Shown piece by piece: positions 1 to 64,000 of a stretch of 64,000 nt of DNA. The notes under the pieces are model-generated. The model had not been told where the DNA came from, did no database searches, and saw only the letters and a list, made by a program, of their open reading frames with translations. Source of the stretch: Rhizodiscina lignyota (lineage: Eukaryota); assembly GCA_010015805.1 (NCBI GenBank), contig ML978125.1, positions 186,001 to 250,000 on the forward strand. The letters are read 5' to 3'. The stretch's first letter is position 1. Every line of letters begins with the position of its first letter. The position numbers were made by a program, and so were the translations under genes.

Positions 1-1589
1 CTCGGAACATGATTGAGCGAGCGCTCGAAACACACATTGCTTTGCTGCGGCCATTTCCGCCAACGAATGCTTCTTTTCTGGATGGCCGCTGTGTCACGAC
101 TAGCGCAGTCAGCGCCCAAGGGTCTCCACATCCATTCTGCGATTCATGTCGACCTCGTCGCTGCTGTCGCCGACGAATAAGTGAGTGAGGCGCTCAGGCC
201 AGGAAGGCGTTCAAGCCTGATTAGATTTAACGTCGTCCTGCTTCCCCGGCGCATTACGAGACATGCAGGGCAGGGAGCGTGAGGCGTGCGAGGCTTCACG
301 GAATCTACAAATCGGCACTACTTCAGAGGTACAGTGGGCCCTTGACCTCCGACTAGGCTGCGGGAGGCAGCTGTAGCTGCCGATCACGAGCATGGCCAAT
401 TGGGAAAACGTCGCCGCGAGTGCGCACCTCCGCAAAGCACAGCAGCTCGCTTCTTGCGATGGATGGCAAAGGCGCGTTCAAGGTTCATGTTCACGGCGTG
501 TGGAGAGCAGCAGAGCTCCCCAGCCCGCCGTGTCAGACCCCTGCGGTGCAGAGCAGAGCGCATTCTTAGCAGCGAAATTCCAGGGTTGGGAATTAGGAAT
601 GCCAGTGTCGGGCGCCCCTTTGACGGCGGGACGTTGGCAATTGCAAGCCGTCATTGCTGCTCGTGCGGTAGGCCCGCGGACTGCGTGCGTGCGAGCGATG
701 GGGAGGATGGGGGCGTCAGCGCGTTTGATTTCAATGCCTCCGCCCCTGCCCATCACGGCCGGCGTGAGTGGAGCTCTGGCTAAGGGTTCAGCAGCAGGCG
801 TGGCGCTAGCGCACGCCGGCCTTGGCACGACGTCATGTCTGGCGGCGCGATAGCTGCTCCAGCACGCTTCCCTACGCACTGATGCACAGCACGCACTTCC
901 TGCCTAATACCTTACGTCAATGTCTTATGGCCCTGCCCGCTGCCATATATTCTCCTAACGCCTCCCAAGCGGAGCATGATCTGCCCTTCTAAACCCAAAT
1001 GCTCCACAATTCACTCAAGCCGCCTCCAAGCATTCTGATCATTGCTCCTTCAAACGCTCCATCTCGCGCGTGAGCCAGCAACAGCCTGTTTCCGCCGCGC
1101 GACCGTGTCCTGTCATTTCGAGTGCGCGCCGTTGGCTGCTGCTCGATGATATCGCTCGTCACGGGGTCCTGATCAACTCGAGCTGCTCCATTCGTCAAAG
1201 CTTCGGCGCTGCGTGCCACCGCGTCACTCAATTGTCTGCCGGCCATTGGCCTTCGGCCTTCGTCACCGCCGTCTCCTGCCACTACTTCTGCTACTAGCGA
1301 CCCGACAACTCGGCAACCCGTTGAGCACATCATTACCGTGTTCGGCAACCACCTCCTCGGGACTACCCAGCTCAGGAGATCAAGGAAATCTCACTGCCCT
1401 TACCGTCCTTAAGACTGCTGATCCCGCACATCTGTCAACGTGCGATCGTCTGTCCCCACGTTTTTCTCTCTGCTGGCCGTGAATCTTGGTTCGGGACCAA
1501 CGTTCTGCTACACAAGTCAACAAACACTCCCCCAGCAACAACATCAACAAACACCACACGTCGATTCTTATCTACTCCATCCTTTTATC

Positions 1590-2768
1590 ATGTCAATGGC
1601 TGTCGAGAACCGGCAGCAGGGCCAAATGAACGGCCTGCCGTACGACACCATGCGCTACCAACCGCCGCAATTCACGAATCCGTGGGTGGCAGGAACGTCC
1701 GGCCCAGCTCCGAACGTGCTCTATGCCGGCTCTCTCGCGCCGTCGAGCGGGCCGCTAGATTCGCACCACCAATTGCGACCGGCAGCCCTCAATCTTCAGT
1801 ATCCTGGAGGTTCTGCAACGTCCGCTCCGCTTGGAACAGGTAGTGTTATCTCAGACGGGCCATTCGAACAGGCAGACTTACTTGGAGTATCACAAGATGT
1901 CTTGAACACATCAAGATCCTATGGCAGCCAATTCACTGCTTCCCCCTCGCCCAACACATACGCACCAACATCCTCTGCCGCATACCCAATGGATTATGGA
2001 AACCGGACGGCGAATTACGGTTTTGCACAAGATCCCGCCAGGCGCTCTTCTCACCCGTCAGTAAACTCTGCATCCATGCTAGGCATTTCGGAAAGCCCAA
2101 GGCAGCGCCAAAGCTCATTAATTGATTTCGACAGACTATCTGAGCAAGCTCAGCGCAACAGCTTCAGCGAAGCTCTCGAAGCAAGCCGCGGTATGGTCTC
2201 CATGAGTCAGGACATCACGCCTAGAAATATCTACGGTGACGCTGGCAATCGCAACTCGGTTGGCTCATACGGTTTCCCATCGACTCACTCCGCACACTCT
2301 TCAATCTCGTCCGCCAGCACTTATCCATCGTACTACAATGGGTCTGTTGGCGACTCATCCGTTACCGACTACAGCTCCGCCTCAGAATCCGTCGACTTGA
2401 ACTCGCGAACGCTACCTCGACCAACGAATTTGGTTGGCACCAATCTCCCACCAGCACCGCAATCGATGATGAGCCAATTCAGCTCCAAAGTCGCGTCCAG
2501 CTCGCAAAAGAAGCACAAGTGCAAGATCTGTGACAAGCGATTCACCCGCCCAAGCTCTCTTCAGACTCACATGTACAGCCACACTGGCGAGAAGCGTAAG
2601 TTTTCAATCCATGCATTCCTAGGGATCTACTAATCCGGTTTCAAAGCGTTCGCCTGCGAAGTTGAGGGCTGTGGCCGCCATTTCTCCGTCGTTTCAAATC
2701 TGCGACGACACCGCAAGGTGCACAAGAATGACGGTGATCATGACGATCACCCTTCTCCTGATGAGTAG
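1590..2768 (+). CDS. flbC: C2H2 zinc-finger developmental regulator, FlbC-like (exons 1590-2595, 2647-2768; 375 aa)
   Basis: ATG at 1590 and a GTAAGT...CTAAT...AAG intron at 2596-2646. The spliced C-terminus [55 protein letters not shown] matches the FlbC double C2H2 finger as I recall it. Confidence 0.9.
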
Positions 2769-5203
2769 CGGAACTTCTACTCACGAGACTCTTACTTCTA
2801 CTTCATGTCTCACTCGCATCATCATGGGTGCCCCTTTTTCATGAGATACCAATTCTCATGCTTCAGAATCTGCATGAGAGTCACGAACTTATTGAAGCCG
2901 ACCAGTCGAGGCTTCCACTTTTAATATCCGGTCGCTACTGATACCCTAATTCGCTTTTTCGCGCCACGCGCCCGACTTGTACATCACGAGATCGGTTCCA
3001 GGGAGGTTTGCATTTTGCATTGCGATTGAGCTGGTTTTTCTGATGGCGAAGATACGGGGTTGATCTGGCGGTCCCTTTTTGATATCTCGACCGGCAACTG
3101 TATTACTACTGTACTTGTACGTTTTCACCTGGGTTTTTATTTTCTCTTCTGGCGATTATTCTCGATCTGGTCTATTCGGGATCTGTCGCTGTCGACAAGA
3201 GATGCTTAGAGAGCATGGGACACGACACTGGAGGATTGTACGGCCGCGTTCAGCACGATACACACTGTACGATAGGAGATACTTTGCTACCGACATAGAC
3301 TCGACGAGGCAGTGGACTTTTTGGCAGCTCTATCAAGCGCCATCACGCTCGTTGCAGACTGAATTTCAACAAGCCTATCCAATCGCCTTGTCCCACCATT
3401 AGGAATCGTCTTCGCGCATCACTACTCACCAGCGCGTCATCTCTTCATCGTGTCAAGTCCACGAAACGTCACAACATTGAACTGTCGGCAGCAGGCTGCC
3501 GACGGCTGAAGCTAAATGTAAGCCGATGGCGTCATTGGCGTCACAATGTCTAAGGGACTGCCGATCATCTGCAGGGTAGGAGGATGGGGCGCACCTGTGG
3601 GCGGGCGGGCAGGCGTGGGGCCAAAAAGCGAACGAAAAAGATTGCCCTGAGACAAGCAGGACCTTGTCCAAAAAATCATGGTGGGTGGGTAAGGAAAAAG
3701 CTTGGGCAAAACTTGGACGGCAGGCTGGCTTGGTTGTGATGGAGGTGGCTGCTTGGGCGTTCCGGAGTGGAGGCCATGGCACTTGATAGGAGACGGGGAG
3801 CAAGAAGGAGCTAGGGAGAACTGAGTTAGGGCCGGTGTAACGTTACATCGGCGATTGAAGATGCTGGGATGGTTGTGGAGCGGGTGTCGGTGGTGGAGGC
3901 AGTAGGCAAGAGACGCAGGGCAGGAAAATGGCGTCCGGAGAGGCGTTTCATGTTGTCGAGCAGTGGCCAGTTTGTGGGCTGTGGGCAGGCCTCGCAGTCG
4001 CACTGTGCACTCCTTGGCCGGCGGGCCAGGGTGCTTGCTTGAGCTGCTTTGCTGGTGCTCCTGCAAGCCTTGGAGCTCCCCGCGATTGATTTGAACGAGA
4101 GTAGGACTGCATTGGGGAGAGGCCAGTGGCGAGTGAGTAAGATCGTGACACGCATTTGGCCGACTGCAAAGCGTCCTTGCGGTCATACGAGGAGGCCGCA
4201 TGAAATCCTGCTTTTGCGGTTCAGAATTACGGGTATGCACAGCTGGTGATGGAAGTGGTGGCAAAAAGCTTTCCATAAAGGTGTAGCTCGAAAGCTCTCC
4301 AAGCTGTCAACTTGTCAAGCTTGTCATTTGAAGCCCGACCGGATGCAGGTCGAGAGTCAAGGGCCTCGAGGCACATCCTGCAAGGGTAATCAAGGGCCGA
4401 ACTGCCTGCAGAGTGCAGAAAGGTGCTGCTTGGCTGCTGCTCAACCTGCGCGGTCCCTTTTCGACTATCTCTGAAAAGGAGGAGAGCAATTGGTTTGGTA
4501 ACAGATTTATCGACGCTTCGCGGGGGTTGATGCTTGCTCGAGCACACCCTGTCACTGTCCCTCTCCCGTTCCGCGGCTTGGACCCTGCATATTAGATGGA
4601 GATGTGAGGCGGGCAAGCTCCTCTGCACCTGGCAAGTGGAGTTTCCAACGGTTGTTGTTGGTGGAAATCCACGACAAGACGGAGCTCTTCCGGAGTTGAC
4701 AATAAACATCAAGAGCAGTATTGGAAGGGGCTGGGCAAGATTGCGCATGAAGCGGAGATCTTTGACGCGCTGGGTAGGCGCGTAGGTAACATGTCAGATG
4801 CACCACGTCCTGCCGGAGCATGCATTGTATCTGCTCGTGACAACGTTCGCGAGAAGAGCGGTGGGCAACCACGACATCAGAAGAAGAAGCGCGATTCCTG
4901 CGGACCCCTCGTGGTGAACATGTCAGATCCCCATATTGATCCTGCGCACGCGGCTCTCCCTCTCACTTCCGGCATGAAACGTGTACATCGATTCAGCAAC
5001 AGGGAAGAAGCTTGAGATTGAAAGATGCACTAGCACTTCGTTTCCTGGCGTGCGGCTCAAGCGACAGCTATCACCTCCACATTTATTGGAAGAATGGAGA
5101 CTCTCGAATCGCTGTCGATATCAAGTGGAACCATTGGACATCCACGTCCCTTCCCAAACAACTGGCAAATGGTCGTACCATTGATTGTCGATTAGCGCAA
5201 TTG

Positions 5204-6230
5204 CTAAGCACTTTTCCTTGCTATTACTCTCAATCGCACGTAGCCCATCCATTGGCTACCATCTTCAGTTCGAGTGATTATTCCATCAAGCAAATCAGCC
5301 ACCCATCTCACGACGTCGTCTTTCTCCTTCTGCGTCTTGAATTTATCCAGAAATGGCGCACACATCAGCTTCAGCCAGCCTTCTAAGCCCCCTTTTCCAT
5401 CTTCTGTCTTTGGGGTTAGCTTCGTAGGTCTGTACTCAGTCTCTAGCTTCTCCACGACCAGTCCGACGTCCTCCAGCGTCTTCCGCATCCATGCCTCGCT
5501 CGGGAAGAACCACGGCGATGCTGCGTGCGCCTCTGCCGTCGGTATGCCGCGAGCTATCAGGCCTGCGACCATAGCCGCATGGATTTCGGCGCAATTGCCG
5601 GCACCGCCCATTTCAAAGACGAGAACTCCGTCGGGTTTCAGCGCCTCCCGAACAGCCTCGAAGACAGACGCTTTTGGCTCTGCATAGCGGAGGATCCAAT
5701 GTAACGCTGCGTTAGAGAACACTTTGTCCCAGCTGCCATTGAGAACATCGGATGGCGCACTCTTCAACAATGCCGCGCAATCTTGAACGCGGTACGTGCA
5801 GTTCGACGATGCCGACTTCTCCTGGGCCGCTTTGATCATGGATTGTGAAGCATCCAGGCCCAGAACCTGCCCAGAAGGCACCATGGCCGCAACCTGAGCT
5901 GTGAGAATACCATCTCCACACCCAATATCCAGGATTCTGTCAGTCGGACGTGGGGCCAGATACTGGACCACCGTGCTCGTCAGTTTTGGGACGAACGATG
6001 CCGCCGACGAGTATGCCTGCGGGAGGGTGTGATCAGCACGGGCATCGAGATGTGACGAGACAGCTCATCTTGCATGAACGCTTTGCAGAATCTTATGAAA
6101 AAAAATGTCCCGACAGCACGGGTATTAAAGTCTGAGCGAAAAGGGGAAAACCGTTGAAATTAACATGGCCCGATTCGGAGTAAAGTACGCACCGCGGAGG
6201 TAAACGCACCGCGGATGACCAGTGGTCCAT
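5204..6230 (-). CDS. Class I SAM-dependent methyltransferase (exons 6230-6210, 6016-5204; 277 aa)
   Basis: Motif I (ILDIGCGDG), the DKVFSNAALHW motif and LKPDGVLVFEMGG. A micro-exon MDHWSSA is joined through a GTGCGT...CTGAT...CAG intron to AYSSAASFVPKL. Confidence 0.9.
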
Positions 6231-6305
6231 GCTACGCTATCGTGTCGCCGTTGTGACGAAGGTGTGGGCTACGATGTCTAATAGTAACGTGGTGCAGGAA
6301 GGACG

Positions 6306-7076
6306 TCAGGCGGAGGGCGGTAGGAGTGGGTGGAGAGACTCGACGGACGGTGTGTAGAGAGAGAATACGGTATCTTTAAGGAGGTGAGGAGTCGAAAAGA
6401 GCGCCGATGGCGGAGTAGTTAGGTGGGTGGCAGCTTGGCAGATCACGGCAAAACTGCGGCGGAGCGATAGCCCCTTCGTACTATCAACCTCGCCTACTGG
6501 GAAGATGTCGTGTAGGATGATGGATCTGAGCAACCGGCGTTCGATGTGAAGGAAAAGTAGGATAAACCCAGCTGGTGGAATACTTGGAAAAAGGTTGCTC
6601 TGATCAGGATGGCCCGGGTGTTGAAGATTAGGATAATCGCGCGTCAATTCCTCTGAACATCGACCAGGATGCCCAAAACGTGTTTGGTGTCACTTGCGAT
6701 TGATTGCGGTTTTGAAAGCTTCAAGGCTGGTTTGATAATGCCATCAAGTTAGGTATTTCGAAGACTTTAGCACTGCCGTCCCTAATTTCGAGATACAGTT
6801 TGCGGATTCGTATGACTTTGAGGTGGATTCGTCGCGCTCGTTCAGAAAGAGTGGATTTACTTCCGAGGGTGAACATAATGGTGTTCGGAGTCGTGGTTCG
6901 ATCTGGTTTTCGTTTTTTTGGTTTCGTTTTCATTTGGTTTTGATTTTGGTTTTGCCATCTGCGTTAGCCTTGAGCATTTGCTTAGTCAAACAGGCTGAAC
7001 ATGAACAGATTGCTTGCAAATGCTCAAGTTGACGGGCGACGCTGCGGGGAAGTGTAGATCGGTCTTTGTCGCCCAT
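6306..7076 (-). other. Possible orphan or degenerate coding sequence (ORF fragments 6306-6647 and 6721-6933 plus an upstream ATG)
   Basis: Short same-strand ORFs and a GCTAAC...CAG acceptor near 6960. No recognisable domain, and I could not build a continuous gene model. Confidence 0.2.
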
Positions 7077-7089
7077 TTGAATAGAGTTC

Positions 7090-7245
7090 CTAATACGTCT
7101 GCTCAGGGCGAGGCCCTTTGCTCGTGTCCTAGGCCTCTAGTATGTCTGCTCCAGGCCGAAGCCTTTCACTCATGCCCTGAGGGCTTTTATTGAGGATACT
7201 CTAGCATGCCTGATCCAAGCCGAAGCTTTTCACTCATGCCCTGAG
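7090..7245. repeat. Three imperfect ~45-bp direct repeats
   Basis: ctaatacgtctgctcagggcgaggccctttgctcgtgtcctagg (from 7090), ctagtatgtctgctccaggccgaagcctttcactcatgccctgag (from 7137) and ctagcatgcctgatccaagccgaagcttttcactcatgccctgag (from 7201). Confidence 0.75.
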
Positions 7246-9250
7246 TTTGCGGGTTGCTTGTGCATCCTGGTTTTGTGGCCTGAAAGCTTCCCGAAACATT
7301 TCTTGCAGTCCTCACAGTAGCCATGGGCCTTCTTCTTTGGCTCACCGCAGTGGGAACAGTTCTCCATGGTGGCCTTGGTGGCCTTGGTGGTATGCTGGTC
7401 TGCTCTGTGGTGTGAAATGTGCCCGAAACATTTCTTGCAGTCCTCGCAGTAGCCATGGTTCTGCTTCTTTGGCTCACCGCAGTGGGAACAGGTCTTAAAG
7501 GTGATATGCTTGCCTCCTTTGTGGCTTGGAAGGTTCCCGAAACATTTCTTGCAGTCCTCGCAGTAGCCGTGTGTCGGAGTCTTCGGGTTACCGCAGTGAG
7601 AACAGTTCTCCAAAGTGGCATGCTTGGTTCTTCTGTGGCGTGGAAGGTCCGAGACATAAGTTTTGCATTGCTCGCAGTAGCCATGGGCCGACTTTAGGTG
7701 AAATGTCTTCTGACAGCCATTACAAGATCGACCCAAGCCAACTTTAAGCATGCAGGCGGCTAGACGGCAGCACCATCGCTCGAAGGGCGACTTGGGATCT
7801 AATATCCACTTGGCTTGGCCTGGCCTTTGCTCCTAAGTAGCTCCACAGGCGACACATTTACGTCTACTACGTTCGGAAGGACACGCTTGGAGGAACTGAG
7901 ATGTACCGTTTAGGCCGCTCCAAGATATAGCGGGGATATCTGGATTTCTGCAGTATCTTACGAGCCTATATGACTCTAGATTTCTCTAGCGTTTATCTTC
8001 GCCGCCCTTATCCTGATACGCCGAGGTGTGGTCAGAGAGTAACTTCTCTAGGATTAAGATCGACTTCGTAGAGGAATCGCTTAGGAAAACTCTACCAATA
8101 CGAATATGGGGATAGTTATTCTTATTGGTATATGCTTTCGTGTGCGATGATTCCTAAGAAGATTTGCCCTTCTCTCTTCCCTGGACGTAGTCGCAGCACC
8201 GTCTATCTATGCCTTTTTTACTAGTTGCACTGCCGGTATATGTGTCTAGTTTACTATTCGGGTACTCCAGCCAGTCGAAATAAACGACTTTCGCTGTTGT
8301 GAATAGCTATAGACGTCCTTTCCGGTTGTCTGTTCGAGGTATGCGAGACTTCGGTATCGCCAACAATTCTTCTTTCGTCCACAGGCTAGTACCGCCGAGA
8401 ATCTTCTGGTTATATATAGGTATGACCTCAAAGTATGTCTCTAGCAAGCTATCAATCGCGACCTGGGATAAACTAGCTAGCCTCTATATCTAGCGCTCTA
8501 GCATGGGCTCCTCGTAGGGTTTATCTAGTATTTCACAGACTGCCCGTCTTTTCTTTAGGTCCTTCGCAAGCTCGTAATGCCTCTCGAGGGAGAAGCGGAT
8601 CTATTAGCGAAATCTAACGACGTCCGGGTCTAATTATAAGTCAGTCTTCCTATATATTTGGGTATACGATAAACCTCTACACGGGCGTAGTAACAATATA
8701 GTATCCTCGCTCTGGGCAGTTTAAGGGTATGGTGAGTAAAATTCAAGGGTATGGAATGATTAAAGTTTCCTTTGAGACGCAGTAATATACGCAGAAGGGG
8801 AAAATAGATAACTGAATAAGATCCGGAGTGCCTAGTGGGAGGGCCGTAAGGGGTTTCATTCTTGGTCATGAACGAAAAGCTAATGAATGTTCTGTGCAAG
8901 CTGGTGCGTGATTGCGTAGAATAGAAGAATTATATTGATCTGCCCTATGGACAATGGACATTTGCAACAGCTTACCGTCTTCAGAGATGAACTCCGCTAA
9001 CGCGGGATCATCCTCCTCGTCCGACAACCAGGCATAGTCGCCGTCTTCCGCCTCCGGTTCCTCCTCTTCCTCTGCTTCCGCATCTTCCTCATCTTCCTCA
9101 TCGTCGTCATCGTCGTAGTCGTCGTCGTCACTGAAGAGACCAAGCTCTTCGAGCGTCTGTAGGTCTATCGAGTCTAAGACCTCACTCGCGTCCTCATCTT
9201 TCGTCAATTGGCGCGAAGCCTTCCGTTTCAAGCTGCTCGACTTTGCCATT
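7230..9250 (-). pseudogene. RIP-inactivated gene: GIY-YIG-like endonuclease plus tandem zinc-finger repeats, with a probable acidic N-terminal exon at 9250 to ~8976
   Basis: The frame of ORF 7230-7751 continues upstream to ~8630 with no frameshift. It is interrupted only by TAG/TAA codons (first bases at 7835, 7988, 8156, 8309, 8486, 8492, 8603, 8606). Read-through gives VVYFDWLEYPNSKLDTYTGSATSKKGIDRRCCDY...ILILEKLL...WSGLNGTSQFLQ, then CVAC..W..CC and four CxxC-HGYCxxC-H-H repeats. Linkage of the acidic 5' exon is inferred, not resolved. Confidence 0.75.
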
Positions 9251-9299
9251 TTGAATAGTAAAAAATCAAAAAATCGAAGAATTCTTTTGCTTGAACGAT

Positions 9300-10157
9300 T
9301 CAACGCTTAGATGACAATGGCACAGAGATTCTACAGAGACAGCCTACCGTACGGACAATCACGATTGACATCTTCTCGCTATCACCTACCTCGCCAGCTG
9401 CTAGACTCATCGTTCGCGTAGGCTGACCAAATGGTACGAGCCATCTACTCATTGCTCGTGCATACATGATACCAGCATGGTCAAAATATCGCCTCATCGC
9501 TTCAAATTGCATGTATTGGAACGAATCTGGGAGGAGCGGCGATAACCGTCAGTCATATCCAATGGCAGTGGGCCGCCCAGACGTTCTTGTAGCATCGTGA
9601 CTTCCTTCCACGAACTCTTGAGGAATCCCGTCCCGTCTGTGAAGACGCTCATAGCTAGTGAAAGAAAAGCGATCGCTGCTCGTGCATTTTCGTACAAACA
9701 CATATCGTGATCCAGGGCCTTCAGATATTCATGGGAAATAGAACATTGAGGTAACCCAAAATGCTGCTGTCGGACACGAGTACTGGATGCAGCGAGTATG
9801 CGCGTAAATATGCTCCTGCCTCTTGCCATAGAGACTAGTGGAATCCAGAGCATCGCCATGGCGCTAGTGTCTCAGCACCAGATGGGTGGGTCTGTTGGTC
9901 TGAAATTGCGGTTGTTCAGAGGGAAGGCACACCCGCACATATCCAGTTATCCACAAACTCCAATGCAGTATAGCAACTGCAGAGTAAGTAGGCATACAAT
10001 CCATGAAGAAGAATTGAATCGCCTCATTCACGAGTATTGCTGTAAATTGCTGTTTCCATATTGTATAGGCTCGGGGGTTTTTCTCGAGGCGGATGGCTCT
10101 CAGCGGTATCTCCACGCAAATGGAAGTCACGAGCGTCCGAGGCAATGATCGATCCAT
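9300..10157 (-). other. Probable multi-exon orphan gene or relic
   Basis: Three consecutive minus-strand ORFs (9864-10157, 9494-9859, 9300-9512) with plausible splice signals such as CTGAG...TAG near 9864. No domain recognised. Confidence 0.3.
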
Positions 10158-10585
10158 CTGCGGTAGCCTGGGCTCGGGTAGGCCTACCTAAACTTTAATG
10201 TCAGAATAGCGTAGTATGTAGGTAGATATATGTAGAATCGAGGCCCACGATAGTCTGGTAGTACTCCGTACACGTCGCCACAATGACCTCCTCCTTCACC
10301 ATCAACGGCCGGAATATCAATATTTATATATGTAAAAAATCTCCTTACCATGCTAATCCCGGGATTTCATTCTTATACATGCCCGTCTCATTCTCATCAA
10401 CGGTCCGTCAAATCGTTAAATCATGACCAAGATGTCTTTCAAACATACTGCGTTCTTGAACAGAACAGCTTATTTAGCGTTCATTCTACAATCATTAATA
10501 CAATTGCATTCATGTTTCCGATTTTCAATTCCCGTTCTCCTTTACCTCTATACTCATCTCACTCAGTAACCACAGTAATTCAATC

Positions 10586-10930
10586 ATGCTAATGAGAGGA
10601 CAGAATCACAGCGAGCCTGCGCCGCCCGCCCCCAAGACCGCCGCGCCCGCCCCCAAGACCGCCGCGCCCGCCATCAGCGAAGCGGAGAAGCAGCGGAAGG
10701 AAAAGAAGAAGGAGAAGACCAAGAAGAAGAGGGAGAAGAGGAAGGAGAAGATGAAGCAGAAGCAGAAGGAGACGCTGGAGGAGCTGGAGAAGATCAAGGC
10801 GGACAACGCCCGGCTCCGCGCCGCCACCTCCGCGCCGCCCGACACCGAAACCGCCGAGTCATTCGCGGTTGGCGAGGCTGAGCCAACGAAAGTCCTGCTT
10901 GGGGGGTATCAAGTTTCACGGGAAGATTGA
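10586..10930 (+). CDS. Small Lys/Glu-rich coiled-coil orphan protein (may have an upstream exon)
   Basis: 114-aa ORF with strongly G/C-ending codons (AAG/GAG/GCC) inside AT-rich flanks, and a GCTAAT...CAG acceptor at its 5' end. Confidence 0.4.
   Translation: MLMRGQNHSEPAPPAPKTAAPAPKTAAPAISEAEKQRKEKKKEKTKKKREKRKEKMKQKQKETLEELEKIKADNARLRAATSAPPDTETAESFAVGEAEPTKVLLGGYQVSRED
10624..10672 (+). repeat. 21-bp tandem repeat, about 2.3 copies (encodes PAPKTAA)
   Basis: gcccgcccccaagaccgccgc twice, plus a partial third copy. Confidence 0.9.
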
Positions 10931-11239
10931 GGTTGTTTAGATTTATGTCCACAATCATGGAAAGGGGAATATAAATCAAAAGATGAAATATTATCATTTG
11001 CGAGACCACAAAAGTAGATAACGCCTTTCGCTATGCTGTTCGAGACTTCCTTACTTCATTCGCAAAATTAACTTGCTCTTTCCAATGTCCAGAAATAGAT
11101 CGTAAATCATCTCTGGTCCCTTGTATCGCCCACCTGCACACCTTGCTAACACCCTCCCTATTTACAATTCAAAAGTGGCGACTGGCATGTATATAATGCA
11201 GCTGCCGTATATCTTGTCCCATTGCATATACGATCTCAA

Positions 11240-11919
11240 TCAATCTCTTCCATAGGAGATTTTGGTGCGTTTGACACTCTTAGTGTCCGTATCGTCTTCA
11301 TCATCTCCAGCCTTCTTCTTCTTTGACGTTGACTTGTTCGCTCCAGTGCTTCCCGGCGTCGGATGGTTGCTTGCTCTCCCGTTCGGAGGGCCATTGGAAG
11401 TTGGCGTTGGAGCGTGTGATGGGGTAGTATTTGCAGATGATGGGGCAGGAGAGTCCTGGGACTATATGCTGTCTGAGCAAATGTACTTATGTCAGGCACA
11501 CCATGGTTTCCTTACTCTTGCAACGCTAACTGAGCTGCGGCTGAATATTCGATCACTGTCGCTGATACCAGTCCTTCGGCGCGTTGACGTGCCTCCAGTG
11601 GCACCACCTCCTCCGCCTGTGCCCGTAGCACCTTTGATGTAGTTGTCAAAGCCTTTTATGATGTTGCCAGCAGTTGTCTCTTCCAGGTAACGCGTCTCGT
11701 GGAAGAGGATGTCTTGATCAAGGCGCGCCTGGTGATGCCGTTAAGTCCATCATCGATCACTGTGAAATATCAATTACTACCAACCATTTGATCATCGAGG
11801 ATACGCTTCTTCTGGAGCGCATCTCTCAGGTCCCGCCGCAGCTTTTCAAAGTATGGCGTTCCACGAGCTTCGCCTTGGGCAGTGCCCGCCGTGCCCGGCG
11901 GTGGAGCATTCTCGGACAT
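11240..11919 (-). CDS. EAF6: NuA4 histone acetyltransferase subunit Eaf6 (two introns)
   Basis: Spliced translation MSENAPP..PYFEKLRRDLRDALQKKRILD..ETRYLEETTAGNIIKGFDNYIKG..RRRTGISDSDRIFSRSS. GNIIKGFDNY and DRIFSRSS are Eaf6 signatures. Confidence 0.92.
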
Positions 11920-12250
11920 GATGGGTCGGTATGTAGAAAGAGCTTTGTCGAAATTGATGGCACAGTCTTGTGCTAGCTGCTATCGTATCATCATACGTCC
12001 TGGCGTGTTGGAGCGATGAATGTGTAACGTGAATTGGGCATCGAAAGTTCCAGTTGCGCAGAGCCGCAAAGGGCGCGGTGTTCGCGCGCAAATCAAAGGC
12101 TGCCGATCGCGGCTCAGTCCCACTTCTTCCTTCAACATCACCACCACAACCCCAGCGCTGTCACGCGAGCTCTACCTCAAAACCAACACCACCTCCGCCT
12201 ATATCTTGCTCGCCGCTTCTGAATACGACCTTTAATCATAACAGCCTCGC

Positions 12251-13204
12251 ATGCCTCGCAACATGGATGCCAAAGAAATTGTGCTAAAAGGCAAGGACAT
12301 CACCAAAGCCTTCGCCGGTGGAGACAAACCAGATTCCCTCCTCGCTCTCCTGGACGACCTGCGCAAGGGTGTTAAAGCCTCAGAAGAGATACTGCGATCG
12401 ACGAAGATCGGTATCACAGTGAATCGGTTGCGCGCGCACAAGGACCCCAATGTGAGCCGGCAAGCTGCTGAACTGGTGGCGAAATGGCGAACCGACGTCA
12501 AGAACGCTTCCGGTGGATCGGGCTCATCGACACCAAAGGTACAGAACGGCTTGTCTTCGCCAGCTCCATCGCCAGCGCCTCCGAAGCCAAAGGCTAAGCA
12601 CAGTGTGCCGCCGGAGAAGAGGAATGCGAAGGCGGATAAGGTCGATATAAACGTGACAGGCAATCCGACGCGCGACAACTGCCTCAAGCTCATGTACGAT
12701 GGATTGGCGTTTATGTCGGAAGATAGTATGCGTTCTTAAAATGTGTTTTACCTAACAATTACTTACGTTGATGTAGTGCCTGACGAAGTTATGCGCGTTG
12801 CGCGCGACGTCGAACTCGCCGCCTTCAACAAGTTCCAGCCCGAGTCGTCTCCGGAGTACAAAAATAAGATCCGCTCGCTCTACCAGAACCTCAAGAACAA
12901 GACGAACCCTGAACTTAGGAAGCGCGTGCTGAGCGGCGAGATTATCGCTACACGGTTCGTAGTGATGAGCCACGAAGAGCTGATGTCACCCGCACGCCGC
13001 GAGGAGGACAAAAAGCTGATGAAAGAGAACATGGACAAGGCGATGGTGGCGCAAGAGGAGAAGAGCGTTAGCACGAGCTTGCAGTGCGGCAAGTGTGGTC
13101 AGAAGAAGGTTAGCTATACGCAGGCGCAAACGAGGAGTGCGGATGAGCCGATGACGACGTTCTGCGAGTGCTTGAACTGTGGTAGGAGATGGAAATTTTC
13201 ATGA
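12251..13204 (+). CDS. DST1: Transcription elongation factor TFIIS (intron 12726-12776)
   Basis: N-terminal LRSTKIGITVN, central YKNKIRSLYQNLKNKTNPELR and a C-terminal zinc ribbon CGKC..QTRSADEPMTTFCECLNCGRRWKFS. Confidence 0.97.
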
Positions 13205-13700
13205 ACGGTGCGGCCATGCGGAAGTGTGGATTCTTGCATCGCTTTGGCGCATACTGGCGTTTTATCTGCAGAATCGGGTTTTTGGAGGATATACCTGGCA
13301 GCTCATTGACGACCTCGGGAACTGATGGTGTATGATACGGAGACGATCACCTTCGATCCATTTTTCGTTGAGTCGTTTGGGGAAGTATTTGGTTTCCTGG
13401 CATTGTCTTGCCAGGACCGAGCAGAGGATTGGAGCCGATCAGTAGCGCTTTGAAATAGCTACTCACAGGCTATGAAGTTTCGGTGTCGCAGAGCACACCA
13501 TGAATTAGGTTAATGGAGCAATTTGCTCTAAGTTTTACATAGAATGCTTGTAATGCTTTCAGATGTGATTGCAGTTTAATCAGTCTGCAATGGCTCATCT
13601 TTAGTCCACGTTATGGTACAAATGACTGTCATGTGAAACCCGTTTACCTCCATGATACCTTCAAAGACGGGTATGAGCACATCTACCCTCTGCTTGTTGG

Positions 13701-15317
13701 TCACTCAATTCCTAGTGCCGCCTTCTTCAACTCTAGATCAGCTTGCAAGCTCTGCACCTTCGCCTTGGCGCGCTGCTTAAGCAGCGGATTAGTCTGCGCC
13801 TCCAGGCCCGCTTTGGCAGCTGCCAACTCCTGCTCCAGCGTCTTCAGCTCTTCTTGCTGCTGCAACAACTCCTGCTGAGCCGCAATCTCATCCTCATCCA
13901 TTTCCTCGCCGTCGTCATCGTCATCATCGTCACCATCGTCACCGTCCGCATCAGTAGTCTCTGCGCCAGAAGCAGATGGCGTTTCTGCCGCTTGTACAGC
14001 GCCGTTCGCGTTCTGTATGGCGTGTTGGGCAGCAGTTTCGATCGAAAGGGCAGCGTTGGCCGTCTCGTCTTCACCGTCGTCCATCTCGAACTCTGCTTCC
14101 ATCAACTGTGCAAGGTCGTCCTCGGCGTCACCCTCGGCATCACCCTCAGCGTCAGCCTCGGCGTCAGCTTGATCGCCAAAGTAGTCCTCCATATCTGCTT
14201 CAGCTCCATGATACTCCATTTCATCCATTTCCTCTTCTTCTTCTTCAGGCTGCTCGCTTTCTTGTCGCAGCTTGGCAAGATCGATGACCTCAATATCGAC
14301 CTTGCCGCCAGCATCCTTCACTTTCTGGTCCAGATCCAATAGTCTCGACACTTCTGTTTCGACGGCCTCGATAGTTCGGTAGCTGACTCGCTTCCTGAAC
14401 CTTCGTTTCCGCACCAGGTGCATTGGAGGTGTGAGACCATGGGGATATTGGAACGACTCTTTGTCAATCTCAGGTGGCAAAGGGGCGGTCTTCGCTTCTT
14501 CCTCATTCTTGACCTGGCCAATCACCAACAGCATCTGACAGATATCCGCACTCTTCATCCAATTCTTCTTATCCCAGCTCTTCGTTGCCTCGATGACACA
14601 TGGGAGGTCCACCAATATTGCCGCATAGTGGTTGCCCCGTATCGTGACCATACCGCGCCTTCCCTCCTTGTCAAAGAACACCATGGAAACGTCCGCTCCG
14701 CCCTCACTAGGCTTAAGCCCAATCTTCTTCTCATCAATAGCCTCGCGCAGATAGTCGCAGTCTTCACCGGGCTGCATGCGCAGAATGAACTGCGCCTCGA
14801 TCGACGGGTCCGGCTCAGCCTCAGAGTCTTCACTATCATACCCCACACCAATCGGTCGTACTGGCATTGAGCCAACATGCTTCATCTTGATGCGCGGTGT
14901 CTGCACCGGCTTGGCCGAGAACTTGAGCATCACGGGCTGTCCACCAGCACCCGTTCCAGGAATTGGGCCTGACGGGATGATGACTCTCGGCTTCTGGGGC
15001 GGACGACCCTTCGGCCGCTTCGCTGGTGTCGTCGCACCGCCATCCTCTGCTTTGCGCTTCCTGACAGTCTTCGCAGGGGTCGCGCCGTTTGCAACATCGG
15101 GTTTGGGCTTCTTGGTGTATGCCCGCTTGGGCTTCTTGTCCGCTTGGGGAGCTTGCTCGGTCGCGGGAGTCTTGATGGTAAAGGTAATCTTCGGGCCACT
15201 ACTGCCTGGGGTAGGAGGTACCTCTGATGTCGGTGTGGGCGCAACTGCGCCTGGAACGGGCGTAGAGCTGCTGGCGCCAGCGCCCGCATCACCTTTGGGT
15301 TTGAAGGAGATCTTCAT
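13701..15317 (-). CDS. TAF7: TFIID subunit 7 (TAFII55 N-terminal domain)
   Basis: IEAQFILRM, LVDLPCVIEATKSWDKKNWMKSADICQML and YPHGLTPPMHLVRKRRFRKR, followed by an acidic and coiled-coil C-terminus. Likely ATG at 15317. Confidence 0.95.
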   Translation of the reverse strand: MKISFKPKGDAGAGASSSTPVPGAVAPTPTSEVPPTPGSSGPKITFTIKTPATEQAPQADKKPKRAYTKKPKPDVANGATPAKTVRKRKAEDGGATTPAKRPKGRPPQKPRVIIPSGPIPGTGAGGQPVMLKFSAKPVQTPRIKMKHVGSMPVRPIGVGYDSEDSEAEPDPSIEAQFILRMQPGEDCDYLREAIDEKKIGLKPSEGGADVSMVFFDKEGRRGMVTIRGNHYAAILVDLPCVIEATKSWDKKNWMKSADICQMLLVIGQVKNEEEAKTAPLPPEIDKESFQYPHGLTPPMHLVRKRRFRKRVSYRTIEAVETEVSRLLDLDQKVKDAGGKVDIEVIDLAKLRQESEQPEEEEEEMDEMEYHGAEADMEDYFGDQADAEADAEGDAEGDAEDDLAQLMEAEFEMDDGEDETANAALSIETAAQHAIQNANGAVQAAETPSASGAETTDADGDDGDDDDDDDGEEMDEDEIAAQQELLQQQEELKTLEQELAAAKAGLEAQTNPLLKQRAKAKVQSLQADLELKKAALGIE

Positions 15318-15691
15318 TTTAGCGGTGGAACATCTGAAGTGTGGGTTGAGACTGCGGTGGTTGTTGAGAGGAGGAGTGTAAGACGGCGGAAGAAAGTTGG
15401 GTGATGCGAGAAGTGATGGAGGAGATGGATGGTGTCGCGTGTAGGATGCGAGGTGGAGGTTACAAAAAGTGGCGCGCGGCAGAGCTTGGGCCACCTCTTT
15501 CACATCTGCACTTTCAACTTCGACTTCAACTTGAATTTGCGCACATTCACATCACAACTCGCAACACGTGCGCACGATCTGATCACACCAAAACAGCGCT
15601 GATATACCTCACGAAGCTCGAGCCGTCGACTTCACTACTTCACGACCTACAATGACGTATCGGTAGTGACACGGTATCCTCTGGCAAAGCC

Positions 15692-16481
15692 ATGGACACA
15701 CGAAAATTCCACAACGCGCTCTTGCGCCCCGCCGTCCTTCAGATTCTTCGAGCGGCAGGTTTCCAATCAGCGCGACCATTCGCGGTGGATGCATTAACAG
15801 ACATCACCAGCCTCTACCTCAGACAGCTTGCGCAGCGCACTGCGGAGCATGCGATCGCACACCACGGCGATCTTATTGCAGACGTTACAGACGTTCGCAT
15901 GGCTATGAACGACTGCGCCGTTTTTGCGCCTATTCTGACGCCGACGGAAGAAGCGTGGAAAGAGGTGCTGAGGAAGCCTTTAGAAGAGTATCACGAGAAT
16001 GCCAGGGCGCAAGAGCAGCGCAGCAGAGATGAGGAGGACACGAGAGAGATAAAAGAGTTCATCGAATGGGTGCGAGGGGACGTGAATAAGGAGATTGCAC
16101 GGATTGCAGGGTTGGTCGCTGATGCGAACACTGTTATTGCCCCCGAGCCAAGCAATCTGAAGGATGACTATGTGACGGGTAAGTTGACTTCAGTGCCCTC
16201 TCAAGGGGCTGCGTGTTATACTAAATCTATCTTCTACAGCTCTCAAGAAGAAACACAGCAAGACGGGAGAGGAGTCTCGATTTCAAGGGTCAGTATTGGG
16301 TATTCAGGCTGAGGACAGAGCCGTCAAAGTTGAAGGCGGCTCTGTTGATTCACTACAAGAGTGGAATGAATGGGCGGCGCAAAGAGCTTCGAAACTTGCC
16401 ATTGTTGAGGCTGGCAATGGCTACGAAGCAGAGATGATCGATGAAGACCACGATAAAGATCAAATCATGTCTGAAGGATGA
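15692..16481 (+). CDS. TAF3: Bromodomain-associated (BTP) histone-fold protein, TAF3-like (intron 16179-16239)
   Basis: LRPAVLQILRAAGF..A.P.AVDALTDI...YL and DVTDVRMAM histone-fold motifs. The spliced C-terminus reads ALKKKHSKTGEESRFQGSVLG. Confidence 0.75.
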
Positions 16482-16636
16482 AGCTGCCATCGACTTCACT
16501 TTTTCTGCAGCACGCGTGACGAAATCTATCACAGCAGCACCGTCGCTGAGGCAGGCCAAGGATTTCACAGATGCGACGGAAGACATTTCCGACAAGAGGA
16601 CATTTGAGCAATGGAGACATCGTTGACGACTTGGCC

Positions 16637-16663
16637 ATTCAGGAGATTCAGGAGATTCAGGAG
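16637..16663. repeat. 9-bp tandem repeat (ATTCAGGAG)x3
   Basis: Directly visible downstream of the TAF3-like stop codon. Confidence 0.85.
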
Positions 16664-17308
16664 ACCTTCGACGAATTGGACAAGACATTGGCGTCCGACA
16701 ACTAGGTCAAGTTGCCGTGGTGTTGTGCTTATTCTCAGACAGGGTTTTCTCATCCTCCGTTAACTGCGGACATTGACTTGTGTAGCCTCTGCTTTGTAGG
16801 CCTTCGTCTTTCACACGCTAGCAACACTTTGCAAGGCGACGAATGGTACGCTCTTGTTAGCGCCATCTGGAGAAGGATGGACTAAAACGTCACAAAGGAT
16901 GCGTTTGAGATCTTCGTCCTCAGCTTGAGTGTATCTTACAAATCACGACGCATCAATGGGGAAAGTGAGTGCCGATTGCAATAAGAAGCTATGCCAAATG
17001 TGCTGCTCGCCGTGATGATAAGGACTGATTCAAGGACTGCAGTATCAAATGACGCCTAACGCGACGCTTGCCAAAACATCACAGACCAAATCAAATCGTC
17101 AAGTCATGCCATTGGAACTCGCTCCTGAGCGTAGTGTACGCCATGCCGTCTATCAGTTCGGTCTTGTCCGAAGTCTTCACCGCTCTCCCGCTCGCCTTGC
17201 TGAAATACAATTTTGTGCAATCAAGAGACTTGACCAGACATTTGAGTCTTGTCGTCTTGCAACAGTAAAAACTTCCCCCCAGTGTCCTCTAACGGTACCA
17301 TCTCCATA

Positions 17309-17708
17309 CTAGAATTTTCCACTAATACCCAGATGATCTCGGCCCGTCACTTTTTTGGCTTGAGCCTTGCGTTGATTCTCCAGTCTGACGCTCGTTGGTG
17401 ACTTCGCCATGCCGAGAGGATTCGACGCCGTGCCTGTTCGAGGGCCTGACGCCTTGGTGGCGTCCTTAATGCCGTTTCCATAGTCGCGAGTCGCGTTTGC
17501 CCAACCCCGTGTGGAATTCGAAATGCTGTGCAGTGTCTCATGTTAGTGTGTTTACGACTCATGTGCTAGACGAGGAGCACACTTACGCATTCCCAACGTT
17601 CTGACCGGCTCCTGCCACGCCATTGCCCACGGAATTGACGACCCCGCCGGCCATGTTGCCAGCTGCCGACGTGGCGTTTTGGACTTGCTTGTTAATCCAG
17701 TTTGCCAT
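17309..17708 (-). CDS. Small Gly/Asn/Ala-rich uncharacterised protein, 112 aa (intron 17526-17586)
   Basis: MANWINKQVQNATSAAGNMAGGVVNSVGNGVAGAGQNVGNA is joined by a GTAAGT...CTAAC...CAG intron to ISNSTRGWANATRDYGNGIKDATKASGPRTGTASNPLG...KF*, in frame. Confidence 0.8.
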
Positions 17709-18699
17709 GACTCTGTGAAGGAGGGTGTGCAGGTGTGCAGGTGTGCAGGCGGGTGAGGTCAGTGGATGCAGAGTTAGATTTGATTGTCTCAAGCGGAGTT
17801 CAGTGCGAAACCAAGCTTTTCACGAACATGTCTAGGGGTGCGCAGGCAGATCGTCCTCATATATGCATCAGATAGCTCCCTGCACGGCAAAAACTTGGGG
17901 CGATCGCGTCGACGTCATGGGCAATCCCCGCCGGAGGAAGCGCCAGCACGTGATGCCTGTTCTGGCGCCTTCCAATCCCGGGCCGGGAGCGACGAGAGCC
18001 AATTTCAGGCGCTGCATTAAGCTTCATTCAAAGCCCACGAAATCAAGGGAAACGCCCGGAGCTGACCGACCGGTGGCTGAACGCCGTGGGCGATCATGGT
18101 CTTCGTTCCGTGTGTGATGGAGCAGAACTGGAATGGCCAGTGTGAGCATACCTGACGAGGAGCAGCCAAAGTAGGAGCTACACCGCAGTACCAAGGTGGA
18201 AGCATTAAATGAGAGCCTGGTTGCGCTCAGACCGAACATCAACCATACGTACAAACAGCAGAAGCACTGCTTTAAGGCGACCTGAGGCCGAGAATTTGGG
18301 AGTTGGCGATGCGAATGCGGGTGTCAAGGCCATCGCTTTTGGGCACACGGGCCACTGCCCCCTGCACCAATCCGCGCCGTGATAGGTCGCCTTGAAAAGT
18401 GAGGCTTCCAGCGTGGAGACTGGACTTCGCTTCTTGTCGGGCCGCATAAAACTCCAGTCGCTCTTCCACCACCACAACGCTCCATCTCCCCCTTATCCTC
18501 CACCAAGCCCTTCCATCAACGACACTTGTTCCTCAGCGCCGCTCAACTCACCCTATACTACGTTGCAACCTCCACGTGCATTTCAAGGGCGCACCACCTC
18601 TTAGCCTCGCTCTCATCACCCCTAACACCCTCTCGTTTCTCAATATGAGCTCAACTCGATAGCTCCATCGCGGCTGGCACAGGAGTAGATCTTCCAGCC

Positions 18700-21600
18700 A
18701 TGGATGACGACCGTATGAGCGTTTCGAGCGGCTCTTCCGATTTGTATGGTGCTTCCGACACGGGCTACGCCGCGAACATCGTCGCGACCGCGGACACCAT
18801 TGCGGGTGCTCAAAGCGAGCATTCAACACCAAAACATGGCCTCGACGATATTGACGATATGCGTCTAGACAAGCGACCTCGAGTTGAAAATGATCAGTCG
18901 CTGACTGGCGCCTCCACACCCACTTCTGCCAACCGCCTCCCTGCCGAGATTTGGCAACACATTCTCTCATACCTCTCACCTCCGCAGTTGGGCAGGTTGA
19001 TGCAAGTCAACAAAGCTCTTCGGGACTGCCTTGATGGAGCCATTCCACCAAATCAACAGTCGATAAATGGCGTACTTCGCACTATGGACGCAGAGTCTTT
19101 ATGGGCTCGTTGGCGGACAGTCAATGTTCCAAATATGCCAAAACCGTTAGAAGGCATGAGCGAACGGGACATGTGGCGACTGATTCGAGGACTCCGTTGC
19201 GAGCTCTGCGACAAGCTTGACAACCAGCCGCGACAACCTATACCTGTGGATGTATGGCATGGAGGACCGGCCATGCAGACCACGAGAGTAGTCTGGCCTT
19301 TCGGTACACGATGTTGCGGCGAGTGCTTATACAAGACTTGCCAAAAGGTAAAAAGACGTTGGCGCTTATATTCCGAGAATTTGACGTTTCTCAGGACACA
19401 CAACTGCTCTGTACCGATGTGAAACCCTTCATGTCTGCCCTCCCATACGCATTTTTGACGCACGACTGGAATTACGTTCCAACCACCGTTGTGACCGAGT
19501 CTACAATTCCCCCTGGCCTCCACATCTCCAAGCAATTTCTCAAAGCGCATGCGGATGAGATTTTGAAGGAATGGGAGCATGTCAAGTCACTCGGAAAGCC
19601 AGCAGCTGATGAGTGGAGCAAAGGCTTAGCTGGCACGGGAAAGTACACCATGACAGATGCCGCGCGATGGGAACGCTGGGAAACAAAGGGTGGTCTCAAC
19701 GGTGTCCTTTTCATGCTCACACCACAGCAGCCACAAGTGACTCCCCCTGTGTACACACAAATGGCACAACCTACACCATCACAGCCTTGGGGTGCGAACC
19801 AGTTCTCTTGGCCTCAAACGTCATCTCAGCCGCAGTTCTTCCAGCCACAACCCATTTCGATGGCCCAACAACCCTTTCACCATACTTCAACGACAGCGGG
19901 TCCTCAACATTACTTCCAAACTTCTCCAGCTGGCATCCAAAATCCATTCCCACAACCTGGTCCGATATCCACACCTCATGGGCAAACACCAGGTGCATAT
20001 GGACAGCCTCCAAACCTGCCTCAAACCCAGACACCTCAACATCGAGTCGAGCGCAACGCACGCGACGCTACCGAAGCCAAATACATCAGACGGAAGGCAA
20101 TTGTGGAGAGATGCGTGTCTGACATTGATCCACCTCTTCCGGAGAACGTTTTGCGTCACATGGAATCGTTTCAAGCCGCCACACAAATCTCTGCGCGTCT
20201 CACGGACGGCGCCTGGGAAGTTTTGAAGCCCCGTCTTATTGCTCAGAGGCCAGCTGCAGAAGCAATGGAGCGTGAACACACTGCGCAACTTCTCGCATTG
20301 CAGGCACAAGTAAATGCTGAAAATAAGCGGAACATATACTCCAAAGAGGCAAAGGACGCGCAGGAACGGGAGTGGGAAGAAGCTCTCAAGCCCCAACGAG
20401 AGAAGCTTAGCTCGTACGCCGATCAATACGTCAAGCAGCATTGGAAAGGTGGACATTCCATAAACAGCGGTAATGTCGCGCTTTTCGCAATCTCCGTCTT
20501 CAATCACGTCCGAAAGCAGTTCTACACCGAACTCGAGGTGCAGGACAGGCTTGCTATGGTAACTGGCCAACCGATTCCAACTGATCTTCCCGATGGACCC
20601 TTTTTGCGACGCTTGACGCTCGAGACCATGAAGTGGGTGTACGATAACAAGATTCGGCCGCTCACTCGTGACTTTGGGAAGGAGATATTCTACTGCAACG
20701 GCGATGGATGCGAGTCGAACAGCAAGCTTTACGCCTTCGAGGGTGTCATTCAGCACTATGGTGCAAAGCATACTAACAACTTCAGCAAAGGCAACGTGAT
20801 CATACATTGGCAAACAGCAGATTGGCCTGAGGATCTACCATTCTTTGACCCTGGATCTGGACCCACAACGCGGTATAGTCATCATACAAATGGTGGGTTT
20901 TCTCGCGGCACCACAATAACGCCCCAGGTTACGTCGAGCGCTCCATTCAGTGTTCCTTCACTTACGACAAGTCCTTACACCCCGCTTTCTGGATACGGAC
21001 ATGGACCTTTCCCTCCACCAATTGGCGCTGCAAACGGATTCTCACCACCAGGCCACCACCCATACAGCCACGTATCTGCTCCTTCCCTTGGTGCCAGCTC
21101 GCAGACGATCTCTCAGTCATTCGACCCAATGGACTTGAGCCAGTATTTTCCAAAAGGCCCGTTGACTAACTTACCCAGTCCATCTGCGGTTACGCCAGGC
21201 ACAGAGGTCACTCCGTTCTCAGCTCCAGTCGTTGACTTGTTGAATGCTTTGGGTATTAAATCCGTCCCTCCACTGGCTGCAGTACCTCCACCTTTGGAAG
21301 CCTCCGCGCCACCGGAGAAGAAGCCCACGCTTTTGGACACTGACGTTCCAGACTTCCAGGTCTACCAAGACCAGTTGAAGTTCATTGCAGACACGGGGCG
21401 TTCAATCTGGAATAGCCTTCCGGCTATTCTTGACATCCCTCAAAGTGTAAGGGTATTTGCTGTCATTCATCATACTGTCTCGCAGTTCCTCAATCGTTTT
21501 GACGTCAACCTCTCTCTCGAGACTTTTACAGCTGCTCTTACAAACAACCCGCTTTTGGAGCCGCTGAAGAACGCGAATGACCTTTCGTGTCAGCTTTGTG

Positions 21601-23195
21601 AGCATCCGGCCTCCTCAGGCTCAAGTCCACGTCATTTGGTTGAACCCACGGATTTGTCTCATCTGATTTCTCATTTCAAGACTGCCCATGTCGATGCAAA
21701 TGGTCCATCTAATAACCACCAGCGCGTCAATTGGGCAACAAACATGGTCGCACTTCCTCCAGATGAGTTCATTTCGGGCCTGGTGTCAACTCCTGGCATC
21801 ACTGATGAGAGACTTGCCATCCTCTCTGATGCGTTTCCAAATCTCCTTCCTCGGAGATTTCCCCGCCAAAAGGATTCAGATTTTCGACCAAAGCAGAAGA
21901 ATAGACACCGCTTCACGCGTAAGTTCTCCGGTCGCCGACAAGCCTCCGAGGACCCAATGGACATGGATCCTGACCCAAGGCATTCCACTTGGGATGACGC
22001 TCAGAACAAGCCAAACGGAGATGATCATGGTTACCACGGCTTTTCTCGATTCTCAAGGAGCCCACAAGGAGGGCATGATCGACGACGAACACCAAAGCTG
22101 TACGATGAGAAGCGAGGAGGAGAGGAATATGATCCAAGTCGGCCAGCCTTGCCGTTCGAACCAGCTGGCAGTGATCGAAAACGCGACCGCGACGTCCGTC
22201 GCAAGCGGAGTGGAGCAGACGCGGATTTGGCCACATTGATCATGTCAGCCAGTGCTGAAGCACACCGTGCGGCCGAGGAGGAGAATGCCAGGCGTGGTAT
22301 TGTTCCGGAAGCGATCCCTCGTACGGAGCCATTTGGACAGCCACTGTATACCGCGAGTCCTGCAGCACAGCATAGTCGACTCATTCCACAAGGCGGACAT
22401 GAGGATCATTCGTATCAGATGCGTTACACCCGATCAGCCAGCTACGAGACGGACAGGCGGCCCGTACCATGTGAGACATTGATTCGTGAAGGAAGGTACT
22501 ACTCCAAAACTGATGGTTTGTTAGATGCAGATAACTCCTACATGGAACGTGCCAATGATCCAAGCCCAGGCCAGGTTCCACGTGAGGAATTTTATCCGGA
22601 GAGAACCGCATCCCGTCATCGGACCACTCGAGACTACCACGAGGGGACGTATCGCACCGATGAGCCAATTGTCCGATCTCGCAGCAGCCGCTATGCCAGA
22701 TATGATGAGCAAGAGCGCCTTCTCCGAGATAGGTCGCGCTCACCCAGCAGATTTGAGGAACCAGTGTATGTGGAACGTAGCTATCGCCAGCCTCGTGAAC
22801 ATCCACCACCACCTCCAGCGACGCGCACCTCTCCTCTGCAGCGACCACCACCTCCTCCAGCGACGCGCACCTCTCCTTTGCAGCGACAGTATTCCGACGA
22901 AAGAGAGCCCATCTACGTTGACGAGTATGGCCGACCAGTTCAGGTTCGCCTCATCCGAGTGCGTGACGAGCCCACTTCGAGGTACATTGGACGTCCCGGC
23001 GAGGAATTGGTCGAATACATCGATCGACGACCAGCACCAGCATACGATGACCGAGCAGCATATCGATACTACGAAGACGACAGAGCACCCGCAACACACC
23101 CGACACACCCCACGACTGACCCACGATACGACCCACGATCTCTACCGATGCATTCTCAACCGGCACCGGCACGGGATGCAAGATACGTTGATTAG
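18700..23195 (+). CDS. Large F-box protein with Cys/His zinc-binding motifs (intron 19348-19394)
   Basis: F-box LPAEIWQHILSYL, Cys motifs CELC..RVVWPFGTRCCGEC and FYCNGDGC..FEGVIQHYGAKH, and a long low-complexity C-terminus. Confidence 0.88.
22803..22886 (+). repeat. 42-bp in-frame tandem duplication (PPPPPATRTSPLQR x2)
   Basis: Two near-identical units at 22803-22844 and 22845-22886. Confidence 0.9.
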
Positions 23196-23865
23196 GCGCG
23201 GCATTTTGTCTTTTCTTTCTTTTCTGGTGGAGGGCTCGACTAATTGATTTTCCTCTTCTTGACGATTACGATTCATTCTCTTCTCAATGCTCATGTCTTC
23301 TTGCAAGCGGAACTGCTTACAAGAACAATAATTTCTTCACTCCTGTCTTTCTTTGTCTTCGGTCGACACAGCATGCCACGATACCAGTTGGGTATCGTGT
23401 CATGCAATGTGACTTGACGCGTCGATAGTCGAGCGACGGGCGGGGTGTGTGTTGTGGTTTTCCATGGCAAGTATTTACTCGAGTGTGTGGCATACGCCAC
23501 ACGACTCGATCAATCGCTTGTTTTTCACAAAGCTTTTCCTTCGACAAAGGATTTTGTTGTGTTGTTGCGATTGGCAGGCACTTTTTTCAACAACTCCACT
23601 TTGAAAACTTAAAACTCGTAAAGATCCTGTACTTTAGTCTTTGTCTTCTCTACTTGCATAGCGGAAACGGTCGAATGGGAACGTCTCATAGACTTTCACT
23701 TCACTGATATTTAAACCCCCAATCAAGCAGACGATGTCACTTAGTGACGATGCTGTGAGGTTTCGAGTATCCGAGACTGGCGTAAAAATTGATGAAGCTT
23801 GAAAAGAACCGGAGTCCGTGGATTTATATCGCACATCTATCGTCTAATACACATGTAGGCCATGC

Positions 23866-25722
23866 TCAACTTGATTCACCGTCATACGCCTCCACTGCAC
23901 AACCTTCAGATCCGCTATCTGGAGCCTCGAGGATTTTCCGGACACATTGGATCAGCCCGGCTACGGCCGGCTTCTCCCTGTTCTTCTCTAACTCGTGCAC
24001 TCTATCATTCACAGCTCTAGCCAGCTGATCTCTAGTCAAGTAGTACGTAAAGTACCCTTGAAGGTGGCGAACCCTCTCTTCGAATGCGCAAGGCTCATCA
24101 AACTCCAAAGCATACTCCTCCAAAACGCTATTTAAAAAGGAAAGTACAACATAGACGCTTGCGCAATATTCGGGGCGCATCTGACCCGATCGTAAATTGG
24201 GTATCGCATTTTTAAGCTCGTTGAAGGAAACTGTTGCCAGCGCCGCTAAGAGAATGGGGGTATGTTTTCGAGTCTGGCCAAGATCCCAAGGACGAAAAAG
24301 CAGTAATAAATGCCAGTCAAAATTATTTCCCGGCAGTCATAAATAGCTGAAGCAAGTACTAATTTGGGATATTGAAGGCGGCGGCGGCAATGACCTTTGG
24401 AAGCCAGGCATATGTCCACTACCCTTTCATGCAGCTCAAAGCCGAACAGCTGTAAAATCCTGTCGAAGTTGGGATCATGCTCAGTTTCGTTAATAAAAAT
24501 GTCCATATTGATCGCGTGCAGAATTTCTTTCAAGTTGTTGCATTCCCGATGCCCAGGACGAAATTCTTCTCCATCAAGTATGACTGAAAAGCTAACATCA
24601 GTGAACAGCATTTAAAAGGGAAGTGAAAACGGCCGGTACCATCATAGAGGACATTGAGTTCTTCGATATCCGCATCGAAGCAGGCCGTCCATTTGAATGT
24701 TTGCTGGGAGCGTGTGGCGACCGCTTTTCCAAGAACGTGTTGACACTCTTTGCAGGGAAAGCCACCCTCGCACTAAGTTGTCAATGGATTCTATGAACTC
24801 GTTGTCTTGACATACCTTTCTCTTCAGCTCTTTGCATCGAAAGCAGGGTCGCCTGTTCCTTTTCCGAGGTGCTTGTGTTTGTACGCCTAGCGCGAATGCG
24901 ATCTCATGATAGCATGTCTCCGGGATGCCAGCAGGAACTTTCCTCTTCCTCTTTGCATTTAGAATTGGTCCAAATTTGACTCCTTCGAGCCGTCCCTGAG
25001 CTTTTGGACTCTGCCCTCCAAGCAAGGTCGCATACCAGGGATCCGATGTTGTTCTGCGACAGGACGAAGAGGGTTCTGCCTGTGGATGGTGGGAGATCGA
25101 GAACTTTGTGTGAATGGGAGCATACCACAGCAGCCAGAATTCAATTGCTGGTCTTGTTCTGAGCCGGCTTCGGCAAGAGAGTCCGAGGATGTCCAGCTAG
25201 ACGGAGAGGCAGGGTTAATCCGGGCTTGTATTGCGAAGTTGGCAGTGATGTTGAGTCGGTGGAGACGCTATGAGAGTAATTTCGAGGTGCCTGGACACCG
25301 TTCATGTGTTGATTTGTTTCCTCAAAGCTTGTTGGTGGTGTTATGGAGTGGTCCTGCTGAGCCCAACCAACGTTATTGATGAACCAATTTGCAGGGAGCC
25401 ATTCTATGTTTGTTGGCCATGTCGTGTTTGCAAGCGGCATGATAGGCGCGATGAGATTTGGCTGATGATGAGGGTTGCCAGAATCGAGCATTGCAATTAA
25501 GTGTAGTTCTTCGGCCATCCCGAGGGAGGCATCGTCGAGTGGTATGTCGCTTTCATCCAAGCCATGGCCATTTAGTGGAAACCGGAAAGAATCGGCCAGA
25601 GAAGGAATATTCTGATTCGAAGTCGACTGTTCCTCAGAGGATGTTCCTGGCTGGCCGACGTCGTCCATGAGATCGTCTAAATTCACGAGATCGAGCCATT
25701 CTTCGCGATTGCTAGATGCCAT
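23866..25722 (-). pseudogene. Zn(II)2Cys6 binuclear-cluster protein gene, apparently with a premature TGA
   Basis: Spliced CFRCKELKRK|CEGGFPCKEC...WTAC gives the six-Cys cluster across a GTATGT...TAG intron. Exon 1 (from 25722) has an in-frame TGA at 25141-25143, just before a candidate GTATGC...CAG intron (25080-25125) that restores the cluster frame. The 3' exon structure is uncertain. Confidence 0.55.
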
Positions 25723-26195
25723 GCTGGCTCAAGGACGATATTTTAGAGCATTTGAGTATTCAAAGTAGACATATGAGGATAATGATAAGAAGGACGGTTC
25801 CTTCTATAATGCAGAATTAAACAAGGCTAATATAGCTGAGTGCTCCAGCACAAGACATGACAGCCAGCCAACCACAGGCACTCATTCTCTTGCCGACTCC
25901 TGTTTGGGTTTAGCGTTGTCTGAGCGAACTACAGTTCCGCTGTGGCTTTGGAACTTTGGCCACTTTGTCTTCGTCAAGCCAAAAGGACTTGCTCAATGAG
26001 AACCTCATGTTCCTGCCGACTCTGTAAATGGCAACCGGCAATCTGGAGGACCAATGGTACTCCAACTCGAATACACTATAGTAGCGTGTTTCGTTCCACG
26101 CATATAACGATGCCCGCGTCTACTTGCTCAAGTCTCAACTGCTCTCCTGTCTCAGGCATATTATACAGTTCTTTTGATCCTTTGAAGAAATAGCA

Positions 26196-26414
26196 ATGAC
26201 TTCTTCCTTTGGAACAGATACATTCACTCTAGAAGTCAACGTCACGAACATTCTAGGTTCGCAATTGCAAAACAGCCAAAGTGGTTGGACTCATTCGTCC
26301 ATTATCGCTTTATCAACCCTGCTACTGAGCATCATCCTCGTGCCCTTCGGATGGATGGCCAAGAGGGTGTGGATGCGTCATCGTAAGCTAGTGGGCCCAA
26401 TTGTCATCTATTGA
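26196..26414 (+). CDS. Small single-pass membrane protein (orphan; may be spliced at its 3' end)
   Basis: WTHSSIIALSTLLLSIILVPFGW hydrophobic helix followed by basic residues, with a GTAAGC donor and a CTAAT...TAG acceptor downstream. Confidence 0.4.
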   Translation: MTSSFGTDTFTLEVNVTNILGSQLQNSQSGWTHSSIIALSTLLLSIILVPFGWMAKRVWMRHRKLVGPIVIY

Positions 26415-26916
26415 AAATCTCTAATGAGAGCTCTGTAGAAATTCGATCCCAGTCGGAGGGAAGAGGCCACCAAAGCACGAGCTATGAGGAGTCTCGAGAG
26501 TAGAAGGATCTACGCCCTCGCGATTTTCTACTAGATGACGACCGAAATTCGGCGACTGGTGTGGATTATCGACGCTCGATAACGGAACTCTGCGTTTTCG
26601 ATAGCTGGACTTCTTCAATGTCGCTAGGTTCGGGACAGTAGCAATTCATGGATCTGACGGGGTTGGATGGTGGTAGGTGGCCCAGGGCTGGGCAAGATAC
26701 AGTTCATCTCATGCATGTCGTGGGAACTAGCTTTGGGGAGGATGCTAGTCGCTTGAGGAGAGATGCGTCGATAGTGTATTTTCGAAATTGCCAACAAAAT
26801 GCGTCTATGTCTGATGTCTCTCCGACAATCAACTGAGGTCCAGTGAGACCCACAGTACAAAATATTCATATAGCCAAACCGGAATGTCCAACGCCGCTCC
26901 CTGTCATTGCCTCCGT

Positions 26917-27801
26917 CTATATCACTCCTGTCTTCCTAGCAACGTCAAAAGTTGCTTCAACAACCTTGTCTACATCGACAGCCTTTATCGGGACCCTATG
27001 GTTCCCATCCCACTCAACAAGCGTAACGCTCTTCGGATCACAATAATGATTCAACAACCTCCTATGCAAATGCAGACCCGGATCCAGCAGGCCATGCACA
27101 TGCACCGTTGGTATCCTCAACGTATGTCCCTGTGCATCCGCTTCTCCTTCATCTTCAGGCGCAGAGTCGAACCCCTCACTTATCTCCCCAGCATTTACAA
27201 GCCCATTTCTTCCTGCACTATACTCTGACAAGCTTACCAACGGCGCTCTTCCGGCCAACAGCACGCCAAACTTCCAAGTCGTCGGCTTGTCCATCAGCGC
27301 GCCTTCATCCCCTCTCTTCTTCGCCTCCTCCCTCACCTGCTGGTCGAACAGCAAGCAGGCGCTCAACTTTGCGCCCTGACTGAACCCCAGCAAGCCCACC
27401 CACTCGCCATCCGCGCCCAGCGCATCGTCATCGTCCATTGCCGTCCGTAGCTGAAACCATATCTCATCCACGGCTGATTCGGCGTCGATAGCCGCATGTG
27501 TGGGTAGCCAGCGCAGCCAGCGCCGGTAGGGTCCAAAGTTTGCATAGACAGGGACGATGCCTGGACCGGGATCGCAGTAGAAGGGACCGTCGGAGAAGAC
27601 GAGACGGAAGGTAGGTGAGAGTTTGGCGATTAAGGCGCGAGCTTGGAGACGCTGTGAAGCAGGTTAGCCATGGCACATGGATCCGTGAAGGATAGGCTTT
27701 AGTAAACGTACAAAGACTTCGCCAGTGACGCCGCCGCCATGTAAACAGAGTATGCGCGGGCTATGGAGCGTAGGATCGTCTTTCTTGCCGTTTGTGGTCA
27801 T
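26917..27801 (-). CDS. FSH1-family serine hydrolase (CitA/LovG-like esterase; intron 27652-27711)
   Basis: RILCLHGGG, nucleophile motif GFSQG, HVHGLLDPG (Asp) and WDGNHRVP (His) form a complete catalytic triad. Confidence 0.92.
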
Positions 27802-28488
27802 CTTGAAGACAGAGCGCGTGGAATCATTCCTTCACCGTGAGGTTTGCAGACAATGAGAGCAGAAAATGCGAATCAATGTTAGAGAGAGTATTCTAAATAC
27901 TACGGAGACCTTCAAGCACAGCAGCAACTTATGACAGCAGAATCAGGACAATATATACCAGCGCTGAAAGTGGATCTATTTCCACCCTCACGTAAGTCCC
28001 TGAGGGCCTAAGGAGCCGTAGGGCTGAGCCCAAAGTACGCGGGGACCCGATTCGCACGTGCAATGCATTTCGCCTTTCGCACAAAGGCACGAAGGAACGA
28101 TCATGGTCCGCTGACGACAAGATCCATCAGGTTCGGTTCACTCTTATTTTAATTGCATTGACCTACTTACCGCGCTGTGGAGTACAAGAAGGCCAACAAC
28201 GGGTCGTAGTGGAACTCACCAACATCAGTCGATACTGGAGCTGGCATTCATGGAGGCACGGACGGCCCGGACCATTGCCATCAGATTTAGCATCAACGGA
28301 ATATTTGCTATCGCTTAACATGCTACTCCGTAGGATCTTGTTTAACGAAGTCAAAGTCTGCTGTGCCAGCTCGCACTCCAACCAATCCAAGAGCTTCGCG
28401 GTATTGGTTACACGACAGAGCCGCGGAGCATTGTCATAGCCTCCTGCTCTAAACAGGGTGTTTCGTCACTTTGGACTTATTTCGCCAT

Positions 28489-30260
28489 CTACTTTGCACC
28501 TGCAGCTTTCCAAGCTGCGCCTCTTCGGCTACTCCTCGACTGTGGCTTTCCGCCTTTCCCCTTTTTCGTCTTTAGTCTCGGCTTTTGACCACTGCTTGCT
28601 CTTTGACCTTCGAAAACGAAGGCCTCTGGAGGTTTAATTGACGGCTTTGAATCCACAGGTCTTTTACGGGGCGCACTTCCCAGTTTCGCGGCGCCGGCCT
28701 TTCCAAGCAACCTTCCGGCTCGGCCTTGGAGGGACTGCTGCTCTGATGTGATCTTAGGCCGATACACACCACTCTGAGGAGCCCGAGAGTAATTAGATTG
28801 CCTAGAACTATTCTTCTGATTCCGCTTCATGCCTTTGGCGCGAACTACGCGCAGCTTTCGAGGTAGCATTGGCGGAAACTTCTTGTCATTGAACAGCAGT
28901 GCTGCTTCCACAGCATTTTCATCCTACGACGCACTCGTCAGCCAAATGACCTTACGACCATCCTTATTGATGTACTCACAGTGAATTGCACATAGGCAAA
29001 GCCTTTCCCGACGCGAGTCTTCGCGTCTCTGACGACTCTGACGCTCTCAACTATCCCAGCCTTGCCGAATTCCCTCCACAGTCCTTCCTCAACGTCACTT
29101 GGTTCCTTGTGCTTCTTTTTCTTCTTCTGGCCATCTTCGTCTTCGGCCTTCTGCATGAGGCTCTCGTCATCAACAAATCCTAAATTGCCTACGAAGACAC
29201 ATCGGCGATGATCGACTTTTGCAGGGTGTGCCACTTCGTCAACTCGAAGATAGCGATCTAGTATCACCGTTCCATTGAGATGCTTCGCTGCCTCTCTAGC
29301 ACCTTCTTTGGTCGAGTATACAGCATACGCATTGGTGCTCTTTGTCGTGGCATCCATGAGCTCCTGCTTCGCGAATGCAGCTCGTTTTGGAATTGCGCTC
29401 GCAAACGCAGTAGACCGGAATCGAAGAGATTCTAGCTTGTGGGGCGGTGTATGGGTCTCTAAGGACGAAAGATGGGAAGACAGGTGCGCCAGAAGTTTCT
29501 TGCGCGCCGACTTCGAGGTTATTGCAGTACTCGACACATTGCCGAGGAATACGGTGCGAGCAGCCTTTTCAAGATCGGAAGCTTCACCCGTGAGAGTCTC
29601 ATGCTGAGGTGGAGAAGATGCTTCTGCGAGGTCGTCAGAGTCCTCGGCTTCCTCCATCCCCGCATCGGAATCCACAGCCTCTGGCTCGGGATCTGTCTTC
29701 TGCCTCTTTAAATCGCGCTCAGCCTTGCGCTTCGCTGCATCTCTCGCCTCTTGCTTCGCAAGCCGCTGTAGATACTGCTCCTCCAAATCATCGTCCAGAT
29801 GCTTCCGCTTGCGATTCTTGGTCGAGCCGGTGGCTTTCTCCTCGCCATTCACCTCAATGCCGAAAGCGCTCTTCTTAGTGCTGCTGACAAGCTCCAGTTC
29901 TGCACCTCCACTGACATCGCTTTCCTCCACATCCGAGGCTTGCTCATTCTCATCCTCGTCCGGCTCTTCGTTCGAGTCTTCTTCCGAAGCAAGGTCTTCG
30001 ACTTCTTCGACAGGGCGTGCAGTGTCTTTTCCAAGGCGCTTGGAGCTTAAGACTTCATTTGAAACACTTCTCTGAGGTTTCTCGACAGGGCCAAGCTGCA
30101 ATGGCAGTCAGAATCTCTAGTCACGATTGCTTCGAGGACGACTTACACTAGCGGAGAACAGAGAATCGAGGGTAGGGTCCACGGCGGTTCCTTGCGCTAG
30201 AAAGGAGAGCCCAGAAGCAGACTCTTTAGCTTTCGAAACTTTTACACCCTTCTTCCCCAT
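28489..30260 (-). CDS. NOP12: Nucleolar RRM protein Nop12 (two introns)
   Basis: RTVFLGNVS, ESLRFRS, NAYAVY, RCVFVGNLGF and VESVRVVRDAKTRVGKGFAYVQF, with C-terminal FVFEGQRAS. Confidence 0.93.
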
Positions 30261-31135
30261 TGCGGCGTCGAGGGGATTGTTTCTTGCAAAAGTTCGCTTT
30301 TCAGGCGTCTCCAACTTTTTTATGGAGAAGCGCAATCGGCGCTTCGGGGAAAAGTTGATCCACCACGTGCGGCATTCAATCGGCTTGCTGGGGCTGGGTG
30401 GGCAAGTGACGGGGTGTGGGCAAGCTTCCCTTCTTCACAACGCTCACCACTCGCTGCGCCAGAAAACCGCGTCTTCCACCTCGAACACCTTCAAATTGTC
30501 CATCAGACGCTCCCGCGCTCATCGCCTTTTCACCAGTACCCTCACATTACACCACTCACGAGCCCACCGCCGCTCTGCACCGTACTCTGCCGTCGCCGAC
30601 CACACTCCACGCTCCCACACAAAGCCGGCTGCTGATCGAACACAATCATACGCTTCGAGAGACAAATCCTGTCATCTGACAGGTTTGTTCTCGCAAATTC
30701 CAGCTTTGTGGGTAGAAAGCGCTGGTGATGCCAATACCGGCGCGGAGGAGCAGGTCCATCACGGCCGATCTTGCGCAGCACACATCCACAAGCAGTGAGT
30801 GTTCTACTTTACCATCGAAGGCTTCCGATCAGTCTCCATATGCATTATACCGTTATTGCCTGCGCTAGAATCGAGTTTTGAGACCTTCGCACCCTCGGGT
30901 TGTTGCCGCGACTCATTGTACCGGTCGCGCTTAGCCACAAGTTTTCGACGAACCTTAGCACCCATCTACACCATACAATATACGCATTGTATGAGATCGG
31001 CTAACACAATGTTTTTCCAACTCAGATCTTACACCTCCAGAACCCTCCCTTTCACGAACCTCAACCTTTTCACCCAGCCACCCCACCCTAGCGACCGACA
31101 CCGACCCTCTAGACAACAGCACGAGCAACACAACA

Positions 31136-33422
31136 ATGACAACCACTATGACAACACAGAGATCTTCGAAGGAGATTGATGAGCCAGGCGGCCCTACCAC
31201 CTTTCACATCGATTCCGCCCACGACGCTATGGACAGCAGGTCCAGCAGTCTGAGCGACCTCGAGGATGCGCAAGAAGAACAGGCCATGACATCACCCGAC
31301 TTTCTGGCTACAAATGTCCAGGCAGAACCAGAGAATGATTCCGAAGCGGAGACTGAACGCTTGGATCAATCAACGCCGAAGCCGAGGCGCGCCACACTGA
31401 GCGACGGAAAGTACACAGGCGAGAAAACTCCTAGCGCGCTGTCCAGACAGATTGACGCGGATAGTGAGATGGACGAAGACGGTTCGCCATCTATGCGCGT
31501 CCGCCAGGAAGACTTTGAGGACGCCTTAGAAGATGACGAGGATGCCGCACCTGGTCTTGGCGAACCCTCACCACCGCGAAAGCGGAAGCGTTCAAGCTCT
31601 GAGGGCAGTCCATTGAGCGATGCGATGGACATTGATGAGCCTGCCAGGAAGCGAGCTCACCAGGCGGAAGAAGAAGATGAGGACGAAGAAGTGGTGGAGG
31701 AAGACGAAGAGAACGAAGCCATAGTGGACGAAGACATGGAGGCTCCTGAAGAAATCTCACCAGATGACGAGGAGCCAGAGCTTCCAAATGGCGATGTCAT
31801 TCCGGAGCCAATCGAAGGCATACAGATGCAGAACATTCGGCCGATGAAACCGACAAAAGGCAAAAAGGGTAAGAGGAAGGGAAGGAAGATAAAGGGAGTC
31901 GACGTTGAAGCAGACCATGGGGATGAAGTAGCTGGTGCACTGGAGGGTGATGCCGAGGACGTTGCTGAGCAAGATGTCGACGGAGATGGTGAAGACGAAG
32001 ATCCAGCTGCCGTTGACGAAGAGCGTATGAGCCTCACCAGGTCAAAATTTGAGGAAGATCAACTAACGATCTCAGTCACGAAGAAGAAGAATGCAATGGC
32101 ATCCATTGCTGACCTTGAGAAGCTGTTCATCGCTTTCCGACAAAAGTAAGTTGCCCCCATGCGACGCGCAGCTTCGCGACTTGTGCTGACTTTCCTTAGG
32201 CACGTTGAGAGCGAGCTCGCTGAAGTCACCAAACAGCAGCAACTCCTTAGGCAATCTATATGCATCCATCCCGACTACCTTGCACAGCTCAATGCTGTGA
32301 ACGCCCGCCGTGACGAGAAGGTCCAATACGAGGATACCCTCAAGAAGTTCAAGCTCCAGACAATAAGGACAACGTTGGTTGCCGAGAGGGAACAAATCGG
32401 ATCGCAGTACGTTCAGGAGGTCAGGGAGGTACGAGACCGCATGTTGGAGAAGGCGAACAAGCTTGTATACGAGATGCAGAGGGATCGCAGAAGATGGGGT
32501 GCGGATGATCGCAATCATCTCCGCATGTACAATCCCGATAGGCGACAACAAGTCAAGGACCAGACTCGGGTCAACCTCGAAGTCTCGATCCTGTCGGGTG
32601 TAGCGAAGTACGTCGGCTTCCCCGCAGCGCCTGACATCAGCGCAATCAGGAAAGACGACGCAGAAGACGATCTCCGAAAGATGGGCGTAAGTTCCGATCA
32701 GCAAGCATTTAAGTCTCTTGAAGTTTACTGAATCGTGGTAGATCAATCCTCGACCGGCCCAAGCCATCACCAACCGCCAATCTGCGAATGCCTTCGAACC
32801 GACCTCATCCACGAATCACACGAACCCTGAGCGGACAGCTGCAGCGGAAGAGTTCTATGAGCAAACGCCATGGGCAAACCCGCAGCATCCTTCCCACGCG
32901 CAACACGCACACGCAGCCTTCTACAATCCTCAGCGTCAGAGCTCGGGCACCTACGCGACTCCCGCCGGGCAAATACGCGTCGCAGACCGCGTCAACGGAT
33001 CTGCTTCGACAATTGACGCAATGTCCGGTCCGCCAAGCTCCGCGCTCGCACCAGGCTCTCACGCTGCATCTGAGCAGCACGCACAGCACATCGAAGAAAC
33101 ACCAGTCCCGGCATTCAGGCGTGTGGGCAGCGGTGCGTCGAGTGTACCGCCTCCTGGCTCCAAGCGCGACCTCAGCAACCTTGAGACGCTGCACACTTCC
33201 ACGCCGGGCCCAGTCAAGACCGTGCCTGGCCTCCCCACTGAGGCGTCTGCTGTCAACCAGGCCTTCCCAACGAGCGCATTGCATGTCGGTGATGCGAGGG
33301 AGGTCTATGAGACCCCGAGAATTACTGCTGACGTCGGTGATGATAGGTCTGTCGGCATCCTGGGTCAGGCGCCTCGTCCGTTTGCCGTGGGTGTTGGAGG
33401 TGGAAGCAGATTTGGAGGATGA
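31136..33422 (+). CDS. DEP1: Sds3-family Rpd3L subunit Dep1 (three introns)
   Basis: SRSSSLSDLE and ENDSEAETERL N-terminal motifs, an acidic region, an Sds3-like coiled coil with NLEVSILSGVAKYVGFPAAPDI, and EQTPWANPQHP. Confidence 0.85.
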
Positions 33423-34080
33423 TTGAGAGTGCTTCTGCGGAAGTGTGGAGGGTGTGAATACAACGATGAAGATTTGAGCATCACAGCGTGGCGCACTCTG
33501 CACTCTCCTGTCTTTCTTTATTTTCTGGACGGATGTCACGCGCGCGAATGCGCATTGCCTATATGACATTTGCGACGATTTGTTTTTGAGGCAAGGTCTT
33601 TGTGTTTGGATTTGTGGACCGTCGACAGGCATCCACTTGTATAGGACGTGGCTACGTTCTTGCGGTCTTCTTCCCTTTCTTCTCTTTCGGATTCAGCTGT
33701 CTCGCGCGCGAGCGTGCAATGCCGGTATCACGCTGCGAGGGTTTGTCTTTTATGGGTGCCTTTTGCGTTTGGATTCGTGGACTGTCGACAGACACCCACT
33801 TGCATAGGACGTCATACGTCTTGAGGATTTCTTTCACGTGTTTGTACTCATACGACTGACTCATTACGAGCTGCATAACGAATAGTTAGGCGAACGATTA
33901 AGTAGGCATGTCGCCTACTAAATGACAGTGGTTTGCTGATAGAGTTCGCGCAAGGCTAAGGAGTGCGCGCGCGATTTCAAGACTGGTCCGCCGTACAAAT
34001 ACGTACCAAACCAATAAAGTCTCTCCTGTGCTAAAATTGCAGTGCAAGACCATATCATTGGTAGATTCCCGCCTGCAGCT

Positions 34081-34321
34081 CAATCTCAGTGCTCAGAGGC
34101 TATCACGTGACCTCGGCCCTGGCATAATCGTACACGGCAAAAATAGACCTAAAGTACTACATATTTAAAATCTATAAGACCATAGTGAATCGATATAGAA
34201 TAATGTAGTCTACCTAGAAGTATATCACATATAACGTAGAAGAGGTCGAGGCCTTCTATAATCTTATTTCTCAGAGGCTCAGCCAGGCTAGGTCACGTGA
34301 GCCTCTGAGACACTGAGATTG
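34081..34321. mobile_element. MITE-like non-autonomous element, ~240 bp, with imperfect ~40-bp terminal inverted repeats
   Basis: The left end caatctcagtgctcagaggctatcacgtgacctcggccctggc matches the reverse complement of the right end, caatctcagtgtctcagaggctcacgtgacctagcctggc. The interior is AT- and TpA-rich and non-coding. No clear TSD. Confidence 0.7.
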
Positions 34322-34655
34322 CAGCGGCTCAAAAAGCTCTCGAGGATGGATTCCAATCCAATGAACCACAAGCACAAATATTGCATCCTTATCCCTCTGA
34401 AACAGATATTAACGAAGGCTGGGGATCAGCTAAGCGCTTTAGGCCTTATATGCGAAAGAGTTTCATAGTTGAAAGAACATGCTCTGGATGCTAATGATAC
34501 TCTGTATGAATTGTTAGACTGACAGCCCAAAAGTGATGCCGCAGACCAGATCCCTGAGTGCGTGCATTATTGGAAACGCCAACAAGTGACTGACTCCAAT
34601 CCATGCATTCTACACAGCCCATTCCCTTGAAGAACGCCAATGCCCGTTGCAATTC

Positions 34656-37208
34656 CTATCTCTTCTCAGTCAATTGCCTCCCCCCATCACCCTCTCCATC
34701 CTCCCCATCCCTATATCCCAGACCGGCCGCCTCATCCCTAAGCATCCGGTCCCTTTCGCTGTCCTCCTCGTCCTCATCACCCGAGAAGAAATCCTCATCA
34801 CTCTCACCCGCAAAGGCATCGTACAATTCACCTGCCCGTCTCGGGCCTCCCCTCCGACCTCTCTTCGCTCTCACTTCGCCCTCGCCGCCATCGAGGTCGC
34901 GGTCATCCAGCATCTCGAACTCGTACGCGTCTCTTGGCTCTCGCGCTAATCGTCGCCGTCTCGCGAGATATAGGTAGGCGGCGAGACTGATACAGAAAAG
35001 CAGGATTAGCCCGATTGCGGCGTAGATCCATATCTGCGTGCGCTTGGAGACACCGAAGGTGGGAAATATTGAGGGGAGGAACGAGTCGTCGGGTTGTGCT
35101 GTGGGTGTAGGTGTTGTGCTCTCTGCGGGTGCGGTGATTGATGGCTGAGGAGATGTAGTTGGTGTTGCTGCGGCATCTGTGGTACTTGCCGAGGATGGGC
35201 GGCCAGGGTGAGATGGTCGGTTGGGTTTGTCCGAAGGGTTATCTGAAACACTCGTCTGCGTTGGGACCTCGATGCTGGTGGTGGTGACGTGATGTGGGGC
35301 ATCAACATCGTGGTCGTCGTCTTCATGCCCGTCTGGCATTGGCAGTAGTTCCTGCTTAGCCGCGTCGATAGATTCACCCCACAAGCGTAGTTTCCAGTCG
35401 GTGAAGACACCGGAATGCTCGTTCACGACGGTGTCCTTGACGATGACGGTCCAGTTGCCAATGCCAGACTCGCCCCAATGCGCGACGGACATGAAAGTCC
35501 AGTCGTCATAACCACCGGTGAATTTGTCTTGCGGGCGGGTGACTGAGAGGTGGCTCACCATACCAGATGGCGAGCGTAGCTCAACGCTGAGGTCACCACG
35601 TAGTGTGTGCTGAACGTTCATGGTAACGGTGACATGCTCAAGACGCTCGAGATTTGCATTCTTAAGCATGTCCTCTGTAACAGTGAATATACTGACGAGG
35701 CCCTGGTTACCCTGGGGAATATCCCGACGCACGTGCAGCCAGGGAGAGTAGAACCATGCTTGAGGCTTCACCGGCTCCCAGGTCTTGGCATTTTCCACAA
35801 TTCTGTACGCGTCTAGCTTGCCGTAGCCAAACATGTGACTATACTTTCTGCCAAGAGCACCAGTCTGCCAGTTTCCTTCCTCGGCAGTCGGAGGAACTGA
35901 AGACATGGCGGTGAGCCATTGGATGTCGCGCCAGCCAAGCCTAGGATTAACTTCCAAGAGGAGTGCATACACGCCAGAAGCAAGAGGTCCAGCGGCTGAT
36001 GTGCCTCCGTGAGTATCGGTGCAGGTATTGATACCGACATCTGTGGTGGTAATGGCACTGGTCGCACTGCCGCTGCTATATGTCACAACCATAAGAGCGG
36101 AGCACTGCTCAGAGTACCACGGATGATGGTCATTACGGTCGATAGCACCGACGGTGACGCTGTAGATACTGTTGGTGTAGCCATCAAAGTTGCAATTGTC
36201 GCCGTGCGGCGCTCCGTTGCCAGCAGCAAAGACATAAATCGTGCCTTTACCTTGTCTGCCCTTCTGCACAGCACTGATCATGGCCTTTCTGATGAGGACG
36301 CCTGGCGCTTCCATGGTCTTTCCATCATCCGGCGGGCCCCAAGAGCAGGAATAGATGTCGTTCTCTTCATAGCCGTAATTGACAGCCTCCGCTTCGTCAA
36401 TATCGTTGATTGGCGCGGAGAGGATGCGGACGCCTGAAATACCAGCATCCCAAGCTACACCCACCCCGCACACATCATTTTTCATCGCAGCAACTTCTCC
36501 AGCACATCTTGTTCCGTGCCTATCGTCCGCCAATCTGGGCTTAGGCTGCGAAACCTTGTCATTGAAGTCCCAGGAGCCCTTGGCGAAGTAGTTGCCCTTC
36601 AAATCCTCGCTGTCCATGTCCAACCCATCATCTACGATGCATACGGTGGAGTTTTTCCCTGTTATGCCCTGCGTCCAAACATTGGTGATATTTAGGTCAT
36701 GTCCATATTGTTCTGTATTGAAAAGGTGCCACTGGTTCGTAAAGATTGGATCGACAATGCCGAGAGACTTCATGATCGACTGCTGCTCTTGCTGAGCTTC
36801 TGAGACAGGCGGACCCGGCCGACTCAGTCTCTTAGGGAATGCTTGAGTTGGTGGTGCTCGTTTGACCAGGCGTTTGCGCTGAACCTGTTTCTGGTTATAT
36901 AGCACGCCGTCAAGGACGTGTCGCTCCTCTACCACCTCTCGTTTCCGGCGCCGCAGTTTCAGCTCTGTTATCGCGCCCTCAATAATGTCATGATTGTGCT
37001 TGGGAGCGCTGAAGACATGGTGATCTTCCAAGCTCGCCAATTGTCCGTCATGCTGGAGGCCGAGATGCGCAGCTAGCTCTGCGGGTGAGGTGGATGGATC
37101 GAGGTGGAGGGCATAGTAGTCTCGCTTTTCGTAGTCTCGAGGTTTCGGGGTCCAGGCAGACACCGATGATACCGCCGCGGCAATGGCGAAAAGGGTAGAG
37201 ATGCGCAT
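34656..37208 (-). CDS. KEX2: Kexin, subtilisin-like proprotein convertase
   Basis: Signal peptide, catalytic IVDDGLD / HGTRCAGE / HGGTSAAGP, P-domain LEHVTVTMNV...RGDL, Ser/Thr-rich stalk, TM helix and an acidic tail with YEFEML. Confidence 0.97.
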   Translation of the reverse strand: MRISTLFAIAAAVSSVSAWTPKPRDYEKRDYYALHLDPSTSPAELAAHLGLQHDGQLASLEDHHVFSAPKHNHDIIEGAITELKLRRRKREVVEERHVLDGVLYNQKQVQRKRLVKRAPPTQAFPKRLSRPGPPVSEAQQEQQSIMKSLGIVDPIFTNQWHLFNTEQYGHDLNITNVWTQGITGKNSTVCIVDDGLDMDSEDLKGNYFAKGSWDFNDKVSQPKPRLADDRHGTRCAGEVAAMKNDVCGVGVAWDAGISGVRILSAPINDIDEAEAVNYGYEENDIYSCSWGPPDDGKTMEAPGVLIRKAMISAVQKGRQGKGTIYVFAAGNGAPHGDNCNFDGYTNSIYSVTVGAIDRNDHHPWYSEQCSALMVVTYSSGSATSAITTTDVGINTCTDTHGGTSAAGPLASGVYALLLEVNPRLGWRDIQWLTAMSSVPPTAEEGNWQTGALGRKYSHMFGYGKLDAYRIVENAKTWEPVKPQAWFYSPWLHVRRDIPQGNQGLVSIFTVTEDMLKNANLERLEHVTVTMNVQHTLRGDLSVELRSPSGMVSHLSVTRPQDKFTGGYDDWTFMSVAHWGESGIGNWTVIVKDTVVNEHSGVFTDWKLRLWGESIDAAKQELLPMPDGHEDDDHDVDAPHHVTTTSIEVPTQTSVSDNPSDKPNRPSHPGRPSSASTTDAAATPTTSPQPSITAPAESTTPTPTAQPDDSFLPSIFPTFGVSKRTQIWIYAAIGLILLFCISLAAYLYLARRRRLAREPRDAYEFEMLDDRDLDGGEGEVRAKRGRRGGPRRAGELYDAFAGESDEDFFSGDEDEEDSERDRMLRDEAAGLGYRDGEDGEGDGGRQLTEKR

Positions 37209-38215
37209 GTCGGCGGGTTTGATGTAGAGTGAGCAAGCAACGTTGCGCGCTCAAAGAAAGGCGTAGTTAGGTCGCAGGGTCCGTCATCAGCTCTCAACGC
37301 CCAACAAGTCGAAATATGGCCGTGAAGATAAGTTTAATGATAGCGTCGCAGTTTTATTGCCGTCGTGTGCCTATTGACATTGTTGCCTGTGGAGTGTGCG
37401 AGGTCGACTAAGATGTCTGACAATAAAGAGGTGCTTAGCCTCAAAGGATACGTATAGAGACGAGTTGCAGTGCAGATCGGGGGCGAATAGGACTCAATCA
37501 GGCACACCTTTTCGTAAGCAGCAGCTCTGGGCGACACCGTCGTGACTATCCGCGGAAGGGACAGTAGAGATGAGGCTCAGGAGAATTGGGAGTGAATGTA
37601 GCAGCTGGAAACGCCGTCTCGACTTTCTGCGGCTTCTCCGCGTCTCAAGACGGCCCTGACAGCCACCGGGCAGCCGCCAAGGCCGGCGCGAGCAAAAGGC
37701 TTGACTGACCGGGGTGCATCCCTACCCAGCCTCCAGGTGCCTCTTCGCGAGCTCTGGTTGGCCCGGCCACCCAGAAAGAGCCCCTGTCTCTTGGAGCTCG
37801 GCCCGCATCGTGACTTGGAAGATCGTGAGAAAAGCCACAGCTGCCAACCGCAGGTCAAAGCTTGATGCGGACCAGCCATCCCAATATTGCTCCGCGAGCT
37901 TGAATTCGTGATTGCTTCTGCCCGCTATACAAATGCTCTCCTGGACTCTGCTCCTCCGCCCTTCCCAGCATCATCCCGTTAAACACGGCGACCAATTGCT
38001 GCCGCCGGGCAACGCAACTCCAATTCGTGTCTATAGTTAATTGGCACCTCCTGCGCTTCGCTTTACTATGTCATAGCCGCTTAATATGCGTTCGTAACCT
38101 TTCTATGTTCACTTCACTGTACAAGAATCTCACAACCGCGCAGCTTCCCGTTGACAAATAATTCCAACTCCACCCACCGGCGCATAGAACAACCTCGAGT
38201 TCACCTTCACAGGAC

Positions 38216-41200
38216 ATGGCAGCAGCGAACAGATACTCTGCCGATTGGGGACAATATCCTCCCGGGCCTGCAAATTACCCAAACAACAGGCAATCTATCG
38301 GCAGGTATCCTGACCGCTCTGCCTTTGAAGCCGAACACTCGCCAGTATCACCCACCCACAATGCCCCTCTGCAGGCTCGCGGCCCTGCTCCCGCTCAGTA
38401 CAAACCGAGTGGTTCAAATTCGCATCGTCGGAGAGGTTCTGCGGGATACAGTGCACCAGTAGCAGAGGGGCCAGATATTCCTCGAGGTCCACCTCAGGCA
38501 GTTTATAATGGCGCATATCCTGTGGCCCCACAGGGTGGGATGAGAAATGGACAATCATATTCTGCAAGATTGCATGCACAGCCAGGTTTGGAGGATCAAA
38601 TCTATCGGTCACAGACACGAAGACCTGACTATGATGACCCAGTCACGCCAACCTCACCACAAGACCGCGTCGCATTCTCGAAAGACTTGATTGGTGCCAA
38701 GATGCAGGACAAACGACGAGGTTCTGTACCCGATCGATCGCCGCTACAGAAATTGGAGGTTACGTTGGACGACATCAGCAAAGAGGAAAAGCGAGCGCGT
38801 GTCGCGGAAGCAGAGGCAGCGGCTCAGGATCGTTTGGCAAAAGACCCGAGATACAAAAGAAGGAGTAATGATGACTCGACGCGATATCATTCTGGACCAG
38901 TAGATGCACAAGGGCAACCTATAAGAGCTACGAGTGGCAAAAGGGTCTCTTCAGCGCCGTCAGGCCCGCCTTATGATGCCCAACAACAAATTCAACAACC
39001 TCGCGCTTACCCCACTGCACCAGTAAAGATAACTGCTCCGACGGGCCCAACTGCACCATGGCAGCAGGATAGTATGACGGACCCAAGAGCGGGGGTGGCT
39101 GGGCAGCCAGCTGCACCGAGACCCAGCGAACAGCGATATTATGCTAACAACAAAGCATTCCAACCTAACGCTGTGCCTGTGGCTGCAGCCAACATCCCGC
39201 AGTCACTTCCAAATGAGACATCTGGAACAGCTGTTGGACGCTCCAATAGCCGCAAGCTTCAGAAACAGCCACCCCCAGAGGTGCTTAGATCTGGCCCGAT
39301 TGCACCTGTTCCGGCAACCTCTGGCAAGGAACAATTACAGGCGGATCGAACTGGCGCAACAGCAGGTGCTCATGCTGCTAGAAAATACCAGGCCCCAGAT
39401 CCCATCCCTCGAAAGGCAGTGCCGAATCGGGAACCTGCAGCTGGTCCAAAATATGAAGTCCCTCCTCAGACTGCTGCCGGGCAGGTTGCCAAAAATCAGG
39501 TCGGATTTGGACAAGCACAGGCCGCGCCACCAACGGTGCAGGGACATCATCATGTTCCTGGCGTGTTTCACAGAGACCATGGCCAAGAGCGGCGGTACAC
39601 TCCCGCGGCGAGACCGTTAGATGAATGGAGATCTGCGCAGACCGCGACGCTCACTGTCGAAGATTTGGAATTGGACGAACCTGCACCCGGGACCAGGGAC
39701 ACGGCTTGGTGGGAAAAGAGCGACAAACAGAGGCGACGAAGCAGTGGCACTAAATCTGTTGCTTTCGACGGCAGTGTTGAAAGTGCTCCTGAGGAGGGTC
39801 GTCAGACATATTTCCATCCGCCACTCTACCTGAAATGTGGGCCATTGCTGCGGTATTGTGGTACTCGTCAGTCACAGTCCACGAGAGGCAACAACAGGGA
39901 GGTCTGGCGCGGAACCATCTTGATTGTCACGGATGATAGACAGTCCCAGACACAAATTGCACCAACACTACGACTGTTCGTACAGCCCCGAGACCTTCTC
40001 CCGCCTCCGCCTGTGGAGCTCGACATGGCTAGTGGACAGCAGCTTGCTCCAGAATATGTGGATCCCTTGGCTGGCCAAGTGCACATGTCTCGCATTGGCA
40101 AAACTCTTTACGTTCGCCCCGTCGAGCAATTGCATGAAGGCCTTGACCTTTCGCGCATCGAGAACGACACAGGACTCTTCGAGGAGAAACGCACTGCTCC
40201 GGATCACGTAGGTACAATTCTCGATGGTACTCAGGACAAGCCGGGGACACAAAGGACTAAAAAGCTGGACGGCGAGAAGACTGGCAAATACCGTGAGGTC
40301 AAAGCGATCCGCATTCACAATGAGCGCAATACCACATTCTGGCGCTTCAACATTGAAGTCGAACTCGGTCGTCACCAAGCTCGCATCGCTTACCGTATCA
40401 ACAAAGGCCCTGCGATAGGCTTTTGGGTCCCCGCAAGGGGTCAAACCATGAACATGATGTTCCACTCCTGCAACGGCTTCTCCCTCTCGGTTGAGCCTAA
40501 CAACTTCTGTGGGCCGGATCCAATGTGGCGCGATGTTCTGAACAATCATCAAACGAGGCCATTCCATGTCATGATCGGCGGCGGTGACCAAATCTACAAC
40601 GACGCTAGTACGAAGCAAACGACGCTTTTTCGAGAGTGGTGTGAGAGTCGCAATCCTAATTTCAAGCATAGCGCGCAGTTCAGCTTGGAGATGCAGGAAG
40701 AGTTGGAGAACTTCTACTGTCAGCGTTATGCCATGTGGTTCAGCCAGGGATTATTTGGTATGGCGAATGGGCAGATACCGATGGTAAACGTCTGGGATGA
40801 TCATGATATAATTGACGTGGGTTCCTCCTTCGATATTTCATGATATATTATTGCGGATGGGTGGTGCTAACTACTCTGTAGGGCTTTGGATCGTATCCAC
40901 ATCACTTTATGAGCAGCCCGGTCTTCACTGGTGTTGGGGCTGTCGCATTCAAATATTACATGCTTTTCCAGCATCACAGCATCTCCGACGAAACCGACAA
41001 AGAAGAACCATCCTGGCTCTTAGGCGCTGCGCCCGGGCCATACATCAATGAGCTGAGCAGAAACTTGTTCATGTTCATGGGCAGGCAGGTTGCATTCCTT
41101 GGTCTCGACTGCCGTACGGAGAGGATGAAAGACGAGGTGCTGAGTCAGGAGACGTATGATCTCATCTTCGAGAGGCTGAGACGAGATATTATCAAGGGCG

Positions 41201-42876
41201 ACACGAAGCATCTGATCGTCCTTCTTGGCGTTCCCATCGCGTATCCTCGTCTTAATTTCTTGGAGAACGTGCTCACTTCACGTGCGATGGATCCGATCAA
41301 AGCGCTCGGCCGTTTGGGAATGTTCGGCAATTTTCTGAATAAGTTCGACGGCGGCGTCGAGATTCTAGACGACCTTGATGACCACTGGACGGCAAAGCAT
41401 CATAAACACGAGCGTAACTGGTTCATCCAAGAATTACAGGAGCTTGCTGCAGAGAAGTCAGTCCGCATCACGATCCTGGGCGGCGATGTCCACCTTGCTG
41501 CTGTCGGCCAATTCTACAGCAATAAGAAGCTGCGTATCCCGAAAGACCAAGACCACAGATACATGCCCAACATTATCAGCTCGGCAATCGTCAATACACC
41601 ACCGCCAGAGCTCATGGGCGACATCCTTAACAAGCGCAATAAGATTCACCATATGGATCATGACACAGACGAGGACATGATCCCTCTATTCACCCACGAC
41701 GTTGACGGAAAACGGAGAAACAATCACCACCTTCTCCCCCGTCGAAATTGGTGTTCAATCCGCGAATACGCGCCAGGTTTTACACCACCCCCGACTCCGC
41801 CTCCTATGACCCCATCCGAGGCATCTGTCCCCCAGCGACGCAACAGCTTGACGCGCACTCTGTCCCTCGGCAGAAAAGACTTTGCCGATGGCATCCAACG
41901 CCGCCTTTCTCACAAAGGAACCACTGGCGACCGGCCTCCTCGCGCCTTCTTCAACACTGGCGGTGCGGCCAACAACAACAACCAACAGGCAAACCCCCGC
42001 AGAGCAAGCGACCCGGTCATCGCCCGCCCCACCGACAACGCAACATCATATTTCTCGGGCATCCCACCCGGCTCTGCAAACGATCCAACACCACGACCAA
42101 ACCCCTTCCACCGCGTGCCAACGGGTCTGTCCGAGAAAGCAGCCAGGAGAGGCGCACAGGTCGATCAAGACATCGACACGCATATCGACCTCCAGCACGG
42201 CCTCGATATCGTCCTCAATCTGGAGGTCAGTCAGCACGATCCTGCGGGCATAACCACTCCATACAGACTACTCGTGCCTGCGCTGGACTACGAGGGTGAG
42301 CCGGATGTCAATTCGATGGCCGGACCGCGCAAAGTCGGCTTGGGGCGCTGGCTCAGCACCAAGATCCGCGGCCGCAGAGCAAGCGATAGGGATGTGGGCT
42401 ACGATTCCGAGTTTACGAGTGAGGGCGAAATGACACCTGGCCCAAGGCCGCTCTCTGGACACCAAGGCCCAGGGGGCTACGCAGCCACGCCGCAGGGTCA
42501 AGGCCCGGTGCCCGGAACAACGAGGACTTACACCTACGGGCACGACGGTGTGCTAGATGCGCCTGGCGCTGCAGCAGTGAATGCTACTGCTCCACTGCCG
42601 CCGCAGGGCCCGAGAGCGATGGCAGCCCCCGTTGCTCCAACTCCGCCCAGCGGCGAGCCGAAGATCGGCGCTGATGGACGGCCGGTGAGGAACCGATACA
42701 GAGGAAATCTATACGCCGATGAGAACGATGAGGACGAGGGAAGCGACGATGGAGTCGCGAGGATGAGGCCTGCTGCTCCTCCTGGAAATGCAGCGGCGAT
42801 TGGATACGGCTACGGCGCAGCGGCAGGAGAGGCGGTTCCGCCGAAGAAGAAGCCGAATTGGAAGGTTTGGCGTTAA
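38216..42876 (+). CDS. PhoD-like metallophosphatase domain protein with a long disordered N-terminus (intron 40817-40881)
   Basis: MFHSCNGFS, HVMIGGGDQIYND, WDDHDIIDGFGSYP, DCRTER, LDDLDDHW and ILGGDVHLAA. Confidence 0.92.
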
Positions 42877-43251
42877 TGATGATGATGCTATTGTTCAATT
42901 CACTATGCCCGTTATTCAGCCTGCCTTGATCTGAGCGTTCAAAGCGACTGGCGGATATCCTTGACTCTTTGCGGATTCATTGCGTAACAATATTCTAGAA
43001 GCGATTAGCATGAGGTTCAGCGATGACCTGTTTTTTGTAATGACGATGACTTCTTCTCAACGATAAATTAATTTCACCTGTAGATGTCTTCAAGGAATTT
43101 GAAAGAAGCCCCGTCATAAGCCAAAACGTAAATAAAATGTTCGTGAATAGTTGGATCGTTAAATTTTACATGCAGCAAGCAAAGGCTGCTGGTATTCCTG
43201 GCAATATTCGACATATCCGAAATGAATGAGCGAACACGTTTGAGCGTTTCA

Positions 43252-45984
43252 TCACGCCGCAAACGCTTTCTGCGTCCCCACCTCCCGCTCAAACGCCTCC
43301 TTCCGCTGCGCGCTCCCAATCGCACTCTGCAGCGCACTCGTCAGATCCATATGGAACAGCGGGCGAGCGACGCTATGCACGACCGCCTGTCTCGCAGGCG
43401 GTATGGTGCCGTACGCGCGGCTCGTCGTGATCTGCTTCTCCAGCGACTCGCTGTCGCTCGAGCCGTCGGTCTGATGGCTTGTGATATTGTCCCCAACACT
43501 ATCCCCCTTGTGCGCCCCGGCTGCCTCGATGTCCGCGCGGCTGGGCTTGCGGTTTCTGTTGTCGCGCCACTCCGCGGCAGCGGCAGCGCTGTCGCTGCCT
43601 CCGATCTCTGCGACGCTGAAGATCGGCTTCCACCGTCTGAACTGGCCAGTTTCGTTGAGGTCGGGGGTCGGGTAGCCGAAGCCTGCGGCGACGAGCGCGC
43701 GCTTGGTCCAACGGTTGTTGATGCACGCGAAATGCCACTCGACGATCTCGGGTGAGGTGTAGCGGTCGAGCTGGTTGCGCACGTCGATGAGGTGCTGCAC
43801 GGAGGTCAGGTCGACGTTGTTGACGGACGAGAAGTCGAGGATGACGGCTTTCAGTGTGGGGCGAGGGTCGTTGGTGTCGACTTCTTTGCCTCGGCGAGGG
43901 CCCGGGTCGTTCCATGGGCGATCCTGTGGATATAAGTGAGCATGCTAAGTGGATCTTGTAGGAGGGGAGAACTTACGCCGAGCTTGCCGTAGGCATGAGG
44001 GTTCGTCCTGCGAGTTTGCTTGAATATCGTCGAGATCATGTCGTCGAGATAGTGGTTAGCATTCGGATAGTTGTACCCTTCGGAGAAGCGGTAGATGAAG
44101 ACGCCAGGATACGGCGCGGTGACTTCGATAGTAGGGTTCGAGCCATCATGGTGATCAATAGGCAAGAACATGTTCCTTGTCGATTTATCTGGGTCATCGC
44201 GCGACGGGCGCGATGGGGCAAAGGCGCCACTGTCTTTCGGTTCGTCCTTGTCTAGCAGATGATCCCCGATGACGGAGTGCACCTTGACTTTTCCAAGGAA
44301 GCGGCCACGTGCCTTGACGACGCGGAACAGTAGGAGTGCAGCGGACACGCAGATCGTAACGTAGATGCCATTCTCGATGCTGCTGAAGACGGTGACAATT
44401 ACACCGGCGAAGAAGATGGGCACCTCGAGAGGCGAGATCCTCCAGAACTTGTAGACCGTATTTGGTGGAGTGATCAGGTCTCCAACAGCGTGAATAATGA
44501 CGCCCGCAAGAGAGGCGCTGGGAATGTAGAAGAAGACAGCTGGGAGGGCGTAGATCGCAAGCAGTACCACGATTGCTGTGATTACACCTGCGAAAGGTGT
44601 GCGCACGCCAGCTTTCGACTTGATGGCCGTCCGGGAGAAGGAACCAGTGGCTGGGTACGCCCCAAGAAGTGGACCAAGAAGATTCGAGACGCCAATAGCA
44701 ACAAGCTCTTGAGAGGGATCGATCGTATAATTGTTCACTCGGCCAAAGGACTTCGAAATGGAAATGTGCTCAATGAGAAGGACAATGACGCTGGCGGGAA
44801 TTTCGTCTGCAAATGCTTTGATAATGCGGGTATTGATCACAGGTGCAGCAGCGTGTTGAAAGCCTGTATGAGATTCCCATTAGTACTCGTTGCAGTCTCT
44901 TGAACAGCTAGCACTCACCTCTTGGTACATGACCCAAAATCTTGAACAAAGGATCGCTGCGCCTGTGGCGGTTGACCAACCAGCCGACCAACGTGTAGAG
45001 CAGAATGACGAACACGGTCCGCAGAGTCGATGCGAAGAAAAAAGCCTTTCTCCTGCTGGGGAATCTGTTGCCCAAATATGAGCACCCAAAGCGAATTAAG
45101 TAGAGCAGGAAAAGAGCAGTAAGCCCCATTGCAGCGTCGGTGGTAGTCCTTCCGAGATGCTTCAAAATGTTGATGACGACCCGGTACGTGGGCGCACGCG
45201 TATCAAAGCCACTGATGCCCATCATTGTAGGCACCTGTCCAACTGCGATGTTAAGTGCAGATCCAGTCATGAAGGCCGAGATTGAGGTCAGAGAGATGAA
45301 CTCGACGATCCATCCAAGGCGAGCCAAACCCAAGAAGCAAACAATTGCTCCACAGATGATGGCCAAGGCAGAGGCAACGTGCCAACCTTCAACGTCTGGA
45401 AGAGTGGCTGCCGCTTTGAGGACGACATTACCAGTGACTGTGGACATCACGGCGACAGGCTGATTCACATTAGTGCACGTCTTTAATTTAGTTTGGGTGT
45501 TCGCTTACTCCTATAGTGATATCCTTTGAAGTTGCGAAGAACCAGTAGATGAGAACTCCCATGAAGGAGGAATAGAGACCAAATTCGACTGGCAGCTCCG
45601 CCAGCTTAGCATAAGCCATGCCCTGGGGGACAACAACAGCGCCAACAGTGATTCCTAGTTAATTTTTCAGAAGAAAGCTCGAATGGTTCGCGGAGCGAAA
45701 AACGTACCAGCAATAAGATCTCCAATGAGCCATTGGCTGTTGTATCGGGTGATCCATTTTGTAAAGGGAAGCAAATTTCTGAAGTAGTTGAAAACATCGG
45801 CACGAGTTGGGACAATCTCTTCAATCCATTCCACAGCGGTCGGCTCCTCTTCGACGTAAGTATCAGCACTTGAGACTGAGAATACAGACTCTCCCCGAGT
45901 TACAGGGTCTGGTCCAGCCTGGTCAAGCTTGATCCCGAGGACCTTGGCCAGGGCATGGCCCACCTTGGTCCCGGTAGAAGCCAT
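43252..45984 (-). CDS. sB: SulP-family sulfate permease with STAS domain (several introns)
   Basis: WLIGDLIAG, VVVPQGMAYA, FATSKDITIGPVAVMS, YPATGSFSRTAIKSKAGVRTP and STAS DFSSVNNVD; resembles A. nidulans sB and N. crassa cys-14. Confidence 0.9.
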
Positions 45985-47324
45985 AGCTTATCTTGAGTAA
46001 GCTGCTCAGGATCTCAGGAGCTTCACACAAGCAAGGGGTGAAACCACGATGCAGGGAGAAGGATGCCCGGTGGATCCGGGGACGTCAAGATATAGATACG
46101 ACAGCACACAGCTGGTACTCGCGTGATAGCGTGTGCGTCTGATCAACAGCGGGAAGGGGCGTCCTGATGGTGCAGAATTTCGCTTACGTTCATCGATCGT
46201 CCAATGGCAGAGATGGTTGGACTAGGAGTGGCTTCCCAAGGGCTAGAATGGGGTTATTGTTGGTATTTGTTTTGTGTGATCAGAGGGTTTGGCGTGGTGC
46301 AACAACGCCTCGAAATGGTGCAATTGGGAGCACGCCTTGGTGGAAAGTGCGCAACTTCTCTTCAGAGGGTAGTAGATCTGGCGAAATATATATTCGACGA
46401 CGAGGTAGGAGCAGTTCGACGGAGTGACATGCTGAAATGCAAATTATCACGAGTTTGGAAATAAGAGGAATGCGGGATCTTGAGGGCGAGAAAGATTAGT
46501 CGCGCCGTGTGGTTGTCCCATCTTCCCTGGCGCGAGCATCATAGCGGGTCATTATTGAGAGCGCGACATGCTTCCGGCCTGCAGAAAATGGAATAGAACA
46601 AGCAAAATTTACTGTAGGAGAGGGTGGCCAAGGCCACGGAGTGGGTAGAGTACGCGGTGCTATTTGCCCAATTCCAAACTTAGCCCGGCCGGACGATTGC
46701 GTGCTTTGTTGAAGAGATGATGTCGGATGCGGACAGGGGTTTGCAACTCTTCGAACATCACTGCACCAGCGGCAGGCCGGCTTCGCGTTCCTGGGACTCG
46801 CGCGACAGCAGAGCAAGGCCTCACGATTTATTGAGGTGCGGCTGTAGATACGTGCTACAGAGAAGCCGGAGAGTTGTACAGCTGAGCCTAGAGTATCATC
46901 AACATATTGTTGAGGTGCAGCGGAGAGCTATGGAGACAGGGTCACCGCGCAGCAGCATGGGGAGGGGGGTGCTGTGAGCACCGAAGCTTCGCTCCTCCCA
47001 CCAAGCTTTCCACGCGGTTCTGTTACACAGGCTGAGGTGATGGGAGTCCGAAGAGGGTCTTCCCGTGGGCGCGCTCGTCCTAACGATGTCATCTTCCTAT
47101 TTTGCACGCTGCCCTGAACGCAGCCGGTGGGGCTCACGCTAGTCTTTATGGAGAAACATCGGGCCCTCTAGAGTAGTGGACCCACAAAAGCGATTCGCGT
47201 GGCTGCAGGGATGACTCGCTTATGCAACTCGCGACACCGACGCGACTCTCGCCATCTTCCAGATCCACGCTGCATTGCGTAAACAATCCACCAAACAGCC
47301 GTGAACTCAATAACATAGCGCAGA

Positions 47325-48388
47325 ATGGCAACCTCCCGTATCGCTGCCATGCTTTCTGCTGGCCCTGAGGATGGAGATGTGGCTCGGCATCTTGAAGAGC
47401 TGCGTACCGCCGTCCTTGAGGACGGTATCCCAAGCAACCCCGATGGCATGGTGAGAGCCAGCCCCTGGTATACAACCAATATGCTGTTCTGCCTTACTGA
47501 ATCGCTGATATAGTCTGAATACCGCGTCTACGTTTGGCTTATCTTCTTAAACGCTCTGCCAATCTCGACCAACGACCACCTCGGCGTCGTCGATCTCAAG
47601 GCTTCCGCTGCCCACAACAAGATCGTCCAGGATCTCCATCGCACCTTCCAGGGCGATTCCAACTTCAAGGTCCGCGTCACGGCAAACAGCCTCTGCCGTG
47701 TCCTCAACGCCATGGCCTGGAAGATGATTGACCGGCACGAGAATGGCCTCAACTCCGCTGCAATCACTGGCGGGAACAGTGGCCAGAATCAGCACATCGG
47801 CTACAAGCAGGGCCTCAACATCCTGGCTGGCGTCCTCCTGTATGCTGGAAAGTCCGAGACCGAGGCCATTGCTTGCCTCGACAAGCTCCTCTACGCCGAG
47901 ATGCCGGGCTACTATCGCAACATCCACATGGCCGGTGCAAAGAAAGGCTGCAAGCTCGTCGACGAGATCCTCAGCATCGTCGACCCCGAGCTCTACAAGT
48001 ACTTGGAGCGCAAGCAGCTCATTGCAGAAGTCTACGCCTTCCGCGCTGTCATCACCCTGTCAGCTTGTGCGGAGCCCCTGCTTGAAGTGCTCAAGCTGTG
48101 GGACTTCCTTTTCGCCTACGGCGTGCACACCAACATCATCTGCATCGTCGCCCAGCTTGTCCTCGTGCGCGAGGATCTCCTCTCCACGAAGATGTGAGTC
48201 GCACATGTCCAGGCATCACACTGTGGTTTCGCTAATACAGTTTTAGGCCAAGCACGATAATCGGCCGCGACTGGCCGCGCCTGCACGCCGACAACGTCAA
48301 GGCGCTGACGATGCGTCTCGTAGGAAAGCTTCCGGAGGAACTCTATCTGCGTGTCCTCAACCACGCGCAAGTGGATCGAGTTTACTAA
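47325..48388 (+). CDS. BUB2: TBC-domain GAP, Bub2/Cdc16-like (two introns)
   Basis: SEYRVYVWLI, R-finger KIVQDLHRTF, Q-finger YKQGLNIL and EVLKLWDFLFAYGVHTNIICIVAQL. Confidence 0.8.
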
Positions 48389-49437
48389 GCGGACTCGAAC
48401 GACCCCCCTCGCTCCAGGTCTTTCTGTGCTACTCTTCACTTCACTTCACTTCAAGTGATGTGTTTTTACTGGGATTTCCCTTTTCCTTTGCAAAAGTTCG
48501 GGAACGCAATGATACCCGTGGCTGCCGACGGCGGCCCCTAGGTTGGATAAAAGTTTTGTGTACAATAGCAATGCATGACGACAACGTAAATACGGCCGGG
48601 ATGATGATTTCATGGATTTCTAGGATACGCGAATGAAAGTGGCAATGGCGCTGATATGCCTCTTTATTAATGTGCCGCGCCCATGTGTCTCGTCCATGTG
48701 CCTCGTCCATGAATGGAGTGAAGAAATTTTAACTGCCCCGACGAGCCGTCTCCGCTGGAGAAACTGACTTTACAACTGCTTCGCGTCCGCTACTCAACAC
48801 ACAGCTACTCTATCAGTGAACTTGTTATGGAATACGGGCAACTGAATCGACCGGAACAGTTCAGCAAATGCTGCTGCTGGCTCTGAGCAAGGGAATTGCT
48901 TTGTTCTACCGCTTTGCAATCTCCTTGTGCGTCCAGCACCGATGAGATGGTGTTGTATACCCTCTATAAGCTCGAGCCACTGTACGGGCGTTGCGGAAGA
49001 TGGCCTTCGATGCCGTCAATACCCTACTGATCTATCCATGCGTCGGTTCCAGAAGAGGGATGGAAAGGACTATACGTCAATGCTTTCTAGTGGTATAACT
49101 GTCGGGGTTGACATGTTATAGAATGAGTGCGACAACTTAACACGTAATATCGCCAAGTTGGAGGAAGGGTGGCTATTTATCGAACCGCATGCCAGTGACC
49201 CGGGTAAGCAGCACGGAAGCCTCGACACAGAATTGACAGTATTAGAGGAAACTCAATGAAGTGCAGGGCACAGTGTCAGAATAAAGCATCTATTGACAGG
49301 AAGTATGTATATATGAAATTATAAACGGCCACGACCGATCGGCTAGCCTGAACATGAACGCTCGAATCGCCCAACGCCTCGCCAAATCGCTTCCCAGACA
49401 AACGCCCAATAGCCAAAAGAGACAAGAAATAGCATCG

Positions 49438-51627
49438 TCACCAAGCCCAACTGCCCCTCCTCACAACCGTGCCCCAGCCGCCGCCATTCTGCCCATGCCA
49501 GCTAGGCTGCTGTCGCGCCCACTCCCTCACGTACAGCCTGAGCGCCCTCCACCGTGCGCAATGCTCTTCCCTGAACACTGGATCTCCATGCTCGTCCTCG
49601 CATCCAGGGCCACTTGCTTCCCCCAGGCGAATGTACCCTCTCGCGCCGGCGCCGACAATCGCGTCATCGGCTCTCAGCTCCTGCACGGAGATGCGCGAAA
49701 TCTTCGACAGCTCCAAGTCGTACTTCCTTGCCATGGACGGATATCCAAGCGAGAGGTAGTTGTACACCTGTGTGACGAAGGCGTCTGAGAACTCTGCGTC
49801 GATGGCCTGCTCGAACTCGAGCTTCTCTTCGAGGCTGCCCGAAACGCCAGAGTTCGACGGCGGCGGGCTGGGCGGAAGTTGGTGCGGGCCGCGAGTGTGC
49901 AAGGCGACATCGTGCGGGTCATCGAAGTTGACGTAGGGTGTCATGAGGCCGGTGGGACCGCGAGGGGGAGTGAGGCCGGTGCCTACGCAGCAGCCGGCCC
50001 AGAGACCTTTTTCTGGCTCGGGGGTCTCTTCGTCCCTCGACCAGAGGCTTGGACGGTCGCCGTTCTTTGGCTTGTTCCACAGATGACAGTCCTTGTTCTC
50101 GGCTTGGCTGGCTGCGTTACTTTGCTCAGTGAGATAGCACATGTCTTCGCGTAGTTTCTCGCTCCCTTGTGTCACGTCGAATCTGGCCGGCTCGGGGCTT
50201 GGACATCGCGGAAAGGTGATATCAGAACCGAGCATTGGTGGCCTCGCTCCATTTTGCATCTGCTTCAAGCCGTCCCTTTCCTGCTGCTCACCGATCATGT
50301 TCTTTCCTTCCAACGCAGCGGCGGATTGGTACAATTTCGCGGCAGCATCGCCCCACGGACCATTGGCAGAAGTCTTCTTCTGGAAGTCCCGCCAGGCCTC
50401 CTTTCTCTTACGTTCTGCCTCCTTCGCCGCGGCTTTGCCCTCGGCATGCTTCTGCAGCTCACGCAGCTCCCAATTGATCTTCATGAACTTGCCCGCTCCG
50501 CTGCTGTCTCCTTCTGCCACGCTCCACGTATCGCTCATGTACGAATCATCGTCTTCCTTATTGATGTAGTGATCTATCGGGTCGTGACGATCGTCGTTGG
50601 GGAAAGCAGCCAGGGCCTGGTCGCGCATCTGCCGCTCTGCAGCACGAGCAGCAAGCTCAAGGAAGTATCCACTGAAGCGATCGTCAACGCTCTCGCGCAC
50701 ACGTGTAGCATGCATATGCGAGGAAGACATATCCGATCCAATCGAGGGGGAGGTCGACAGCGAGGGGATGTTTGATTCGTCGTCATCGGAACGCTCGGAC
50801 TGGGAAGACTCAATTGGTGCCAGCTCAGGCACGTAGAAGGAGTGAGAGCGGTTGCTGTCACGAGAGGTCTGGCGCTTGGGCAAGGGCTTGCCCAGACGCC
50901 TAGCTTCAGCGGTATCCTCGCTGATCCTGGATCTGTACGGCGTATTATCGAGAGGATCCACATCATCCTCATCTGATCTACGATTGTAATGTTTTCTCAT
51001 GGAATGCTCTTCCGGCGTCGCCTCCGTGCGATCGCTGTGCAGCACAGCAGGTCCGACATCGCCGGCCTTCCGGGATCGCTGGGCGGTTTCGATGAGCTGC
51101 GGAGCAAACTTTCGAGTTGGCTTTTCGGCGGCATCTGAGTTGGCGTCATTAGCGCTCTTGCGCCTGTGTGCCTTCTCAGACGTCTCTAGGAGCTGTGGAG
51201 CGAAATGTGCACGCGGTTTGCCTTCCGTATGAGGGGAGGCCTTGTCCTTGCTGCTCACATGAGACGTCTCGACCGGCTGAGGAGCAAAACGACGTGGCTT
51301 TGCTTCCTTACCATTGTTGGCCTTGTGCTTGCTACCGACATGTGATGTCTCCACAGGTTCGACAGCGAACTTCCGAGGTTTCTTCTCGTTTACCGAGTCA
51401 ATTCCGTCCTTGCTGCTGGTATGGCTGGTTTCCACCGGCTCAACCGCAAATTTTCGGGGAGTTTTCTTAGAAGCATTCTCAGCATTATCCTCCGTTGGAT
51501 GCCTATGTTTGGAGCTCTTCGTAGAAGTCTCTACTGGTTCGGGTGCAAATCGTCGTGACGACGTCTTCGTGGTCGTCTCAAGGGGCTCGGGCTTGAATCG
51601 CCGTGGCGGTTGGGAGGAGGTAGACAT
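49438..51627 (-). CDS. Conserved fungal protein of unknown function with N-terminal (R/K)F-x-(P/V)-x-(P/L)-x-ET repeats
   Basis: 729-aa intronless ORF. Ordered C-terminal domain FVTQVYNYLSLGYPSMARKYDLELSKISRI...WRALRLYVREWARQ...RRGSWAW, plus PPMLG..I.FPRCPSPEPARFDVTQ. Confidence 0.88.
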   Translation of the reverse strand: MSTSSQPPRRFKPEPLETTTKTSSRRFAPEPVETSTKSSKHRHPTEDNAENASKKTPRKFAVEPVETSHTSSKDGIDSVNEKKPRKFAVEPVETSHVGSKHKANNGKEAKPRRFAPQPVETSHVSSKDKASPHTEGKPRAHFAPQLLETSEKAHRRKSANDANSDAAEKPTRKFAPQLIETAQRSRKAGDVGPAVLHSDRTEATPEEHSMRKHYNRRSDEDDVDPLDNTPYRSRISEDTAEARRLGKPLPKRQTSRDSNRSHSFYVPELAPIESSQSERSDDDESNIPSLSTSPSIGSDMSSSHMHATRVRESVDDRFSGYFLELAARAAERQMRDQALAAFPNDDRHDPIDHYINKEDDDSYMSDTWSVAEGDSSGAGKFMKINWELRELQKHAEGKAAAKEAERKRKEAWRDFQKKTSANGPWGDAAAKLYQSAAALEGKNMIGEQQERDGLKQMQNGARPPMLGSDITFPRCPSPEPARFDVTQGSEKLREDMCYLTEQSNAASQAENKDCHLWNKPKNGDRPSLWSRDEETPEPEKGLWAGCCVGTGLTPPRGPTGLMTPYVNFDDPHDVALHTRGPHQLPPSPPPSNSGVSGSLEEKLEFEQAIDAEFSDAFVTQVYNYLSLGYPSMARKYDLELSKISRISVQELRADDAIVGAGARGYIRLGEASGPGCEDEHGDPVFREEHCARWRALRLYVREWARQQPSWHGQNGGGWGTVVRRGSWAW

Positions 51628-53814
51628 TCCCTTCAGGGACCGTCGGTGGTTTCCGAGGAAGCGCGTGCGTGTACGCGTGAGGGACTGTCATGGACTTGCG
51701 GAAGGGAGTGGAAGGGGGCCCGACCAGGGCAGTTGAGCTCAGATACTTAGTTCTGTCGTTGAGTCGGGGTGCCGTTATGGCTGAGATTGCTGCCGTGAAG
51801 CAGCAGTTTGAGTGCAGAAAAAGTGCCTTCTAAGGTGAGAATGCCAGAGAGCTGCCAGAGCGTAAACAGAGCAGGTCCAGGCCGTTAGAGATCCGCTGAC
51901 GGTTTGTGGGGAAGGATGCAAGATATGTGACGTTGCGGGGTATAGCGTGCGGAAGAAGTCGGAAGCGCAGTGGCCTTCCTGCAGACTGCGCGTCGATTGA
52001 CTCAGATATTGGTCAATTTCCCCTGGCCCTGCTCTCAGCACGAGGCGGGTATCGTGGTGGTGTGAGAAGAGGGCGGATTGAAGGAGGTTGGATGTTGGTC
52101 GGATAGGGGACGCTCCCGTCTTGATCAAAGGGACGGGAGGGTGGCTGCAGCGCGAGACCCCACGTCAGAGGTTCTCTTGCAGCAGCTGCTGGAAAAAATT
52201 AGGGCGCGAAAATAAGCAACGCCGTTCGATTATAAAGATAATTAGACAGCAAAACTCGAGAAAGACGGCGAGCGGCTGTTGATATGCCAAATCGTGGTGA
52301 ATGGGAGGAGAGCAACGCGTGTATCTTGTGGAACGCTCCGACTTTGGCCGCGAGCAGTCATTAATTATGAGGCTGAGGATCAAGCAAGGACACCGCGCGA
52401 TGATCTGTGCATGTGAAGCTTTCGAGAAGGATGCCACATTCAGACGAGCCCGAAATTCTCTCACCTGTGGCCCCGAGGGGAGAGTGGATGGCCGATATGC
52501 GAGAGGCTGTCGCTGGCAGTTGGGCTAAATGATGTATTTCTCTTATCCCTGAGCCGATTTTCCTGTTGGTGTTCTAGAATTGGTCGACACGACTGGGAAG
52601 CGCTGTTGAGGCTGCTAGAGGAACAGCAGCGCTCTCCAGCAGAGCTTGTTGAGACGCTTCCCAGACTACGGTTGTGGAATGCTTTATAAAGCGGGTCGGC
52701 CTGCTGACTTCTCCAACATCTCTCCCAAACAGTTGAAATCGACTTCCTCTGGGCCTGTCGGGCTGCGTGATTAGCTGCTGCCTCACTGCATCTTCGTGCT
52801 TAGGCTTTGTATGCAGGCTGCTCCTTGTCGAATGTCGATTCGCTTGGCCTTCGCCTATGGCCACAGTACACGAAGTCTCGACCTTTACGACGGTACTTTA
52901 TATTCATTTATTTCCTCATTAAGTCTTTCAAAAATCGTCACCAGACCTGAGCTCCCAGCGCTTCTGAAAGTCAGCTGCTATTCCTTGTACTACGTCGCTG
53001 AGGACGGTGTCTACCTTCGCTGCTCTCCGCTCTCCGGGGACATCAGCGACATTATCGTATGTTCATGCAAGTTCTGAGTAACTACTGTACGCTGTTTGCA
53101 AGCAGCAAACTGTACACCCCACAATTCAGCCGCATGGTCATTGCTCGTCTGCCCGTTCGCGTGGCTCTCTCGTGGCTGGCCGCTCTCCTTAGCACCAACC
53201 TTGCAACCCACACAGCTTTGCTCACGCGCCTCTCTCATGTCCTCCCCCCAAGCTATACTGCGATCAACGTATGGCAAAAATGCCTCACAGATTCTCCTCT
53301 CGTAACTTTACCGCCGTCGCCGAGCTCACTGCTGAGATATAGATATACAATTTCTCTCGTTACTGCTGTTTTACAAAGTCTGGCGGTGAACGCGTGCATC
53401 GCTGACGCGCTGTGCGAACGCCACCCACATGCGCGGCATGCATGCCTTTCTACTCTAACCCATGCCGCACACGATTTTCCGAGACAAAAACTCCACAAAA
53501 TGCATCAAAGTCCGATGAATCTATGTCGGACTCCGACGCCTACCATGCAAAATATCGGGCACTTACGGAAGCAAGAGCGCCACGAATGCCTCTGTGTTTT
53601 TTCTTCTCAGCCAGGATCACCAACGCCAAAACACCGCCGTATGGTCATCGAGTCGAAGCGAGTGCGATACTCGATAATGTCGCTGAGATGCAGCGACGCG
53701 TCGTCGGTCGTATCAAAAACATCCAAAATCCAAGAAACGCCGTACTCCGGAACCTGCGGAAACGCCAGAAGGAGTGTCTTTTTATTTCAATTTAGTAAAC
53801 GCTCTCCGATGCTT

Positions 53815-54576
53815 TCAGCAGAAGTCTTCGTCTCGAAGATTTGCTGGGTATGGAGAGTGCTGCATCTCTGAGTTGCCCATAAGAAGCTCGCTAAGGGCTC
53901 CATGGCTGCTCGGATCTCCAGTACGAGATGGACAGCCACAGAAGTATTGTCCGTTCTTGAAATCTTGATCAATCCACTCGCCTGCTTGGTCATGGACTTC
54001 GCCGGGAGAGTGACTTCCTCCGTTAGCGGCGATGACTGGGCAGCTTTGAGAGCTGAGTATGTCTGTCGTTGGTGCCTGTGTGGCCATCGACGGGCAGCGA
54101 GTATTGTTGTAGCGCAGCTCCAGTGAGAATCGATATGAGAATCCACCGTCAGTTGAAGATTGCCAGTCTTGGTTCCTTAGAATGAAGTCACCATTCGGGA
54201 GGACGTCCCAAGGTCCAGGGCCGCGACGACGACGACGAGAGGCTATCACCGAAGGAGGAGCAGATTTAGCTTTTGGAGAATCGACAGGAAGGCCGAGAAG
54301 ATGTTCTGGACGCTGCCCACAGCAATGGCAGCACTTCACTGCGCCGTCAATGTTGAGCTGGACTGACGCTCTATGTTGGAGCTCGTCCATGTTCGAAGAC
54401 GGCTGAGTGATTTGTGCGCTATCTTTGCTGCTGCTGCCGCCGTCTCCATCAGTGCCGCCACAGATGCATGTACCGCAACCAGAGTAGCGGCCGGCCACAG
54501 TTGTGTTTAGCTGTGGTTTTTGACATGGGCGAGGACAAGGCGGTGGAGCCCCTGCGTGTGAAGGATTGTCCGGCAT
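53815..54576 (-). CDS. Orphan ORF, 253 aa, with Cys-rich patches
   Basis: ATG-initiated ORF with an AT-rich upstream region; no recognisable domain. Confidence 0.3.
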   Translation of the reverse strand: MPDNPSHAGAPPPCPRPCQKPQLNTTVAGRYSGCGTCICGGTDGDGGSSSKDSAQITQPSSNMDELQHRASVQLNIDGAVKCCHCCGQRPEHLLGLPVDSPKAKSAPPSVIASRRRRRGPGPWDVLPNGDFILRNQDWQSSTDGGFSYRFSLELRYNNTRCPSMATQAPTTDILSSQSCPVIAANGGSHSPGEVHDQAGEWIDQDFKNGQYFCGCPSRTGDPSSHGALSELLMGNSEMQHSPYPANLRDEDFC

Positions 54577-57500
54577 TGTCGAGGTCTGTTAGATCCAATT
54601 TAAGGAAGAAGACTAATGAACAATTAGGAGATTTTTGAGGACGAGTATGGGACTGGAACTACAGCATACCAGCGATAATGACGAATATATGCCTGGGTCC
54701 GAATGCGAATTTATCGATTGAAGAGTTCCTATACTCGAAAGACTGGGATATGTTGAATCAGACACGGACACTAGGAGGGGTGACGCAATAAAGGGGCGAG
54801 CCTACCTATCCACCGGTCCCACCCACGTCCCCAGAAGATGGGAATGTGGAGAAATCGATAGCTGCTATAGCTACAGCTACAGCTCCAGCTGCAGCGCGGG
54901 ATGCCGAGAACCTTGCGGGGTTGATCACTTGCGCGCGCCACAAAAATTTCAAACGGGACAGAGACCAAGTATAATAAATATTTCGACGTTGATTACTCGT
55001 AAAGAGCTGGAGAGATGGACAAGACAATCAATTCGACAGTGTGAGACGAGCCGATGTTCTAATATTCCCCAGGTGACCAGAATAGCGCCGCGCAATGGCC
55101 CCGTTACATACGCCGATGAGTTGTTCGACAAACGTTAGTCATGCGGTTCTGACAGCTCGGTGACCATGTTTCATCCAATGCTTCAAGCAGGGCTAAGGAG
55201 GCCCTGTGAGCAGCAGCAGTATAGCCACGACCGCTGGAGTTCCCATGACACGGCGGCTCGCGCCCCGGTGCATATTAGGATTGATCAAGGAAATCGTCCA
55301 GTGGGATCGTTTCGCGGAGCTATGCAATCCGGATGGAATATGCAATTGGAAGTCCAGATGCTGTCCACGAGCCCTCAATCTTCATGTTCCGAACCTTACC
55401 GCCTAAAAGCCGCACGTCTGGGGAGGCTGTGGCCGCAGATCGAACGAACTATTCACGCATATTTGTCTCACGTCGTACCACGACAGGTACAGGCACAGGG
55501 CGATGATCAAGACAAGTTGCAATTGGAAATCGTCTTTCACGAATCTCTGGAAAACTTGCCCGTCGGCCCGGAGGAAACATAGTACCAACACTGACTGGTG
55601 TCACACATACTGCATACGGAATGCTTTCCGCATCCACTCTCCCAAATCGGCGTGGCACGAACGTGGGCAGTTCTTGAAGCGCGGGAGCAAATTCAATTTG
55701 CCAACCGGCCCTTTTCGAGACCTGCGCTTGTCGAATCGTGTCAATTGACGTGCGCTCGGTCTCGTATAAGGCCACAAGGGTGCAAGGAATAATCCGCCGA
55801 GGCAAGTCAGCTACTCAAAACGGTGGTTTGCATTTTCGCAACCACTGAAGTTGCCTGGAAAGCTCGGACCGACAAGAACTTTTTTCTGCATCGCCGTGAG
55901 GTCATACATCACATGCTCTCTCCTCTGTTTCGCCATCCTCTTTAGTCTTGGGCTATTTCCTGTGGATGACACTCCGATGCTGATCCGCCAAAGTAGAGCG
56001 TGGGCAATGTTCCGTACCCTTCTCTGACCGGAATCGCTTTCTTCTAATTTCACAACGATCAATTCAGGCCGGAACAGCCCATCTTTATCTCTGCTTCGAA
56101 GACCGAACTCCCACGCCGGAGCCCGCCGATTGCCGCTCCATCGAATGCGTTCAAAGCCGTAGGATTCCAAGTCGTGCAGTTCAGCTCGCTTGATGGGGCT
56201 TGGCACACCGAGGCACGATTCGCATACCTTGCAATCCGAATTTCGAAAATTTATCGCCCGACTCCTCGATTGAATGCACAGGATGTCATGGACTGTAGTC
56301 CACAGCCTTACTGTGATGTGCAGTCCCCTGCATCTGCCAGTCTTACGCTGATGCTGAACACGTACGCTTCCGGTAGAGACTTATGCACAGCTCATTCGCT
56401 TAACCGTCGCGAGAATACTGCAGCACCAGCCGAATCATCGGAGAAAAGAGGATTACCCACGCGGAACGAAGCCTCAACCCACGCCCCACGGAAACACAGC
56501 CTAGCCATTAATCCAATGGCTTGAGCCTGACGGCTGGCTGCAGCGCGGCCTCCGGGCCGGCGATGGAAAGATCTTGCCGGCGCTGCAAACCCTGGCAACG
56601 TTCTTTTTAAGAGCCTCAAAACTGTCCACGAGATCGAAATCCCAGCCTGCAGATGCATGCGTCCCATACCCGACATATGCCGGAAGGATCTCGCATAGCC
56701 AGATTTCCCGTCTGCATATCAAAGCATTCCAGAAACTAGGTATAGGTGCGGATGCCATCCCATTCGTTACTCGGTCATGCTCAAATCTTCGCACTCTGCA
56801 ACAAGTCACAGCAGCACGCAATGACGGATCTGCTCGGCCCAGTCTGTATTTTATCACCTCTAAGCGAGGCAATTCTGCGGAATCCGGGAAGCACAGGAAG
56901 CTATTCCTACTGGTTCATTCACATCGCTTAAATTTTCACCGTTGAATCATGAATAGCGACATCTGTGAAGTTATTCACTCATTGCGCGCGATCAACTCCT
57001 CGCCCGGCCTGGACCAGACGCGATGCATTCTCGGATGAGTCGTATCAGTTGATAGGAGAGCCCAGCTGCAAGGTAGCTAAAAAGGGAAATCAATAGGGAA
57101 CTGACCGTTAAAGATTATAGTGATGACTTCATTCGAGCGGTGAAGGAACTTTGCAACGGTCGCTTCTGTGACTTGTGGTTACAAAGAACACGACTCTACC
57201 AATGTCATCAACGTTTTCCGAACGTATGTCGCTACGTGGCAATGTCCGTCTAAGCAACTGAACAGTTAAAGGATCATCGGACATAAGAGGTTGGCAAACC
57301 ATACTTCAGATACTCTTGACTTTGTACCCATAGTGGAAATTCGGAGAAAAGTGTAGTCAATGCGCAGGATCGACGAAACGTGGCCGGTAAAGTAGTCAAA
57401 ACAACAATTTGCATAGGAGAAAGGGGACAGGACAGATGAGTCTCTGAGATGATTGGGAGACTGCATGTTCAAGCAACGCCAATTTAGAAAGACTGCAAAA

Positions 57501-57953
57501 TGTACAGTCAGCTTCTGCAAGAACTTTCTCGATGGTTTCAACAACGTCGAGAACACAAGGTGTTGTAGCCTCAAAGCTTCCCTCCGGCTCCTTGGTAAAC
57601 AAAGAGACAACTTGAACCGCACCAACCTACTCAACAAAGCAGATACATCTTTTGCCACTCACTTTGCCATAATTCATACCAGCTCACTCATCAGAATTGA
57701 ATTACTGGTCTGTGGTCACGTGCAATAGTCGTCATTCTGACGATCCTTGGCAGGGGCATACAGGTGAGGCAGGGAAAGGTTCCTGTTACATACCTTGTAT
57801 TGTTTGCTAATAATACAGTGGCACTACAGGTATGTCGTAACGTTGACGATAATGTTTTAAGCTGTTGTCCGATCCCGAAAACCTCATATTAATGACAATG
57901 TCAAGCAACTCTCCCATTATACGAGAGTATGCCATGCATCATCACAACCAGCA

Positions 57954-59384
57954 ATGCCGCCGACTTACAATGACCACAATCCCAAAAAGTTAAATACTGG
58001 GAGGCTCAACATCCTCCTCTCGAATGGTCGATTCCCCGTTTCGCTTGACCTTGCGCGTCAGCTCCACCATGCCGGACACAGGGTCTTCACTGTCGACCCA
58101 ATGGAATTCCATATCTGCAAGTTTTCCATGGCCGTCAAGCGAAGTTGGCAGACTCCGGCGCCTTTTGAGGATCCCGAGGGCTACATCGAGGCCGTGAAAA
58201 AAGTAATCCGCAAAGCAGACATCGACATGATTATTCCGATCCACGAGGAGCTTTTCTACCTGGCTGAATCTCGCGAGCCCGAGATCACGGAGAGGTTGTT
58301 TGCAGGACCATTTCTGGAGTTATATCAGATGCATAACAAGTGGGAGTTCAGTGAAACCCTCGGACGCTATGGCCTCGACAGGCCTGAAGCCTCGCTGTGC
58401 TCGACCCGCGAGGACGTGGAGAAATTGGACAAAAGCAGAGAGTGGGCGCTGAAGCCAGTTCTCGGCCGCTCCTCTACTGGCGTCCACCATCTCAAGTTCA
58501 ATGAGCCAATCGACTGGGACAATATCCCCCTTTCCCCGGAGAACCCGCACATTGCACAAGAGTGGCTCAAAGGCAACCGCTATTGCACTTACGGTGTCTT
58601 TCGTAGCGGCAACGTCCAGGCTTTCGTTACCTATCCTGTTCTCGAGACCATCGACGGCTCCTCAGCAGTTTATTTCCAAGCAACAGAGCACGAGAAGATT
58701 AAGGACTATGTCATGAAGCTAGCTAAAGAATTGCGGCTGACCGGACAGTTTGCCTTTGATTTCATCGAAACGGGCGTTGAGGAAGGCGAGATCCGCAAAA
58801 GTCTACGTGGCAAGTACAGATACCTCGGTCGACGAAAACGCCGTCGAATGCGTGAGGAAAGAGAGCAAGATGAAGAAAAGGCAATACGGCGGAGAGACTC
58901 GGCGGAGGGAAGCACCACATCGGATGATCAGCATCGCATCGTAGCCATTGAATGCAATCCACGAGCAACGTCGGGGATCCATCTCTGGTCCAGGACACCT
59001 AAGCTCGCCGTCGCCATCACAGACACGTCATGCTCCCTGGAAGAGCTCGCGGCACGGCCTGGCGTCGCGAGGCAGACAGCGCCAGGAATGTTCATGTGGG
59101 AACACAAACGTGCAAACGCACGCCGCTACTTTCAGCATATGTCGCGTCTGCTCTGCACTAGAGATGTCATTTGGAGCGGGCGCGATTTCATAACTGTCCT
59201 TATGCAGCCGTTTTTGCTGGCGAGCTATTATCGGATTGCTCATGATATGGGCGGTATACCGCTGGCGGAAATGTTTCAGAGTCAGCTCCTGTGGACCCCA
59301 GGTATGTTCGGCGAGAGCAAACGGTTGGAATTGGAGGGGAAGCAAGTGGGAAAGCTGGTTAAGGAGTGGGTGCCCAAGGTGTAA
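57954..59384 (+). CDS. ATP-grasp ligase-like protein, intronless
   Basis: NILLSNGRFPVSLDLARQLHHAGHRV, IDMIIPIHEE, MHNKWEF, WALKPVLGRSS, IAQEWLKG, GQFAFDFIE and AIECNPRATSG are ATP-grasp motifs. Confidence 0.9.
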   Translation: MPPTYNDHNPKKLNTGRLNILLSNGRFPVSLDLARQLHHAGHRVFTVDPMEFHICKFSMAVKRSWQTPAPFEDPEGYIEAVKKVIRKADIDMIIPIHEELFYLAESREPEITERLFAGPFLELYQMHNKWEFSETLGRYGLDRPEASLCSTREDVEKLDKSREWALKPVLGRSSTGVHHLKFNEPIDWDNIPLSPENPHIAQEWLKGNRYCTYGVFRSGNVQAFVTYPVLETIDGSSAVYFQATEHEKIKDYVMKLAKELRLTGQFAFDFIETGVEEGEIRKSLRGKYRYLGRRKRRRMREEREQDEEKAIRRRDSAEGSTTSDDQHRIVAIECNPRATSGIHLWSRTPKLAVAITDTSCSLEELAARPGVARQTAPGMFMWEHKRANARRYFQHMSRLLCTRDVIWSGRDFITVLMQPFLLASYYRIAHDMGGIPLAEMFQSQLLWTPGMFGESKRLELEGKQVGKLVKEWVPKV

Positions 59385-59745
59385 TGAATGGATTCGAATG
59401 TAGAGAAATGAGATGGGCCCATGTAATGCAGTCCTTAATACACTCGAGCTTGACTAGCTACGTTGAGCAAAAATAAGGAGAAGAACAACCGTCAACGGTC
59501 CCTCGTTATTCGAACTGCTTATTACTACACCGTCTCGGACAGTTCACCACCGTCCGATGCGGGTAGAAGCCTCGAGTACAGTGACTGACCATATCAATCA
59601 AGCGCCACCAAGCATTGTCGCCAACGGCATCGTGATGCCTTCGACCACATCCGTAGAACTCCACCTGTTAATCAAACCACGCATAAAGAATCCCAATTCC
59701 TATCCCCACTCCCGTTTGCTCCAGTGCCAACACCAACACCCTTCA

Positions 59746-61275
59746 TCACACAATACTGCCAGCGCCCTTAAGCAGCCTCCAAACGCCAATCTTTGGCGCC
59801 TCTCGTCCCGGAATACCACCGGCCTTACTACCCTTCGACACCGTCCTCCTTTCGCGGTCTGGGGAATCACCATACTTGGGCGGCACCATCGGCGGAATTG
59901 GACTCGGCGGTAACGGCCTACTGTGCGAGTGACCTGTCGACCCGCTACTCCACGAGTTCCAACTCTCCCTGTCCTTTTCCTTTATGGGACCGGCGTTCCG
60001 GTGGGACGCCCAATGCGCAAGTCCTGAGGCTGACAAGCGCCGGGGTGGATTTCCGTACGGTGAATATGGCGGCAGAGAGGCAGAGGCCGAGGAGACGGAC
60101 GTTCCGGTACGGTAATTATGGAAGTGCTGAATTGCGTTGCTTCGCTGCTCAGGCTCGAGCCAAAACTCATCGCCTGTAAAGCTGACAGGGTCGAAGCCAA
60201 AGGACTCCATGAATACGACGACATCGTCGAGTACAGCGTCGTCGCTTTTCCGAGTCGACACACTGGCGCCGTCAGTTTCGCCGAGGACGTCTTTGAAGAT
60301 GTCGAGGTTTGCGCCGAAATTGCCGTAGTTGGTGAAGTCACCCACTCCGAATGCCTCATCTGCGTCTTGGAGGGCGTGGACGCGCTTTTGTTGGAGCTTG
60401 ATGGGGCCCGGGACGTATGATGAGCGTCGCCAAGCTGTTTGCTCTGGAGGCACAAGTGTGATGACGGAGCCGCTGCGAAGGCGGAGGGCGTGGGCGAGGC
60501 CATCTGCACCTGGACTGGATCCAGAGTCAAGAGATGAGCTGCCTCTAGAATGTTGACGCTGGCTCTGTCGATTGAGCTTCGCTTGGGATGTTGGCGATAA
60601 TGGACTCTGCTGTTTCGGAGATGGCGCTGGGAGGACTTTGCCTGAGCTTGCACTGCGAGTATGCCTATGTTGTGAGATCTTTTCTTGGCTCGTCGGGTTA
60701 TACATCTCTACCGGGGTGGGTGCCACAGATTCGGGTGTTGCAGGTAAGGGCTTGTTAGTGAACGCCATAGCTTCCACTCGCAGAGTGTCCAACTTCTTCA
60801 GTTGCAAAGCATTTTTGACTCTTTGTCGTTCAGATAGGCCTTTCGGCGTGGTTGTCAATCCAGCTTTCTGACTACCCCTTGCTGCGCTGGCAGGCCTGAT
60901 GTGTTCACGGGATGCACTAGGGCGCCGAGTGCCACTTGTCGTTTTGACAGTGACATGAGTCGATGGACTCCTACCACCACTAGATGTGCTTCTTTTCACC
61001 GTTTCACTCGCAGGTGGAGAGCCTCGAGAGTCTTTTGATTCCAGTCTGGCTGAACCTCGGAGAGTTATGTCGGACTCGTTCGACGAACGGTTCGTTACGC
61101 TCGGCCGTCTCGGTCGCTTTGGCGGAACAGAAGGGCGGGGTGGTGTTTGGCTCTCAGTTAAGCGTACATTCGCCATGGCTTCGCTCAAGGCGTGCTCCAA
61201 TTGCGTTCCAATGGAGGGCTCGCCACGAGTGGGCGAAGGAGTTGAGAAAGGTATTTTGTTTTGAGCTGGGTGCAT
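59746..61275 (-). CDS. Ser/Arg/Pro-rich fungal protein of unknown function
   Basis: 509-aa ORF with short ordered blocks LRLRSGSVITLVPPEQTAWRRSSYVPGPIKL and SDDAVLDDVVVFMESFGF. Confidence 0.78.
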   Translation of the reverse strand: MHPAQNKIPFSTPSPTRGEPSIGTQLEHALSEAMANVRLTESQTPPRPSVPPKRPRRPSVTNRSSNESDITLRGSARLESKDSRGSPPASETVKRSTSSGGRSPSTHVTVKTTSGTRRPSASREHIRPASAARGSQKAGLTTTPKGLSERQRVKNALQLKKLDTLRVEAMAFTNKPLPATPESVAPTPVEMYNPTSQEKISQHRHTRSASSGKVLPAPSPKQQSPLSPTSQAKLNRQSQRQHSRGSSSLDSGSSPGADGLAHALRLRSGSVITLVPPEQTAWRRSSYVPGPIKLQQKRVHALQDADEAFGVGDFTNYGNFGANLDIFKDVLGETDGASVSTRKSDDAVLDDVVVFMESFGFDPVSFTGDEFWLEPEQRSNAIQHFHNYRTGTSVSSASASLPPYSPYGNPPRRLSASGLAHWASHRNAGPIKEKDRESWNSWSSGSTGHSHSRPLPPSPIPPMVPPKYGDSPDRERRTVSKGSKAGGIPGREAPKIGVWRLLKGAGSIV

Positions 61276-61765
61276 GGTTGATGTATGGAAGGCAAAATCA
61301 CAGAAGGCCTGAGTGTTTAAAGAAAGTAGAGAGATGGGAGAGAATGAAGGTACGAAAGGTGTTAATCACCCCGGTCATAGGCGATGCTATGCGCCGGATT
61401 GGGCAGAAGGTGACGTAGAACAAAGAAGCCACACACGTGGCTGGGTCCAGGTGTGCCAACCTACCTCTTCAGTGGTCTGTTAGGGACTTTCATCGGCATC
61501 TATTATGTCTGGATGAGTCGAGTGAATTGCTATTGAGTACATACGGAGTATGGCGTTCGAGTTGATGCGATGTCCTGCACATGCAGAGGGCTGGGATGGT
61601 GCGGCCTTGGCGCTGATCTTCCGTGCTCTCCTCGGACAAAAAATATTCAAGCCCAAATTTCTTCTTCAATTCGACGAATCTCATGTGAAAAATTGTAATA
61701 TTTACAGAAATATAAGGAGAAAGTCCTAAGAGTCATTTCGGGGCATCTGGAACTGCAAGTGAATC

Positions 61766-63685
61766 ATGAAGCGACAGTTAGACGACGCAACTGCGAATGG
61801 CCCGAACAAGAAACAAAATACAACAGATGCAGAGAGCATTGAGAACCGCTTTTCACAAGGCTTGTTCGAGGACAGCAAGCTAGATGCGTACACGAAGGAA
61901 TATGTTAATTCCCAGCCGTATGCTCCCTTCCCAAGACCACTCCAATTAGCTGCTTAAATATTGCATAGGTACAAACATGGCGTGATCCAGGACATCATGG
62001 ACACGACTCTCCTCCGTCGAGTTCGAGACGAGATACAGAAACACCTCTCATTTACACCTAAGGAGACGGATATCTACAAGATCCACCAATCCGGCGATCT
62101 CGCGAACCTCGACGGGCTCGACGACTCCTCCCTAGCCCGGCTCCCGTCCCTGCTCAAGCTTCGCGATGCCCTCTATTCGCCCGAGTTTCGGAAGTATATA
62201 TCACATATTGCGGATGCTGGACCACTGAGTGGGCAGAAGACAGACATGGCCATCAACGTTTACACCCCGAGCTGCCATCTACTGTGCCACGACGATGTGA
62301 TTGGCACACGGCGGGTGAGCTACATTCTGTATTTGACGGATCCAGACAAGCCATGGAAGGCTGAGTGGGGAGGTGCATTGCGTCTATATCCTACGAAAGA
62401 ATACAAGGCAAAGAATGGGACGATGGTGAAGGTTCCAGATCCAGAGTTCAGCTTCTCAATACCGCCGGCATTTAACCAGCTGTCATTCTTCGCAGTCCAG
62501 CCCGGAGAGAGCTTTCATGATGTTGAAGAGGTGTACAAGCAGCCAATTGGAGGCACAGATGATGACGGAAGTAGAGTCAGAATGGCGATAAGTGGCTGGT
62601 ATCACATTCCGCAGGAAGGAGAAGAGGGCTACGAAGAAGGACTAGAGGAGCGGCTAGCTGAAAAGAGCTCTCTCAGCCAGCTGCAGGGAAGGTCTGACGA
62701 ATTCGACCTGCCTCAACCACACTGGATGGCCTATGCCGAAGAGTCGGAAGAAGAAGACGAGGGCCTGACGGAGAAAGACTTGTCTTTCTTACTGAAATAC
62801 ATGAGTCCGAGTTGGCTCACACCAGACACAGTTGAAGAGGCCGCTGAGAGATTTACCGAGGAGTCGACCCTTATGATCAATGATTTTCTGTCCAAGTCCT
62901 TCGTTCGGAAAGTGAGGAAGGACGTAGACCTTCACGAGATGCAACGGCTCGTAGGAGAACCAGAATGGCAGACTGCTCGTCCTCCGCACAAACACCGCTT
63001 CCTCTTCCGACAGTCTCAAGGCCCCACATCTCAGCCAAGTTCAACGGTCTTCCTCGCCGAGCACGAACTGATCAATGAATTCCTCCCTTCTCCGCAGTTC
63101 AAGAAGTGGCTTAGTCTCGTAACAGGCGGCCTCACAATCACCAGGAGCAACGTCCTTGCCCGGAGATTCCGTAAAGGCAGCGACTACACCCTTGCAACGG
63201 GCTACGATGAGCAGCAGCCTCGTCTTGAACTCTCGCTTGGCATTACGCCGAGCAAAGGTTGGGACGGAGATGACAACGGCGCAGATGAAACTAACGCCAC
63301 GCCCGGCGCCGAAGCTAATGGTTCAAGCGCAACACTGAACGGCTCAGAAGGCGACAATGTGGGTGGCCATGAGGTGTACATGGCTGGTGACGACGATGAA
63401 GATGAGGTGGAGTTGAAAGCTTCAAATACTGGTGCTGGACAGCGGCGGAAAGCCGACCCAGCGGTGTACCGTACTGCAGCTGACGATGAAGACGACAGCG
63501 TACTTTTCACTACGCCGGCGAGTTGGAATACGCTGAGCATCGTTCTGCGAGATAAAGGTGTCTTGCGCTTCGTGAAATATATAAGTAAAAGCGCACCTGG
63601 AGATCGGTGGGATGTGTTGGGCGAGTACGATGTCACGGGTTTGGACGAGGAAGAAGATGATGATGAGGATCAGGAAGAAACATGA
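61766..63685 (+). CDS. TPA1: uS12 prolyl 3,4-dihydroxylase Tpa1/Ofd1 (intron 61918-61968)
   Basis: FTPKETDIYKIHQSGDLANL, HLLCHDDVIGTRRVSYILYL, SFHDVEEV, RMAISGWYH and C-terminal LRDKGVLRFVKY. Confidence 0.96.
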
Positions 63686-63773
63686 GTTGCGTAAGGCGAG
63701 AATCAAGATGGATGAATGGAATTTGATGAGCCTAACAGTGAGCTATATACATATGCTCAACTTTCCAGTGTGC

Positions 63774-64000
63774 TTAGAGCTGCAGTCTGAAACTCACGAC
63801 CTCAAATGCCCTCACCACGATATCCATCCCCTTGTCCCCAATCTCACATTCCTCCAAGTCATCTTCCAGCACATTACATCTAGATGCCTTTCTTACCTTC
63901 AGGCCTCCCCAATTCAACCTCGCCTTACACTTCCCGCCCAACGCATCATACAGTCTCACCACGATGCTCCGGCCCTTCCTGGGCGGTAATCCGCCCCGCG
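63774..64000 (-). CDS. AMS1: 3' end of a GH38 alpha-mannosidase (partial; runs off the window)
   Basis: RGGLPPRKGRSIVVRLYDALGGK...NVLEDD...VRAFEVVSFRLQL* matches the fungal Ams1 C-terminus as I recall it. Confidence 0.8.
   Translation of the reverse strand, partial: RGGLPPRKGRSIVVRLYDALGGKCKARLNWGGLKVRKASRCNVLEDDLEECEIGDKGMDIVVRAFEVVSFRLQL

Follow-up and report, generated by a model that had tools for sequence, protein, structure and literature searches.

A probable RIP-inactivated member of a nuclear fungal gene family that joins a GIY-YIG-like fold to zinc fingers

Reading frame and layout of the pseudogene

The window analyzed here is a 64-kb stretch of DNA. Homology places a whole pseudogene at positions 7230..8633 on its minus strand, with the stop codon at 7230-7232; when read through its internal stops, it yields a 466-amino-acid protein (P0001). 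The earlier note had described a single minus-strand frame that carries eight stops and no frameshift, and our codon-by-codon reading confirms this description. Positions 8630..7233 comprise 466 codons in one continuous frame with zero frameshifts and eight in-frame stops, of which seven are TAG (X10, X47, X49, X108, X159, X215, and X266), one is TAA (X9), and none is TGA. The first bases of these stops are located at 8606, 8603, 8492, 8486, 8309, 8156, 7988, and 7835. An extra in-frame TAA lies at 8637-8639, just 5′ of the range covered by that note, and the 5′ end of the pseudogene lacks a surviving in-frame ATG. At its other end, the frame passes into the 173-amino-acid open reading frame at 7230..7751. 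The stop count by itself is unremarkable: between 7752 and 8630 this frame has 8 stops, and each of the five alternative frames has 10 to 24. The frame is proven by homology. In tblastn, the relative P0003 produced one HSP at 8633-7983 (E 1e-27) and the relative P0008 produced one at 8432-7764 (E 1.6e-14), both of which remain in the same frame throughout. These HSPs reveal no indels within about 290 codons of the pseudogene.

All features of the gene lie on the minus strand. An N-terminal helical region that is common to the family (residues 1-111; 8298..8633) contains stops X9, X10, X47, X49, and X108 and is followed by the GIY-YIG-like core (residues 112-205; 8016..8297), which contains X159. 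The linker with the WSGLN segment (residues 206-258; 7857..8015; stop X215) is shared only by long-form relatives. Beyond the linker lies a degenerate GATA-like zinc finger (7752..7856) that is interrupted by X266. The tail consists of four tandem zinc-finger units of 38 amino acids (114 nt) each: unit 0 (residues 303-340; 7611..7724), which has the pattern C-x2-C-x10-HGYC-x2-C-x10-H-x4-H, unit 1 (residues 341-378; 7497..7610), unit 2 (residues 379-416; 7383..7496), and unit 3 (residues 423-460; 7251..7364). The motifs previously quoted for this locus, VVY...YTGSAT...G..RR...Y, ILILEKLL, and WSGLN, were all found in the read-through. The public gene model P0002 is a chimera, part of which is made up of relic sequence.

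The gene family and its GIY-YIG-like core

A phmmer search of 1.84 billion representative proteins with the read-through returned 19 matches at E ≤ 0.001, 6 of them at E ≤ 1e-10. The best full-length match was P0003 (E 7.9e-22, query residues 3-216). These relatives are unannotated proteins of fungal or metagenomic origin. The family is small, unnamed, and patchy in distribution and consists of nuclear genes of ascomycete fungi; the locus is a real, RIP-type-inactivated member of this new GIY-YIG family. With only 19 matches at this threshold in so large a collection, the family is not a widespread housekeeping gene. In a word-indexed homologue search, the read-through retrieved 0 matches, the profile of alignment A1 recovered 2 of its own members, and P0009 recovered 5, 3 of which were new. 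Locus scans of metagenome contigs gave 119 pattern matches with alignment A3 and 315 with P0003, with 0 confirmed in either. Searches of the literature outside subscription journals, including PMC1564403 and PMC4226871, brought up only restriction enzymes, Penelope, SLX1, and the homing endonucleases of mitochondria, and no account of the nuclear family.

Relatives occur as short forms, which stop before the WSGLN segment, and as long forms. The six intact long forms of alignment A1 continue past the core with a GATA-like finger and Cys-rich repeats. The window frame crosses the same junction between core and finger, which bears out the earlier proposal of a nuclease fused to zinc-finger repeats. 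A second degenerate relative, the distant paralogue P0010, is deposited under one and the same species name as the window-matching gene model and is 52% identical to the window copy across 58 residues.

GIY and YIG elements were defined by the Tyr of GIY followed 10-14 residues on by Tyr-x-Gly. The motif residues of the window copy are VVY117, Y131-T-G133, G140, R144, Y148, H163, F182, and E195. Comparison of 17 intact members revealed invariant W, Y, G, G, R, Y, and F residues, whereas the GIY Tyr, the His, and the Glu are each present in at least 90% of them. The invariant residues include the Tyr and Gly of the YIG element, retained in the window copy as Y131 and G133, and the Arg of helix 1 together with the Tyr four residues on (17 of 17 members), retained as R144 and Y148. 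The Glu column of alignment A1 is filled in 13 of 14 sequences, and the window copy retains E195; lying on the last helix, this conserved residue is a putative metal ligand. Overall, the window copy matches 27 of 50 consensus residues, including all motif residues. Stop X108 (TAG) stands at a position where 14 of 14 relatives have an invariant Trp. A GLN element about 45 residues past the Glu is found in the long forms and the window copy only. The WSGLN segment reported previously is present, but its Asn is no more than a candidate catalytic residue, because short-form relatives lack the segment.

The AlphaFold model that we examined, built from 16 aligned sequences, is that of the intact relative P0008 and not of the window's own protein. 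It has a mean pLDDT of 74, with values of 83-94 in the core. Its secondary structure comprises strands at residues 39-47, 57-64, and 103-112 and helices at 69-83, 92-97, and 119-133. In the GIY-YIG fold, helices flank a sheet of three strands: strand 1 bears the GIY element and strand 2 the YIG element, a helix with the Arg comes next, and strand 3 and a helix with the Glu complete the order. The motif-bearing strands and helices of the model follow this order. In a structural search of 48,161 PDB chains, the five top matches were I-TevI, T4 EndoII, PD-T4-3, UvrC, and Eco29kI, with Z scores of 8.2 to 5.4. I-TevI aligned over 82 residues of its 92-residue chain to residues 38-134 of the model with an rmsd of 2.4 and a Z score of 8.2, which falls within the range that the tool calls common for best matches. 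The combination of AlphaFold and Foldseek suggested in the earlier note, applied here to P0008, returned GIY-YIG enzymes (UvrC, Eco29kI, and PD-T4-3) in 10 of its 14 best rows and GATA fingers in the other 4, all with weak E values of 0.06-0.5, above 0.05. In the Atlas, GIY-YIG clusters account for 16 of 30 named matches, with a top score of 0.93.

At the level of sequence, no GIY-YIG model of Pfam (PF01541, PF19239, or PF10544) matched the read-through at E ≤ 10, and the GIY-YIG models matched 0 of 17 relatives at the same threshold. Similarly, Pfam gave no GIY-YIG model for 19 phmmer matches at E ≤ 0.1, and NUMOD models were found in neither the read-through nor the relatives. When compared with PDB sequences, the read-through produced only chance saposin rows in phmmer, while the family profile found zinc fingers and no GIY-YIG chains. 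Because Pfam fails on the read-through and on 17 of 17 relatives, the assignment leans on fold and motifs. The GIY-YIG-like identity first proposed from the letters of the window is thus sustained by the fold of an intact homologue, motif conservation in the family, and the motifs kept in the window copy, and finds no counterpart among sequence models.

Rather than nucleases that cut to spread themselves, the family might consist of host regulators of chromatin or DNA methylation that, like the plant ET factors, combine a nicking GIY-YIG domain with zinc repeats; in that case, the window copy would be one of a pair of redundant paralogues, lost after duplication. This reading is possible, although we consider it doubtful. 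Plant ET factors pair repeats that bind zinc and DNA with a nicking domain of the GIY-YIG type (PMC6585611), an ET cluster is a weak lead in the Atlas (0.77), and the acidic N-termini of the long forms recall those of many chromatin proteins. It also fits that no terminal repeats or transposon genes were found near the locus: the search of 6000-9600 for terminal repeats gave only one 14-nt pair, which does not flank the gene, and inverted repeats of at least 40 nt are absent from the 64-kb window. However, PF19239, the ET-type GIY-YIG model, matches 0 of 17 members, the distribution of the family is very patchy, and one species name carries two degenerate copies.

A RIP-like patch and the limits of the gene

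An acidic open reading frame at 8866-9249 on the minus strand raises the question of how far the gene once extended. If this frame once served as exon 1 of the pseudogene, the ancestor would have encoded a long form of about 670 amino acids that resembled the Exophiala proteins. The N-termini of long forms P0009 (Exophiala), P0013, P0015, and P0018 include basic and acidic segments of about 150-300 amino acids, and in the acidic frame ...ISED is succeeded by a GTAAG donor (about 8975). Moreover, P0002 splices the acidic exon into the pseudogene frame, and the RIP patch begins immediately past the stop of the acidic frame. We nevertheless regard a shared first exon as unlikely. The acidic frame matches P0013 with a BLASTP E value of 1.2, and a QTLEEL that is visibly common to the two lacks significance; with the long forms as queries, tblastn returned nothing from 8633-9303 at E ≤ 1. 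In addition, the two frames differ by one base, and the intron of about 500 nt in P0002 omits sequence with homology to the family.

RIP is indicated by TpA/ApT ratios above about 0.89 and (CpA+TpG)/(ApC+GpT) ratios below about 1.03. Dinucleotide indices in 200-nt windows delineate a RIP-like patch, which has no strand, with approximate limits of 7800..8850. All 18 of the 200-nt windows that start between 7800 and 8650 pass both thresholds, with TpA/ApT of 1.06-1.64 and (CpA+TpG)/(ApC+GpT) of 0.50-0.93. For positions 7752-8630 as a whole, the two indices are 1.30 and 0.78, compared with 0.60 and 1.30 for the entire window. Among stretches of 1.15 kb, the one at the patch is alone in having a positive composite RIP index; elsewhere the maximum is -0.22 (592 windows, 64 kb). 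The patch takes in all eight stops. It extends about 200 nt into the 5′ flank and, on the coding side, reaches the point where the GATA-like finger begins. This restriction of the CpA-to-TpA signature to the segment that carries the stops agrees with the earlier view of them as RIP-type mutations.

Ordinary decay of a pseudogene in an AT-richer spacer, with the TAG/TAA bias resulting from local composition or deamination of methylated cytosine, is a very unlikely alternative. In its favor, no partner of the patch at ≥80% identity was found among the 15,746 contigs of DNA run X1, in which gaps prove nothing, and 17 of 23 departures from the family consensus are not of RIP type (11 transversions and 6 multi-step changes). 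Of the one-step departures, 5 run in the RIP direction and 1 runs the opposite way, a comparison that includes only 6 informative codons. The drop in GC content is also modest, with the patch reaching only 45%. Yet ordinary decay accounts poorly for the specificity of the depletion. CpA/TpG odds in the patch are 0.63 compared with 1.14 in the rest of the window (0.55x) and TpA odds are 1.34 compared with 0.61 (2.2x), whereas CpG, CpC, and CpT stand at 1.1-1.2x and are not depleted. Depletion of CpA/TpG with CpG intact argues against simple deamination of 5mCpG. Ordinary decay would also have to explain the zero indels over about 290 codons, the sharp limits of the patch next to an unaffected zinc-finger tail (TpA/ApT 0.60; (CpA+TpG)/(ApC+GpT) 1.51), and the absence of the signature from other spacers, where the same indices are 0.68 and 1.36 (6700-7229) and 0.72 and 1.29 (9303-10500).

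Runs X1 and X2 comprise DNA-type contigs only and contain neither joints nor a second copy; run X2 holds one identical 142-nt piece of the finger array together with low-complexity acidic matches. Since no partner of at least 80% identity was found and P0010 offers only 52% over 58 residues, the earlier duplication that RIP requires, and of which the patch would be a trace, is inferred rather than observed.

In long forms, the GATA-like finger has the spacing C-x2-C-x17-20-C-x2-C and a basic tail; the window finger reads C259-x2-C262 ... C287/C288-x4-C293, as opposed to C-x2-C...C-x2-C in the relatives. The AreA GATA finger aligned to the P0008 model over 42 of 42 residues (Z 4.5, rmsd 2.0), which is below threshold, as are the GATA fingers recovered in the family profile search (E 0.075-0.36). 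Pfam detected zf-DBF (PF07535) in four stretches of the read-through (E 1.6e-4) at 22.1 bits, under the gathering cut-off of 24.8, and the similarity of the tail to the DBF4-type zinc finger is a resemblance only. AlphaFold applied to the 173-residue tail without an alignment gave an unusable model (pLDDT 50.8). That this frame (7230-7751) is a separate functional gene that shares a frame by chance with an unrelated upstream relic is highly improbable: it is intact, starts with ATG, lacks the RIP signature, and keeps every Cys/His ligand in four of four units, but a GATA-like finger and Cys-rich repeats come straight after the core in all six intact long forms, the P0008 HSP reaches 7764 and thus passes the last stop, the exact 173-residue sequence is missing from a collection of 15 billion proteins, residues 294-466 have no high-identity phmmer match among the 1.84 billion representatives, and dN/dS between units (0.39-1.44) is not low and gives no clear signal of selection.

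Proposed history and comparison with known systems

The locus is probably a dead copy, inactivated by RIP-type mutations, of a gene from this small fungal family in which a GIY-YIG nuclease fold was joined to a GATA-like finger and four zinc-finger units. The intact protein would have had a short helical N-terminus, the GIY-YIG-fold domain, one GATA-like finger, and four tandem 38-residue units. In its nuclease domain, strand 1 would carry the GIY Tyr and strand 2 the Tyr-x-Gly, helix 1 an Arg and a Tyr four residues apart, and the last helix the Glu, with a His as a further element. The zinc modules may bind DNA and set this domain beside a chosen sequence, which it would then nick or cut. 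I-TevI and the plant ET factors share this modular layout. RIP-type CpA-to-TpA transitions are envisaged to have struck about 1 kb, namely the 5′ flank and the first 270 codons, and to have created the eight TAG/TAA stops with no indels; the zinc-finger tail, beyond the mutated segment, would have persisted as an open frame of 173 codons. The copy thus appears to have been silenced by the fungal defense against duplicated DNA.

In eukaryotes, GIY-YIG nucleases are known chiefly from plant ET factors, Penelope-like retroelements, organellar homing enzymes, and repair enzymes of the SLX1 type. A family of nuclear genes in fungi that is invisible to Pfam would add an undescribed architecture to the superfamily, with a GATA-like finger and a variable array of zinc fingers behind the nuclease domain, and its layout is a natural counterpart to engineered Tev-zinc-finger nucleases. 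If intact members cut at sites read by their fingers, they could be selfish elements of fungal nuclei and compact scaffolds for targeting. One can imagine them as natural "zinc-finger nucleases", free-standing nuclear GIY-YIG cutters that are aimed by a fast-changing finger array and that, by cutting at selected sites in the chromosomes, spread themselves or bias their inheritance, RIP being the countermeasure of the host, here seen at work; we hold this scenario to be distinctly unlikely. The window copy itself is dead and chiefly documents the existence of the family and a very local action of RIP within one gene.

Despite the lack of a match to Pfam GIY-YIG or NUMOD models, the family resembles I-TevI and other modular GIY-YIG homing endonucleases in its catalytic fold, in the ordered Tyr, Tyr-x-Gly, Arg, and Glu, and in the placement of an N-terminal nuclease before separate DNA-binding modules. 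It differs in that the fungal genes are nuclear in composition and lie outside introns and organelles, and in that the putative DNA-binding part is a GATA-like finger with zinc-finger repeats. The sequence pattern of the fungal family, Tyr-Val-Gly-Lys-Ala followed by Arg-x3-Tyr, is UvrC-like. The family matches the N-terminal domain of UvrC structurally with a Z score of 6.1 (the UvrC matches in Foldseek include entries titled with Y19F, Y29F, Y43F, and N88A mutants), but it lacks the other UvrC domains, is patchy and multi-copy, and is no orthologue of a repair gene. Long-form relatives share the cysteine spacing and basic tail of GATA-type fingers (AreA, GATA1-4), albeit with sub-threshold scores, whereas the second half of the window finger is CC-x4-C and has a stop inside.

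A degenerate GIY-YIG gene within a fungal nuclear genome has a precedent in Ustilago maydis, whose nucleus houses the remains of a GIY-YIG homing endonuclease gene from the mitochondrion; this recent transfer has kept a mitochondrial composition and is clearly similar to endonucleases encoded in introns (PMC7593156). In contrast, the family described here is nuclear in composition and has no such similarity. Plant ET factors are nuclear proteins that combine a GIY-YIG domain with a variable number of zinc-binding repeats (PMC6585611). The fungal family likewise joins a GIY-YIG-like domain to zinc repeats in a nuclear protein, but PF19239 does not match it and the Cys/His pattern of its repeat units differs by eye. 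Because ET is described as plant-specific, the likeness between the two is one of architecture rather than of membership.

Frame, stops and RIP signature

Read from 8630 to 7233, the minus strand forms a single frame of 466 codons (read-through P0001, with X at each stop), the 3' end of which is the intact 173-aa ORF at 7230..7751. Eight in-frame stops interrupt this frame: X9 is TAA, whereas X10, X47, X49, X108, X159, X215, and X266 are TAG; none is TGA. An extra in-frame TAA lies at 8637-8639, directly upstream of 8630. Across 7752-8630, the pseudogene frame contains 8 stops, whereas each of the other five contains between 10 and 24; stop count alone is insufficient, and the frame is identified because homology supports it. 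Matches of relatives to the 64-kb window in tblastn were confined to the pseudogene locus, with single HSPs of constant frame (8633-7983 for the relative P0003; 8432-7764 for P0008, the relative modeled by AlphaFold). The lack of frame changes in these HSPs indicates that the pseudogene decayed by substitutions only. An earlier note made from sequence had described a continuous frame upstream of the 173-aa ORF without frameshift, containing seven TAG, one TAA, and no TGA. Translation and the single-frame HSPs bear out the frame, the stops are counted identically, and every motif quoted in that note is found in P0001.

TpA/ApT and (CpA+TpG)/(ApC+GpT) are 1.30 and 0.78 in 7752-8630, compared with 0.60 and 1.30 in the whole window, 0.60 and 1.51 in the zinc-finger ORF, and 0.68-0.76 and 0.97-1.36 in adjoining spacers; the RIP thresholds for these indices are 0.89 and 1.03. 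In 200-nt steps, the signature starts at ~7800 and ends at ~8850. This patch is the only place where the composite RIP index of 1.15-kb stretches is positive (maximum elsewhere -0.22, 592 windows). Strand-symmetric odds ratios in the patch versus the rest are 0.63 versus 1.14 for CpA/TpG and 1.34 versus 0.61 for TpA, and the odds of CpG, CpC, and CpT are slightly raised. Classical RIP produces this same CpA-to-TpA shift. All eight stops in the patch are TAG or TAA, and X108 (TGG to TAG) occupies the position of a Trp present in 14 of 14 relatives. Among one-step departures from the consensus, five are C-to-T or G-to-A and one is the reverse; the other 17 departures, each a transversion or a multi-step change, fit the distance between the relatives. 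The indices, CpA/TpG depletion, and stop types agree with the earlier proposal of RIP-type stops; under RIP, the patch would mark a former duplication. No second copy of the patch at ≥80% identity was found among contigs of DNA run X1, which contains the window sequence and in which gaps prove nothing. Only one paralogue, P0010, is known under the same species name; it is 52% identical over 58 residues and itself sits inside a dubious gene model. Four 500-nt windows (6001-6500, 12501-13000, 33751-34250, and 59751-60250) pass both RIP thresholds barely; their composite index of 0.05-0.20 is far below that of the patch, and they form no longer stretch. Inactivation of a GIY-YIG/zinc-finger gene by RIP-type mutation is the likely history of this locus.

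The public gene model P0002, a 147-aa 'hypothetical protein' at 8310-9249 on the minus strand, joins an acidic ORF (9249 to ~8975, with a GTAAG donor) across an intron of ~500 nt to 56 residues of the pseudogene frame, and its C-terminal end falls at RIP stop X108. P0002 is probably a chimeric annotation. By eye, both the acidic ORF (8866-9249, minus strand) and the N-terminus of the long-form relative P0013 show QTLEEL followed by an acidic run. Homology that would make the ORF a former long-form first exon was unsupported in BLASTP against P0013 (E 1.2).

Predicted fold of the core

Pfam detected no GIY-YIG match in P0001 or among its phmmer hits, and 0 of 17 family members matched the Pfam GIY-YIG family even at E ≤ 10. 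A family profile likewise found no GIY-YIG chain among PDB sequences. By these sequence comparisons, the core would not be classed as GIY-YIG; at the level of fold, the model predicts that it is. This model, built from a 16-row alignment, represents P0008 rather than the window copy's own protein (mean pLDDT 74; 83-94 for residues 1-130). Strand 39-47 carries G-V-Y and strand 57-64 carries Y-V-G, followed by helix 69-83 (R73, Y77), helix 92-97 (H93), strand 103-112, and helix 119-133, which carries Glu. In a Foldseek-independent search of 48,161 chains, ranks 1-5 were all GIY-YIG enzymes: I-TevI (Z 8.2, rmsd 2.4, 82 aligned, model residues 38-134), T4 EndoII (Z 7.0), PD-T4-3 (6.5), UvrC (6.1), and Eco29kI (5.4); At-HIGLE ranked 12. 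Because a top Z of 7-8 is commonplace for best matches, the fold call rests on agreement of all top rows, coverage of the whole domain, and placement of motif residues on the right elements. The AlphaFold and Foldseek comparison suggested earlier, run on P0008, gave GIY-YIG enzymes (UvrC, Eco29kI, PD-T4-3) in 10 of the 14 best rows and GATA fingers in 4, with E values weak throughout (0.06-0.5). In an independent language-model look-up of P0003, 16 of the 30 hits with names were GIY-YIG clusters (0.93), and the structure rows included phage GIY-YIG domains, Penelope-like clusters, and 82 unnamed Ascomycota proteins forming one cluster.

The 17 intact members share invariant W, Y, G, G, R, Y, and F; the additional 'GIY' Tyr, one His, and one Glu each occur in at least 90%. 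The Tyr, Arg, and Glu positions named in the earlier note are thus present in intact homologues. The window copy keeps 27 of 50 consensus residues, including Y117, Y131, G133, G140, R144, Y148, H163, F182, and E195. The proposed GIY-YIG-like core therefore stands on the predicted fold of P0008 and these kept residues and fails at the sequence level. WSGLN is present and belongs to an element of the long forms, in which its Asn is a putative catalytic residue.

Family architecture and zinc modules

A phmmer search of 1.84 billion representatives with P0001 returned 19 hits at E ≤ 0.001, 6 of them at E ≤ 1e-10. The top match, P0002 (E 8.5e-27), was rejected as an independent relative, being the gene model of the window locus itself. 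The closest genuine relatives are P0003 (E 7.9e-22, query 3-216), P0004 (1e-15), and P0005 (1.5e-14). From the 19, P0016, P0019, and P0020 were excluded as generic Cys-repeat or low-complexity proteins; P0020, a 459-aa protein of the basidiomycete Cristinia sonorae, contains tandem ~29-aa units weakly resembling a fused fragment of the family core (4 stretches, E 9.4e-4). The relatives with a named source come from Exophiala, Vermiconidia, a Eurotiomycete, and Rhizodiscina lignyota, and the remainder from metagenomes or read assemblies. Records with real names are all 'hypothetical' or 'uncharacterized', and two long forms bear the automatic label 'Bright/BRCAA1'. Core identity among P0009, P0028, and P0029 (Exophiala, Eurotiomycetes; Vermiconidia, Dothideomycetes) is 57-58%, a high value across two classes given how very patchy the family otherwise is.

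Short forms, of 180-264 aa, are made up of the core and a helical region N-terminal to it. In long forms (302-622 aa), these are extended by basic and acidic N-termini, a linker bearing a G-L-N element, and a C-terminal part comprising a C-x2-C...C-x2-C finger, a basic tail, and at least two more Cys-rich units. The window copy combines a short-form-like N-terminus with a long-form C-terminus. Residues 184-240 of the P0008 model superpose on GATA fingers (AreA, Z 4.5, rmsd 2.0, 42/42 residues), and profile E-values against GATA-1 to GATA-4 and an ArfGAP finger are 0.013-0.36; all of these structure and profile scores are below threshold. The corresponding GATA-like finger (7752-7856, minus strand) contains stop X266 and has CC-x4-C as its second half.

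Four 114-nt repeats on the minus strand (7611-7724, 7497-7610, 7383-7496, and 7251-7364) encode the tail units, each with the pattern C-x2-C-x9-10-H-G-Y-C-x2-C-x10-H-x4-H. Ligands are intact in all four, and intervening residues vary. The Pfam DBF4-type finger matched four stretches of the read-through under its cut-off (E 1.6e-4). A single-sequence structure model of the tail was too poor for use (pLDDT 50.8), dN/dS among units was uninformative (0.39-1.44), and the exact 173-aa ORF was absent from a collection of 15 billion proteins. A 47-nt direct repeat (7135-7181 and 7199-7245; 89% identical, 64 nt apart) has a second copy spanning the final codons and stop of this ORF, so that the 3' end of the gene carries a small tandem duplication. 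Contigs of run X1 break within the array (7422-7565) at a double-depth 33-mer, and run X2, which has another organism code, contains a single 142-nt fragment, at depth 2, that matches 7439-7580 exactly.

Neighborhood and known systems

No sign of mobility was seen in the window: neither terminal inverted repeats nor transposon genes were found around the pseudogene. Its neighbors are ordinary: a class I methyltransferase gene (5204-5971) and, by eye, housekeeping ORFs resembling EAF6/NuA4 (11492-11740, minus strand) and TFIIS with a C-terminal zinc ribbon (12242-13204, plus strand). A selfish or fast-turnover gene could account for the sparse distribution and for the two degenerate copies filed under one species name, and a dispensable host factor could do so equally well. 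We consider a selfish nature of the family, as a natural zinc-finger nuclease, improbable.

The literature searched, including the portions consulted of PMC1564403, PMC7593156, and PMC4226871, contained no description of a nuclear fungal family of this kind. We rate the family as new within the known GIY-YIG superfamily, with the window carrying a dead copy. Its closest known systems are I-TevI-type endonucleases and plant ET factors, and membership of either is not supported. With the modular I-TevI-type enzymes, the family has fold and modular logic in common. Plant ET factors, as described in the portion consulted of PMC6585611, combine a GIY-YIG domain and zinc repeats in a nuclear protein, and the window family similarly joins a predicted GIY-YIG domain to zinc repeats.
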